This document shows positions 1-64,000 of a stretch of 64,000 bases of DNA, piece after piece. Below the pieces are notes generated by a model. The model was not told the origin of the DNA. It did not search any database and saw nothing but the letters and a program-made list of their open reading frames with translations. Origin of the DNA: Lama guanicoe (taxonomy: Eukaryota); NCBI GenBank assembly GCA_013239625.1, contig MU053652.1, forward strand, positions 3,833,902-3,897,901, read 5' to 3'. The translations under genes were made by a program, and so were the position numbers. Numbering within the stretch: position 1 is the stretch's first letter; the number at the start of each line of letters is the position of its first letter.

Positions 1-311
1 CAACTACTAAATGGATAATCCCTTTTTATTGTGTATTATACAAAGTCCTATGCTGCAAATGTAAAACTGTAAGTTCATGACTGTTAGGTCTGAATCATAA
101 AGATCCATAAATTTCAATTGTTATAATTAATATACACAGAGTAAGCTTCTTCACAGAACTGGCATGGTCTGATGTTTTAAAAAGGTTTAAATTAAATAAT
201 GCTACAGATGTGTAGGCTACTTACAGTCTTCTCATCTTCTGGACCCTCCCCTTCTCCCTCACCTATACATTCAAGTATTTAAGTGGATGCAGACAGAATC
301 TTCTTTCTTAC

Positions 312-413
312 CTCTCCATCAGCCACAGCAGAATAATTCACTTGGGCAACAGTGACTGTGGTTGGCAATTCTGAAGCATCAGCCAACGTGGCTACTGTTG
401 CCCCTGTACCAAC
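312..413 (-). CDS. NRF1: NRF1 exon 8, 102 nt: VGTGATVATLADASELPTTVTVAQVNYSAVADGE; gene continues beyond the window start
   Basis: Acceptor ctttag|GTTGGT, donor GAG|gtaaga. Translated by hand and in frame with exon 7. Confidence 0.96.
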
Positions 414-1031
414 CTAAAGAAAAACACGGAAAGTGATACGGGTCAGTGGACGGATCTTTCCACCTCTTCTTTACTCAGAAGTTAAGATTCATTTAATCCC
501 AAATTCAGCACAGGTAACGATTCCTATGCCTTGTCATGTGAAATGAATTACTAAAACCATATATCAGACACTAACAGGTGTTTCAGAGTTTTACTTCAAC
601 CAAATAAATCAGTATTAGCAGTCAACATGTTTCACCATTGGTGTCCAGTGTCAGTCAACCAACTTTCTACTCTTACTCCAATTTGAATTTTAGAGACTCC
701 TTATCTACTAACAATTTTTTTTAACCTCGTAAGAGATAATTCAGAAGGAGTATTTCCTGGCCACTGACAGAGTGAAATGGTAAAAGAAGAGGCCATTTTT
801 ACAGTGCTTTGATCTGGAAATGTCCAGAAATGCTACCCATAGCTCTATATTTAGCAAAATAGAAACAATTAAAAATATTTTTCAAAAAATCAAGTTCAGT
901 TAGGGAGATCTTGGGGATCTATATAAAGTTCATATAAGAACTTGCATAAAGAAAACTTTCTCCAGCCTAAGGTGAGGTGCCCACTGATCTGCCTCAGAAA
1001 CCATAATCCAGTAACCATAAGGTTTACTCAC

Positions 1032-1229
1032 CTGGATGAGTGAGACAGTGCCATCAGGGTTACTAAAGGTCTGGACTACAGTCTGTGATGGTACAAGATG
1101 GGCTATACTGTGTGTCGTTGTGGCTTGTGTTTGTGTTTGCTGATCTTCAAAAGCATACAAAAGGTCCTCCCGCCCATGCTGTTTGTAACAGTTTTTAACT
1201 ATGGTCCGTAATGCCTGGGTCCATGAAAC
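1032..1229 (-). CDS. NRF1: NRF1 exon 7, 198 nt: VSWTQALRTIVKNCYKQHGREDLLYAFEDQQTQTQATTTHSIAHLVPSQTVVQTFSNPDGTVSLIQ
   Basis: Acceptor tgacag|GTTTCA, donor CAG|gtgagt. Overlaps ORF 930..1160. Confidence 0.98.
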
Positions 1230-2057
1230 CTGTCACCAAAAGACCAGTAAAGCACATTAAGTCACAAAGAATGTTGGTTATTCAGCCCCACAATTGGAAT
1301 AAGCAGCTGCTTATTTATCAAACCAAACTAAACTTGTATAGAATAAACCTTCTTAGGATTATTTCCCATAGATTCAGACACAAAGAAATTCAGTACCAAA
1401 GATTTCACACTCATTTCCTTCCTGATCAAAGTCTGGTTTAGCTTTTGGGTTTTATACCCTATTCTAACCTGAGGCCAACTCAAACTTCTCATAAAAGGTT
1501 TATAATTTTGTCAAGAATTTTATGACATTAAGATCCTCAGTAAATTTAAGCTAACTGAAAAACAAATATGTAGAACAAGTACAAGAGGATGCCTGGTTTA
1601 GTCTCTCCTCTTTCTTAAAAGAAGTTTCATTATCAGCAGAATTGACCAACTTTATATCTCTCACATTCATATTTTCAACAGTGATTCTTGCTAACCAGAA
1701 ATAAGGACATTTCTAAATCTTCAAAGTGATATTTTGTGAAGTGACACAATATTTTTACTTTAAGTTTCTTCAGTTTTTCCAAGCATCTCATAAAACTAAA
1801 ACTGCTCCAAAAGACAACTATGCACAGAAAAGTGTAAATTCACAGACCCATCCCAAGTCTTCAAAGTGATGAAGTGACGAATGCGAAAGGCTATATAAAT
1901 CAGAGATATCAAACTTCTTTTGGGGGACAGACTTCTTTTTTGACTATTACACAAATGTTTTTAGACCTTTTATAGCATAAGAAGTAAAACAACAAAAATG
2001 AAGTGGTTAATTCAGAATGGAAAAGTAACAGGCAACTCAGGCCAGAGGAACACTCAC

Positions 2058-2216
2058 CCTCTGCTTTTGCTCTTCTGTGCGGACATCACTCCGGACATTT
2101 GCCCATGGGATATCTTCAGGCCACCAGATGGGCTTGCAGCTTTCTTTGCCCCAGCCTGGTTTTCCCCGACCTGTGGAGTACTTCAGCATCTCTGGAATAA
2201 ATGCCCGAAGCTGGGC
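2058..2216 (-). CDS. NRF1: NRF1 exon 6, 159 nt: AQLRAFIPEMLKYSTGRGKPGWGKESCKPIWWPEDIPWANVRSDVRTEEQKQR (DNA-binding domain)
   Basis: Acceptor ttccag|GCCCAG, donor AGG|gtgagt. Overlaps ORF 2037..2258. Confidence 0.98.
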
Positions 2217-2829
2217 CTGGAAAACAAGAGTGTGGTCATCAGTAGTGATGAAAGACATATGGGGTGTGTTTGGTCTGCCAACAAATTCTAAGATTATAAA
2301 ACGGAGAGCCTTCCTGGAGGGTCTTGGAGAGTTCCAAAATGTGACTATGAAAACCTGCTGTTTCCCACTGGTTACTATAGCTCCACAGGTGATGGAGAAT
2401 TACATGTATGTTGGTAAAGTGCACTTTAAGTCATATTTCATACACTTGTTCCTATAAGATCAAGAATATCTACCTCCATGTTTGATTTCTGACCCCTAAA
2501 ATACTACTGATGCCACACTTTATTTCCCTTCTAGAACTTCCATGCATTTAAGGTGTCAAACAAAGTCAACATGTTTTCAATGTTGTTCTGGAGGTAGTAA
2601 TCAGAACAATTAGATGAGAGAAATAAGAGGTGAGGAGCAGATAAAAACCATCATTATTTGTAGATGATATGACTGTATATCAGAAAATTCCCATAGAATC
2701 AAATGAAAAACTACTATAAACAATAAGAGAATTCAGTAAGGTGGTGGGTTCCAAATATATAAAAATAAATGGGCTTTACTTAATAGAAAGGGAAAATAAC
2801 CCTAAAACTCTTCTAAAAAGTTTCTAATA

Positions 2830-3031
2830 TGGATAAACAAGATTATACTGTATAGCACAGGGAAATATATACAAGATCTTGGGGTAGCTCACAGTGAAGT
2901 GAAATGTGACAATGAATATATGTATGTTTATATATAACTGAAAAATTGTGCTCTACACTGGAATTTGACACATTGTAAAATGACTATAACTCAAAAAAAG
3001 TTGAAACAAACAAAAACAAACAAAAAAAAAT
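2830..3031 (+). mobile_element. 5'-truncated lineage-specific L1 3' end with A-rich tail
   Basis: L1 3'UTR-type sequence (..gtatagcacaggg..ttgacacattgtaaaatgactataactc) with tail. Perfect TSD aaaaagtttctaata at 2815-2829 and 3032-3046. Confidence 0.85.
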
Positions 3032-5140
3032 AAAAAGTTTCTAATAAGACAATCCAATGGCTATGAGTCAGACATACAGATACATTGCGGTGAAGCAAGT
3101 GTTGATTTAAACACATTATGAACTTCATTCAAATTTATTTTACAGATCAAATCCAGACCAAACAGATGTTAAAACCACAGAGACAACTGCCATTCTTTAC
3201 CATCTGGCACTGTAACCATGTTGTGTGTGTACGTAGGGGGAGAAGGGGAGCCTACTTTGTGAATTCTCTTCATTGCTTACAATGATTTTTGGCAAGAGAA
3301 GCAGTTTATCAAGCTATAATCTTCCTCCCTAGACCTACTGCTTTCCTTTGAACCTGGTGTTCTACAGCACTCCAGAAATAAGCAGCATCCTCCACTGAAG
3401 GACGCATTCATCAGCCTCTACAGCTTAAGACCAAAAGGCGAGGACAATTTTAGCAAGAAGTCAGACCCAAGGACATGGGCTTGTTGTAGCTGTAAAAGAG
3501 GGAAAGAAAAAAATAGAAATGGGAATACTTAAGTATTAATGAGAGAATGAATACAGCAACACTTGTATCGAAGAGCTTATTTAAATATCAGAAGATGACA
3601 CAAATTATTACATAATAGGAAATCATGAAGCCAAATCAGTAATGTTCACCCAATAAAGAAAGTTCTGGTTGACAGCATTTATGTTGTTAACCCTTGTGCC
3701 GAGCCTGCCATTTCATGGTTCTTTCTAAGTTCCTCATCTCCCAGACAGTCTCCTGCCTGCAGGATATGATATAATACCCTCCATTATATATTTGGCTCTG
3801 CGGCATCAAGCAGGAGGCTAATAGAAACATATCCATTTGCAAACCCACGCTATCAGCTGGCTCATGAGGTCACTCCTTCAGTTATTTTAAGAAAGTGCAT
3901 CTCAAAGTCATTTTTCCTTTTATCCTGGCTTCCTGAGAGTGTGTTTTTCTAGCTTCAGATATACAGAGAAGGAAGAAGCTTAATTCTCACACACAATATT
4001 TACATTTCATCATATAAAGAAACAATGGCTTTCTCAGATGCATAAACCAAATAAACTGATATCACAGACTTTTATAAGTCTCCCCTTTCCTTTAATACCA
4101 TAACAGTTTCCAAAAGAAGAGTTCTTTATATCCATACCTAGCAGAGTGGGGAGACAATGAAATAAGAAGGTCAAATATCTCTAAATTAACACAAAACTAA
4201 ACTGTCCAGAAAGAACTTGCTGTCTATAACACTTGGTTGACAGACTCTGCTCAAATCCCACCTGGAACACCATATGTTCTTTAATTCTGAAGATTTTTTC
4301 AGCTTCTGATCCCCGTCCCATCTCCACCAATAGTTTCCCACATTCCTCAGTTCTGGGTCACCCTGGCACCTGGCTGTGGACAGTTTTTCTCCTCAGGCTT
4401 GCTTTGTCTTTCACACCAGGCTTTCCACTAGGTTTTAAGAATTCATTGGTTATTTAAAGTGTGGGCACAGTACCAGCCTACTCACTTAAAACCCTCCTCC
4501 ACTCTTCCCAATGACTTCATTTCTCAGCATCTTTGTCTTTTCCAGTAGAACCCCATCTCCTCTCCCCAAGTTCAAAACCTCAGTTAGAGTCACCTCTTTC
4601 CTTCAACCCCCAACTAGCCACTCGTTGCAAGTTCCGTTCTTTCTTCTCTGAAATGTCTGTGGTATTCATCCCTTCTTCTCCAGTCCCACCTACATGCCCA
4701 CTTTCTAGCTCAAGGCCAGTGTATCCTTCTAGTTGGCTTTCCTGTGGAACTCCAAATTCTCCCCTCTCTTCCTCATCTCACATATCCTTGGACAGACAGG
4801 CTTCCCTAAATGCTACATAGCTTCAATGCTCAAACCCTTCAAACTTTTCACTATAAGCAATTAAATTAGATTCATCTGTCCAGCTTTTCTGGCCTGCCAC
4901 AATTTGGCCTCCCACTACATTCAGTCCCCACTAATTCCCACCAGGCAGCCCTGGCCCTCAGAAGGCAAGTCTCTGCACAGTCCTTTGAAACTGCTGAGCT
5001 CATTCTTGCTTCTGTGCCTTCTGATTTGTTCCCTCTACTGGACTACATTCTTAAGCTGCTATTCCAGAGGCACTGCTCACTCCTTAATGCCCAGCAAGTC
5101 CTATACTCTTTGTGAAATACATCTTGAATACTTGAGTCAG

Positions 5141-5265
5141 TCTTTTTTTCTGTTTTCACTTTTTTTTAAATTGAACTACAGTCAGTTTACAAAGTTGTGT
5201 CAATTTCTGGTGTACAGCACAATGCTTCAGTCATACATGAACATACATATATTAATTTTCATATT
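5141..5265 (-). mobile_element. Short antisense L1 3' end
   Basis: T-tract followed by the reverse complement of an L1 terminus. Direct repeat cttgagtcag at 5131-5140 and 5266-5275. Confidence 0.75.
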
Positions 5266-5310
5266 CTTGAGTCAGCTTTTTGTACACATTAATAAGAACA
5301 CAAACTCTAG

Positions 5311-5605
5311 TACAAACTTCCAGATATAAAATAAATAGGTTATAGAGATGTAAGGTACAGTATGCTGACTACAGTCTGTAATATTGTACTGCAAGTCTGA
5401 AAGTTGCTAAGAAGTGAATCTTAAAGGTTCTCATCACAAGAAAAAAATTTTTTTTGTAACTTTGTATAGTGACAGATGGTACTAGACTTATTGTAGTCAT
5501 CATTTCAGTTCACGAGATATACAAATGTCAAATCATTATGCTGTACAACTGAAACTAATATAATGTTGTATGTCAATTATATGTCAATCAAAAAAAGCCC
5601 CAAAC
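5311..5605 (+). mobile_element. L1MA-type 3' end
   Basis: Typical L1MA 3'UTR motifs (aaagttgctaag..atcttaaa..ttctcatcac..gctgtacaactgaaactaatataatgttg). Near-TSD agaacacaaactctag / aaaacacaagctctag. Confidence 0.75.
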
Positions 5606-8600
5606 AAAACACAAGCTCTAGATTCTGAGAGTTGGTTCTGAACCCCAACTCTCTCTGAATCTTAATTTTCTCAATTGCAAAGTATTAATGATAATGACAA
5701 GTAAATAGGGTCAATTGAGAGGATCAGAGAGAGCAGGTATATACATAGTTAATTTGAATCAATGGCGGTTTTATTGTTACTACTTTAGTCATCAGTCATC
5801 TTTTCCAATTCAAAGAATTAGCCAACATGAAATGGTTTTCTAGTATTAAACACACTGTAATGTATACAAAGACATTTATCCTTCACTTTTCAAGATGGGT
5901 ATAGTGGGAAAAAGTAGAAGGCAGAACGAATTCATATGTATTTCTGTAAATATAATTGAGGATCAGAAACAAAGGAAGCTAGAATCAAAAATGAACCAAA
6001 ATGACCATCGAGGCCAATTCTGTGCCTCGAGGAAGCTAGCTTTTACCAACCCACTCTGCCCCAATGTATAGGTAGTTTAGGCGATTTATTCTGCTGGATC
6101 TTTGAGCATTAAAAAAAGTATACAGCAGATTATTAGCGGAAATCATTAAAAAAGGAAACCCAAGTGCAACCACAGTTAGAGGAAAGAGAGAACCAGGAAA
6201 CCTCTCAAAGGTGTTTTATGTGCTAGCGTCTCTGGATGGAAAATGTTTCAAACCCATAGGAAGAAGACAGTAGAGGCTAAATATAAGAGGCAGGAGAAAT
6301 GGAAGCAGCACAAAGCAAAGGTTACTTCCACAGGCAAAATCCCCATTAAGTTAAAAAATAGACTCAGAATGAAATTAACAAGTTCTAATTCAGAGACAGA
6401 TCCTAACTTTTAAAAGCACTATCAGTTGTACAAAATTTGCCCCTATATCAAAATAAGAGGCTTAATTAATGTATTCTCAACAATAAAAGTTCACTTTTCA
6501 ATTCTGTACAGTTTGGGAATGAAGGACAAACTTTGCTTTTAAATACACAGAGATAACTACTTTTTTACTGAAAAAGACACTTCCCACCAGACTATTTTTA
6601 TACTGTCCCAAATAAATAGTGCTAAGGCTAAAGGGATAGTAATAAGGGAAAATGAACTATCCAGTATAGAAAGAGTTATATGATTTCTTTTCAGAATTCA
6701 GCACGGTGCTCTCATTACCAGTTGGATTAATTACTGGTCCTGGAGAGTTTTGAAAACTCAAGCTACTCAATGTGCTTGTTAAGGAAGGTTTGTCTTTAAT
6801 CCACGGGGAGACAATCAACAAGATCAGCAAAGGTAAAGGCTGTCCTCTCCGGCTGTCCTCTAATTGGGCCGCAACGAGCTTTCCCAGCCTCTCATTCTGA
6901 TTTAGGGCTCTAGATGGGCTTCAAGTGCCCGGCTCGGTCAATAAGCCCACCTCAAACCAGCAGAGAGTAGAAAATACCACTCCTTCCAGGGCACATTCAG
7001 CAAAGAAAAAAGACACTATATTCATGCCGGTGGCAGTCAAAAGTAAAGAGTATGTGGAAACCACTGATGGTTTATAAAAAGAGACTTTTCTAAAACTCTA
7101 AACATTTCAATCTAGCCAAAATAAAACTATTTCTTAACTATGCTAGAAATTTTTCACTTTTAAATTCAGTTGTTTGCTATCCAATAATGTATTATCTTTA
7201 TATAGTCCCAAATATTCCAAATATTCTCTCACTCCTTCTCTCTTTGCTCTGCATGTACCCGAGACCAGGGATTTTAAGGCTCTTTGATGTCCATTTAAGT
7301 TCAGTTACCAAGAAAAGGTCTTTCAAATTAAAATGCCTGCCAATTCCACATCTACTGAAGAGGTCTAAGAAATTTAAAGAGAAGGCAGCTGAAATCAAAC
7401 CACGTTGAAAGGTGATGTTTTCTATACCCCACAGGAAAACAGGAATGTAGCAGGGAAAGAAAACAAGAATTTTCAGACTGTGGCTTTATTATTTTAATTT
7501 AAAATTATGAACCTCCAGGTTGACAGTCCCAATCATACTCAAGTGGATATTTAAAAGGCAATTAGAAAGTAAAAGCAAATGCTTTTTTTTTGCCCACTAT
7601 TGGGAATTATTTGTACCACAGACCTCTGTTCACAGAGATAATGAAAGTGGCTTTCCTTATTAGAAACACCAATTCTATATCCCCACAGCAGAAACACTGG
7701 CTTCTCTTAATCTCATTTTCCCATAAACACATTCCCATAGAAACATGGGAAGAATAAGTTTGTAAGGAAAGGTAAGTTTAGAGAATTCGAGGGACAGCCA
7801 ATGAAGACACTCGTCTCTTCAGCCAATACTTCTGCTTCTCTAGCTCCATACCCCATCAACCTATTAAATTGTCTCCTTCCCATTAATCAAAATGCTCTTA
7901 AAAATTCTACCTTCTCTTTGAAGGAGTCTCAGATTGGTCAGTTTCTGCTAGCTTATCCTAGTTATAGTCTTTAGTATAAAAATATAAATAACACAGATAA
8001 AATCAAAGTGCTCTTTAAGATCCACCCTCCTGCAATCTAGTCCCCCGTCCAGAGGCATTAATTTGATGAACACCCTTTCTTAAAGGCCAAATTCTACACA
8101 TTTACATAAATATATGCTGGAAAGGCACAGTTTTATGTGATGAAAGAAAACACACACATACATATTTTAGTACAACTCACTTTTCCCCACTCAACATTCT
8201 GTCACAGAGATCTTCTCATGCTAGTACAACTAGAATAACCTCATTAAAAAAAAATAGTTGCTTAGTATCCATAGTATAGTTTTTTCCATTTTATTTAACC
8301 ATTCGCCTACTGATAAACATTTATGTTGTTTACAGTGCTTGTACCTACCTGCTTCTTTGACCACACATGTATTTCTCCAGCAGAAAAGTGGAATTGTTGG
8401 TTAAAAGGTATACACATTTAACATTTTAATAGACACTGCCTAATTGTCCTCCTGAAAGACTGTCAATCCTATTCCCACCAACAGTGCAGAACAATACCCA
8501 TTATTTCAAAATCTCCCTTCACATTAATTACCCTGCTTTCTTATTTTGGCTCATCAAATGTGGGGGAAAAGATTTATTTTAATTTTCATTACTAGTGAGG

Positions 8601-9057
8601 TTGAGAATCTTTTTATATGTTTACTGATTATTTTTCCTTTTTATGAACTGTTCATAATGCTTGGCTTATTTCTCTAATGATCTTTTTCTTATTAATTTGA
8701 AAGAAATATTCATGTGTTCTAGACATTCCTTGTCATATATTATGCAACTACTTTTCCCTACTCTAGTTCTGTCCTGAATATGGAATTTATATGCATGTTC
8801 CCTTCTCTTAGTTTTCCTGAATATACCCTTAATTCTTTTACTCTACTCAAAATATGCTGTGTTCTATTTAAGAACACAGCCAATGTTTTTGTTACCTTTA
8901 TATTTTCTTAATCTTATCCTGCTTACCTAATATTGACAAAATTTGGGATGGTATCATACACAGAAACACTTTTTGATTATTTTAGACAGTAAGAAAACAT
9001 ATTCTACACACAGATTATGACACTATAGTAGGAGAAGTTAGGAACTGTTACCTACAA

Positions 9058-9231
9058 CAGTGGTTCTCAAAGTTGGCTGCACACTGAAACTGCCTGGGGA
9101 GTTTAAACACTGCAGACGCCTAGATCTCATCCCCAAAGAGTCTGATTTAATTGGTCTGGAGTGTGGCCTGGGTACTAGGATTTTAAGATCCCCAGGTGGT
9201 TCTATTGTGCAGTCAAGTTTGAGGACCACTG
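9058..9231. mobile_element. MER5-like hAT-Charlie MITE
   Basis: Terminal inverted repeats cagtggttctcaaa / tttgaggaccactg, about 175 bp. Confidence 0.85.
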
Positions 9232-9274
9232 AATTAATTAAAATACCTTTTATCCAACTCTTCTTCTTTAAACA

Positions 9275-9572
9275 TTTTTTTAAATTGTGGTAAAATACAC
9301 ATAACATGAAATTAGCCAATTTAAACTGTACAATTCAGTGGCATTAAATACATTCCCACTATTGTATGACCATCACCACTATTTCCAGAATTTATTCATC
9401 ACCAAGCAGAAACTCTGTACCCATTAAACAATAGTTCCCCATTTTTACTTCCTCCAGCCCCTGGTAGGCGCTATTCTACTTTCTGCCTTTACGAATTTAC
9501 CCATTTTAGATACCTCATATAAGTGGAATCACACAGTATTTGTCCTTTGGCATATTTTACTTAGCATAATAC
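9275..9572 (-). mobile_element. L1MB-type 3' end, antisense
   Basis: ttgtggtaaaatacacataaca..gtacaattcagtggcattaa..cccagcccctgg..ataagtggaatca motifs. Confidence 0.75.
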
Positions 9573-10094
9573 TTCTATTCTTTAGGTAGAAGAGGCCAGA
9601 TCTATGCTTTTTCAAAAGAAAATAAAACAATATTCAAAAAACCTAAATTGATGACTGATCAATATTTTTAAAGTAAAACTTGTCATTTCCTGTGAATAAC
9701 TTCTTCCAAAGAAGCAATCACTGTGCTGTATGTTTCTGAAGGTTTCCCTGAAAACTAGTGAAGAATTACTATCCTGTTGCATCATTACTCCAAGGGAATA
9801 TTAAAGCAACAAAGACTGTCCCAGTGAGAGTGAGAGGAGGACAGTAAGTTCAAAGGAGAAGAAAGGGAGAAGAGAAAAAGGAGCGGATTTTAACCAATAA
9901 TACCAGACTCACCATACTTCTTCTATAACTATAATCTTGGCCTGGATCTCTTCTAACACAAATTCCAAAAAGATTAACAACCTCCCAAGAACAAGAGAAT
10001 CCTACAGGACTCAAATGTGGTAAAGAATATAACTGACTTTCCACTAGCAAAACTGTAATAACTGCTTAAAGACTCTTTAAGAAATGATCTAATT

Positions 10095-10258
10095 TCTTGA
10101 ACTCAAAGTGTAGTCTGGGAGTCAGCAGCACTGGCATCACCTAGAAGCTAGAAGGCAGAGTCTCAGCTCCCACTTCGGATGTACTGATTCACAATCTGCA
10201 TTTAAACAAATAAGACTCTCAGGTGATTCCTATGGACACTGAAGTTTGAGAAACACAA
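10095..10258. mobile_element. MER5A-like MITE, degenerate
   Basis: ctcaaagtgt..cagcagca..gcatcacct..aatctgcattt..caggtgattc..aagtttgagaa motifs. Confidence 0.7.
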
Positions 10259-10548
10259 TTTAGCCCATCCTCTGGTCTCCGAAGTATCCTAGAAAATTTT
10301 GCTAACCTGGTTTTCAAAATCTCTGAAAAAGATAACTTCATTATTTCATTGTAAATGGGGTTGCAGAATCTGTATCAAATTAGATTTCTTCTAAGACGTT
10401 TCTCAGTCTCCTTCAATTCTTACTCAAGGAGACAGACAGAAATGGGGTAAGTTCTAACCAGTATTCTTAAAGGTGCCTAGAAATTCAACTTTTCATTTTT
10501 TCACTAACAATACTATAGAGCTGTTTTTTTGTTTTTTGGGTTTTTTTT

Positions 10549-10550
<2 letters not shown>

Positions 10551-10586
<36 letters not shown>
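10551..10586. repeat. (AC)18 microsatellite
   Basis: Seen directly. Confidence 0.95.
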
Positions 10587-10589
<3 letters not shown>

Positions 10590-11805
10590 GACTATTAGGA
10601 TCAAGGTATATTTATAATAGTAAAAACAAGCTTTTCAGGTAAACATTCTACTTACCCATATAGAATTACACTTTTACCACAAAGAAAAACAAAGTAAAAC
10701 ACAACAAAAGCCAAAACTACAGAGCTGCTTCCTAAAAGCACCAAGGAATTCAGTTCACATTGTATTTAAAATACTCTGTTATATGTAATAGAGTTACTTT
10801 GTTATACGTAAGATACTCTGTTATGCTTAACTTCAATCTGTTGTAGAAGACAATTTCAATGGTTGTTAGAGCAAGTCAAGAAATTCTTTTAAAACAGTAA
10901 CTTTTCAGTGTAGATTAGCTGAAATACTCAATCTGAGTGATGATTACAACATGGTTTCATACAAAAAGAAAGAGAGAAGAAAGTACTGGCAATATGGACT
11001 CCACCCTAAATTCTATTTGTTTGTTACTAACTTGCTTCATAAGTTGATTCCTTTATGTCTCAACTTTTGAATACATTGTCACCTATACTGTCCTAATTCA
11101 CTGCTGAGAAAAATAAAGATTTTAGGTTCACTTCCTCTTGAGTGAAAAGTAGATAAGAAATGGTAATAATCAGGTTATTTCAAAGTTAATATAGGTAATA
11201 TATAAAACTAGTATTAATAGTAATAATACCTGTGTGTGATTCCTTAGTTTTCAAAGCACTTTCCAATATGTCTCATTTTTCTTCCTCCGACTCTATGAGG
11301 TAGGATGGCATGTATTATGCTCACTTTCATAAGATGGAACTGAGAACCAGGGCTACTATATGTAGAAGTGGGACTTAAAGACGAGATCTTCTGACTCTAA
11401 CAAACCATGCTAACTTTCTAATTTGTAAAGAATTAAAATAATGGAACACATAACATTAGAACAATATTGAATATGATTTACTCTCTTTGGATGATTCAGA
11501 ACTCATCTAAGGATCATCTAAGGATCATATATGGAATTATATTTGTAAATTAGGGTCATCAATATAAACATCAGTTATCTTCTCCATGACATTCAGGGCA
11601 GATAAGATAATTAATAGAGCTGCCTGGTTAACGCAAGTCCATCTCCAGACCAGTGCACTTTTACAATTCTGGAATTTTATCACTTTAAGGAAGTCATGAA
11701 CCACTCATATGGTCTGAACTCTAGAACTGGTGTCCACATAAACTTACTTTGTCTTTTATGGGTACAGCCATATCTGAGTTCTGCTTCCTTGACTATAAAA
11801 TAGAA

Positions 11806-11806
<1 letters not shown>

Positions 11807-11852
<46 letters not shown>

Positions 11853-11855
11853 ACA
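11807..11855. repeat. Compound (TC)n(AC)n microsatellite
   Basis: Seen directly. Confidence 0.95.
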
Positions 11856-12291
11856 AGTGTGCGCACTGGAAGGCAAGGATTAAATGAGATTCAACCCTGA
11901 AAGAATTTAGTATTATGCCTTTCAATACACAGTAGCTACAGAAGAGAAAAATGAGAGGGGGGAAAAAAAGAGTTGCTGACGTCTTCATCAGTAAATGTTA
12001 TGAAAACTAATCTTTGGACAAAACAAGGCAGAAACATCATCAAAGTTGCACTTAAAAAAATTCAAGTTTACATATAAAATAAGAAAATACTTGTTTTGGT
12101 TTCTATGGTTGTAAGTCATTTTTATTAGACAAAGACAATGAAAATCACCCATAATGCCATCACATATAATCACTGTTAATGTATCGGTGTATATCCTTCT
12201 AAAGTTTTCATATATCCTCACACAGACACAGGCAAGTTTTGTGTGCATGTTTTAAACAAATGAAATCAATTAACTCAATTTTGTATTCCCT

Positions 12292-12293
<2 letters not shown>

Positions 12294-12322
<29 letters not shown>
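12294..12322. repeat. (GT)n microsatellite
   Basis: Seen directly. Confidence 0.95.
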
Positions 12323-12325
<3 letters not shown>

Positions 12326-12811
12326 TCTAGTCCCCTAATAGAAACAAAAGCAAAGGGCCTAAACCCCTCAAAATAGAGTATATAAGAAATGGTATTTTAT
12401 AACCAGTTTTTAATTTAATATATCACAGTAGTATTCTATTACAACAGAGAGCAAGTCATCATTTGTAGTGTCTAATATTTCAGTGAATATTCACTTCTAG
12501 TCTCTTAGAGGCTAAGCTGCTCTTCTTTCCATGTAAATTCTAAATACCACTACTATAATTCATTTATCCACATTGATCTCAGGTTTTCTTATTGGAAACA
12601 ATGCCGTGAACATACATGTTTGCTTACTTGGAGGGCATGACATGCACATTTTAAATTTTGATATGCACTGCCAACCTGCTCTCTGGAAAAATCATCCAAA
12701 GTACATTCCATTGATGGTGCTAATATTCCCATCACCTTGCCTATCTAGGTTTGGTTTGAAATAAAACCCTGCTTTTACTACCATTAGTAGTGAAAGGCTT
12801 TAGTATAAGTT

Positions 12812-12893
12812 AAAAGAGAGAGGGGGAGAGAGAGAGAGGAAGGAAGGGAGGGAGGGAGGGAGGAAGGAAGAAAGGAAGAAAGGAAGAAAGGAA
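12812..12893. repeat. Polypurine (GA/GGAA/GGGA) low-complexity tract
   Basis: Seen directly. Confidence 0.9.
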
Positions 12894-12921
12894 TTTAGTT
12901 CACATTAAGAAGAAAGTATTT

Positions 12922-13130
12922 AACAACAAGGACCTACTGTAAAGCACAGGGAACTATATTCAATTTCTTGTAATGAGTTGTAACAGAAAAGAAACTAAAA
13001 AAAGTATATATGTGTGTGTGTGTGTGTGTATATACACATATATATGTATAAGACTGAATTCTTTTGCTGTAACCCTGAAGCGAACATTGTAAATCGATTA
13101 CACTTCAATAAAAAATAAGAATTAAAAAAA
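12922..13130 (+). mobile_element. Artiodactyl-type L1 3' end with internal (TG)/(TA) repeat
   Basis: aacaacaaggacctactgta.agcacagggaactatattcaat..acattgtaaatc.a.ta.acttcaataaaa. Degenerate TSD agaaagtat / aggaagtat. Confidence 0.8.
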
Positions 13131-14182
13131 AGGAAGTATCTGAGGAAAACCAAATAAAACATAATTTAAAAAAAAAAAAAAGACTTGGGGGAAAATCCCA
13201 AGGATCCAAATTCTCAGAAATTCCCATTCAACTGGGAGTTGGGTTCTTCAATACCCTGCTTACTCCTTCTCCCCATTCCTTTGTTTTATGTGTTATGTGT
13301 TACTTTTTAGTAATCATCTGTGGTGAGAAGGACAAGGGGGGGATGTACAATGGTAAGAAGATGCACACTCCACAGAGCGCCTCTCATACTGACCCATGAA
13401 TTACTCCAGCTTCCCTTGGATGCACCACTGTACCACTGTACCAACCTACCGAGTTGCATATGTCACAAAAATGGAAACAATGGTTTCAAATGTTTTACCT
13501 CCAGCACGATAATTAAATTAATTGTTTGCTCTGACTTCTGTGACCATCAGCAAATTCTCCCTATTATCACTAGCCATGATGAGTTAATATATAAAAATCT
13601 CAGATTATTTCAATCTAACACACCAAATGTGACAAAGAAGGAAAATGTGCCCATCTCAGGAGAGTACCTAAACATAGTACACACCTTCTCAGTGATTACT
13701 CCTTATTTCTGATTAAGTAAGCTTAATCAGAAACTAAGTCAACTTTAGATGTACTTTATATCTGAGATACAAAGTAGATTCTTTACATTAATCAGGTAAA
13801 ATTCACCTCATGTTTTCTTTAACCAGTCAGAATGGCCACAGGGATAGAGTAATAACAGGTATAAAACAACAAGAAAATAGTTTAGATAATATTTTCCTTT
13901 TCAAACCATTATCCAGAGATCTTTCAAGTGTCCACAGAAAGATCTACGAATCCAACAATCAAAAGATCACAACTTAGCTTCATATTTATAAAATACTGTA
14001 TTACTTCAGACCAAGTTGCTGGATCAGGCTTGATAAAAAGAAAAGTGCCATCTCCAGAGCTGCAGCATCAATGTCTACACTGAGTGCACCCACTAAGAAG
14101 GTTTGCAATCCAGTTACCCACTACACTGAACTCACTTTTGCTTTCACTCTTAGGTCATTTACTGAACAGATACTGACTATTA

Positions 14183-14498
14183 CAGTCGTCCTTCGGTCTT
14201 CACGGGGGATTGGTTTCAGAGCCACCGGATAACAAAAATCTGCAGATGCTCAATTCCCGTATGTAAAATGGCACCGTATTTGCACATAACCTACACACAT
14301 CCCCCAGTATACTTTAAACTGTCTCTAGATTACTTATAATACCTAATATAATGTACATACTATGTAAATAGGTGCCAGTGCTGCAAATTCAAGTTTTGCT
14401 TTTTGGAACTTTCTGGGATTCCCCCCCCCCTCAATATTTTCAATCTGAGATTGGTTAAATCCACAGATGCAGAACCCACAGATATGGAAGGCCGACTG
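14183..14498. mobile_element. MER2-like TcMar-Tigger MITE inserted in an L2
   Basis: TA|cagtcgtccttc...gaaggccgactg inverted termini and typical MER2 internal sequence. Confidence 0.85.
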
Positions 14499-14499
14499 T

Positions 14500-15680
14500 G
14501 TTTAGTACAGATATTATCTGGTGCCAGGCAGCTGTACTGGACTGCAGTGAAGAATAGAACTAAACCCCTGCTCTCAATCCTAGCCGAAGAGACAGACCAC
14601 ACACAAGTATAAATGTTAATAAATAACTTCAGGTAGTGGTAAGTGTTACAAAGACAATAAAATACGGGATGCATTAGGCTGTGACTTGGTGACAAGGAGA
14701 AAGTTTCATCAGATGGGATAATCAAGAGAGGCTCGTCTCAGGAGGTGATATCTGAGCTAGACTTTGAATAAGATAAAGTCAATCATGCAATGATCTAGAA
14801 CAATGTTTCAGGTGGAGGAAACAGCAAAAGTGAAAGAGCTGGAAGCATTTGACAGAAAGAAAGGTGAGTGTGGCCAGAACATAGTGACTGAGGGGGAGAA
14901 TGAGAAATGAGGTTGGAAAAGGCAGGTTATATACACAGGGCCTCAGAGGCCATGGCAGAGTCTGAATTTGATTCTAGGAATAGTGGAAAGCCATTAAAAG
15001 GCTTAAACAAGAGAGTGATATTACCTGATTTAAGTTTTTTAAAAAATCTGATGGCTCTGTAGAGTATGGACTGTGGCAAGAAGGAGATCAATAGAACTGA
15101 TTGATGTAAACAGTCCAAGTGAGAGATGCTGAAGGCATGGGCAGGGGTGGTGATGAGAACTGAGAAGAATGATCGGATTCAGGGTACATTTTAGAGGTGA
15201 GCTGAAATGACTTGCTAATGAATTAGATGTGCTTGGTGGTGGAGTGAGGGCAAAACAGGGAAACTAAGGATTACTTAGACTTGAGCTGCCAGATGGACCA
15301 TGGTGCTGTTAGCTGATATGAGGAATACTAGGGAAGGAACAGATCTGAAGTGGAGAGTAGGGACAATCAAAGGTTCCATTTTGGGCATGTCAGGTACTGG
15401 AGATCTAATAGTCTTATAAGCTGGGGTGTAAACAGCATATAGATGGGATATAAAGCCCACAGGACAGGATGAGATCATGTGGAGAGAAATTATAAACAGA
15501 GCCCTGGGACATGCCAATACTGATCAAGTGAGAAGAGGATGAGGAGCCAGCAGAATTGCTGACAGGGAGCACTTGGTAAAGTAAGAGGCTATTAGGAGAG
15601 TGTAGGGTACAGAAACCAAGAGGAGAAAGTGTTTTAAGAAGAAAGGAGTAATCAACTATGTTAAATGCTGCTGGAAGTCT
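14500..15680 (-). mobile_element. L2 fragment (approximate bounds)
   Basis: Degenerate L2 motifs (gtgccaggca..aggtagtggtaagtg..tctgagctagactttgaa..aatgctgctg). Confidence 0.65.
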
Positions 15681-16350
15681 AAGGTAAGGAAAGAAAACTC
15701 ACAAGTGGACTTAAAGCTAGACGTATTAATAAAGAAATAAGGTAGGAAAATATGTTACAAAAAAGGAATTTGATCTTGATCAAGTTATCACTTTTAAAGC
15801 TAAAAAACACTTAAAAGAGAAAAGCTCAGCATAATTCCTAAGGTATGCTGATTTATCAAGCTAAGTAATTTTGACTTCCTCTCTCAAAGGAAGAGGTGGG
15901 AAGCAATGACTCAGGAGGGTGGCCCACCAAGTTTTCCATTCTTACTCCCTAAAAAGAGGAGCCTTCCCTGACAGCAGTGTGTTGGCATTCAGAATTTATA
16001 AGGAAAGAGGAGCAGCTCAGCCCAGGAGTGACTGAAAGTTTACTCGCCCCACTTGATTGTGACTCATCAAAGTCCTAACAGTCTCCTGTCCAAACCAACT
16101 CCAAGCTAAAAGTTTCTTTATCTAACCCAAGGGCCCAAGTGAAAGGAAAAAACTGAGGGGGAGACCATATCCATGCCCTTGGCTGGGAGCATTCTTCTGC
16201 CATTTTCTTTTCTGAGGCTGCTACTATTTCGCTATCAGACTCCAGCCTGTGTCTCACTCTGGTGAGGACAAAATTAAGAAGAGTGATCTGAGGCCTGCCC
16301 ACACCCGTGCCGCTTGTCTTTGTGTCTCCTCCTCACTTCCCGCCCCTTAC

Positions 16351-16491
16351 CTGGGTCATTTTGTCCACAGAGACTGGAATTCCATCGATGGTGAGAGGTG
16401 GCAGCTCTGAGTTAACCTCCTGTGGTGCAGGGGCGTGTTCTGCCAGGGCAGACTCCAGGTCTTCCAGGATCATGCTCTTGTACTTACGCAC
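16351..16491 (-). CDS. NRF1: NRF1 exon 5, 141 nt: VRKYKSMILEDLESALAEHAPAPQEVNSELPPLTIDGIPVSVDKMTQ
   Basis: Acceptor ctgcag|GTGCGT, donor CAG|gtaagg. Overlaps ORF 16333..16557. Confidence 0.97.
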
Positions 16492-18340
16492 CTGCAGGGA
16501 ATTAAGGGCAGAAGTAAACAAGATGCCCAACAACCAGGGAGGGTTGGTGCCAAGCAACCAGAAAGTGGGTGGAGCTGGCCTTCCTTAGCCATCACAGAGC
16601 CCTAAGAACAAACACTACAACTAGCAGATAAAAATACCCACTGGCCCCAAAGACACCACATTGTACAGAATTAAATGAAATGATGAAATTACAGGTAACA
16701 ACAGCAGAAAGAAACCAGTATTTACAGAAACACTGCTCCTCAGTTAAAATCACGTTTTCTCAGTGAATGCTGGCCTCATTACCTATTCCAGATCTAACAG
16801 GAACGGCATCCATTATTCTGCATTTCCCAGGCCATTTGATGAAACCTAGCTATGGCAGTTAATTACCAAAATCATTTTTAAGATCACCAAGGACTTATGT
16901 CTCTAAAATTCTATAACCTATTCAAAACATTCCTCTGCCGCTACTTTCCTGCAAAGCTAGACTACAAAACAAATAGGAGATTCAAGTGTACAAGAGGATA
17001 GACTGAAAGGCATCAAAGAAAAAAACCCAAGAAGTATATATTGTAGCTGGGTGTCATAGGTGCCACCATCAGTAAGGCCCAGGGCCAGAGAGAGCACTAC
17101 CAGGTCAAGTCCTCCTTCTTTCTGGTCCTCCCGGGTGACAGAGGTGAACTTCACACCCATGATGCCTCTGTAGCTTTGACAAGCCCAGGTCTGAACCAGC
17201 TACTGTTGCTCTGATTCCATTCCCCCACTGCCAGTGAAAGGTCTCTCAAAAAAACGGAACTTCGCAGCAGCACATTGTACATGTACACATTCTTCTATCA
17301 TGAGCAGCAACAGTAGACAGACATTGGATCCTACAACCGCCAATAGTGGCTTCATTCACTTACAAGAATACACAAGGGGGATGAGGATACCTTTGGGGAT
17401 AAGAAAGAAGCCATGGAATTATAGAAATGTGACAAGACAGGAAAGAAAATTAACTTGCTTTCAGGACTCAGGCCATTATCTCAGGGAAAAAGGGAAAGAG
17501 AAAGTGAGGTTTGCCCAGAAGTTATGACAATGTTTAAGAACTGGGTTTTCTACTATGTGGACTGAACGCTCAATCATGACACACTTCCTTATAAATATCT
17601 TATTATGAACATTAAAAAAGAAAGATTCTCATACTCTGCCTCAAGCATCTGAAAAAGCAAAAATTGTTGACTACAATGTACAACTTTTACAGAATTTTCC
17701 AAATAGATCAACAATAAAATGATGAAAGAAAAACAGTGCAAACATGTAGAATGACAGCTACTCTAGAGATTCAGTTTTATCCTGGTTTCTAACAAAAAAG
17801 AAAGTTTAAAAAATTATTGCCAATATATTTATTGTAACAGCTGGTGTTGCCATGGCATCTTTAAGGCTTTATACTTTCTGATTTCTAGATTTCTATACCC
17901 TATGTAGTTTTTACACTACCAACCCACAGAAAAACTGAATAAACCTAGGTTATGGTTTGAACTTTAATGTATCAGGTTAAAGTATTATAGTAAGAGTGAA
18001 TGATTAGTATAAAGATAAATTTCACTATGCTGGAAATACCTAGCATTCAAAGACAAAAAAATCATTAGATTATTACTATTATTACATTATTAGCTAGTTT
18101 CAAACACTTTCAGACACTTTTATAGGTCAGTAGAATTCTAGGAATTCATATCCAGGCATTTTGCTAAACTTACCAGTGCTATGCAACTCCATAAAAATAT
18201 CTTGATTTAAAAAATAATGCTGGTAGAGCATCCCCAGAGTAATTTACAATAAAACATCTTTAGGTGTGACCACGGTATCTCTAAGTTTACTTACTAAAGT
18301 TAACTAAGTTTCCCAGAATTATAAAGCTGGTGCTTCAATT

Positions 18341-18994
18341 CTACCTGATCTATCAATTCAGAGACAAAATTTTTCCACATTTATCATTCCTCTGAAATTG
18401 GGATACATCTTAAAATTGCTGTAGACCAGGTGTCATGGGGCACAGAAGTCACTGCCTGCACATATATGAACATGGCTGTTATCCCTGGAGGCATGATTGC
18501 AACCCCTAGCCTTTTCAATCATCAAGCCATTTAGCACTATTTCAGAAATGAACATGTCTTGGTTGTTGTCTGGTAACTCCCCCAGTGATCAAAAAGAACC
18601 AGCATCAAACTTGTGGCAGCTAGGAAAAGGTCTCAGAGAGGATAGCAGAGCACTTTTTAAAATGCCACCCACACTCCCTATGACACTGAGGACAATATTC
18701 CATGAAACCACACAATGATGACTCTGAAACAAGAATAATTCAGAACTGGACTCTGTGGAAAAGTTTCGGAATAGCAATTTATTTCACTTACATGTTCCTT
18801 TTTGTGTATATACAAAAGCAGTATGATTAAAATCTATATCTAAGTAAGCCTGAAAGAGCTCTTTCAATAAGTATAAAGTAAAAATTCTTAGCAATAAGCG
18901 TTGTGTCAGTTTGTCAATGTTTTTTCTTTCTTTGTGGTGCATAAATAATGGTGCATCTTATAATTGATGGTGTCAAAGACATGATGAAATACAA
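18341..18994. mobile_element. Kanga1/MER104-like TcMar-Tc2 DNA transposon relic
   Basis: Ends resemble ..tcaattc.gagac..ctctgaaattgggatacatctta and gcatcttataattgatggtgtc..gatgaaatac. Family assigned from memory. Confidence 0.55.
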
Positions 18995-21696
18995 GTCTGT
19001 TTGTTTTCCAACTTCTACCTTCTATTCTAAAAACCCCAGCTAAAGCCTGTCACTTCATAACTTGTACATCACTGTCAACTAACCGTTTTTACAGTTAAGA
19101 GTTAAAAAACCACTTAAAAACAGTATCAGCAGGTCTGCTTACCAATCTCTCTTCCACCAATTCATCCTGCATACCACTGCCATTTAAAATTTCTGTAACA
19201 CTAATATTATAATCAAATACCACTTATGGAGCACCTGCTATGTGTCAAGCACTGCATGCACTATCTCAATTAATTCTCATATAATTCTATAAGGAAACTA
19301 TTCTTACACCCATTTTGGAGATAAGAAAACTCAAGCTTAAGTAATTAGCCCAAGTTACATAGTTAGTATACAGGAATATAGCAGGAAATCTAACTAAGTT
19401 CCAAAGCCTACATGTTCAGCCACTTCACTATTATTTATCTGTTTTCTCAAAAATCCTCCTACAGTTACCCACTTCTTATAGGATGAAGTCCAAACTTCTC
19501 AGTCTCACATTACAACTATTCTGATCATTCCCTACTTTCCCAACACTCCTTTAACAGGGCCAGCAGCTACAGTTGTCTGCCCAGTTCTGCAGACTACACA
19601 AACGGCACCCTCTTGAGTTCCCAGTATACAACCCACAGAGTCCTACTGGGCAACTTGGCTCACCATACTCCCTCTTTAGCTGGCCAGCCTCCTTACTAAC
19701 TTCTGCATCTAGCAAATTCTGTTCTGTCTCTGGGTCTTTAATTCTGCTTTTTATCCAAATATTATCTATCTTTCAAGGCCCAACTCAATTTCCACTTCCT
19801 CAGAGAAAATTCCCCATGGATTCTTGTCATAATCCTCTTACTCCTTTAAATTCCTACAGACTCAATCTTGTGTCACTTTGTTGTTATTTCCAGGCTACAC
19901 TGCGCACAACTAGTCCACGACATTGCCAAGTATAGGGAGCAGGTCTTTTATTTTTTTAATATCTATTATGAAACATTTTCACGTATTCAGACATGTACAG
20001 ATAAATACATTAACAAATATTCTCACAATTACCAGAGATGAAGAGTGTTTAGTGTGTTTACAGGAATCATTAGAGTTCTGGGCACAGAATATGCTTACTG
20101 CGAATTTACTAACTGGCTGCTACAACCATAAGGTCAATGGGCCTTTAGTCAGGTTGCCAAAAATGTCCCAGAGAAGATACCATATTCTTTCATATACTTG
20201 AAGCTTTTCTGGATAAAAGAGGAGTCTTTAGGAAGGTCTCAAAAATGATTTTTTAAATTATTTTTTTACCTATGAGCTGCTCTGAAATTAAAAACATATT
20301 GTCATCTGAGGTATATAACAGAGAGATGCCCAAGTGCAGTGCTAACTGCAGACCTGTGATCCTGAAGAACACACGCCACAGAGCCAGGCCACAGGCTGTG
20401 GCCTGAAGAATTCCGTGAGCTTCATCTTGTTCTCTCCAGGCTCAATGGCAGCCTCTTTCCTCCCCTGCCTCAGTCCAGATCTCTAGTTTCCCTCTTGTCC
20501 CCTGGATCTCTACTTTTGAACCTTGAAACCTCAAAGGACTTCGATGGAATGCTTATCTCATACTTTGTAGCTAACTGTGTTAGTTACCTGTTGAATAAGT
20601 TAATAAATAACCAATAGGGCTTTTACATTACTACTTTTTTTAATGTGATATTTGCTAGCTAGCTAGCAATTTATTTATTTATTGTTTGTTTGTTTTACAT
20701 TACTACTTTTTAAATATGCTTCCATATTTCCTGTAACTTGAAACCATTTTAAAAAACCTATCTAAATAAATGAATGACTTAGAATAAGAAATCATGACCA
20801 ACTCCAGAGTCCACTTATCTACTGGGAAGGTGGAATTAAACAAAAGAAGAGGATTATTATAACCGCAGAGCAACCTCCTGTTTCTGTAATCATGACTAAT
20901 TTCTGTATCAGTAGAACTGGTTAGTCATACCCAGTGTATCCCCATTGAAATGCTATGGATTATTGATTCTAAGGAAAGGGCTCTGCCTGCAGAAACTCCC
21001 ATGGTTCTTCTGAAAAATTCTCTTTGTCCCTCAATAAAATATTTCTAGACCTATTCCTACAAAGCTCATAAAAGTATGTGATATGGCAGTAAGCCACCAA
21101 GAGAATACCCTTAGGGTACAGCAACTTAAAAATCTACTGCTTGCCAATGCTTTTCAGTAAACATTGCCAGTTCTCCATAAACATTATATACAGGAGGATA
21201 ATAACAAACTAATTAATTTCTACTGCTCTCCAGTGAGGTTGGTATTATCCTTATTTTACACATGAGGACACTGAGCCACATATAGCAACAATCAATGTGG
21301 AGGACCACTCAAGAAACCACAGCTTAAACACAAGTTTTGCAAAAGTGAAGTTTTTAGCTACATATGCACTCAGCAATTTCATAAACATGTAGAAAATGTA
21401 GATTTACTTCTAAAGTAGGATCAAACCCTGTATGGTTCTATCATCTACTTTTTTAACTTAACCATCTGAAAATGTCAACAGAAAGATCTGTGTCATCATG
21501 TGTAATGGCAGTGTAGCAGTCCTATCTAGGGATGAGCCATCCATTTATCTATCCAATCCCTTATCTTTGAGCTTTTAGGTTATACTCAATTTTTAAAAAA
21601 TACTATTAATACTACAGTGACTCATATCTTTGCTTAATCAATTACTTCCTTAGAAGAAAATTTCAAAAGGAAGCTGGGTTAAAAAGTGTACATTTG

Positions 21697-21804
21697 ATGT
21701 ACGTTCATGTATAACTGAAAAATTGTGCTCTACACTAGAATTTGACACAACATTGTAAAAGGACTATAACTCAATGAAAAAAATGTTAAAAAAAATAAAA
21801 AAAT
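21697..21804 (+). mobile_element. Short lineage L1 3' end; the monomeric form of the unit multimerised at 30355-30676
   Basis: ataactgaaaaattgtgctctacactagaatttgacacaacattgtaaaaggactataactcaatg..aatgttaaaaaaa. Degenerate TSD aaaaagtgtacatttg / aagaagtatacacttg. Confidence 0.8.
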
Positions 21805-22454
21805 AAGAAGTATACACTTGGTGCACTTCTTATGAGTTGCCAAAATGCCCTCCAAAAAATCACGCTAGTTTAAACTGCCTGTTTGATATAGCAGCACTAC
21901 AAGTTATATATCTTTTTCATGTCTGCCAACATGAGCCATACGAAACACCTTTTTGTTTCAATTCCCATTTCTTCGAACTTTTGTGTGTTTGTTAAACATT
22001 TGTATTTCCTCCTTTTGTTTATGTCCTTTTCTCTTTTGTCTTTGGGTGTTCTTAAAAATAAATTTTTAAATGAAAAAATTTAAATATACAGAAAGGTGAA
22101 GAGAACAGTAAAACAAATACCTCTATACCCACCACTTAGATTCAATAATTGTGCACATTTTGGCATAATTACTTTATCTGCCATCTAGACACACTTTTTT
22201 TGGCTAACCACTTAAAGTATATCTAGACATTTCAAGACTTCTTAATATTTCTGCATGCATCTTGGAAGAATAAGGGCATTCTCATATATAATTACAATAC
22301 AATTTTCATAACCTACAAAAATAACATAATTCCTTAATATCATCTAATATCTAATCCATATTCAAACATATCTTTAGATCTTTGTTATTCATCTGTTCAT
22401 ATTTTATTGGTTTTTGAGAGTTCTTTATATATTAAGAATATGAATCAGTTCACT

Positions 22455-22625
22455 ACTTACTATGTGATCTTGGGCAAAATATTTAAGCTCTTAAATCCTC
22501 AATTACTACATCTGTAAAGCACAGGTAATAACAAATATATACATCACAGAGTTATTGTGATGATTAAGTAAAAATCAAAGTGCTTAGCAGAAACAGGCAC
22601 ATTATAAACACTCAACAAATTGTAA
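22455..22625 (+). mobile_element. MIR SINE
   Basis: cttactatgtgatcttgggcaa..catctgtaaa..gttattgtga.gattaa..aaagtgcttagca core. Confidence 0.75.
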
Positions 22626-23149
22626 TTGCTGTTACTATTTTTAAAAGATTGTTTTGCCAGTTTGCTGTTCTTGTTTTTGTTTACAGTGCCTTGCCATACA
22701 TCCCAATTGGTGGCAAGGAGATAATATGGGCAGAACTCAATAAATAACTGACAATCCTGAATCTGTAATCCATATTCCAAGATGAACAGCCCTACTTAAT
22801 TTTAATCTTCCAGAGTTCTCAGAAACCTCCAGAAAGAAGAGCAAAAAGGAAGATCAATGATGGTTTCAGGCAGGAAGGCAAAATGTAAATACCAAAGTTT
22901 TAATATTATTTAATAAGACAATACATATAAAGTACTTATAACTTATAACCTAGAACGTAAGTATTCAATAAATGTTAAACATAATTATAAAATCTAAATA
23001 ATTTCTTTAACTATTATTAATATGAGAGTATGTGCAATATACTACATAACTGATTACAGTAAACATAGGCTCTGACTCTTTAATACCACCCCATATACCA
23101 GTATTTATAAAATTAAGGATATTCTGTACTTTTAAGGTTTCACAGAAGT

Positions 23150-26100
23150 CATTAAAAATAATCAGGGGTGGACGTAGTGGCCCTTTGAGGGATGGTTTAA
23201 TTACTTTTTCAGTTTGGCACAGGTTTATCGTCCTCCTGAGGTTTGGACATGTTTTGGTTATTTTATTTTCTTATTAAATTATCCACTTAGTTGAGGTTTT
23301 TAATTGATAAGAACAGAATTAATACACAGCATTTCCTTATAATTTTTAATCTATTCTTATCTGCAATTACAACTCTTATCTGCAGTTATAACTCTCATCT
23401 CATTTCTAAACCTATATATTTGTTTTCTTCATCCTTTTTCTGAATCAGTATGCTAGACATTCTTCTATTTCACTGGATTTTTCATAGTACCATTTCTTGA
23501 GTGTTACAATTCTATTTCTGTTTACAAAATCATTCATTTCTTCTACATGTTTACTTAAACTATTTCTTTCTTAGACTTACTGTTCTCTTTCCAGCTTCTT
23601 GTTTTACATGAAGTTTCTTTTCCTTCTTTCTTTATATATAAGAAAAAAATCAAGGCAATGAATATTTCTTTGAGCACCAATTTAGATAATAACTTTTACA
23701 ATTTTTAAAAATTATTTTAAAATAGTATGCAAATTAAGTTTTTCTTTTAAGAAGTATTTAAAAATTTCCATGTGGCTAAAAATTTTTTCCTGTTAATCTT
23801 TTGTATATTAAGTCTAAACTTTCTATACTAAGGTTAAAAATATGGCCTGTGTAATTCTCCACATTTTACAGTTTATTAAGATTTTCTTTGGGGCCTAATA
23901 ATAACATATAGTTAATTCTTATAATCTATTCATATAATTTTTCAAAAAAGGTATAGTCTCCCATTGTAAGATATCAATGTTAATTATCTATTCTTTGTAT
24001 TAAACTTTAATTCTGTTATTCAGATCTCTATTTCTTATTTATATTTTTCTTCCTTGACCTGACAAAGATATTAAAGCCTCCTACTACCATTGTGGTTTCT
24101 TTTTTTCCCTCCCATTTCTAACTTTTTGATCTACATGCTTTGCTTTAATGTTACTTGAGACATAAGAGGCTCATTATAAATTTATACTGTTTATCAATAC
24201 TAAAGACCTCTGGGTCTCAGTTAATACTCCTCTGTCTTGAGAATTTAGCTTTCTCTGATATTAATGTTGCAATCCATGATTTATTTTTGTTGATATATCT
24301 TTGCCTATTACTTTATTTTTAAAATTGTAACAGCTTTATTGAGATATAATTCATATGCCATACATATTAGGTTTTCCTATGGTTGCCACAAAGTATCACA
24401 AACTTGGAAGCTTAAAACAATAGAAATTCATTCTCTTGCTTCACTGGGCTGAAAGTGTTGGCAGGGCTGCTCCTTCTGGAGGCTCTGGAAGAGAATCTCT
24501 TTTCTCATACCATCTAACATGTATTCCTTCACTCCTGACCCTTTCCTTCCCTGCTTCCACCAACACATCTCCTACTTCTGTATCAATCTCCCTTTGTCTC
24601 CCTCTTATAAAGAGACTGTGATTAGATTTAGGGTGTACCTAGATAATCCAGGATAATCTCCCCATCTCAGAATCTTTAACAATCAAACCTGCAGTTCTTT
24701 TTGCCAGTTAAGTAACACTCTGTAGTTCCAGGGATTTGGATCTGGATATATTTGGGGGACATTCATTATTCAGCCTGCCACACACACCACAAAATTCACC
24801 GTTTAAAATGTACAATTCAATCCTAAATAATATTTGTAGAGTCATGCAAGCATCATCATAATCTGGTTTTATTTTCTCTAAAAGAACCCTATACCTACTA
24901 GCTGTCACTCTCTGTTCCTCCCTGCCCCCTCTCAACCTGGCAACCACTAATCTACTTTCTGTCTCTATAGATTTGACTGTTCTGGACATTGCATATAAAT
25001 GGAATCATACAATATATGCCTTTTGTGAATGGATTCTTTGACTTAGCATGATGTTTTCAAGGCTCATCCATGCTGTACTTATCACTACTTCATTCCTTTT
25101 TATTGCTGCATATTTCACTGAGTGGATAATAGAACATTTTTTTATCCATTCATCAGTTGATGGACATTTGGGTTGTTTTCATTTTGTGGTCATTATGATT
25201 AATACTACTATGAACAGCGTGTATAAGTTTTTGTATATAAATTTTGCTATTATGAACACTGTGCTTATAAGATTGGTTTTCAGTTCTCCTCAGTAAGCTT
25301 AGGAGTAGATTTGCTAGGTTATATGGTAACTCTACTTTTAACATTTTGAAAAATTGCCAAACTATTTTGCAAAGCAGTTCCTTCATTTTACATTCCCAAC
25401 AGCAATGTATGAGGGTTCCAGTTTCTCCATATTCCCCACCAACACTTACTATTATTGTACATCTTTTTTATTATAGTCATCCTAGTGGGTATGAAGTGGT
25501 ATCTCATTGTGGTTTTGATTTTCATTTCCCTAATTAATAGTTATTAATTATTTCTATATCTTCTTTGGAGAAATAGCTATTCAGATTCTTTGCCATTTTA
25601 GATTGGGTTATTTGTCTTTTATTGTTGAGTTATATGAGTTCTTTATATACTTTGGATACAAATTCTGTCAGATATATAATTTGCAAATATTTTCTCCCAT
25701 TCCATGGACTGTCTTTTCGCTTTCTTGATGGTATCATTTGAACATCTGTGAGTCACTATAAGTATGTCACATAAATTGAATAGAATTGGGTTTTGATTTG
25801 GATTGTTGTCGTTCCAAACTGAAAGAAAATCTTTATTTTTAATAAGAGAGTTCAACACATTTATATTTATAGTTTATAACAGAATTAGCTGGTCTCATTT
25901 ATGTTACTTTGTTCTATGCCTTGTGTTCTATTTTGTTTTTTAATTCCTTCCCTTGTTTTCTATCTTTTGTATAAGACTTTCCCCCTCTTCATTGGTCTGG
26001 AAGACATACTTTGCTTGTATTCTCCTGTATTTATTCTTTAGCCTGTATTTATCAAATGCCAGTCAATGGAAAAATACCTATTGCTTTTTCTCTTGGTCTA

Positions 26101-26200
26101 GGCTATCATATGACCATTTATTCCTGTTTCACAGAGTTTGCAACGTTTTACATTCTATAGAAGATTCCAACAGTTTTCCAATACTTTTCTTTTGAATTTT
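23150..26200 (-). mobile_element. Old antisense L1 block with a nested L1MB-type 3' end (~24320-25740) and MLT1 LTR; bounds approximate
   Basis: Antisense ORF2-end and 3'UTR motifs. ORF-track peptides such as KKAKRQSMEWEKIFANYISD are L1 ORF2 remnants. Confidence 0.7.
24365..24782 (-). mobile_element. MLT1 (MaLR) solo LTR nested in L1
   Basis: tattag.tttcctatggttgcc..cacaaactt.g..gcttaaaacaa.agaaatt..ataatccaggataatctccccatctca..attcagcct.ccaca. Confidence 0.8.
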
Positions 26201-27215
26201 TTAGTGAGTAATTTTCAGAGGTATTTTTCTGAGTCTTCCAGATGAGTCTTTTTCATAGACCACATTATTATTAGTAGTAGTAATATCATTTAAAACTTAA
26301 TATTGAAGAAGACACACTTAGATTTCATGTTTGTCAACAGCATGACACTAAGGGCTGCTTGTTAGGCACCATTTTGAACTAGAAGCCTTCTACCTTATTC
26401 CTCTAAGGAAAGGTCCAAATATGCACCCTATTCTAGAGTCTCAGGAATTTGGGGAAAACTCAAAAGAAAACTCAAAAATGTTAAGAACTACAACATTTGT
26501 GTACGTGCAAAAAATACAACAAACAAAATCTCAACTGATTACTAATTCTGAGCTCTTGAAATATCTACATTCAATATGAGAGAAATCTAATAAATGCCAT
26601 TTTAACTTAATGAATTTAATCCTTGTAAAAACAAAATGCAATTTAAATCTGGACAGATCATTATTCTACTAAGTACTCAAAGTTACTTCAGTCAGAGAAA
26701 GAGTAGTTCACATAGTGTAAGTATGCAACAGTAAAATACTATTTTTATAAAGTCAGTTCTATATAGGTATACAATCAAAATATTCAACTATATTGAAGCA
26801 GAGTGTTAAATTCTTAGAATATAAGACATTTAAAACATGCAACTCAAATGTCAGCGATTAATGAAATGCTCTCAGGTTTGCCTCACAAATTGCACATCTT
26901 GAGTTAGCTACGATTTTGTTTCTAATATAAATCTGTAACTTTCTCACAAAATCTTGCATTGGTTTCTTAATGAACACAATGCCATTTTTTTTCCATTGCT
27001 CTGATAAGGCAAAATAACCTTGTTATGGAAAGTAGAAACAAAAATGGTCATTTTTATTTTGATCTGCATAAAGGAGTTTGAACATCAGTCCTGACCCTCA
27101 TTTCTGGATGAAGGGAAGATAGGCTAACTATTGTGCTAGACAAAGAATCAAAAGAATGTGAACAATAACCCACAGAAAGCAAAGGGTATCCGAGAACACG
27201 ATTCAGTTTTCTTAC

Positions 27216-27342
27216 CACATTCTCCAAAGGTGCTGCACCAAACACTTTAAACACGGGATTTGGCTTGGAGGGTGAGATACAAAGGACAATAGCTTGCTGT
27301 CCCACTCGAGTAGTATATTCGTCTAATGTGGCTCGAAGTTTC
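27216..27342 (-). CDS. NRF1: NRF1 exon 4, 127 nt: (R)KLRATLDEYTTRVGQQAIVLCISPSKPNPVFKVFGAAPLENV
   Basis: Acceptor attcag|GAAACT, donor GTG|gtaaga. Overlaps ORF 27054..27305. Confidence 0.97.
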
Positions 27343-27819
27343 CTGAATCAGAGAATGAAAACAAAAACAGTCAAAGAAGATAGAAATTACAAGATTTACT
27401 GTGACTTGAGACAATTTATTCTGATTAGATACGTTTTCTTTTACTTGAAGTGTGAAAAAAGAGAGTGTGCGGCTTAACACCCTGTTCAGCAGAAATATGT
27501 ACATACTTTTGTCCTAAAGACCTGCTGATATAAGGGTCTACCTCAGGTTTACCTCAGGACACAGTCATGACATGACGGTGAACAAGGTAACACCCTTCCT
27601 GATCTTAGCAATACCAAAGGAAGGGGTTTTATCTTATGCTGCTTATAATGATAAAGATAAATGCAGAGATGTCTTCTTATAGACTTTATTATATCATCTC
27701 CATGTTTAATGAAGAGGGCTTACATGACCTGCTTCTAATTTCTTTGACTGATATAATCATCATTCATGTCTCACTGACATAATTTTATCCAAAAATACCA
27801 CTTCAAAAATGTTGCTGAT

Positions 27820-28010
27820 ACTAACTACTACACCTAAAATAAACAAGTTTATATTATATAGCACAGGGAACAATATTCAATATCTTATATAGTAACCTAC
27901 AATGAAAAAGAATATGGAAACAAATACGTATGTATATATATGACTGAACTATTTTGCTCTACATTAGAAATTGACACAACACTGTAAACTGACTATATTT
28001 CAATTAAAAG
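27820..28010 (+). mobile_element. Artiodactyl-type L1 3' end
   Basis: tatagcacagggaac.atattcaatatctt..aattgacacaacactgtaaactgactata.ttcaattaaaa. Confidence 0.8.
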
Positions 28011-28829
28011 AAGTGTTGTCATTTCCAGATTTTCACTGTGATAAAAACAATAATTCTTAGTCCTGTAGTATTTTACAAATGAGGATGCAGTAAGAGCTTT
28101 TTCAAATATATCCACACCAGATGAAATAGAGATGCCGTCCTTTTCCTCGAAAATCATGGGAGATTATTTTAAAGTTCTACATCCCATAATTCTTCTGGGA
28201 ACATGGTCTACCCTTTCAAGGGACTGGTGAGTCATGCCAATTAAAACGAAGCAAAGCCAACCTATCACAATAAAATTTTCCAACTTTCTCCAAAGCCTGT
28301 ACTGTTGTGCCTATGTCCCTTACAGCAAAAATACTTCTACAAATAATACATTCTAATTTCTCCTGCCTGCACTATCATTAACAGAAATGAGATTTATCAT
28401 TAAAGGAAAGGAAATTTTTTTTCCCATCAAGTGGTACACAACCTCTTTGCTGAAAGCTACTGTTGAATACGTTTTGGGTTTTCCCTTCAGTTTCTTATAA
28501 TCTTCTTATGTTCTTAATATAGACTGTAATTTTCTATAGCTTTTGTCACATATCATTTACATAGGCTGGCGTTCCATTTGGATTCAACATTCCAATAAAC
28601 ATCTTAAAAATTTGGAGGTAGTATTTGAAACACAAGAAGAAACCTCTGAAACATTTTATAGACTAAATTTCTCATCATATATGAATGCATGTTTTGCAAC
28701 CTGTCAAAATATTATGTCCTCCGTGTACCACACCTGTGTAATAATCTTTCTTTGCAACCTACTAATTCTTCAGAAGAAATAAAAATGAGCAAAGGACCAC
28801 ACACCAAACAAGAAATGCACTGGCATTCC

Positions 28830-30255
28830 TTAAAGGAATGATCTATATTCAGTCTCCACTTCCTCTTCCTATTCTCTCTTGGAGACATTCAATCCCTTCA
28901 TCCTTACGGCTCCTTTGAAAACACTCTTGTCAATTTTAATCATGACCTCCAGGTTGCTAAATCTAATGGTCAATTTGCATCTTATTCAACCTGTCAGCAG
29001 CATTTGACAGCACTGATCACATGCCCTCCTTCTTAAATCACTTTTTGCACTTGGTTTCCAGGATACTACCCTCTTGGTTTTCCTCCTGACTTACTGGTCG
29101 CTTCTTAGACTTCTTTGCTAACTCCTTTCATTTCTCTAACTTGTAAGGGATAAAGTGCATCAGGCCTCAGTCCATACTCCCTATGTGATCTCTTCCAGTC
29201 TCATGGTTTCATATACTACTTATATACTTCTATCTTCAGCTGAGATCTCCCCTTTGAATTATGGACTCATATAGGCCATTTCTGTTTCTTTCCTGTTTGC
29301 CACCTGCTTATTCTGTATCTCCACTTAGTGGTTAAAAGGTATGACAAACTAAACGTGTCCAAACCGAATTCCTGATTCTGCCCTACTCTCACTCTCATAC
29401 CTGCTTCTCTTCAGGCAAGTGTCATTTCAATCTTTCCAGTAAGCAGACCAGAAACCCTGAGGTCAACTTGCACTTTTTTTCCTCTCACATACCACATCCA
29501 ATCCATCAAGGAATCATGCTGGGTTTACTTTTGAAATACATCCAGAACCTGACCACCTCTTACTACCTTTGCCACTGCCACACTGGTTTGAAGACAGTCA
29601 TTTCTGGCCTGGATTACAACAATAACCTCCTAACTGATCTCCTTGCTTCCATTCTTGTGCTCTGGAGTCTATTCTATTGAGTGACACTTTCAAAACATAT
29701 ACCAGATTATATCATTGCTTTGATCACAAGTCTTCATTAACTTCCTACCTCACTCAGAGTAAGAGGCAAAGACCTAATGCTGGACCAAAAGACCCCATGA
29801 TGTGGCTCTCCACTACTACTCTGACCACATCTCCTCTCATTCTTTCCCTAGCTTTTCCTCAAGCATGACTAACACATTCCTCCACACTTCAGAGCCTTTG
29901 CTCTTACTATTGCCTCTGCCCCAAAAGCTCTTTACCTAGACACCAATGTGGCTGTCCTTTCACTTACTTCAGGTCTCTGTTCAAAGGTCACCTTATCAGA
30001 GGAGATTTTGCAGACCCTATGAAAAGAGAAACTACTATATCCTCCCTAAGCCCCTAACCTTTCTATTTTCCTTAGTCTGCTCTGTTTTTTTCCATAGCAC
30101 TTTTCATCATGTGACATATGACATATTTGCTTATTTTCTTTTTCCCTCCATTATAAATAAGCGCTCTAGGGAATTTTGTTAGCTGTTATATTCCCAAGGC
30201 CTAGAACAATGCTTGGCACACAGCAGGCATACAAATTTTCCCTGAACGAATTAAT
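28830..30255 (+). mobile_element. L2 fragment (approximate bounds)
   Basis: L2 ORF2 and 3' motifs (gttgctaaatc.aatggtca..cagcagcatttgaca..cctagaaca.tgcttggcaca.agcagg..tgaa.gaat). Confidence 0.75.
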
Positions 30256-30354
30256 GTAATATCATACATCTGTTAATCATATTTCTAGTTTCATTTATTT
30301 GATTGTGTAAGAGTACTTTAAAGTCTAATTCTGTCGTCAAGAAATTTAACTTGA

Positions 30355-30676
30355 ATAAAATAAAATAATTTGACACAACATTGTAAAATGATTATAAATC
30401 AATAAAAAATGTAAAAAAATAAAATAAAATAAAATAATTTGACACAACATTGTAAAATGATTATAAATCAATAAAAAATGTTAAAAAAATAAATAAAATA
30501 AAATTTGACACAACATTGTAAAATGATTATAAATCAATAAAAAATGTTAAAAAAATAAAATAATTTGACAACATTGTAAAATGATTATAAATCAATAAAA
30601 AATGTTAAAAAAAATAAAATAATTTGACACAACATTGTAAAATGATTATAAATCAATAAAAAATGTTAAAAAAAAT
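30355..30676 (+). mobile_element. Retroposed pentamer of an L1 3'-terminal ~55-nt unit
   Basis: Five copies of aatttgacacaacattgtaaaatgattataaatcaataaaaaatgttaaaaaaa starting at 30367, 30436, 30502, 30562 and 30621. Perfect TSD aagaaatttaacttga at 30339-30354 and 30677-30692. Confidence 0.9.
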
Positions 30677-30779
30677 AAGAAATTTAACTTGATATCCTTG
30701 ATAAGGTATATTCTAACTCTGTCATCCAAACCCTAAAGCATTTGAGGAGTAGCAACAATATGGATAAGGAAGCCCTCAC

Positions 30780-30894
30780 CTAAGCAAACGTGTTTGCTGT
30801 CTCTTCCGGATAGATGGATTAGACTCAAACACATGAGGCCGTTTCCGTTTCTTTCCTGTTGCCACAGCAGCAGCAGCAGCCATTCCCACAGGAC
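30780..30894 (-). CDS. NRF1: NRF1 exon 3, 115 nt: (G)PVGMAAAAAVATGKKRKRPHVFESNPSIRKRQQTRLL(R), containing the basic nuclear localisation region
   Basis: Acceptor tttcag|GTCCTG, donor TAG|gtgagg. Phase 1 in and phase 2 out fit the neighbouring exons. Read by hand, since the ORF track shows another frame. Confidence 0.97.
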
Positions 30895-31949
30895 CTGAAA
30901 TAATAACATATTCGCTGAGATTAGGCAGAGCCGGTTAACTGTATAAGGCAGAAAAAAATTAAAGGTACAAAAAAGCAGCATTTATTTCCTAATAAATACA
31001 GAATGTTCCTGATAGCGTCAATATTATTTCACTACTGTTCAACATGGATCATATTTTAATTTACCATTAAAACTTACAATGAATCTTTTTAAAAAGTAAA
31101 TGACTTACACCTCCCCACCACATACCAGCTTGAATTTTATATAATGTTGATTTTTGTTTTGTTTTGTTTTGCCAGCATACCCATACTGTTAAGGAAGTAT
31201 TCTCAGAAGTGCTAGATGAAACTGTAGCATTGAAAGGAAGAGCTTTCCAAAACAAAAATGTTAACAGATTTCAAATTTCATTACCATCCCTGTGCCCCTC
31301 TTTCCATTACTCCAAGACACTGCCAAGTTAAGAAAGTCAGAGATAATCACTCATACTTGGAATTCCAATGACACCACCATCCCCTGTAAGAGGAATACCT
31401 GGAAGACTACTATTTTAATTGGAAAAAAATTTCTTATATATCTGAGAATTGTGCCCAAAATGGAGTGTTGACTACAAAGTCAAGTTGATAAAAGCATTCT
31501 GTGAGGAAAGAAAAGAAAGCTGTTTCACTCTAAGGGAAAAATGTTAATAAAAGTTGGTCTAGTTTGCCCTGAAACTAATGATTAAAATAGAGGGTAGGCC
31601 CTCAGGAATGATTAGTCTTTGACTGATGGAATCTCAACGTTTCAAGGGTATCCTTTTTTTTTTTAAATTCATATTTATCCTTATTTGTGAACCCTGTAAA
31701 AGGTCTAAATAAAAATTAGCTTTAATTGCTCACATTTATACTGGCATATATGTTCTATAAGTGACTCAATTAAAATAAGTCTCCCTAAATACCTAGACGT
31801 GCCCCTCTACATGTTATTTAGTAGTATACTCAGTATGACTTAAACAAACTTCTCTAAGGAGCCCCAAAGCAAGTAAAAAAATAAATTAATGCCTTTCCAA
31901 CATAAACAGCTAGTAGAGGAAAAAATCTTACTAATGCATTTTTCCACCA

Positions 31950-32320
31950 TTTAATTTTTTTTAATTATGGTAAGAACATTTAACATGAGATCTACTGTCT
32001 TAATAAAAATTTAAGTGTACAATACAGTACTGTTAACTGTAGGCACAATGTTGTGCAACAGATCTCTAGAACTTAGTCACCTTGCATGACTGAAACTTTA
32101 TTCTGTTGAACAGCAACTTCCCATTTCTGCACCCCAGCCCCTGGCAACCAAAAATCTACTCTTGGCTTCTAAGAGTTTGAATACGATACCTCAAATAAGT
32201 GGAACCATGCAGTACCTATCCTGCTGACCTTGTGTATTTTACTTAGCATAACACCCTCAAGGTTCATCCATGTTGCCATATATGGTAGGATTTCCTTCTT
32301 TTTAAAGGCAGAATAATATT

Positions 32321-32363
<43 letters not shown>

Positions 32364-32880
32364 ACATACACACCACATTTTCTTTATCCATTCATCTGTC
32401 AATGAGCACTTACACTGTTTCCACATCCTATTATGAATAGTGCTGCGATGAACACAGGAGTGCAAATATCTCTAAGAGATCCTGTTTCAATTCTTTTTAA
32501 TAAATATCCATCCGTAGATGAAACTCCTGGATCATATGGTAGTTGTGTTTTTAACTGTTTGAGGAACTTTCACACTGTTTTCCATAGGGGCTGCACTGTT
32601 TTATGTTCCCACCAACAGCATACAAGGATTCCAATTTCTGTACATCGTTGCCAATACTTAATTTTTGTTTTTTTATAATAGCCATTCTAACAGGTGTGAG
32701 GTGGTGTCTCATTGTGATTTTGATTTGTATTTCCCTGATGATTAGTGATGTTGAGCATAATTTAACACAATTACTTTGTTGGCCATTTGTATGTCTTCTT
32801 TAGGGAGGGGTCTACTCAAGTCCTCTGTCCATTTTTTAATCAGGTTATTTGTTATTATGCTATTGAGTTATGGGAATCCA
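31950..32880 (-). mobile_element. L1MA-type 3' portion, antisense, with (TG)n at 32323-32361
   Basis: taagaacatttaacatgagatctac..cagatctctagaactta. ORF-track peptide DEWIKKMW..EYYSAFKKKEILPYMATWMNLEGVMLS is the L1 ORF2 C-terminus. Confidence 0.85.
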
Positions 32881-35330
32881 ACATTTTATTATTTAGACTT
32901 TCAAATATATAGTAAAGTTGAAAGAATTTTACAGTGACTATTCACAGATCTACCACCTGGACTCCACCATTAACATTTTACTACATGCATCTTTTCATCT
33001 TTCTATCCATCCATCAACTCACACTGGGGTTTTTTGTCAAAAATGCATTTCAAAGTAAACTGATCCCCCAAAATACTTCAGTAGGAACATCCTTGGCTAG
33101 AGTTCAATATTTGCTTATAATTTTTTCTTTTGAAGTAACATTTACATATAATGAAATGTACAGGTCATTTGATAAATTTTGAAAAATGCATGGAATTATG
33201 AAACCCTAACCTGTACCAAGATATGTAATATTATCACTATAAAAAGTTCTCTCATGTCCCTTCCCAGTCAGTTCCCACTGTATCTCTTACCATAAGATCA
33301 TAATTCTCATTTTTTTCACTCTATGTTAGTTTTGCCTATTCTAGAACTTCAAATAAATGAAATCATACTGTTATATACTCTTCCACTTAGAATGTTTTTG
33401 AGATTCATCCATGTCATTATATGTATCAGTAGATTGTTCTTTTTTATTGCTGAATAATATTTCAGAATATCAGTAAACCACAGTTTATCCATTATCCTAC
33501 TGGTGGACACTGGCTATTTCCAGTTTTAGGCTACTATGAATAAAGCTGCTTAATTAGGTTAATTAATTAATTTACAAAATAATGCAATTCAAATAAAAAT
33601 CCCAGTGGTTTTTTTTTTTTTTTGTGGAACTTGATAAACTGATCTTAAAATTTAAATGGAAATACAAAAGGCCAAGAAGAGCCAGAACAATTTTTGGAGA
33701 TTTTAAAAATGAGGCAGGGGCATTCATCCTTCCAAGTATCAGTAGTTACTACAAAGCTATAGTCTAAGACAGTGTGGAACTGGATAAGATAGATAAATAA
33801 ACCAATGCAACTGACTAGAGAGCTCACAAACACCCTCCTGTGTCCGAAGACAGTCATGGGGAAAGGACGGACAATTAAAAATATGGTGCTGGGACAACTG
33901 ACTGTCTGTACGGGCAAATAATGAAAGTAGATCCATATATTAAATTATAAGTGAAAATAAATTCCAGGTGGATTAAAGGCCTAAATGTAAAACAAAAACA
34001 TCAATAAAACAACAACAACAACAAACTTTATAACTTCTCAAATAAACTACTGGAGAGAATTTATAAACTCAGGGTTAAGAAGAATTGCTTAAACAAGGCT
34101 CCAAAAGGATAAACCATGAGGTAAAACACTGACAAATTTCACAATAATATAAATCAAAACCTGTATGGATGGAAAGAAATAACAAAAAATTGGGGAGGGA
34201 GTGAGCAACAAACTAGAAGAAAATAACTGTAATACATACTACAGAAAAAAGGTTAATATTAAAAAAAATCAATAACTCTTCCAAATAAGAAAAGACAACC
34301 CATTTGGAAAATGGACTAAGGTATAAACAGGAAATATGTAAAAGAAGAAAAATGAATAGTCAATAAAGTTCTGAGATGATGCTCTATCTTGTCTTCCCAC
34401 TCTGGCTGGAATCTCTTGCTCAGACAAGCAAATTAAACCAACACTGAGGTATTATTTCATACCCATCAGACTGGCAAAAATGAAAAATGACTGAAAATAG
34501 CAAATGTGGTGAGGCTGAAAAGCAACAGGCACGCTAGTACAATGCCTGTAGGAATGTAAATTAATGAAATGATTTGGAAAGACATTTGGAATACCTAGTA
34601 AAGTTGAAAATGTGCCTATTTTTGCCCTCCAATTCCCCTCCTGGGTATATGCTCAAGCAGTGTTTTTTAAACAGCAGGGTTCCACCAGTTGGTCACTCAT
34701 GAGTAGTTTTTGTTTTTTAAAAATAAAATGGAATAAAGTGAAAGAGATCAGAACGTAACAGAGAGTGTGTCACTTGCAGTTGGGGAATTACTTCACAAGA
34801 AATTACTTCTGTTACATGTACATCAGTTTATTCTAGATCACAACATATTATTGTGGGACACTGCCAAAAGAAGTATGAAAATCAAAGTCAAGAGATTTCA
34901 CAATGTGTACAAGAAAACATATGAAATTATTTTCATTTGCAGTAATTGTAACAGCAAAAATTTATAAATAATCTTATAACTCAATAAAAAAATTTATAAA
35001 TAATCTAAGTGTTCTCCCCATATGTGAGATACTCAGAAAACGAATGAAATACCAAATAACAGTTAAAATGAAAACATACAGCCACATTATCAACAAAAAT
35101 TAATCTCAGAAAAATAATACTGAATGAAATAAACACTGTTAGAGAAATGGTAACAGAATGATACTATTCATATAAAATTTAAAACATGCAAAAACAATGC
35201 TAAATATTGTTTATTGATACACACACATATAAAAATATGAAAGAAATGCAATAGAATATTAAAGACCAAATTCAGAATAGTGGTTACTTCAGTAGATGGA
35301 GGGAAGGAAACAGGTTTAGAAAAAGCAGTA
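32880..35330. mobile_element. Ancient L1 fragments: antisense to ~33550, sense from ~33580
   Basis: Degenerate L1 3'UTR and ORF2 motifs with an orientation switch near 33550-33580. Confidence 0.65.
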
Positions 35331-36099
35331 AGCAACTAACTTTCTCTCTCCATTTACCTTACTTCATTATTTTCTTCAGAGCACTCAGTGCTTTCTGAAA
35401 TTATTTTGCTTTATTATTTGCACCTTTCTCCCTACCACCGATCTGTAAGCTCTCTTAGGAGCAAGTTCTTACCTGTTTTGTTCATAGTATCTATATATAG
35501 TAATATAGAGTATACAGTAATTCCTCAAATATTGTTGAATGGTTAAATGGTAAATCATTTCTATCAGCTAGACCTCAGTTTCCACATATGCCATATGAAA
35601 GTGTTAGATTAAGGCCCTTTGCTAATCTTAACACTATGGCAATGCAGTACAGTAACACAGCAAAACTATGTCTCAAAAGCATCTTCCTTCCTAGGAAAGA
35701 AGTTTTCCTGGATTCTTTATGTTAGGATGCCCTCTTCTGGGAAGTATTAAAATTTCAAAAATATATTTTAATAACATTGTATGTGTTTTATGTATTAAGC
35801 CTTATTTTTAAATTCACCATTCCAGAAATACACAGTGGATAATAACTGACAGCAATAAGTTTATTTTCACTGTAGATGTCCTCCTCCCCCTAAAATACAG
35901 CATATACTAAAAAAATGTAGTATCTGGCCATTCTTGATCATTGATTAACTGTCCAGCTTTTCTTAAATATCTTCTAAGATCAATGTTCCTCATACAATAT
36001 TAGACCCATCCAGGCATAGTTTACATGGAGTTTTCCACACTGTGCTAAATATACAATGCAAATAGCAAAGAAAATGGTACAGAATATAGCCCAGCTTTA

Positions 36100-37625
36100 A
36101 GTCATTTAGAGGCCCAGAAAAATCTCAAAACCTTACATTGGATTAAGATGGTCTAGGACTGCTAGTGCCCTCAGGCATCTGGCAGAAGCAAATAAAAATC
36201 CTCTCTAGAGGACTGTAATATTATTCTAGGTCCCAAATTATTTCTAAAAATAATTTTCCAAACATACCCATCCAGCATTCATTCAAATGTAACTAATACA
36301 TGACAAGAAAAAACAACATGGAACAAGAAAAACATTAACAACATATAACAGGAACAGACTCATAGGCACTTGAGAGTAGAATTACCAAATGAACTATAAA
36401 ATCATAATGCTTACTTTACCCATGGATATTACAGGTTTTTTTCCTATAATAACTAAAAATTGTGACACTGCAAAATTTGGGAGAAAAAAATTCTAAAACT
36501 AGAAAATGAAACAAAACTATTACCAAAACTAATAACTCAGTGGACAGGCTTAAAAACACCTCAGACACAGGTGAAGAGAACAATTAATAAACTAGATAAC
36601 AGTCTGAAGAAACTACATAGAATGAAGATATAAAGGACTCAGTGAGGAAGACTAACATTTATCTGGCATCATAAGAGGAAAAGAGATGGAATGGAAGGGG
36701 AGCAAAACTGAAGCAAAATGTAGTGGCTAAGATTTTCCAGAATTGATGAAAGACATCAATCCACAGGTTCAAGATGTTAAAAGAATCCTAAACAGAATAA
36801 ATGAGAAGAACTCCTGGATCCAGATGTATCACAAAAACTAATGACAGAAAATCTTAAAGCAGTTGGAGGAGGGGCCTGTGTGGGAGATAAAGGGACACAT
36901 ATTAGAATGAAAGAGCTGAATGCTCAAAGCAAGAATGGAAAACAAAAGACAGTGAAACAGTATCTTCAATATGAGAAGAGAAAATAACTGCCAATCTAGA
37001 ATTCCACACCCAGTGAGAACATCCTTCAAGACTGAAGGTTAAATAAAAACATCCTCAGATAAACAAAAATGGAGACTTTACTATTAGCAGATCCATGCTG
37101 AAGGAAATAATAAATGGTATCTTTAGGCAGAAGAAAAATTCTCAGACGGCAAGTTGAATATAAGAGGAAAGTTAACATTAACTATGTACAGAACAGAAAT
37201 AACGTCTTGTGGTGCTTAAAATACACAAAGAATTAATATACAGGACAACAACAGCATATAAGTCAGAAGCAGGGGAATGAAATTCAAGTGTTCTAAGAAA
37301 CTTATATTATTCCTAAAGAGGACAAAAGTATCAATTGCATAAGACTTTGAAATAAGTGAAGGATATATATTTCTAGGTGTACCACTAATAACAGAAGTTT
37401 ATATAAATTACAAACTAACAAGAAAAAAAATGAAGAAATCAACATTTTTCAATCATTCCAAAAGAAAACCTAGGGAAAAGTAAACAGAACAAGGGGGATG
37501 AAAAGAAAGCATATAATAAACATGATAAATTTAAACCTAAATATATCAGTGATTACTTTCAATGTAAATGGAATATATGCTTCAGTTAAAAGTAAAGAGT
37601 GTTGGAATGGATAAAAAAACAAAAC
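36100..37625 (+). mobile_element. Ancient L1/HAL1-like ORF1-region relic
   Basis: A-rich sequence with ttttccagaattgatgaaagacatcaatccacag.ttcaaga and aataactgccaa.ctagaattc motifs. Confidence 0.55.
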
Positions 37626-37829
37626 CAAAGTCCATATCACTGACAGTACATGAGTTTGGAACTTAAGTCTCAGTGTAATATAGGAACAGGTTATAAATGC
37701 AAAGTTTCAAGAAAAAAAAGTGACAATGTGATATGAAGATAAAAGTGAGTGCCTGCATCCTAAGCTCTTTCAGGTAAGCACAGTACCAGAGTTAAGTAAC
37801 AAATGACAAGCTTCTAATCCAAACGTTAC

Positions 37830-38052
37830 CTGCAGCAGCCAGATGGGCTGTTACCTCATCCGCCGCTGTAGAGTTGAGTATATCTGAATCATCATAAGAG
37901 GTGTCCTCAGGAGAAGAAGGTGAGTCTTCATCAGCACTCAGCATACTGTGTTCAGTGTAGGTGGCCACGTGGACCTGCTGTACTTGTTGGGCCACTGCAT
38001 GAGCTTCTATGGTAGCCATGTGTTCGGTTTGGGTCACTCCGTGTTCCTCCAT
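37830..38052 (-). CDS. NRF1: NRF1 first coding exon (exon 2), coding part 223 nt: MEEHGVTQTEH...TAHLAAA(G)
   Basis: Translation matches the NRF1 N-terminus. ATG at 38052-38050, preceded by a pyrimidine tract and cag/tag acceptor (exon starts at 38058 or 38061). Donor CAG|gtaacg at 37830/37829, phase 1. Confidence 0.98.
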
Positions 38053-38904
38053 GAAGATCTACTGCCAGAAAAAGAAGCACAGAGCTAGATTCAATGTGTA
38101 ATGTAATGCAATGCTTAAACTAAGAGATATATTTTCCTCAAGAGCAGAGAAACTTTGACAAGCCTTTGATTTTACTACATAGTTCACCATACCAAGTTAT
38201 AGGAAATGGGAAGCACCTTTCCAATATGACATAAAAATGGTAGAATATTTTCCTTGTGCGAAGCTATCCTGACAGAAATTCATTGTGCTAATTTTAATAC
38301 CTCAAGTCACAAAACAATAAATATCCTTGATATTATATATAATGACAAAAAGATATTTAAGAGATCCCAGTGACTAGCATTTGACATTGTAGACAAGTAA
38401 GTAAAATAATCTTTTCTTTGTACTTCAAACACAAATGGGAGTTAAACATTTTTTCCAAAAATGCAATTATTCAAATTAGTTTTTCTGCTTATAAACTGTA
38501 TTTTTAAAAAACCCTGAAATGATGTAGTAATTCATAAAGTAATAATAAGATAAAGGTTTGCTCTCCTACTGCATCTGTCCTCTCTTCTCCCTATGCTAAG
38601 CTACAGAGAAGTATATTATCCTTAAAATTTTTGAAGCATGTATGTATATGATTTAAAATAAAAACAGGTTCACAATACATATATTATTCTATAATTAGCT
38701 TCTTTCATATGACAATATACCTGGATATTTTGACATTGTCGAAACATACACATCTACCAGAACTTTCTAAATAGCTGAAGAATACTTCATTGTATCAATG
38801 TGCCATAATTATGTAACCACTTACTCAAATATAGCAAGGCTGCTTCCAAATTTCTGCTATTGTAAACATCAGTGCAATGAACATCCTTTTACATAAAACT
38901 TTGC

Positions 38905-41900
38905 ATACTGGTTCCTCAAAAAACTTTAAGAAGAATTACCATATGATCTGGCCAATGCCACTTCTGGCTATTACATTGGGAGAATTGAAAGTAGAGTCTC
39001 AAAGGGCTATATGCACACCCATGAACTAGCAGCATTATTCACAATAGCCAAAAGGTGGAAGCAACCCAAATATCCACTGACAGATGAACGGGTAAACAAA
39101 ATGTGGACACACATACAATGGGATATTACTCAGCCTTAAAAAGGAAGAAATGCAAACTAGGAACAGAAAGGAACTTCCTCAACTTTGAAAAAAAAATCTA
39201 CAAAAAATCTACAGCTAACATCATACTTAATAATGAAAAACTAGAAGCTTTTCCACTACGATCAGAAACAAGACAAGGATGTCCCCTTCTTACCACTCCT
39301 TTCAACACTGTACTGGCTAATGTACTAAGACAAGAAAAAGAAATAGAACTGTCTTTGTTCATAGATGACATGATTGTTTATATAGGAAATATAAAAGAAT
39401 CAACAACAATAAAAAACTTCCTGGAACTAATAATAAGTAATTATAGCAATGTTGCAGGATATAAAGATTATATACAAAAGTCAACTGCTTTCTATATATG
39501 CTACATCTTCTTTATCCATTCATCTATTGATGTACACGTGGGATGCTTCCATGTCTTGGCAACAGTAAATAGTACTGTTGTTAATAGCAAGGTGTATGTA
39601 TCTTTTTGAATTACTGTTTTTGTTTTTGTTTTGTTTTTTGTTTGTGTTTGTTTTAGTTTTTCTTGGGTATATGCCCAGGAGTGGAACTGCTGGGCCATAT
39701 AGTGATTCTATTTTTAGTTTTTTGAGAAACCTCCATATTGTTTTCCATAGGGGCTGTACCAATTTACATTCCCACCAACAATGTATAAGGGTTCCCTTTT
39801 CTCCACATCCTTACCAATAATTGTTACTTGTGTTCTTTTTGTTAATGGCCATTCTGACAGGTATAAGATGGTATCTCACTGTGATTTTGATTTGCATTTC
39901 TCTGATACTAGTGATGCTAAGCAACTTTTCATGTTCCTGTTGGCCATCTGTATTCCCTCTTTTGGAATACTGTCTATTCAGTTCTTCTGCTCATACTTCA
40001 TATGGGTTATTTGTTTGTTTGCAAACAAATTAATTGGGGTACAGTTAATTTAAAATGTTGTATTAGTTTCTGGTGTACAGCATGGATGGACTTGGTGAAA
40101 TAAGTCAGACAGAAAGGGACAAATGCTGTGGGAGGTCACTTATATGTGGAATCTAAAAGAAAACAGCAGACTATTGAATACAACAGAAAAGAAACAGACT
40201 CACAGATGTAGGGAAGGAATTAATGGTTACCAGTGGGGAGAGAGGAAGGGGAGGGGCAAGATGGAAGTGGAGGATTAAGAGGTACAAACTATCACGTATA
40301 AAATAAGCTACAAGGATGTATTGTACAACATGGAGAATATAGTCAATATTTTACAATAACTAAACATGGAGTATAACCTTTAAAAATTGTGAATCACTAT
40401 ATTGTATACCTATAACATATAATATTGTACAACAATTATACTTCAATTTAAAAAATATAATATTGTAAAATAAATACATAAATAAATAAAGTTTTTTAAA
40501 AAGTCAACTGCTTTCCTATATACCAGCAATGAACAATAGAATTTGAAATTAAAAACACAATTACCATTTACATTAGCAACTAAAGAAATGAAATACATAG
40601 ATATAAACCTAACGTAACATGTGCAAGATCATGAAGAAAACTATAAAACATAGAAGAACCAAAGAAGACCTAAAATAGAGAGATATTCCATATTCACAGA
40701 TAGGAAGATTCAATAGTGTTAAGATGTCAGATCTTCCTAACTTGATCTATAGATTCAATTCAATCCCAATAAAAATCTCAGCAAAAGTTATTTTATGGGT
40801 ATCGACAAACTGATTCTAAAGTTTATATGGAAAGGCAAAAAAGGCCCAGAATAGCTAGTACAGTATTGAAGGAGAAGAATAAAGCTGGAAGACTGACACT
40901 ACTCAACTTCAGGACTCACTATAAAGCTACAGTAATCAAGGCAGTGTAGTTAGTGAAAGAATAGACAAACAGATCAATGGAACAGAATAGAGAGCACAGA
41001 AATAGATTCCCATAAATATAGTCAACTGATCTTTGACAAAGGAACAAAGTCAATGTAATGGAGCAAAGACAGTCTCTTCAACAAATGGTGCTGGAATACT
41101 GGACATCCACCTGACAAAAAATGAATCTAGACACTAACTTTACATCCTTCACAAAAATTAACTCAAAATGAATCACAAGATCTAAGTGTGAAACACAAAA
41201 CTATAAAATTCCCAGAAGATAACATAGGATAAAACTTAGATGACTTGCTATGAGGATGACTTTTGTTTTTTAGATACAACACCAAAGGCATGATCCATGA
41301 AAGAAAGAATTGAAAAAGTAGACTTCAACAAAATTAAAAACTTCTGCTCTATGAAAGACACTGTAAAGAGAATGAAAAGACAAGCCACAGACTGGGAGAA
41401 AATATTTGCAAAAGACACATCTCACAAAGGACTGTGTCTCAACTCTTAAAACTGAACAACATGAAAATGAACAACCTGATTAAAGAATGGCAAAAGACCT
41501 TAACAGACCTCACCAAAGATACACCTATGATGATAAGTATGTGAAAAGATGTTCAGCATCATATGTCATTAGAGAATTGCAAATTAAAACAATGAGATAA
41601 CACGACACACCTCTTAAGAATGACTAAAATCCAAAACACCAACAACAGCAAATGCTGGTGAGGGTTGCCAGTGAGGGTGTGAAGCAACAGGAATTCTCAC
41701 TTACTGCTGGTGGGAATGCAAAATACTACAGCCACTTTGGAAGACAGTTGGGCAGTTTACTATAAAACTAAATAAACTCTTACCGTACAATCCAGTAATT
41801 GGGCTCCTTGGTATTTACCCCAAAGAGTTGAAAACATATGTCCACAAAAAAACCAGCACACAGATATTTACAGCAGCTTTACTAACAATCACTAAAACTT

Positions 41901-42070
41901 AGAAGCCACCAGGCTGTCCTTCGGTAGTTGAATGAATAAACAAACTGTGAAACATCCACACAATGGATTATTCAGCACTACAAAGAGATGAGCTATCAAG
42001 TCATGAAAAGACATGGAGGAAACTTAAATGCCTATTTCTAAGTGAAAGAAGCCAATCTGAAAATCCACAA
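38905..42070 (+). mobile_element. Old L1 ORF2 block (disrupted) containing a younger nested L1
   Basis: ORF 39103..39609 gives an RT-like remnant (TANIILNNEKLEAFPLRSETRQGCPL..LSLFIDDMIVY). ORF2 C-terminal DNA continues at 40500-42070. Confidence 0.85.
39493..40498 (+). mobile_element. 5'-inverted (twin-primed) L1 insertion
   Basis: 17-bp TSD aaaagtcaactgctttc at 39476-39492 and 40499-40515. Antisense ORF2-end segment followed by sense 3'UTR and A-rich tail. Confidence 0.85.
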
Positions 42071-45000
42071 ACAAAAAGACTAGGAATCACTCAGCTACCA
42101 TCTGAACCCCTTTTCCACACTATCTTTTCTGCTTGAAGTCATCTCCCCAGCCTCGTATCTCTATGTGGCATAATACCTTCATGAACTCACATCCTTGTTT
42201 CTTTAAATAGAAATTTTAAAGAGTTACCTGGAAAAATACTATGTATTTAATAGAGAAAAGGAAAAAGAAAACATGGTAAAATGCTACCATTTGGGAAATC
42301 TGGATAATGAGAATTCTTTCTACTATTTTTGCAACTTTTCTAGAAATCTGAAATTATGTCAAAGTAAAAAAAAAATTTTTTTTAAGGAGAGGTATCTGAT
42401 AAGGTTTCTTCCATAGCCTATGTTTTTGGTGTGTTTTAGAATATTCAAGGGACTATATCCTACTCCCAGATTTATATATATCTAAAATACAATTTAACAC
42501 GCTATTTAAGTCACACAATTAAAATACAATTGTGTGAGAGGATGACACCATTAAAATACTATTTTCCATCTATTTCACTGTTCTTCTAGTCTAAGAGACA
42601 AACTGCTCAAGGCATTTTAGAATTCTGGGTACTGCAAAATTGTTTTTAAATGATTTGGGATTAGCCGGCATCTAACTGCTTTTCAAAGGGATTTGTACGC
42701 TATGCACTTGGCGTAATGGATTTCAGTTCTTTTCTCCAGAATGCAGTTCACAGCATAAATCAATAAGACTGCCTGCTTTACAGGCTTGTCACTTCTGCCC
42801 AGTGCCTCATCTCCTTCTACCTCTCTCCCCACCCCATCCTTCAGCCTCTCTAACCAGTGTGCTGACACTCCTCAAAAGTAAAAGCAAAGCCATTTCACAC
42901 TTCTTTGAACAGAGGGGAATACTTACAAATGATGCTTTCCATGTTTTCATAAAACAATAAATAAAACAGGTTATCTAAAGCCAAATATGATTGGCATACA
43001 TGTACTGCTGGAGATTATCATACTCCACCTCCACCTAAGTCATTTTTTGTGAGGCATGTCTAACTTTCATCCAAAACAAGTCAGATTCTCTGGACAACAA
43101 AACTGACAGAAGCTGCTAACAGATGAAAACATATTAGATAATATGAATTTTTTAAAAAACAGCACAGACCAGATATATGGAACTCCAGGACAAGTAACTT
43201 AACCTCTAAACCTCAATTTCAACTTTTTTTTAAAAGCAAAAAAAAAAAAAAAGTAGTACTTCTCCTTAAAAGGATGTGGGGATTAAATGAGATTATCCAG
43301 ATAAGATTATCAACACTACTTATTATAATGATGCCAGAATTTTTATGTCTTTATGATTCTATCTTTCTTGACTCTGGACTAGTCTTCTCACAAGGACTAC
43401 GCCTTAATTTCCTCATCTTTAAATTAGACATCCATCTCTGAAGATACAGTTTTCTTATTGTGTGTAAGAGTCTGAGTTAGGCATCTAAAAAGCCCTTCTT
43501 TATTCTATTAACTCCAACGACTCCAATACTGCTCTCCTAGACATTAAAATAAGCAAACTATAGGGAACCAATGCTCCTAACAATTTCACAAGAGTGTGCA
43601 AAATGGAGAATCATCAGATGGACCCAACAGTGATTCCTCTGAACAGATATGAAAAGTAAGATGAAAGCATGGGCAACAGGTAATAATGACCTGTGATTCT
43701 AAACACCACATCCAAATAAAGAGGCCTTTCTGTTTATTACCTGGAACCAGTGATGTTCAGTAGATTAGTCAACACTCCATTTTTTAAAAAATCATTCCCC
43801 AAACAATAATATAACATAGCAGCAATTTTGCTAAAACCTGACTCTTAGCCTGGATCATCACCTGGGGTGCAACATGTACTTAACCTAAAGGTTCTTTTTT
43901 AATATTACAATCTATAAGAGATTGGAGGAGGGACAGTTTGGTACAGAGGAGTTCCTACTTTTGCCACTGTGGGCCAGCAGGCATGAGACTAACGATAATG
44001 GAAGAGAACACACAAAAAAAACTGATTTTTCTGATCAGGAGCACCCTGTTACAAGTTGCAGTCAACAACATCTAAGGAGCTACTGGAATTTGGATGAACT
44101 GTCCAAGGGGGTTAAATTTAGTCTAATCCACATGTAATGAGATTAGGTGTAGAGCATTTCAAAAATCTAAATTGGAAAATCTAATCAAGGTATAACCAAA
44201 TATAAAAGAAAGCATTAGTCTCATCAATAGCGTTATCATATCAAAAGAAAAGCTGCAAGAACTGCCTAAGGGACAGTCTCAGAGCAAGATTGTATCTACA
44301 GTCCAAACCAGGGACAGGAAAACTTAATTTCACAAACCAGAGGCTCAACTGAATTCCTAGACATGTCCAGAATCTAAATTTCATAACTAGGATAGAAATT
44401 TTACTCAACAGAATAGCCCTTCTCAAAAGAGCCTAAAGCTAACGACATTATTTGATTCTTGGGGGACACAGAATAATGGATCAAAATTTTATCACAGCAA
44501 GAAAAACTTAAAAACAACTGCACAAGAAAGTCAAAGTGACAACAGAAGCAAGGTAAAATGTGGTTTAATTCTGAGTAATAAATGGAGCTTAAGACAAGAG
44601 GAATCCATATGAACTTCCTAGGAATAGTCTCTTTTAAATAGCCCAAAAGTGAAAGAGGACTTACAAAGAAAAAAAAAAAAACATCTTCACACCACTGGGC
44701 TCTATGAAGAAAAAAAAAGAAACAGCAGCCATAGTTACGGATGCAGTTTACCACTTTCCATTTTCAGACTCCAACTGTAGATAAAAATACAGAAAATTAA
44801 ATATAATACAAAACAGAATGTAATGTTAAGGCAAAGATAAGGCTGAGAGATGAGGAGGTAGAAGATGGCAGAGAGGTGGAGGAATGGCTCAAGCATTAAC
44901 ATGCTACCTTTACATAGTGAGGGCATCAGTGGACACTATCAAGAGCAGATAGAAGTACTTAGGAGTACAAGTAGGAGTACAAGTTAACTGTTCAAAATAG

Positions 45001-45849
45001 AGGGGAAAGGAAGGGAGTCCTATGGGGTAGCGCTTATAAAGAATGAAGTTTAAAATGCCAAAGGTTGATAAATCCAGAAAAAAATAGCATAGGCATATTA
45101 TTTAAAGTTATGGAGGTATTACTATTTGATGATACTATAAACAAAATAGAGAAACTATAAATAAAAATAGTTAAAAATACTATGTCTGAAAAGTGGGACT
45201 AGGTGTAGAGGAAGGATGTGGCAAACAGCCACTGGTTTTTATTATAAATCCATCTATTTGAACTTTTACCATATGAATGTATTACTTTGACTTTTAACAA
45301 AATGAACTTTATAATACAGCCTTCCAAAGAGATCCTTTTGAAACTTAAAATTAAATAACATGCTAGCACAAACTGTCACAAGAAAAATCAAGTCCCTTCC
45401 TCATGCTAAGAACCAAGAAAACAGCACAGTTCAAGCTTAAAATTGTCTTGCCTTGAGTAAGGCTAACTTCCTTATTTGGAGCATCTGAAACTAACAAAAT
45501 TTTGTATGATTACAACCACATAATATTTTTCATTCCAATGTTGTTAAAATATGTAAATACTCATTAATATTAATAACCCAAGAATCCAATTAATAATGAT
45601 GCTTTTATACAATTTATGAGGAAAAGAAGCTTTACTACACAACTTCGTAATGACTTAAGGGTGAGTGGATGGTTTTGTGAAAACAATATTATAAGCTCAC
45701 TGAAGGCAGGGCTTGAGTGCATAAAGTCTCCATGAATAGTAGCTACTGTAATTTGTTCCTTAATATATGCTTGGGGGGAATTGGTTGCATATTATAATTA
45801 CTACAGCTAAACCCAGGCAACTTCAGTTTCTGTAATTTTCCTATAAGGT

Positions 45850-46370
45850 TGTGCTGTCTATTCATCTCATCTCTCAACTTTCAAACCCTCCTCTATACTT
45901 GTTCTGAACTGCTCTGTAGCCAGCTCTGGGCTGGGCTGGCCAACCTTATTTATCAGACTTGCCTGCCAGCTTCATATTCAGTTTTCTATAGCTACGGGTT
46001 AAGATGGGAAGAGGTGAGGCAAAGGGATTTCCCTGCTGTTTTCATTCCTATTAAAGTTGCTCCAGCAACAGAGGACAGCTTCATCTCCCAACTCCAGCTG
46101 TGCCCCTTCTCCCCTGGTGGTTAAGAATCAGCTACAAGGCATCCCACTTGGAGGTAAGATAACCAGCTGTGCAGGGGCCCCTCAACTCCTAGGTTTTTCT
46201 GTTCTGTTGCCCTAGCCCAAGGGGTCGCAGTTGCTTCCTGTAGTTACTAATATTTGGATTACCTCAGTATCTATATTTTGCTCTTTTAGTCTTCCAACAC
46301 CTGTGTAACCAACTCCCAGAATTAAATCCTCTGAAATACCTCACATGGTTTACTAGCCTTGACTGATACA
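45850..46370 (+). mobile_element. ERVL-class solo LTR (LTR33-like)
   Basis: TG...CA ends, 3' end tgtaaccaa.tccc..attaaa..tgaaatacct..tgactgataca, near 5-bp TSD aaggt / aaggg. Confidence 0.7.
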
Positions 46371-47154
46371 AAGGGAAGAAAATATGTACCTTTGTTGAAA
46401 TTATTCATAGAGTGCTGGTAAGCAGTAAAACTTTATACTGATTTGTATAAGTCAGTACAATAAAATGTATTGTTATTTTATACTATCAGTAAAGTGATTC
46501 TAAGGGCATTTTTATAAGGCCATCACTAGGGTTTATTTCCATACACTAATGAAAGTTGAGTATAAAATCTTGAGTTTGATTGGGAAATGAGGCTAAGTTA
46601 GAGAGAATAAAATGCCTCAGGAAGAGAGAAATGGGACAAGTGAGAAGGCAGTACAGACAGAAAGAGAAGTAGGAGATACATAAACACAAACTTTTATCTG
46701 TTTATGAGTCTATCTTATCTGGTCTTTAAATAAGGTATACTTATTAAATCTAACATTCTAGCAAACCTCAAAATTGACATCACAGTAATAAATGCCTTTT
46801 TTATGGAAAAAATAATGACAAATAATCACAAGAAGATTTGTCATATTATTCAGTGAATATACTAGGTTAGGTATTTGGACAAACCAAAGAAAATGTGGTA
46901 GCAATGACAGCTTTGACCATCAACTACCATTCTAAGTTCTTGTCAGACTATGTAGATCTATGCATATCTACTGAAAATCAATAGTAGGTACCAACTATAA
47001 TTTCCAGTGTGGCTTGCAGAAATTTAGAGGGGATTTTTTTTTTCTCTTACTATACAACTAGGCCCAGATAGTCTAGTACAAGAGCGTGCCAAGAGTACAC
47101 AAAGTCTCTCCATTCCACTTCATACCTGCTTAAATTAGGCTTACCCTCACGTCT

Positions 47155-47390
47155 GTAGCAAGGTGGTTAAGAGTACAGACTCTGGAGCTAGAGTACTAGA
47201 TTCAAATCCTTGCTCTGCCACTTCTAGTACCTTAGACTAGATTCACTTGACTTCTATGTCTTCGTTTTATCATCTCTTGATTGGGGACATTAATACAATT
47301 ACTGTGAGGACCAAGTGAATTAATTTTTATAAAAGGTCTTAAAATGGGACATGGTATGTAACAAATGCTAGATAAGTGTAACCTATTATT
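47155..47390 (+). mobile_element. MIR SINE
   Basis: gtggttaagagtacagactctggagc.aga..ttcaaatcct.gctctgccactt. Confidence 0.8.
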
Positions 47391-47848
47391 ATTACTCCAT
47401 ATAAAGACAGATAAAGCATAGAAATGCCAAAGGGAAAGTTACATTACTTATTTTTATATTGGAAGAAAAAATGCGTATAAATCATTAACTTGGAGTTTTG
47501 ACCATACAAGGACCTCTATTAGAGCATAGCCCTTTTTTGAAGTAGAGATCCTTTTGAGGATGTGTGAAAGCTACAGACTTCCTCCCTAGAAAAATGCATA
47601 TGTACATAAAAATTTCCGAAATATTTCAATGTTCTTGGACTCAAATCACAAATAGATTATTTCATGATGATATAGCTATTCCAAAGCTGAAACGCTAGAG
47701 GGTGCCACAACCAAAGAAAAATATAAAGCAACTACAGGGACTTTCAGGCTGCTTTAAAATTCTTCAACTGGAATAAACACCCTTCCACAGAAAACACTGA
47801 GGTGAATTTTCTTCACCAAATACTTCAACTTTTCCACAGGTTCTAGAT

Positions 47849-48054
47849 CAGCACTGTCCAAAAGTCATTTATGCAGTGATGGAAATGTTCCAAATGTGCA
47901 CCGTCTAAAATAGCAGCCACTAACCACATGTGGCTATTGACCACATGAAATGTGACAACTGTGACCAAATAATTAATTTTTAATTTTGTTTAGTTTTAAA
48001 TAATTTTAATATAAATAGCCATATCTGGCTGTGGCTACCACCCTGAACAGTGCA
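47849..48054. mobile_element. MER3-like hAT-Charlie MITE
   Basis: cagcactgtccaa..gatggaaatgttc..agccacta.ccacatgtggctattga..aatagcca.at.tggct.gtggctacc..gaacagtgca. Confidence 0.8.
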
Positions 48055-50841
48055 ATTCATCTATATTCTATTCTTATGTTTTGAAATGACTTACTTCTAA
48101 GCATTGTTAAAGAAATCTCTAACAGAAGGGGTTCATACAATAATTCAGGCAAATCCATCCCTGGTGATAATTCAACATTGCAAAGATAGGAAAAAGACAG
48201 TGTCTCTCCCTAGCCCTACAGGTGTGCACAATCAAAAGTAAAGCTTTCTTTTACTCATTACAGAAATCCTGACTACCCAATTCCCTCTGTTTCTTTAAGA
48301 TCCTGGGTTAAGAGAGCTTTAAAAAAAATAATAAGCACAAATAAAGTTAAGTTATAAGGCTTTTTGCCTTTAAAAAAGCTGTTTCCTTAAAAAAGAAAAA
48401 AAATCATATTCTAAGTGATAATCATCACCAAGGGCTAAGGGAGCACTGAGAAGAAAGGACTATAAGGACATTGAGCAGGTTCCATGAAGAAGACAGAGTC
48501 TTCAGCCAGGAGTTGGCAGGTGCCAGGATAAAAGGAGACTGTAGGCTGAGGCAGCAGCTTGTGAAAGCACATGGTGTGGTAAGGGGGCATCAGTGAACAC
48601 CCAGATGGTGGACTCAGGAGAAGTCTGGGGATCAAAGGAACACAGTTCTTGGCTGCCTTCACATCAGATTCTTTCTTTACAATGTAATTTAATCTGCTGA
48701 AAATAAAGTGATTCTAAGGGCACTAATGCTGACCCACCTGTCAGAGAGGAAAGTCGTCTCCACATTACAGCTTACAATGCCACAGTGCCCTGAGCGGGAA
48801 GGTACCTAATGAATGTTGATGACAATGATAAAGAGGATTAGAAAATGCATTCTCAAATATTCAGATGCTTATTAACAGCTACAAATATCAATAAAAAATA
48901 CGTGAGTGGCTGAAGCTCTCCTTGGATCAGAAACATGGTGGACAGGAAGTTCAGTACACCGATGCATTTGCAAATGGGTCAGAATGCAGCTGGCTCTTTT
49001 TGCAGAAAAATCATTTGTCCACAGCTGCTCCCCAAATTGCAAAAAATCAAATAAGGAGTTGTCATGTGATAGCAGGATTAGCGACTGCCTCAATTTCCAT
49101 TAAGGAGAAATAACATAAATTGCCACAAGTCCCACCCCTCAGTCTCACAAGCACAAAGGACACTTTCATTCAGATCCTGCTTACTGTGAAATACCGCATT
49201 GTTGCCTGGCTGCTTCTGTGGTGGGCCTCAATCCTGCTGGATCTGCCATTACACAGCCAACAGGCAGTTAAAGCTGTTTCTTAGATACTGGTGGACACCT
49301 CAAAACATGACTTTTCTTTCAAGATAACTCTACTAGGACTTGTTTCTGGATAAAATTATGAATGTGTAAGTGTCAATACCACGGATCTACGAATCTCTGC
49401 AATTCAATCATTCTCTCATTCATTCCACAAATATTAACTGAATTCTTATCAGGTACTCCTAATTTTAACATTACTATTCCAAGAAAAACTATGACTGGCA
49501 ATTCTTATGTTTTATCTTTGTTTTAAAAAAATATATTATCATAAAAGTGACACATGTTCTTTTTGAGTAATTGAGAAAACACAAGTCAGAAAAAACCCAG
49601 AAATCATCACCACCTGATATAGCCACATTACCAAGTTAACAATTTAGTGTATATGCTTCTAGCATCCCTGAGTTCCTTATACAGTTTTGTTTTGTTTTTT
49701 TTTTCAAGTGAGGCTATAGTGTACATACGGTTTTAGAAATATTTTTAAAATTTAATATAGAAAAAAGTTCATGTTATTAACATCTTACATCACTTTTTAA
49801 TGTTTACAGAGCATTCACTATAAAAATATACAGTAGTTATTTTACTAATTTCCTAAAGTTAATCATTTAGGTTGTTCCCAATTTTTCACTATTACAAATT
49901 GTACTGTGATGACAATTCTGATATTCTATTGAATAAATGAGTAAATGGATGGTTTTATTAAGCTAAGTCTTTAAGTACATACCCAATTATATCCTTAGAT
50001 TTTAAGAAACAAATAACTCTGAGTAATCATACAGTTGTGATTTTGGACATGCTATTATTATAGCAACCATAGAAAGGTAATGTAAAAACAGCAATCTAAA
50101 CATAAAGATAAGCACATAATACTTGCTGGTGGACAGAGGACAAAATGAAAATATTAACCTTGATGGTGTAAAAATAAAATAAGGCTCCCAGAAGCTGGAA
50201 TATAGAAAGAGGGTGGGTGGTATGCGGCATTTAAAACGCAACTTTACAAAACGGCAAGTTGGACCCTATTGAAGGTTGGTGGTTCAAAAAATAAAAGTTT
50301 ATCATTTAAAATGATAAAGATAATTAATAAAAGACTTTCAAAAATAATATAAATATCAAATAATGGGAAATGGAGAGAGGAAGGGGTAGAAAAAGTGAGT
50401 TAAATTCTTATTTTTTATGTTAAAAAAGTCCACAGATATTGTCTAAAGTTGAGAAATCAAGAAACAGAAGTTTACACACATTATTAAGCGTTATGGAAGT
50501 AATTCCAAGAGAAGCTAAACACAGAAATAGTGAAATATGTTTTAAAGGTTATCTCTGGACAGTAAGGCTGGGGATGGAAAAGAAAGAGAAATGGCAGGAG
50601 ACATGTTTTTTTCATTGTAAGTTCTTCTCTGCTATTTGATTTGTTAGGAAGCACAAATAATACCCTGATAAAGGTTGACTGAAAAACCTGTAACTCTTCA
50701 CCTTGACACTTTTGTTTTTTTTCAAGTATTTACTTACTTATTTTTTATTGAAGTATAGCCAATTTACAATGTTGTGTCAATCTCCAGTGTACAGTAACAC
50801 CCATCTTTTTATTATCTTTCGTGACACTGATATCCATATGT

Positions 50842-50945
50842 ATTTTTTTTATTTTATTTATTTTTTTAATGGAGGTACTAGGAATTGAACCCAGGAACTT
50901 GTACATGTTAAGTATGCATTCCACTACTGAGGTATACTTTCCCCC
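50842..50945 (-). mobile_element. tRNA-derived SINE (Vic-1-like), part of composite 50705-50945
   Basis: Reverse complement reads ggggg..tatacctcagtagt..cctgggttcaattcctagtacctccattaaaaaaa, with Pol III A/B-box-like head. Confidence 0.85.
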
Positions 50946-51322
50946 TGTAACTTTTCACTTTGGATCCCCTAACTATACCCTCTTATCTTGATAACCAGTC
51001 AGACCCAGCTGCTCACAGAGCTTTTCTTTAACTGGAGGCAAACTTAAAATGCCTAAGACCTCAGAGACTAACTATCTGATTTTCTCATTTTACAGATTAA
51101 GTTGAGACTCAGAAAGGCCAGGTGAGTTACCCAGAGTCACAGCTCTAGCTGGCCGCAAAACCAAAACTCAAACCCACATCTCCCACCTTCTTATCAAGTG
51201 CTCCATCCACTCCATCAGAGACCCACCCTTTGTCCTGGCGCACAGTCTCTAACCAGTATTGGCTTGAGCACATTAACTTCTTAGCACTTAAAAAAAAAAC
51301 AAAAACTTCAACTATTCTTTTT

Positions 51323-51414
51323 AGGGAGGCAATTAGGTTTATTTTTTTATTTTAGTGGAGGTACTGGGGATTGCATGCTAAACATGTGCTCTACCACTGA
51401 GCTATACCCTCCCC
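51323..51414 (-). mobile_element. tRNA-derived SINE (Vic-1-like) with internal deletion over the B box
   Basis: Reverse complement ggggagggtatagctcagtggtagagcacatgtttagcatgca|atccccagtacctcc. TSD agca(c/t)attaacttct at 51267-51281 and 51418-51432. Confidence 0.85.
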
Positions 51415-52862
51415 TTTAGCATATTAACTTCTGTCCCACCCTATCTATGTATATCGTCAACCCAAGATTTGGGTTTTACTAAGGGTCCAGTGAAATTGTA
51501 TTATAAAATAATATGCATATTGAATTGATTTTTCAAACCACACCTGCAGTCACCCATCCCAGTCCCTCTAACATGCCTCTTGTTTCCCTTACCCTTCAAT
51601 CCCCACCATCACTGCCTTAGAGGATATAACTACTTTGAGGAATGTTATCTACAAACTGAGAGGCCTGACAGCATGCTTCCTAGTCACAGGAAAAAAAATG
51701 CAATTCATAAAATTGCCAAAGCAATGTCTTTTGAAGCTACTATCTTCTATGAGCACCAGAATGATCAACTGATTTCATATTTTTCTTCACCCATATTAGA
51801 TGGTTTAGCTAATTACCCCTCCCACTTCCAGTAAATGGAAACAGAACAAAATTGGTTAAAGAAAAAAAAAGGAGGATAAAGGATTGAGGAAAATAAAGAA
51901 CTGTGCAGACATTTTAATGTTTATAATCATTATCCATTTTATAAAAAGTATTTTAAGCTGAATTTTAAATGGTGTCAAGGTCCCTATTATTTATATAATA
52001 TATATTATTTACATAAATTTAGAAACAACCAGAAAACAGGTCAGATGGGGGCCAGATCAATAACTAGAAATCAAGTTTAGGCAGAAGAGTCAAGATCTAA
52101 TTAAAACCTCAGCATCGACTGTATTTTCCATAAATTGTGCACAATTAATAGATAGTGCATTGTCTCACTAATTTGAAACAAATAATACTACATGTTTAAA
52201 AGCATGCTTTCTCACACATGTAGCTGTGCATAAGATCAGTGTGGCAAGAGTAATACTGATTAAAACTGAAAAGCAGGCTGAGAATTAAGCCTAACACTCA
52301 TCACTTCATGGTTTACTTCCAGCATTTTTATTCCCTCTCATCCACTGTGAAACCGAGGGCTAAGGAGCACATTCATACAGTTTGATGGTGGCAGTACTGA
52401 GGCTTTTAAAAAAAGTCAAACAATGTATATAAAAGCACTTCATAACTGCAACATGCTACAGAAACATAAGGCATTACTTTATTTTATTGTGGAGCAAGAA
52501 GGTGAAGCAGAAGAGGAAATGACTGTTGCATCCATTCATGCAACCATCCATCCAGCATTTCATAACCAGGGTCTTAAGGGCAGGACCATAAGTAGCTCCA
52601 GGTTTAGTCAGAGAAAAACCATATAAACCAAAGCAGCCCCGCTTACCTGTTTTGTTTGGTCTGCAGTGCTTTTTGTTTGGTTTTTAAATGTGAATGAACT
52701 GCCAACATTTTAAAATAGGGAAATAACATAAAAGTTCCAGATTTCTAACTCTTCTTGAAAAACCAGGAAGATATAGGCCCCCTACCAATAAACGCTAATT
52801 GTTGTTATCATTTCAAATGGGCAACAAATGACTGGGTAGAGGTAGCAGAACATGCTCTTATT

Positions 52863-53024
52863 GGGGAAGGGTTTAGTTCACTGGTAGAGTGTGTGTGCCT
52901 ATCATGCATGAGGTTCTGGGTTCAATTCCCAGTACCTCCATTAAAAAATAAATAAGTAAGTAAATCTAATTACCCCTCCATTAAGAAAATTAAAAAAAAT
53001 TAAAACTGCAAAAAAAAAAAAAAA
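52863..53024 (+). mobile_element. tRNA-derived SINE (Vic-1-like)
   Basis: ggggaagggtttagttcactggtagag..ctgggttcaattcccagtacctccatt plus A tail. TSD agaacatgctct at 52847-52858 and 53025-53036. Confidence 0.88.
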
Positions 53025-53820
53025 AGAACATGCTCTATCAACAAGTCTCTTCAAGTGGACTCCTGGGCTGTCTTAATCATTTACAATGCCTGCTATTAGT
53101 CCAGCACCAGAGATTGCAAAGATTCTTCAATGCAAAGTATAAATGCTAAGGAAGACATAGGGAGAACAGGGCCCAAAGGAGAGGGTAGGTAGGTAATCCA
53201 ATCAATCGACAAATATTTACTGAGGACCAGGTTCTAGGCAAGAGACAGTGTTAAGCAAGAAGGCAGAGTCCCTAACCTCAAGAAACTTCAGTTCTAGAGG
53301 AGAGAGCCATAACAATAAAGATATAAAGGAATAAATAAGAAATTTCAGGAAATGACATGTGCTGTGCAGAGGATATATACTAAGGCAATATGATTAAGAA
53401 AATGACTGGGGGAGGTAGTCTCTCATGGGGCACATTTGATCTGCGACCTGGAATGAGTGAGAAGAAGGCAGTTACAGGAAGAGCTTGGTGAAAAGGTAAA
53501 GGATAAAGGAAGACAAGACCGAAAAAAAATCATGTAAGGCCTTTGTAGGACTTGGAAAGGAGTTTGGATTTTATTCTGATTGAAGGATTTTATGGAGTAG
53601 CTATTTGAGCGCTGGGGGCTGGAGGCAGGGGTGGGGGTGGGGGTATTCAGAGCAGAGGAAACATTGTGGCATATGCAACAGGACCAAGCACAGAGTACAC
53701 CAGAGGTTCAGCTAGGGGGAAGCCAGATGGTCGGGGCCTTACATGCTGTGCAAAGTAATTTGTACTTCATCTTACAGCTCAGTGGTACTGAACATTACGA
53801 AGATCTCTTTAATAACAACC

Positions 53821-53928
53821 AAAAAAGGAAGGAAGGAAGGAAGGAAGGAAGGAAGGAAGGAAGGAGGGGAGGGGAGAGGGAAGGAATAAGGAAGGAAGGA
53901 GGGGAGGGAGGGAAGGAAGAGGGAAGAG
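53821..53928. repeat. (GGAA)n / polypurine tract
   Basis: Seen directly. Confidence 0.95.
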
Positions 53929-54706
53929 AGCAGAACCTCTACTACATGGTAATTGTTCATTCAGAAAAACAGGTAATAAAAAGAGTATACTATAAGTTAC
54001 TTGATTTATTTGAAAACGCAAATGAGAGTATTATCTATTCAGTGTATAAATAACCACAGGTCACCAAAGTTCACTGCAATAACTCCTGGCCACCCTTAGG
54101 GTTCTTGGCTACAGGATGAAAGCACTGCTAAAGGTGAAGAGTAGCATCCTTGCAAACATTCCTCCCAGCTGGTGAAGAATCGCCTGGGAAGGACTGAGGC
54201 TAGAGGTAGTCAAACCAGTAAGGTAATTAATTCAGTGGTCCCTGAGGGAGCAACACTGGGGCCTGAACTAAGATACTGTGGATAGAAAGCAAGTATGAAA
54301 TATTTAGCAGTGAAAATGGAAATGTTTTAGTGAACAACTGAATGTGAACAGTGAAGGAAAGGTTAAGTCCAGCCAGATGCAAACATTCTGGGCTTGTGTT
54401 AATGAGTGGCTCATTAAACCAAGGCAAGGAACAGTAAAAGATCTGCAGAGGCAGACAGGGCAAAACAATATTTACATGAACTGTCCAAACAGATATCCAG
54501 ATCTAGAGCTGTGATGCAGGGGAGGCTGTGATGCAAGTTTGGGACTCATCAACAAGGAAATGGTAATGAAAGCATAGAGCAAGAATAAAATTGACCAGGA
54601 ATAACATATAAAGTGGGACCATAAAAAAAAAGCAAGGAAACTTGGGAATATTCAAAGGGGCATACAGAGGAAGGGAGGAAAAACAAAACAAAAAAAGTGT
54701 GAAGGT

Positions 54707-55393
54707 AGGGGAGGGTGTAGCTCAGCGGTAGAGCGCATGCCTAGCATGCATCAGGTCCTGGGTTCAATCCCCAGTCCTTCTGAGGCGGGAAGCCCCATAA
54801 AAAGACCAGCAGGACCCCTATGCAGGGCTGCTGCTATCCTCCCAGCACCTTCCAGTTCCCTGGCCCAAAGGCTCTATCTCACTTTTTGCCTCTAAAGCAG
54901 CTTATATCTAGAATTCTATTGGTTCCCTGAGCTCACTTCTGATTGGTTATTACTCTCACTTCTGATTGGTCCACTTCCCTAACTTCGGATTGGTCCTTTT
55001 GTAGTACTTCATTTGCATGGGGCTCACTCCTGATTGGTCTATTTCTACAAAGTTTGTTCCTGGCTGGTCAACTTCTGTTGTACTTTATTTGCATATAATG
55101 TTGCAAAGTGTAAAACTGTCAGCCTATAAAAGGCCTGCATAAACCTACAGATGGGGTCCGGAGCGTGAAAGTGTTAACTCCTCTGGGCCCACTGATGTTA
55201 TAAACCTGAGTTCTCCAACTCTCCGAGTGCTGCTTGGTCTCTCGCCCAGATCCAGGTTGCTGTCACAACTGAGCTGTAACACATTTTTCCACAACACTTC
55301 CATTAAAAAAGTAAATAAATAAACAAACCTAATCACCCCCCCCCAAAAAAAAACACAGTAAATGCATATACTTAGTCTGGGGAAAAAAAAAAC
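54707..55393 (+). mobile_element. tRNA-derived SINE (Vic-1-like) split by an LTR
   Basis: Head ggggagggtgtagctcagcggtagagcgcatgc..gggttcaatccccagt at 54708-54775; tail resumes at 55297. Flanking repeat aaaaaa(c)gtgtgaaggt at 54691-54706 and ending at 55403. Confidence 0.88.
54781..55296 (+). mobile_element. ERV1-class solo LTR, 516 bp
   Basis: TG...CA termini, 4-bp TSD cttc (54777-54780 and 55297-55300), TATAAAA at 55125-55131, five ATTGG motifs and two ATTTGCAT octamers upstream of the TATA box. Confidence 0.85.
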
Positions 55394-56672
55394 GTGTGAA
55401 GGTGAGTGAGAAGTTGTAAGGAGAAATGAGAATCAGGAAACAGTAGTGTCGTGGAAATCAAATGAAGAGAGCAGTCAACAATATCAAATGCGGTGAAAGA
55501 AGGGTTCAGACAATGACTTGCCAAGAGAGTCAATATATTCACTCATTTATTCATTCATTCATTCAACACATACATAAAAATCACCTACTGTGGGTCAAGC
55601 ATTGATGCAGACACAGAGGAGACAGCAGTGAACAAAAAAAGAAAAAGTCCTCACCTTCTTAGATTTTACATCCTACCAGAGGGAAATAAACTAAACAAAT
55701 ATATACACAATATTTTAGGGAGAGGGGAGGTAGGAGTGTACTGGTCAAGAAATGTCTTTCTGACAAGATCTCTGAGCTCAGGGCTGCAGGAAGTGAAGAT
55801 AAAATGAAATACTTGGGGAAAGAGTATCCAAGGCAGCAAGAACAGCAAATGCAAAGATGCTGAGACAGGAGCTTGCTTGGTGTGATCAAAGAACAGCAAA
55901 ACAGCTCATGTGCCTGAAGCAGCCTAAGCTAGAGGAGGACAAGCAGGTGAGGTCAGAGAGGGTAGCCACAGACAGACTTGTGGGACCTTGAGGGCTACAC
56001 AGGATCTTTGGATTTTACTGAATGAGATGGGGAGTCTTCGAAAGGTTTTGAGCAGGGGAAAGATGTAATCTGATTTTTTGATTTACGTTTTTAAAGGGTC
56101 ACTTGGGCTGCTGTGCGAAAGCAGACTGAAGGGAAGAAAAGGTGGAAGTAGGAAGATCAATTATAAACCTACTGAAAGATGAGCATGGCCTGGACCAGAG
56201 TAGCAGCACCAAAGGTGGTAAGAAGTAATAAGATTTTGCATGTTTTGAGGGTAGAACTGCCAGGATTTCCTGACAACTTGGATGCAGGGTAGAGTGAAAG
56301 AGAGGCGTCTAAAAATGACTCCAAGGTTTTGGTTTGAGCAACTAGAAGAACATAATAGCCATTTACTGGGATGGGAATGAGTGTCAAAGGAACAACTAAG
56401 ATGCCTATTATACATCCACATGGAAATGTTGAGTAAGATGTTGTGAATTGAAGCCTTAAGTGTGCTACTTTAAAAACTGTTTTTAGATGCTCTTAAATGC
56501 TTTTAAACTGCTCTTTAACATTTATTTCTGCTCCTTTTTTTGAAGAATATAATTAAGAACTACACTTGTATACTTAGAAATGTTGAAGTCAACATTTATT
56601 ACTTAGGTTCATTCTTGTCTGGACAAATCAACTATAAAAGTGCCACTAATACCTTTTCTAAAGTAAAAAATA

Positions 56673-57072
56673 TGATGAGTGAAAAAAAAATGCACAGCCT
56701 AAAAGTTGAGAATTACGTTTTATTCAGTGGACTTGCTGAGGACTCAAGCCCAGAATACAGCCTCTCAGATAGCTCTGAGGGACTACTCCAAAGAGGTAAG
56801 GGAGGAGCCAGGTATATAGGAGTTTTTGTAACAAAACCTAGGTAGTTAGAACATTAAAAGAGTACTGTTAATTAAAGAAAAACAGACATCTCAAGTTAAT
56901 AAGAAGATGCAAAATCTGGGTTCACTGAAATCATTCTTTCATATGCACCTTAACTATCTAGGGCCAGTATTGGGGTGGGGGGGGCAGTGAGGCGGGGGTT
57001 ACAGTGTCTGATAGCTTGATGGCCACAACATCCTTTGTCTGATGATATGGCAGGCAACATTCTTCATCCACA
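56673..57072 (-). mobile_element. ERV1-class solo LTR (MER41-like), 400 bp
   Basis: TG...CA termini, 4-bp TSD aata (56669-56672 and 57073-57076), minus-strand AATAAA at 56724-56719 and TATATA near 56813-56818. Confidence 0.8.
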
Positions 57073-57725
57073 AATATAACACTAAGTCATAATTACCTAT
57101 CATATCTCAGATTTATGTCAAACATTCTTCTTTATGGATGTCAAAACAGTCTATGAAAACAAGATAACTACGTAAGTTTAACTATGCTGGAGAGATTCAA
57201 GGATGTGCTCTGTAAATTACTATATGAATACTCTTTTTTTCTTTTCTTTTCTTTCTTTGCCCAAGAGATAGCTATAGTGTAAGTAGAAAGAAGCCAGAAC
57301 TTGGGAGTCAGAAATGCCTGGTTTTGATTTCTTGTTGCATAACCTAGAATAAAATCATAAAATCTCTAAGAGCTTCTGTTTGATCATCTGCAAAGCTGAC
57401 AAGGATGATCCTTGACTCATAAGGTAGTAACAGTAATGATATCTAACATTTATTGAGCCTTTACTATGTGCTAGGTACTCTTCTAAGCACTTTTATGTAT
57501 ATGATCTCATTATAATGTATAATGTAATCCTCACAACTCCATGAGGTATTATTAATAATTATCCTGTCATGATGAAATGAGGCACAATGAGGTTAAGTAA
57601 TTGTTGCAAAGTGAATAGGAAATGAGTGACAGAAACAAAATTTAAATCTTGGCAATGTACATAATAGTGCCTTACAGTTTATAAAACATGTTCATATTTT
57701 GTTTTTAAAGGCAGGTACAGCACAG

Positions 57726-57806
57726 TATTAGACCGAACAATGTGAAATTGCTTTTTGTAGATCCAAAACAGTCAAATGTCAGCAATTTCATATGGTTCAA
57801 CCAAAA
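57726..57806. mobile_element. MADE2-like mariner MITE (~80 bp, near-palindromic)
   Basis: tattag.c.gaac.at.tgaaattgc ... gcaatttcatatggttcaacc inverted arms. Confidence 0.8.
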
Positions 57807-60769
57807 CTATTATGCTACAGCCACTTAAAAAAATGAATTGCGAAGATGTTTTTTTAACTGTAAAACACAATGGAAGGTATTATTTTAAGCAACAATAAAT
57901 AGAACCACACTAAGAATTATCACAATTGTGAAACTGAAAGCAGTATGAAAAAGAGCAGACAGTAAATATGGGAGTCCATTCAAATTACACATCAATGATC
58001 AACAGTAAATCAAAACTCTGTTATATATCCAGCCCAGGTTTCCATCTGCAGTCTTGGTATTTTTGAGAATTAATCTTCTGAATGATAATGGAGACAATCT
58101 CAAGCTGACATCATTTTCCCCGTGGCACTCATTACCACCCGATGTAACATTTATTTAGCTTTTATTCCCTCAACTCATTAGAAAGTAAGCTCGTAGAGGC
58201 AAAGACATTCTGTTTTATTCAATGCTTTATCCTCAGCACCAAGAACTGTTCCAGGCTCCCAATAATTACTTAGATTTGTTTACTGAATGAATGAGAAATT
58301 AAAACTTCCTAAATTGGACAAAAACATACAAAATACATTTTAAGATAAAAGATAGAGTGCCCAGACATTTTGTAATGTGAACAATAGTAATTAAACAAAA
58401 CTTTCTAAATAGCATATGGTCCCCAACATAAACACTTCAAAAAGTGTCAGACATCTAAATTTGAATAATACCTATTCAAAAATTAAAATCTCCATATTTC
58501 CTTTGTGAGTAATCCACTAAAACAAACCCTATCTTGAATTACTTACAAAATTAAAATTAGAATAGCATAATCAAAGTTTCAGACATAGTAAGAAGGAAAA
58601 TCATCTTAGACTCCTAGATAAGGAAAGGAAGTTAGAGAAAAGTAAAAAAGCACATACATTTCTAGGATAAAATTTACAGAATGGTTAAATATAAAACTAA
58701 AATGACTTTACTTAAAACTAGGAATAACATTTCCATTTTAGAATTTGTTTAACCTATACAAGCTATCTCTAAACTTAAAGGGGAAAGAAGAAATGCTACC
58801 CTAAATTTCTAAAGAAATAAAAGCTGCCTAAATAACATTTACACTATATTTCCTGTTCAAAAAAATCACCAAAATTTTTCCATAACTATGGAAATGTTAT
58901 ATCCATTTAGAATAACTTATTTGAAACATTGTAGAGCACTGTACAAAGAAGAGGAGATAATAATCATCTTATAGTAATAAAAAATGTTTTTCTCACTGCT
59001 AAGTTCTCAATGTGATCTTTTATAAAATTCTAAAACACAAAAGGGGAAAGGGACCATCAAATGTAATTTACCATATACACTTATCAACAGCCGCTTGGTC
59101 CTGGCCACAAAAGACGTCCTGCAGCTGGCTGTCAAACCACCAAAAGCTGCTTGTCACCCACCTTCCTAAGCGCTTAGAACTAAGCTCACTTGGGTCAAAA
59201 CAAGTCAACTGTCTTTCTCACCAGTAATATACTGGAACAAAAGTGTCAAGTATAATTCTGGCTGCCAAGATTTTGTTCTTAAGAACAGACTTGTAACTAT
59301 TAAAGCAGACATTAAATTAAAGCTGTTGCCTAAAAGAAAAGGGTTATCTGCATCTGTCGCTTGACTGGGATAATACTTCTGAGGTCTTGATGTGGAATTA
59401 AACCAGAGGAAAGAGAGGCAACTGGAAAAATCAACAAATATCAAAACCCAAAAACAGAGTGAACAAAGAGTAAACTACTGGGAAAAAAATGAATATGCCA
59501 GTAGTAACATGTAAATAAAAGTAGGGTTATACTTTAGAACAGGTTCCATGTGTTGTGCAACAAGGAATATTCACTCTGACTTAGTATAGTTACTAATTAT
59601 TAGCCAGAGAAATATTACAGAAGTATTAAAGGAGGAAGTAAATTGGTATGTACTGACACAGAAAAATGCCCACATTATACTGCTATAAATTGAAAAAAAA
59701 CAGGTTATAAAACTTGCTAGGATGAGTATGATCTCATTTTTTAAAAAAAAGGTACAGATATGGTTATGTGCAAACAAAAGAATCTAGAAAGATACACTGA
59801 AACTGTTAAGAATGCTTTTCTTCTGTGCAGAATGGAATTATGAATTATGAAGAACTGAATTCTGTTTTATAGATTTTTTTCTCCCTTTAAAGTAATAAGC
59901 ATGTAGTTACTTTTATAATGAGGGGATGGAGGAGGGGTTATTCCCAAGTCTGGGAAAGAAAAATAAAATAGCATAAGTCCCTCTCCCTCTTCACCAAATA
60001 GAAAGTCTGAGGGTGACCTCCAAGCTCATGGATCAGGGAGACTCATACATAGACCATCAAAGCTGCTCAATGGGAACTCTTTCTTTAAACAGAATCCTAT
60101 GTGGAACCTCAAAATATAAGATAAAAATGGAACTTCTCTAATTGAAGGAGCTGGGGGCTGTAGAGAGCTATATGCACTCATCCCCCTCACCTCCTGCAAT
60201 ACCCTCTGAGGCTCGTTCCTCAGGACTCCACAGAGCAGAAGCAGAAGAGGAAATGCCTCGGTTAATGCAAGTCTTCCACTGCATAGTTGGGAAACTGAAG
60301 TCCAAGAATTAGCCACCTGTTAAGACCTCTGCCTTACAGACTCACCCCAGGGTCATTTTATACCCTAGGCATTATAGACACAGTCCTTGAGGCCTGCAGC
60401 TTTTCAAATACATACAGAAAAGTTTATAGAGAAAAGGGAAAACACAAAAGAATTGACTCCAACATACCAAAAGAATGAATAATGAATGTCAAAAAAAAAA
60501 AAAGGAGGAGGAGGAGAAGGAGAGGAAGAGGAAGAAAACGAAACATAAAGCTTCCTGATGTTCAACATGATCCAAGCACACTACAACTCTCTAGTGGCTT
60601 TGCAAACGTATATTTTTCTACTGTCTGAGGTTTGTGTTTAGCCATACATATCTATCAAAGCAACACAAGCTGGAATCAGCCACTGAGAAAAACAAATGGA
60701 AAAAAAGGCAGCAATGGAGGGACAGTTTTTGGAACTGAAGAGAGATAAACGATATGTTAACCAAATAGG

Positions 60770-61480
60770 TGGATAACTACAGATGCAAGGGATAGTAAAG
60801 CCTGCCCTTGGTGGGTAAAATCAAATTCCAAAAAGACTCAAACAGTCTAAAATAATAAGCAAAATCAAATAGGATAAATTTCAATAAGCATAAACATAAC
60901 ATTCTGAACTTTGGCTTAAAAAAAAACAGCCATTGCAGAAAGACATAGGATGATGACTTTTGTCACCATCACAGAAAAAAAGGCTCAGGTGTGCTGGTTC
61001 ACACGAAGCTTAGTGTGGAAATAAACATCATGACAAGCAACATATGTAAAATGTGGATAATGAAAGGTGCTTGCTGCATCAGCCTGATCACATCTGTATT
61101 TAGTGCTGGGCACTTTACTTTTTAAAGAGGTAGAAAAACCCCATTATATTTCATTGGGACTGTGAAACAGCCAATATTATAAGGAACAGTCAAAAAAAAT
61201 AGAGATGTCTAAACCTAAAGAAAGGGTCTTGGAAAATGACCTCTGATTAAATATTAAAGAATATCATTAAGAGGAATTATAAATATTGTGTGTCCCTAAT
61301 AAGAACAAATAGGCAAGAAGTTAGGGGAGGTAGGGCAGAATTCTGGCCAACAGATCATTCTTCTAACAGGAATATGAAGATGGAGTGGGTTGTCAGGAAG
61401 CAGTGAGCTCTAAGATACCAAGAGGTATCTTCATGCAAAACAAAGACAACCAGTTGAGAGCACTGGAGAAGTGGGCCTTG
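60770..61480 (+). mobile_element. CR1/L3-like relic (approximate)
   Basis: aaattccaaaaagact..aggataaatttcaata.g.ataaa..tgctgggcact..gcagtgagctc motifs, very degenerate. Confidence 0.5.
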
Positions 61481-62374
61481 TACCTATCTTGACTCAAACT
61501 AGCATGCCGAAAATAAGGGAGAAAAAAAAAACCCACAGAAAACAAAAACAAAAAAGCTCTAAGATTCTGTACCAAGAGTGTCTGAACCACGGGGTTTACA
61601 AATGTGTATTTAGAAAGACTGTCTCAAGTGTCTCAGGATACAAACCCTGGATAAGATTTGATATAGTCCTTTCCCTTCATCTACTGAGAGAATATAATCT
61701 ACTGATATATAATTCTTCTGCAGTTTGGGGTATGTACAAATGTACACACAAAATTACACAGATGGTATAAAGCAAGCTTTAACTAAGGTTTGGTCCTCCT
61801 TGAGAACTGTAACAGTAGAAACTGAAAGGCTTTCCTAGAGAAATGTAGGAAAAAGTATCATACTTCTTCTGCTATCATAGTCTTAAAACATTTTTAAAAG
61901 TTTCTTTATTTTTAAATTGCAAAGGAAAGCAGGCTTTATTAATGTACTGCTCCTCTAATCCCACCTTGGAAGAACTGTACAGTGAAACTAATTGTGTAAC
62001 AACACTTTTATTGAATGCTGCAGTCTCAACCATCCACACCATAGCCAGGAGACCCTGGGAAACAGTTTTAGTTTTGTCTTATTTGCCTTTTAAATCAGTA
62101 CATTAGTCTAACAAGCGTAGTTCTCTCATTCCCCAGGCCAAAGCAAGAGAAGCAGTAAAGCTGGATAAAGAGAGCAAGAATAAAGGAAAAGAAATAAAAC
62201 AAATAAATTAAAGAAAAAGCAGACAAGAACGAGCATAGCACAAGCAGCTGATGATATATATGGAAGGACAACCAGCCCTAAGATCTCAATGCTTGTAAGG
62301 GCATCATCCTATCATAAGACAGGCATTTCTTTACATACCTGACAAATGCATTTTTGAAAAAGCATGAACAATGT

Positions 62375-63145
62375 TAAAATGCATATGCCAGTCACTTTGG
62401 AAGACAGTTTGGCAGTTTCTTATAAAACTAAACATACTCTTACTATATGATCCAACACACTCCTTGGTATTTATCCATATGAGCTGAAAACCTATGTACA
62501 CAACAAAAATCTGCACACAAATATTTGTACTCTTTATTGATAATTGCCAAAACTTGGAAGTAATCAAGATGTCCTTCAATGGGTGACTGGATAAACAAAC
62601 TGTGGTATACCCATACAGTAGAATATTATTTAGCACTAAGAAGAATCAAGCCATGAAAAGACAAGGAAGAATCTTAAATGCATATTACTGCATGAAAGAA
62701 GCCAATGTGAAAAGGCTGCTTAGTCTGATTCCAACTATATAACATTCTGGAAAAGGCAAAACTGTACTGATAAGAAAAAGATCAGTGGTTGCCAGGATTG
62801 AGGGTGTAGGTGGGGGAAATTAATAGGTGGAGCACAGAGGACATTTAGGGCAGTACAAATACTCTTCATGATGATATAGTGATGGATGTGTGATTACACA
62901 TTAGTCCAAATCCACAGAAATATACAACACCAAGAGTAAACCCTAAAGTAAACTATGGGCTTTGGTGATTATATGTCAATGTAGGGTTTTTCTTGGTAAA
63001 AAATTCACCATTCTGGTCAGTTGTGCTGATAATGGGTGAGACTGTGTATATGTGGGGAAAAGGGAGTATACAGGAAATCTCTGTACCTCTCAATTTTGCT
63101 GTAAATCTAAAACTGCTCTTTAAAAAATGAAGTCTTAAAAAAAGT
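62375..63145 (+). mobile_element. L1MC/MB-type 3' end
   Basis: cactttggaagacagtttggcagtttctta..gaaagaagccaat.tgaaaaggct..acaccaagagt.aaccctaa.gtaaactatgg..gctgtaaa.ctaaaactgctct. Confidence 0.8.
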
Positions 63146-64000
63146 CAAAAGGAAGCCTACAATGAGTATCTGTGTGCTGTTTAAATCAGAATACTATGTA
63201 CTGTTTATAATTTTATATTTTCTTGGCAAATAAATGTCATGGTGGAAAGCACTGGTTACTGAACAGTACTGGAATTTCTTTTGATCTAAGTGCCTTTGAA
63301 CTTGTGCACTTTTTAGTTAGTTAGACATTTATTAGCATACCACGCCACTGGGGAAGGGAGCAGGAACAGCATGATACTAAAAAGACAAGGGCCACCACAG
63401 GCTACTGCTGACAAACATGAGCTCCACTAAATCATTATTCAAAGTGAAGAAGGAAAAGTCATAGGTATTTTTCCCACCAGCGACAGTGTTAGGAAAGCTC
63501 CATCAGTAACACTCTCTTCATTAGATGAAGCTGACCCACCACCTGATTTCTTCAGTCTTTCCCCACCACCATGCATCCTATACATTCAAATGTATTCAAT
63601 ATTATATATTACTAACTATACATTATGTATATATTGTACATAAACTATGTTTTAATAAATACATGTATTTAAACTATAAAATATATATGCTGTATGTAAA
63701 TTATAGCACTACATAACTATGAAAGTATTCAGCATTATCTAACTACAGTAGGCTATGATGATTTAGTTTGGAGGAGTTCCTGATTACCCCTGAAAATCCC
63801 TGCCCCCCTCCCAACATTTACCATGATTTCTTATAGGAACATTGGTTTTTGACATATGCATTTTTTTAAATAAATATGTTTTATTTTTAGAGCAGTTTTA
63901 AGTTTATAGAAAAATTAAGCAAAGTACAGTGAATTCTCATATACCTCCTTCACCACCCTCTTCCTCTCCAATCAACATCTTCCTTAGTGTGGTTAAATGT

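Follow-up and report, generated by a model that had tools for sequence, protein, structure and literature searches.

A tandem array of five L1 3' ends within a single target site duplication in an intron of an NRF1-like gene of Lama guanicoe

The window, by which we mean the whole 64,000-nucleotide stretch of Lama guanicoe DNA that was analyzed, carries on its minus strand (30780-30934) a coding exon whose product matched the Pfam family Nrf1_DNA-bind (PF10491, E 3.8e-20, profile positions 1-39). This NRF1-like exon ends at 30780 with a GT donor and includes an alanine run encoded by a CAG/CTG repeat at 30865-30880. An array of L1 tails lies antisense in an intron of the same gene, 87 bp beyond the exon, and no effect on the gene was evident. 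Read directly from the sequence, the array (30339-30692) is a 322-bp insert (30355-30676) flanked by a perfect 16-bp target site duplication (TSD), and a direct-repeat search returned this 16-nt pair at 100% identity, 338 nt apart. Inside the TSD are a 14-nt leader, five L1 3'-end units of 43-45 nt, linkers of the form A7-8T(AAAAT)n and an A8T tail. The parts of the array, defined by alignment and by splitting of the insert, are given below with two single L1 fragments of the window that served for comparison.

2830 to 3031, plus strand: L1 3' fragment of an older subfamily (gaCtataaCtc) with its own TSD, aaaaagtttctaata; comparison monomer, aligned with the units
21697 to 21804, plus strand: L1 3' fragment of the older subfamily with its own TSD; comparison monomer, aligned with the units
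30339 to 30354, plus strand: left TSD, AAGAAATTTAACTTGA, matching 30677-30692 at 16 of 16 positions
30355 to 30368, plus strand: leader, ATAAAATAAAATAA, 14 nt, part of a linker enclosed by the TSD; its sequence is that of the final 14 nt of linker 1
30369 to 30412, plus strand: unit 1, 44 nt of L1 3' end running from TTTGACAC through AATGT, with one T missing (alignment and insert split)
30413 to 30437, plus strand: linker 1, A7 T (A4T)3 AA, 25 nt (insert split)
30438 to 30482, plus strand: unit 2, 45 nt (alignment and insert split)
30483 to 30503, plus strand: linker 2, A7 T A3 T A4 T A4, 21 nt (insert split)
30504 to 30548, plus strand: unit 3, 45 nt (alignment and insert split)
30549 to 30563, plus strand: linker 3, A7 T A4 T AA, 15 nt (insert split)
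30564 to 30606, plus strand: unit 4, 43 nt, without CA in GACACAAC (alignment and insert split)
30607 to 30622, plus strand: linker 4, A8 T A4 T AA, 16 nt (insert split)
30623 to 30667, plus strand: unit 5, 45 nt (alignment and insert split)
30668 to 30676, plus strand: terminal tail, AAAAAAAAT (A8 T), 9 nt, adjoining the right TSD (insert split)
30677 to 30692, plus strand: right TSD, matching the left copy at 16 of 16 positions

The five units conform to TTTGAC(AC)AACATTGTAAAATGATTATAAATCAATAAAAAATGT(T) and start at 30369, 30438, 30504, 30564 and 30623, which gives periods of 69, 66, 60 and 59. Tandem Repeats Finder reported the array as 5.0 copies of period 69 (score 468), and a 32-mer from the unit had five exact matches in the window and none in 100 shuffles. 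The units differ from one another by small indels alone, with no substitutions, and the lengths of the A-runs that follow them along the array are 7, 7, 7, 8 and 8. Linker 2 joins its unit in a register unlike that of the other linkers, and the 9-nt terminal tail is the shortest tail of the array. The TSD sequence is absent from all four linkers, which consist of tail sequence only. Directly 3' of the right TSD stands TATCC, which indicates that the leader belongs to the insert and is not target DNA. The locus thus holds at least two RNA-derived segments in the same orientation within one TSD and with no internal TSD, the arrangement by which chimeric retrocopies are recognized. A sequence-only reading of the window had described a 322-bp insert within one perfect 16-bp TSD, five units with variable linkers at the periods given above, and an insert that begins inside a linker; all of this was borne out, with units of 43-45 nt after the insert was split, and the structure of the array is confirmed in the assembled sequence.

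The assembly itself is one possible source of such a structure, in that the assembler could have inflated an array of fewer real units or created the small indels. With its 55,231 contigs and runs of N the genome is fragmented, and the differences between units are of the homopolymer and short-repeat indel kind. Since the linkers differ by 5-10 nt, they provide unique paths through the array, and the flanks and TSDs are clean. We consider an artifact of this type very improbable.

What the array repeats is the very 3' end of an L1 element, and long copies continue upstream of the unit as ...CTGAACACTGGAATTTGACACAAC... In full-length relatives an ORF ends 219 nt upstream of the 32-mer core, and that ORF matched the C-terminus of human LINE-1 ORF2p (PDB 8uw3, residues 1066-1274 of 1275, E 1.9e-89). 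Pfam searches with pieces of the L1 ORF returned no family for either of the two proteins submitted, and no long sense ORF was present at locus L004. At the window locus the 16-of-16 match between the TSD copies, whose length falls in the usual range of about 7-20 bp, the AATGTT A8 T directly before the right TSD and the L1 identity of the inserted sequence were those expected of target-primed reverse transcription. The bottom-strand target, ...AAATTTCTT/GACGAC, is pyrimidine-rich and then purine, and differs from the canonical L1 endonuclease target on that strand, TTTT/AA. The earlier assignment of the insert to L1-type retro-insertion is therefore supported by the TSD, by the A-rich 3' end that adjoins it and by the L1 tail sequence, and one L1 target-primed insertion is the best explanation for the insert.

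Both monomers reported in the window were confirmed; each is flanked by a TSD of its own, and they align with the array units. The units carry changes (gaTtataaAtc) that these monomers lack and that had been regarded as special to the multimer. That view was not supported, because an exact 32-mer with these changes occurred 6,907 times in the 2.05-Gb genome, almost always as an ordinary L1 3' end and mostly at the end of a long copy; tails of an abundant L1 subfamily normally have this form. Among the first 100 listed places of the 32-mer, no two lay within 1.9 kb of each other, which indicates that tandem copies are rare. An unbiased sample of 90 copies was drawn from the first 30 loci (L001-L030) and from 60 of 70 further listed places (L088-L147). 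Removal of duplicated segments left 86 independent copies, and one further copy, at an N gap, was dropped from the truncated set. Mini-insertions truncated in the last 75 nt accounted for 15 of the 86 independent copies (about 17%). Among the sampled loci, L005 is a very short L1 tail copy with a 5' inversion, and L015 has on its plus strand (2-841) a 280-aa open frame upstream of the L1 tail, which by eye resembles a seven-transmembrane protein of the olfactory-receptor type (motif MAYDRYVAICHPL).

The linkers of the array resemble a tail pattern that is found elsewhere in the genome. The sequence A7T(AAAAT)2 followed the same L1 end at 25 other places, and the 20 loci that were inspected represented 19 independent places. 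These copies were mostly long and had unrelated flanks, and their tails stopped after varying numbers of AAAAT. In the sample, (AAAAT)n tails were present in at least 5 of the 86 copies. Long copies with unrelated flanks and variable AAAAT counts show that the source RNA of the subfamily encodes the patterned tail and serves as its template. Because independent primings land at variable points of this tail, the linkers of the array look like ordinary primings on one patterned RNA tail.

The interpretation that had been placed on the array was of a multimeric non-autonomous retroelement mobilized in trans, such that a genomic array of L1 tails was transcribed and the window locus is a 5'-truncated copy of this multimeric master. 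The start of the insert inside a linker and the membership of all units in the same subfamily agree with such an origin. However, the linker-to-unit junction 32-mer AAATAATTTGACACAACATTGTAAAATGATTA (AAATAATTTGACAC...) had three matches in the genome, all of them at the window locus. When any six A/T bases were allowed before the unit, 19 matches were obtained, four at the window locus and 15 elsewhere. Most of those elsewhere were lone mini-insertions, about 50 nt long and each flanked by its own TSD, and three of these were copies of one duplicated segment; the 15 also included an older L1 tail followed by the unit (L048) and a U6/L1 chimera (L047, described below). The sole single-TSD dimer among the 15 was L038, whose (AAAT)n linker is unlike those of the window array, and none of the 15 was a copy of the array. 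A BLAST search with the whole array, with scores for 40 of 904 candidates, gave no match of more than two units elsewhere, and the best other matches, of at most two units, had different linkers, boundaries or subfamilies. As this search missed the five-unit array at L084 (described below), its tally of multimers is a lower bound. The older subfamily had ten matches at the same 5' boundary, at eight loci comprising six monomers with their own TSDs and two duplications that include flanking sequence, and no single-TSD multimer was found among these eight.

Thus no source array, no 5' head or promoter and no second copy of the multimer were found among the pattern matches or the 40 of 904 BLAST candidates scored; the multimer was not seen at several TSD-flanked loci, and the supposedly diagnostic changes are those of 6,907 ordinary L1 tails. 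The sequence-only reading had itself named a multimer at one locus only as an outcome that would tell against it, and the junction search gave this outcome. The alternative that it tied to such an outcome, local slippage after insertion of a monomer, is likewise not shown. A multimeric master in this assembly is close to refuted, and we regard descent of the window array from one as quite improbable. The window array is not a new mobile element or retroelement family. One part of the proposal, that joining took place before insertion, is supported to this extent: the leader is the 3' end of a linker located inside the TSD, which neither duplication nor nesting can make, and at least one tail-to-unit joint therefore predates integration. 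The other four joints could be later DNA-level events.

Other tandem arrangements of the same L1 tail provide a measure of what DNA-level events produce in this genome. In a first class (class A), the repeat period includes the TSD or more of the flank, and these loci are duplications after insertion: L084 (5 x 64 bp), L051 (2 x 148 bp), L056 (2 x 144 bp), L149 (2 x 204 bp) and L170 (2 x 239 bp). L084 (1440-1780 of the locus; G000:C55231, about 42415140-42415480) is, like the window array, a five-unit array of the L1 tail unit. Its period is exactly 64 bp, with 99% matches and 0% indels, and every period holds A8 and the TSD GTTCTAGTCTA. The inclusion of the TSD in the period indicates that L084 originated after insertion, by exchange between two TSD copies.

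Based on this precedent, the window array could have begun as a smaller insertion (leader, one or two units and tail) that then expanded between the (AAAAT)n of the leader and that of the tail, by slippage in replication or unequal exchange of sister chromatids, its unequal linkers being the result of exchanges in different registers and of microsatellite slippage. A perfect array of the same mini-insertion at L084, the two-copy duplications with flanks at L051, L056, L149 and L170, and the direct-repeat model of Haber and Louis that is cited for tandem repeats derived from transposable elements (TEs) (PMC3389668) are all in line with this origin. Within the window array, the leader and tail share AAAATAA, linker 4 has exactly the form that one exchange of this type would yield, and the A-runs are blocked along the array, as stepwise duplication predicts. 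The expansion would still need a pre-integration joint for the leader, and as the terminal tail is only A8T, about 7 nt of homology would be available. Further separate events would be needed for linker 1, which has three AAAAT, and for linker 2, whose register is odd, and all of them would have to have occurred without any substitution in the 322 bp or in the TSDs. Moreover, the proven DNA-level array at L084 is perfectly regular and the window array is not. On balance we view expansion at the DNA level as less likely than not, although it is the alternative that we take most seriously.

A second class (class B) has one outer TSD, A-rich linkers only and a common 5' boundary within the locus, and is made up of the window array with five units and of L038, L055 and L062 with two each. 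The boundary of class B varies between loci, that of L062 being TACACTG and not TTTGAC. Nested insertions with a visible second TSD form a third class (class N; L054 and L080), and L052/53 and L048 are unequal pairs that could not be placed clearly in any of the three classes. For the class B dimers, nested insertion into a tail is conceivable, as an A-rich second TSD would be hidden. For the window array, the corresponding explanation is that five mini-L1s inserted serially and independently, each into the A-rich tail of the previous one, and L054 and L080 demonstrate that nested pairs occur. The five units nevertheless start at one nucleotide, when any given position accounts for about 1 of 86 independent copies in the sample. 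The leader cannot arise by nesting, and nesting would accumulate tails and second TSDs at the 3' end, where the array in fact has its shortest tail. Serial nested insertion is excluded by this anatomy (common start, leader and short terminal tail), and of all the explanations weighed here it retains the least probability, almost none.

The 5' boundary of the array units recurs outside the array. Mini-insertions with their own TSDs that start at (A)(A)TTTGACAC were found at L034-36, L040-46, L168, L169 and L174-177, and the boundary recurs in monomer mini-insertions of both subfamilies. Among the 15 sampled copies truncated in the last 75 nt, six fell in a 10-nt interval at this boundary (binomial p = 0.01, with the interval chosen post hoc). 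RNA folding gave no support for a structural stop signal: the unit with its linkers folded at -5 kcal/mol (z = -0.77, not significant), and the 146-nt L1 end had z = 0.09.

The same boundary was used at L047 (1460-1660 of the locus, minus strand; G000:C8817, about 10740460-10740660), where U6 snRNA is fused to a 50-nt L1 tail unit. The U6 is full length (Rfam RF00026, 117 bits, model positions 1-105 of 105), and the joint, TTTTT/TGACAC, leads from U6 to TTGACAC... inside a 17-bp TSD, AAAATTATACCTATTAG. L047 is a classic U6/L1 chimera that uses the L1 boundary of the array. At L175 (G000:C9058, about 5508785) and L046 (G000:C8810, about 8331310), T-rich letters (AGAGTCTTTTTTT and TTTT, respectively) precede the unit inside the TSD, and these may be remnants of other RNAs with oligo-U ends that were joined at the array boundary. 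A separate mini-insertion on the minus strand at L082 (G000:C3175, about 7858542), with the TSD AAAAAAGTCACGCCTGA, has AATGTT before the TSD in the target. This target therefore already resembled the L1 3' end (AATGTTAAAAAA), and the insertion may have been primed by extended complementarity.

The shared boundary of the U6/L1 chimera is consistent with a further origin for the array, in which RNA pieces from the L1 3' end, short and with their 5' end at AAUUUGAC, were joined head-to-tail by ligation, the route through RtcB that has been proposed for U6/L1 chimeras, and the joined RNA was inserted once and 5'-truncated in a linker. The product would be identical to that of template jumping, the mechanism considered next. 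Of the two accepted routes to such chimeras, RNA ligation is one (Moldovan 2019, cited in PMC11838501). With AA counted as part of the unit, a final U is shared by the leader, the terminal tail and three of the four linkers (linker 2 ends in UAA), which would fit cut RNA ends. Such ligation would require, several times over, that a single fragment has both a defined 5'-OH and a ligatable 3' end, and nothing seen here points to fragments of this kind. The terminal A8U would also be a poor primer-binding end for target-primed reverse transcription. We judge concatenation at the RNA level to be improbable.

The explanation that we tentatively prefer, at a little short of even probability and from what is seen at this one locus, is that the L1 reverse transcriptase, in the course of one insertion, made five successive copies of the final 45 nt or so of a young L1 RNA. 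The nicked target (bottom strand ...TTTCTT/GA) would prime cDNA synthesis inside the encoded A8U(AAAAU)n tail of the RNA, and the enzyme would proceed to the 5' terminus of this RNA, or to a fixed stop, at G/AAUUUGAC. The end of the cDNA (...AAATT-3') could then pair again, over 2-3 nt (AA or AAU), with the (AAAAU)n tail, either of the same RNA or of an identical one, and copying would repeat, with this cycle taking place five or six times. The last jump would end after 14 nt of tail, represented by the leader, when the cDNA joined the upstream target end. A linker would correspond to the tail from the L1 body up to wherever the cDNA landed, and linker lengths of 25, 21, 15 and 16 nt would be accounted for in this way. 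At the joints, overlaps of 2-3 nt (AA or AAU) are present between the donor, GGAAUUUGAC, and the acceptor, (AAAAU)n.

Several observations point toward jumping. The four linkers are unequal in length and register, and linker 2 differs from linker 1 by 4 nt and not by a 5-nt step. The contrast between the regular 64-bp array at L084, which is post-insertional, and the irregular window array points the same way, as do the class B dimers, whose units share a boundary within each locus as re-copying of one short RNA would give. The known template-jumping activity of ORF2p and R2 also agrees (PMC10830420, PMC11371274), and the leader inside the TSD, the encoded tail with its variable priming points and the recurrent 5' boundary speak for this reading as well. 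Purified ORF2p makes template-jumping concatemers in vitro, and the jumps reported there go from the 5' end of one template to the 3' end of another (PMC10830420). Against the mechanism, and unlike those in-vitro jumps, the landings here would fall on very short tails, either inside them or at their end. A fixed RNA 5' end or stop would be required for the enzyme to leave its template five or six times at one and the same nucleotide. The indels of the units (A7 versus A8, loss of CA, loss of T, A3 versus A4) are also many errors for one pass over an RNA, and could alternatively be post-insertion slippage or sequencing errors. In addition, L084 proves that DNA-level amplification to five identical copies of a mini-insertion occurs in this genome, and the AAAATAA common to the leader and the tails could be a substrate for unequal exchange.

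The anatomy of the array, the ordinary tail of an abundant subfamily as its unit, the encoding of the patterned tail by that subfamily's RNA and the confinement of its junctions to one locus are direct observations. The broader proposal, that the window array together with L038, L055 and L062 is a natural germline footprint of serial, telomerase-style jumping by ORF2p on an RNA with its 5' end at G/AAUUUGAC, we put forward more tentatively than the account of the window array itself, as a possibility that is somewhat below even.

Among known systems, the U6/L1 and other chimeric L1 retrocopies are, like the window array, composed of RNA-derived segments in one orientation within one TSD, and their 3' segment is likewise a short 5'-truncated L1 end with an A-rich tail. 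Such chimeras arise by template switching during target-primed reverse transcription or by prior ligation of RNAs. The window array differs from them in that the partner is the L1 tail itself, joined four times and with a partial fifth joint. The published chimeras that we found were hetero-chimeras, having a single joint or two (PMC2104539). No description of homomultimeric L1-tail concatemers in one TSD was found when open-access text was searched by words. Dimeric and multimeric SINEs are also built of head-to-tail modules with A-rich linkers and are mobilized by L1, and they constitute families of many copies with a promoter; in this general comparison, the window array differs as a single locus without a head.

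The concatemers made by ORF2p and R2 in vitro, and the 'tandem template copying' described in cells, consist of copies of successive templates joined head to tail, the order that the units of the window array also show (PMC10830420, PMC11371274). As described in these sources they are test-tube products or come from engineered transgenes, whereas the window array would be a natural germline footprint with landings in an (AAAAU)n tail. Minisatellites derived from TEs, as treated by Ahmed and Liang (2012; PMC3389668) with the model of Haber and Louis, share with the window locus a tandem array of a partial TE. In that model, as given there, each period holds one copy of a direct repeat. A TSD in every period is what we found at L084; in the window array the TSD is present at the two ends only, linker lengths vary and unit 1 is preceded by a piece of linker. 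According to Ahmed and Liang, the tandem repetition of partial TEs may have its trigger in the course of retrotransposition, through mechanisms that are unknown (PMC3389668).

Based on these comparisons, we regard the window array as a variant of the chimeric and tandem insertion products of L1, a mechanistic curiosity that was likely assembled during one reverse transcription. If expansion at the DNA level is the correct reading, a mini-L1 seeded what is here an ordinary young minisatellite. If instead the array was made by serial jumps, arrays of this type would be in-vivo records of an ORF2p activity that has so far been demonstrated with purified protein. They would also point to a site at which L1 RNA preferentially breaks or has its 5' end, and would account for the birth of some TE-derived minisatellites as multimers from the outset. 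Should the class B loci indeed be germline footprints of this process, both the jumping of ORF2p and the recurrent RNA end that feeds U6/L1 chimeras would become countable in genomes.
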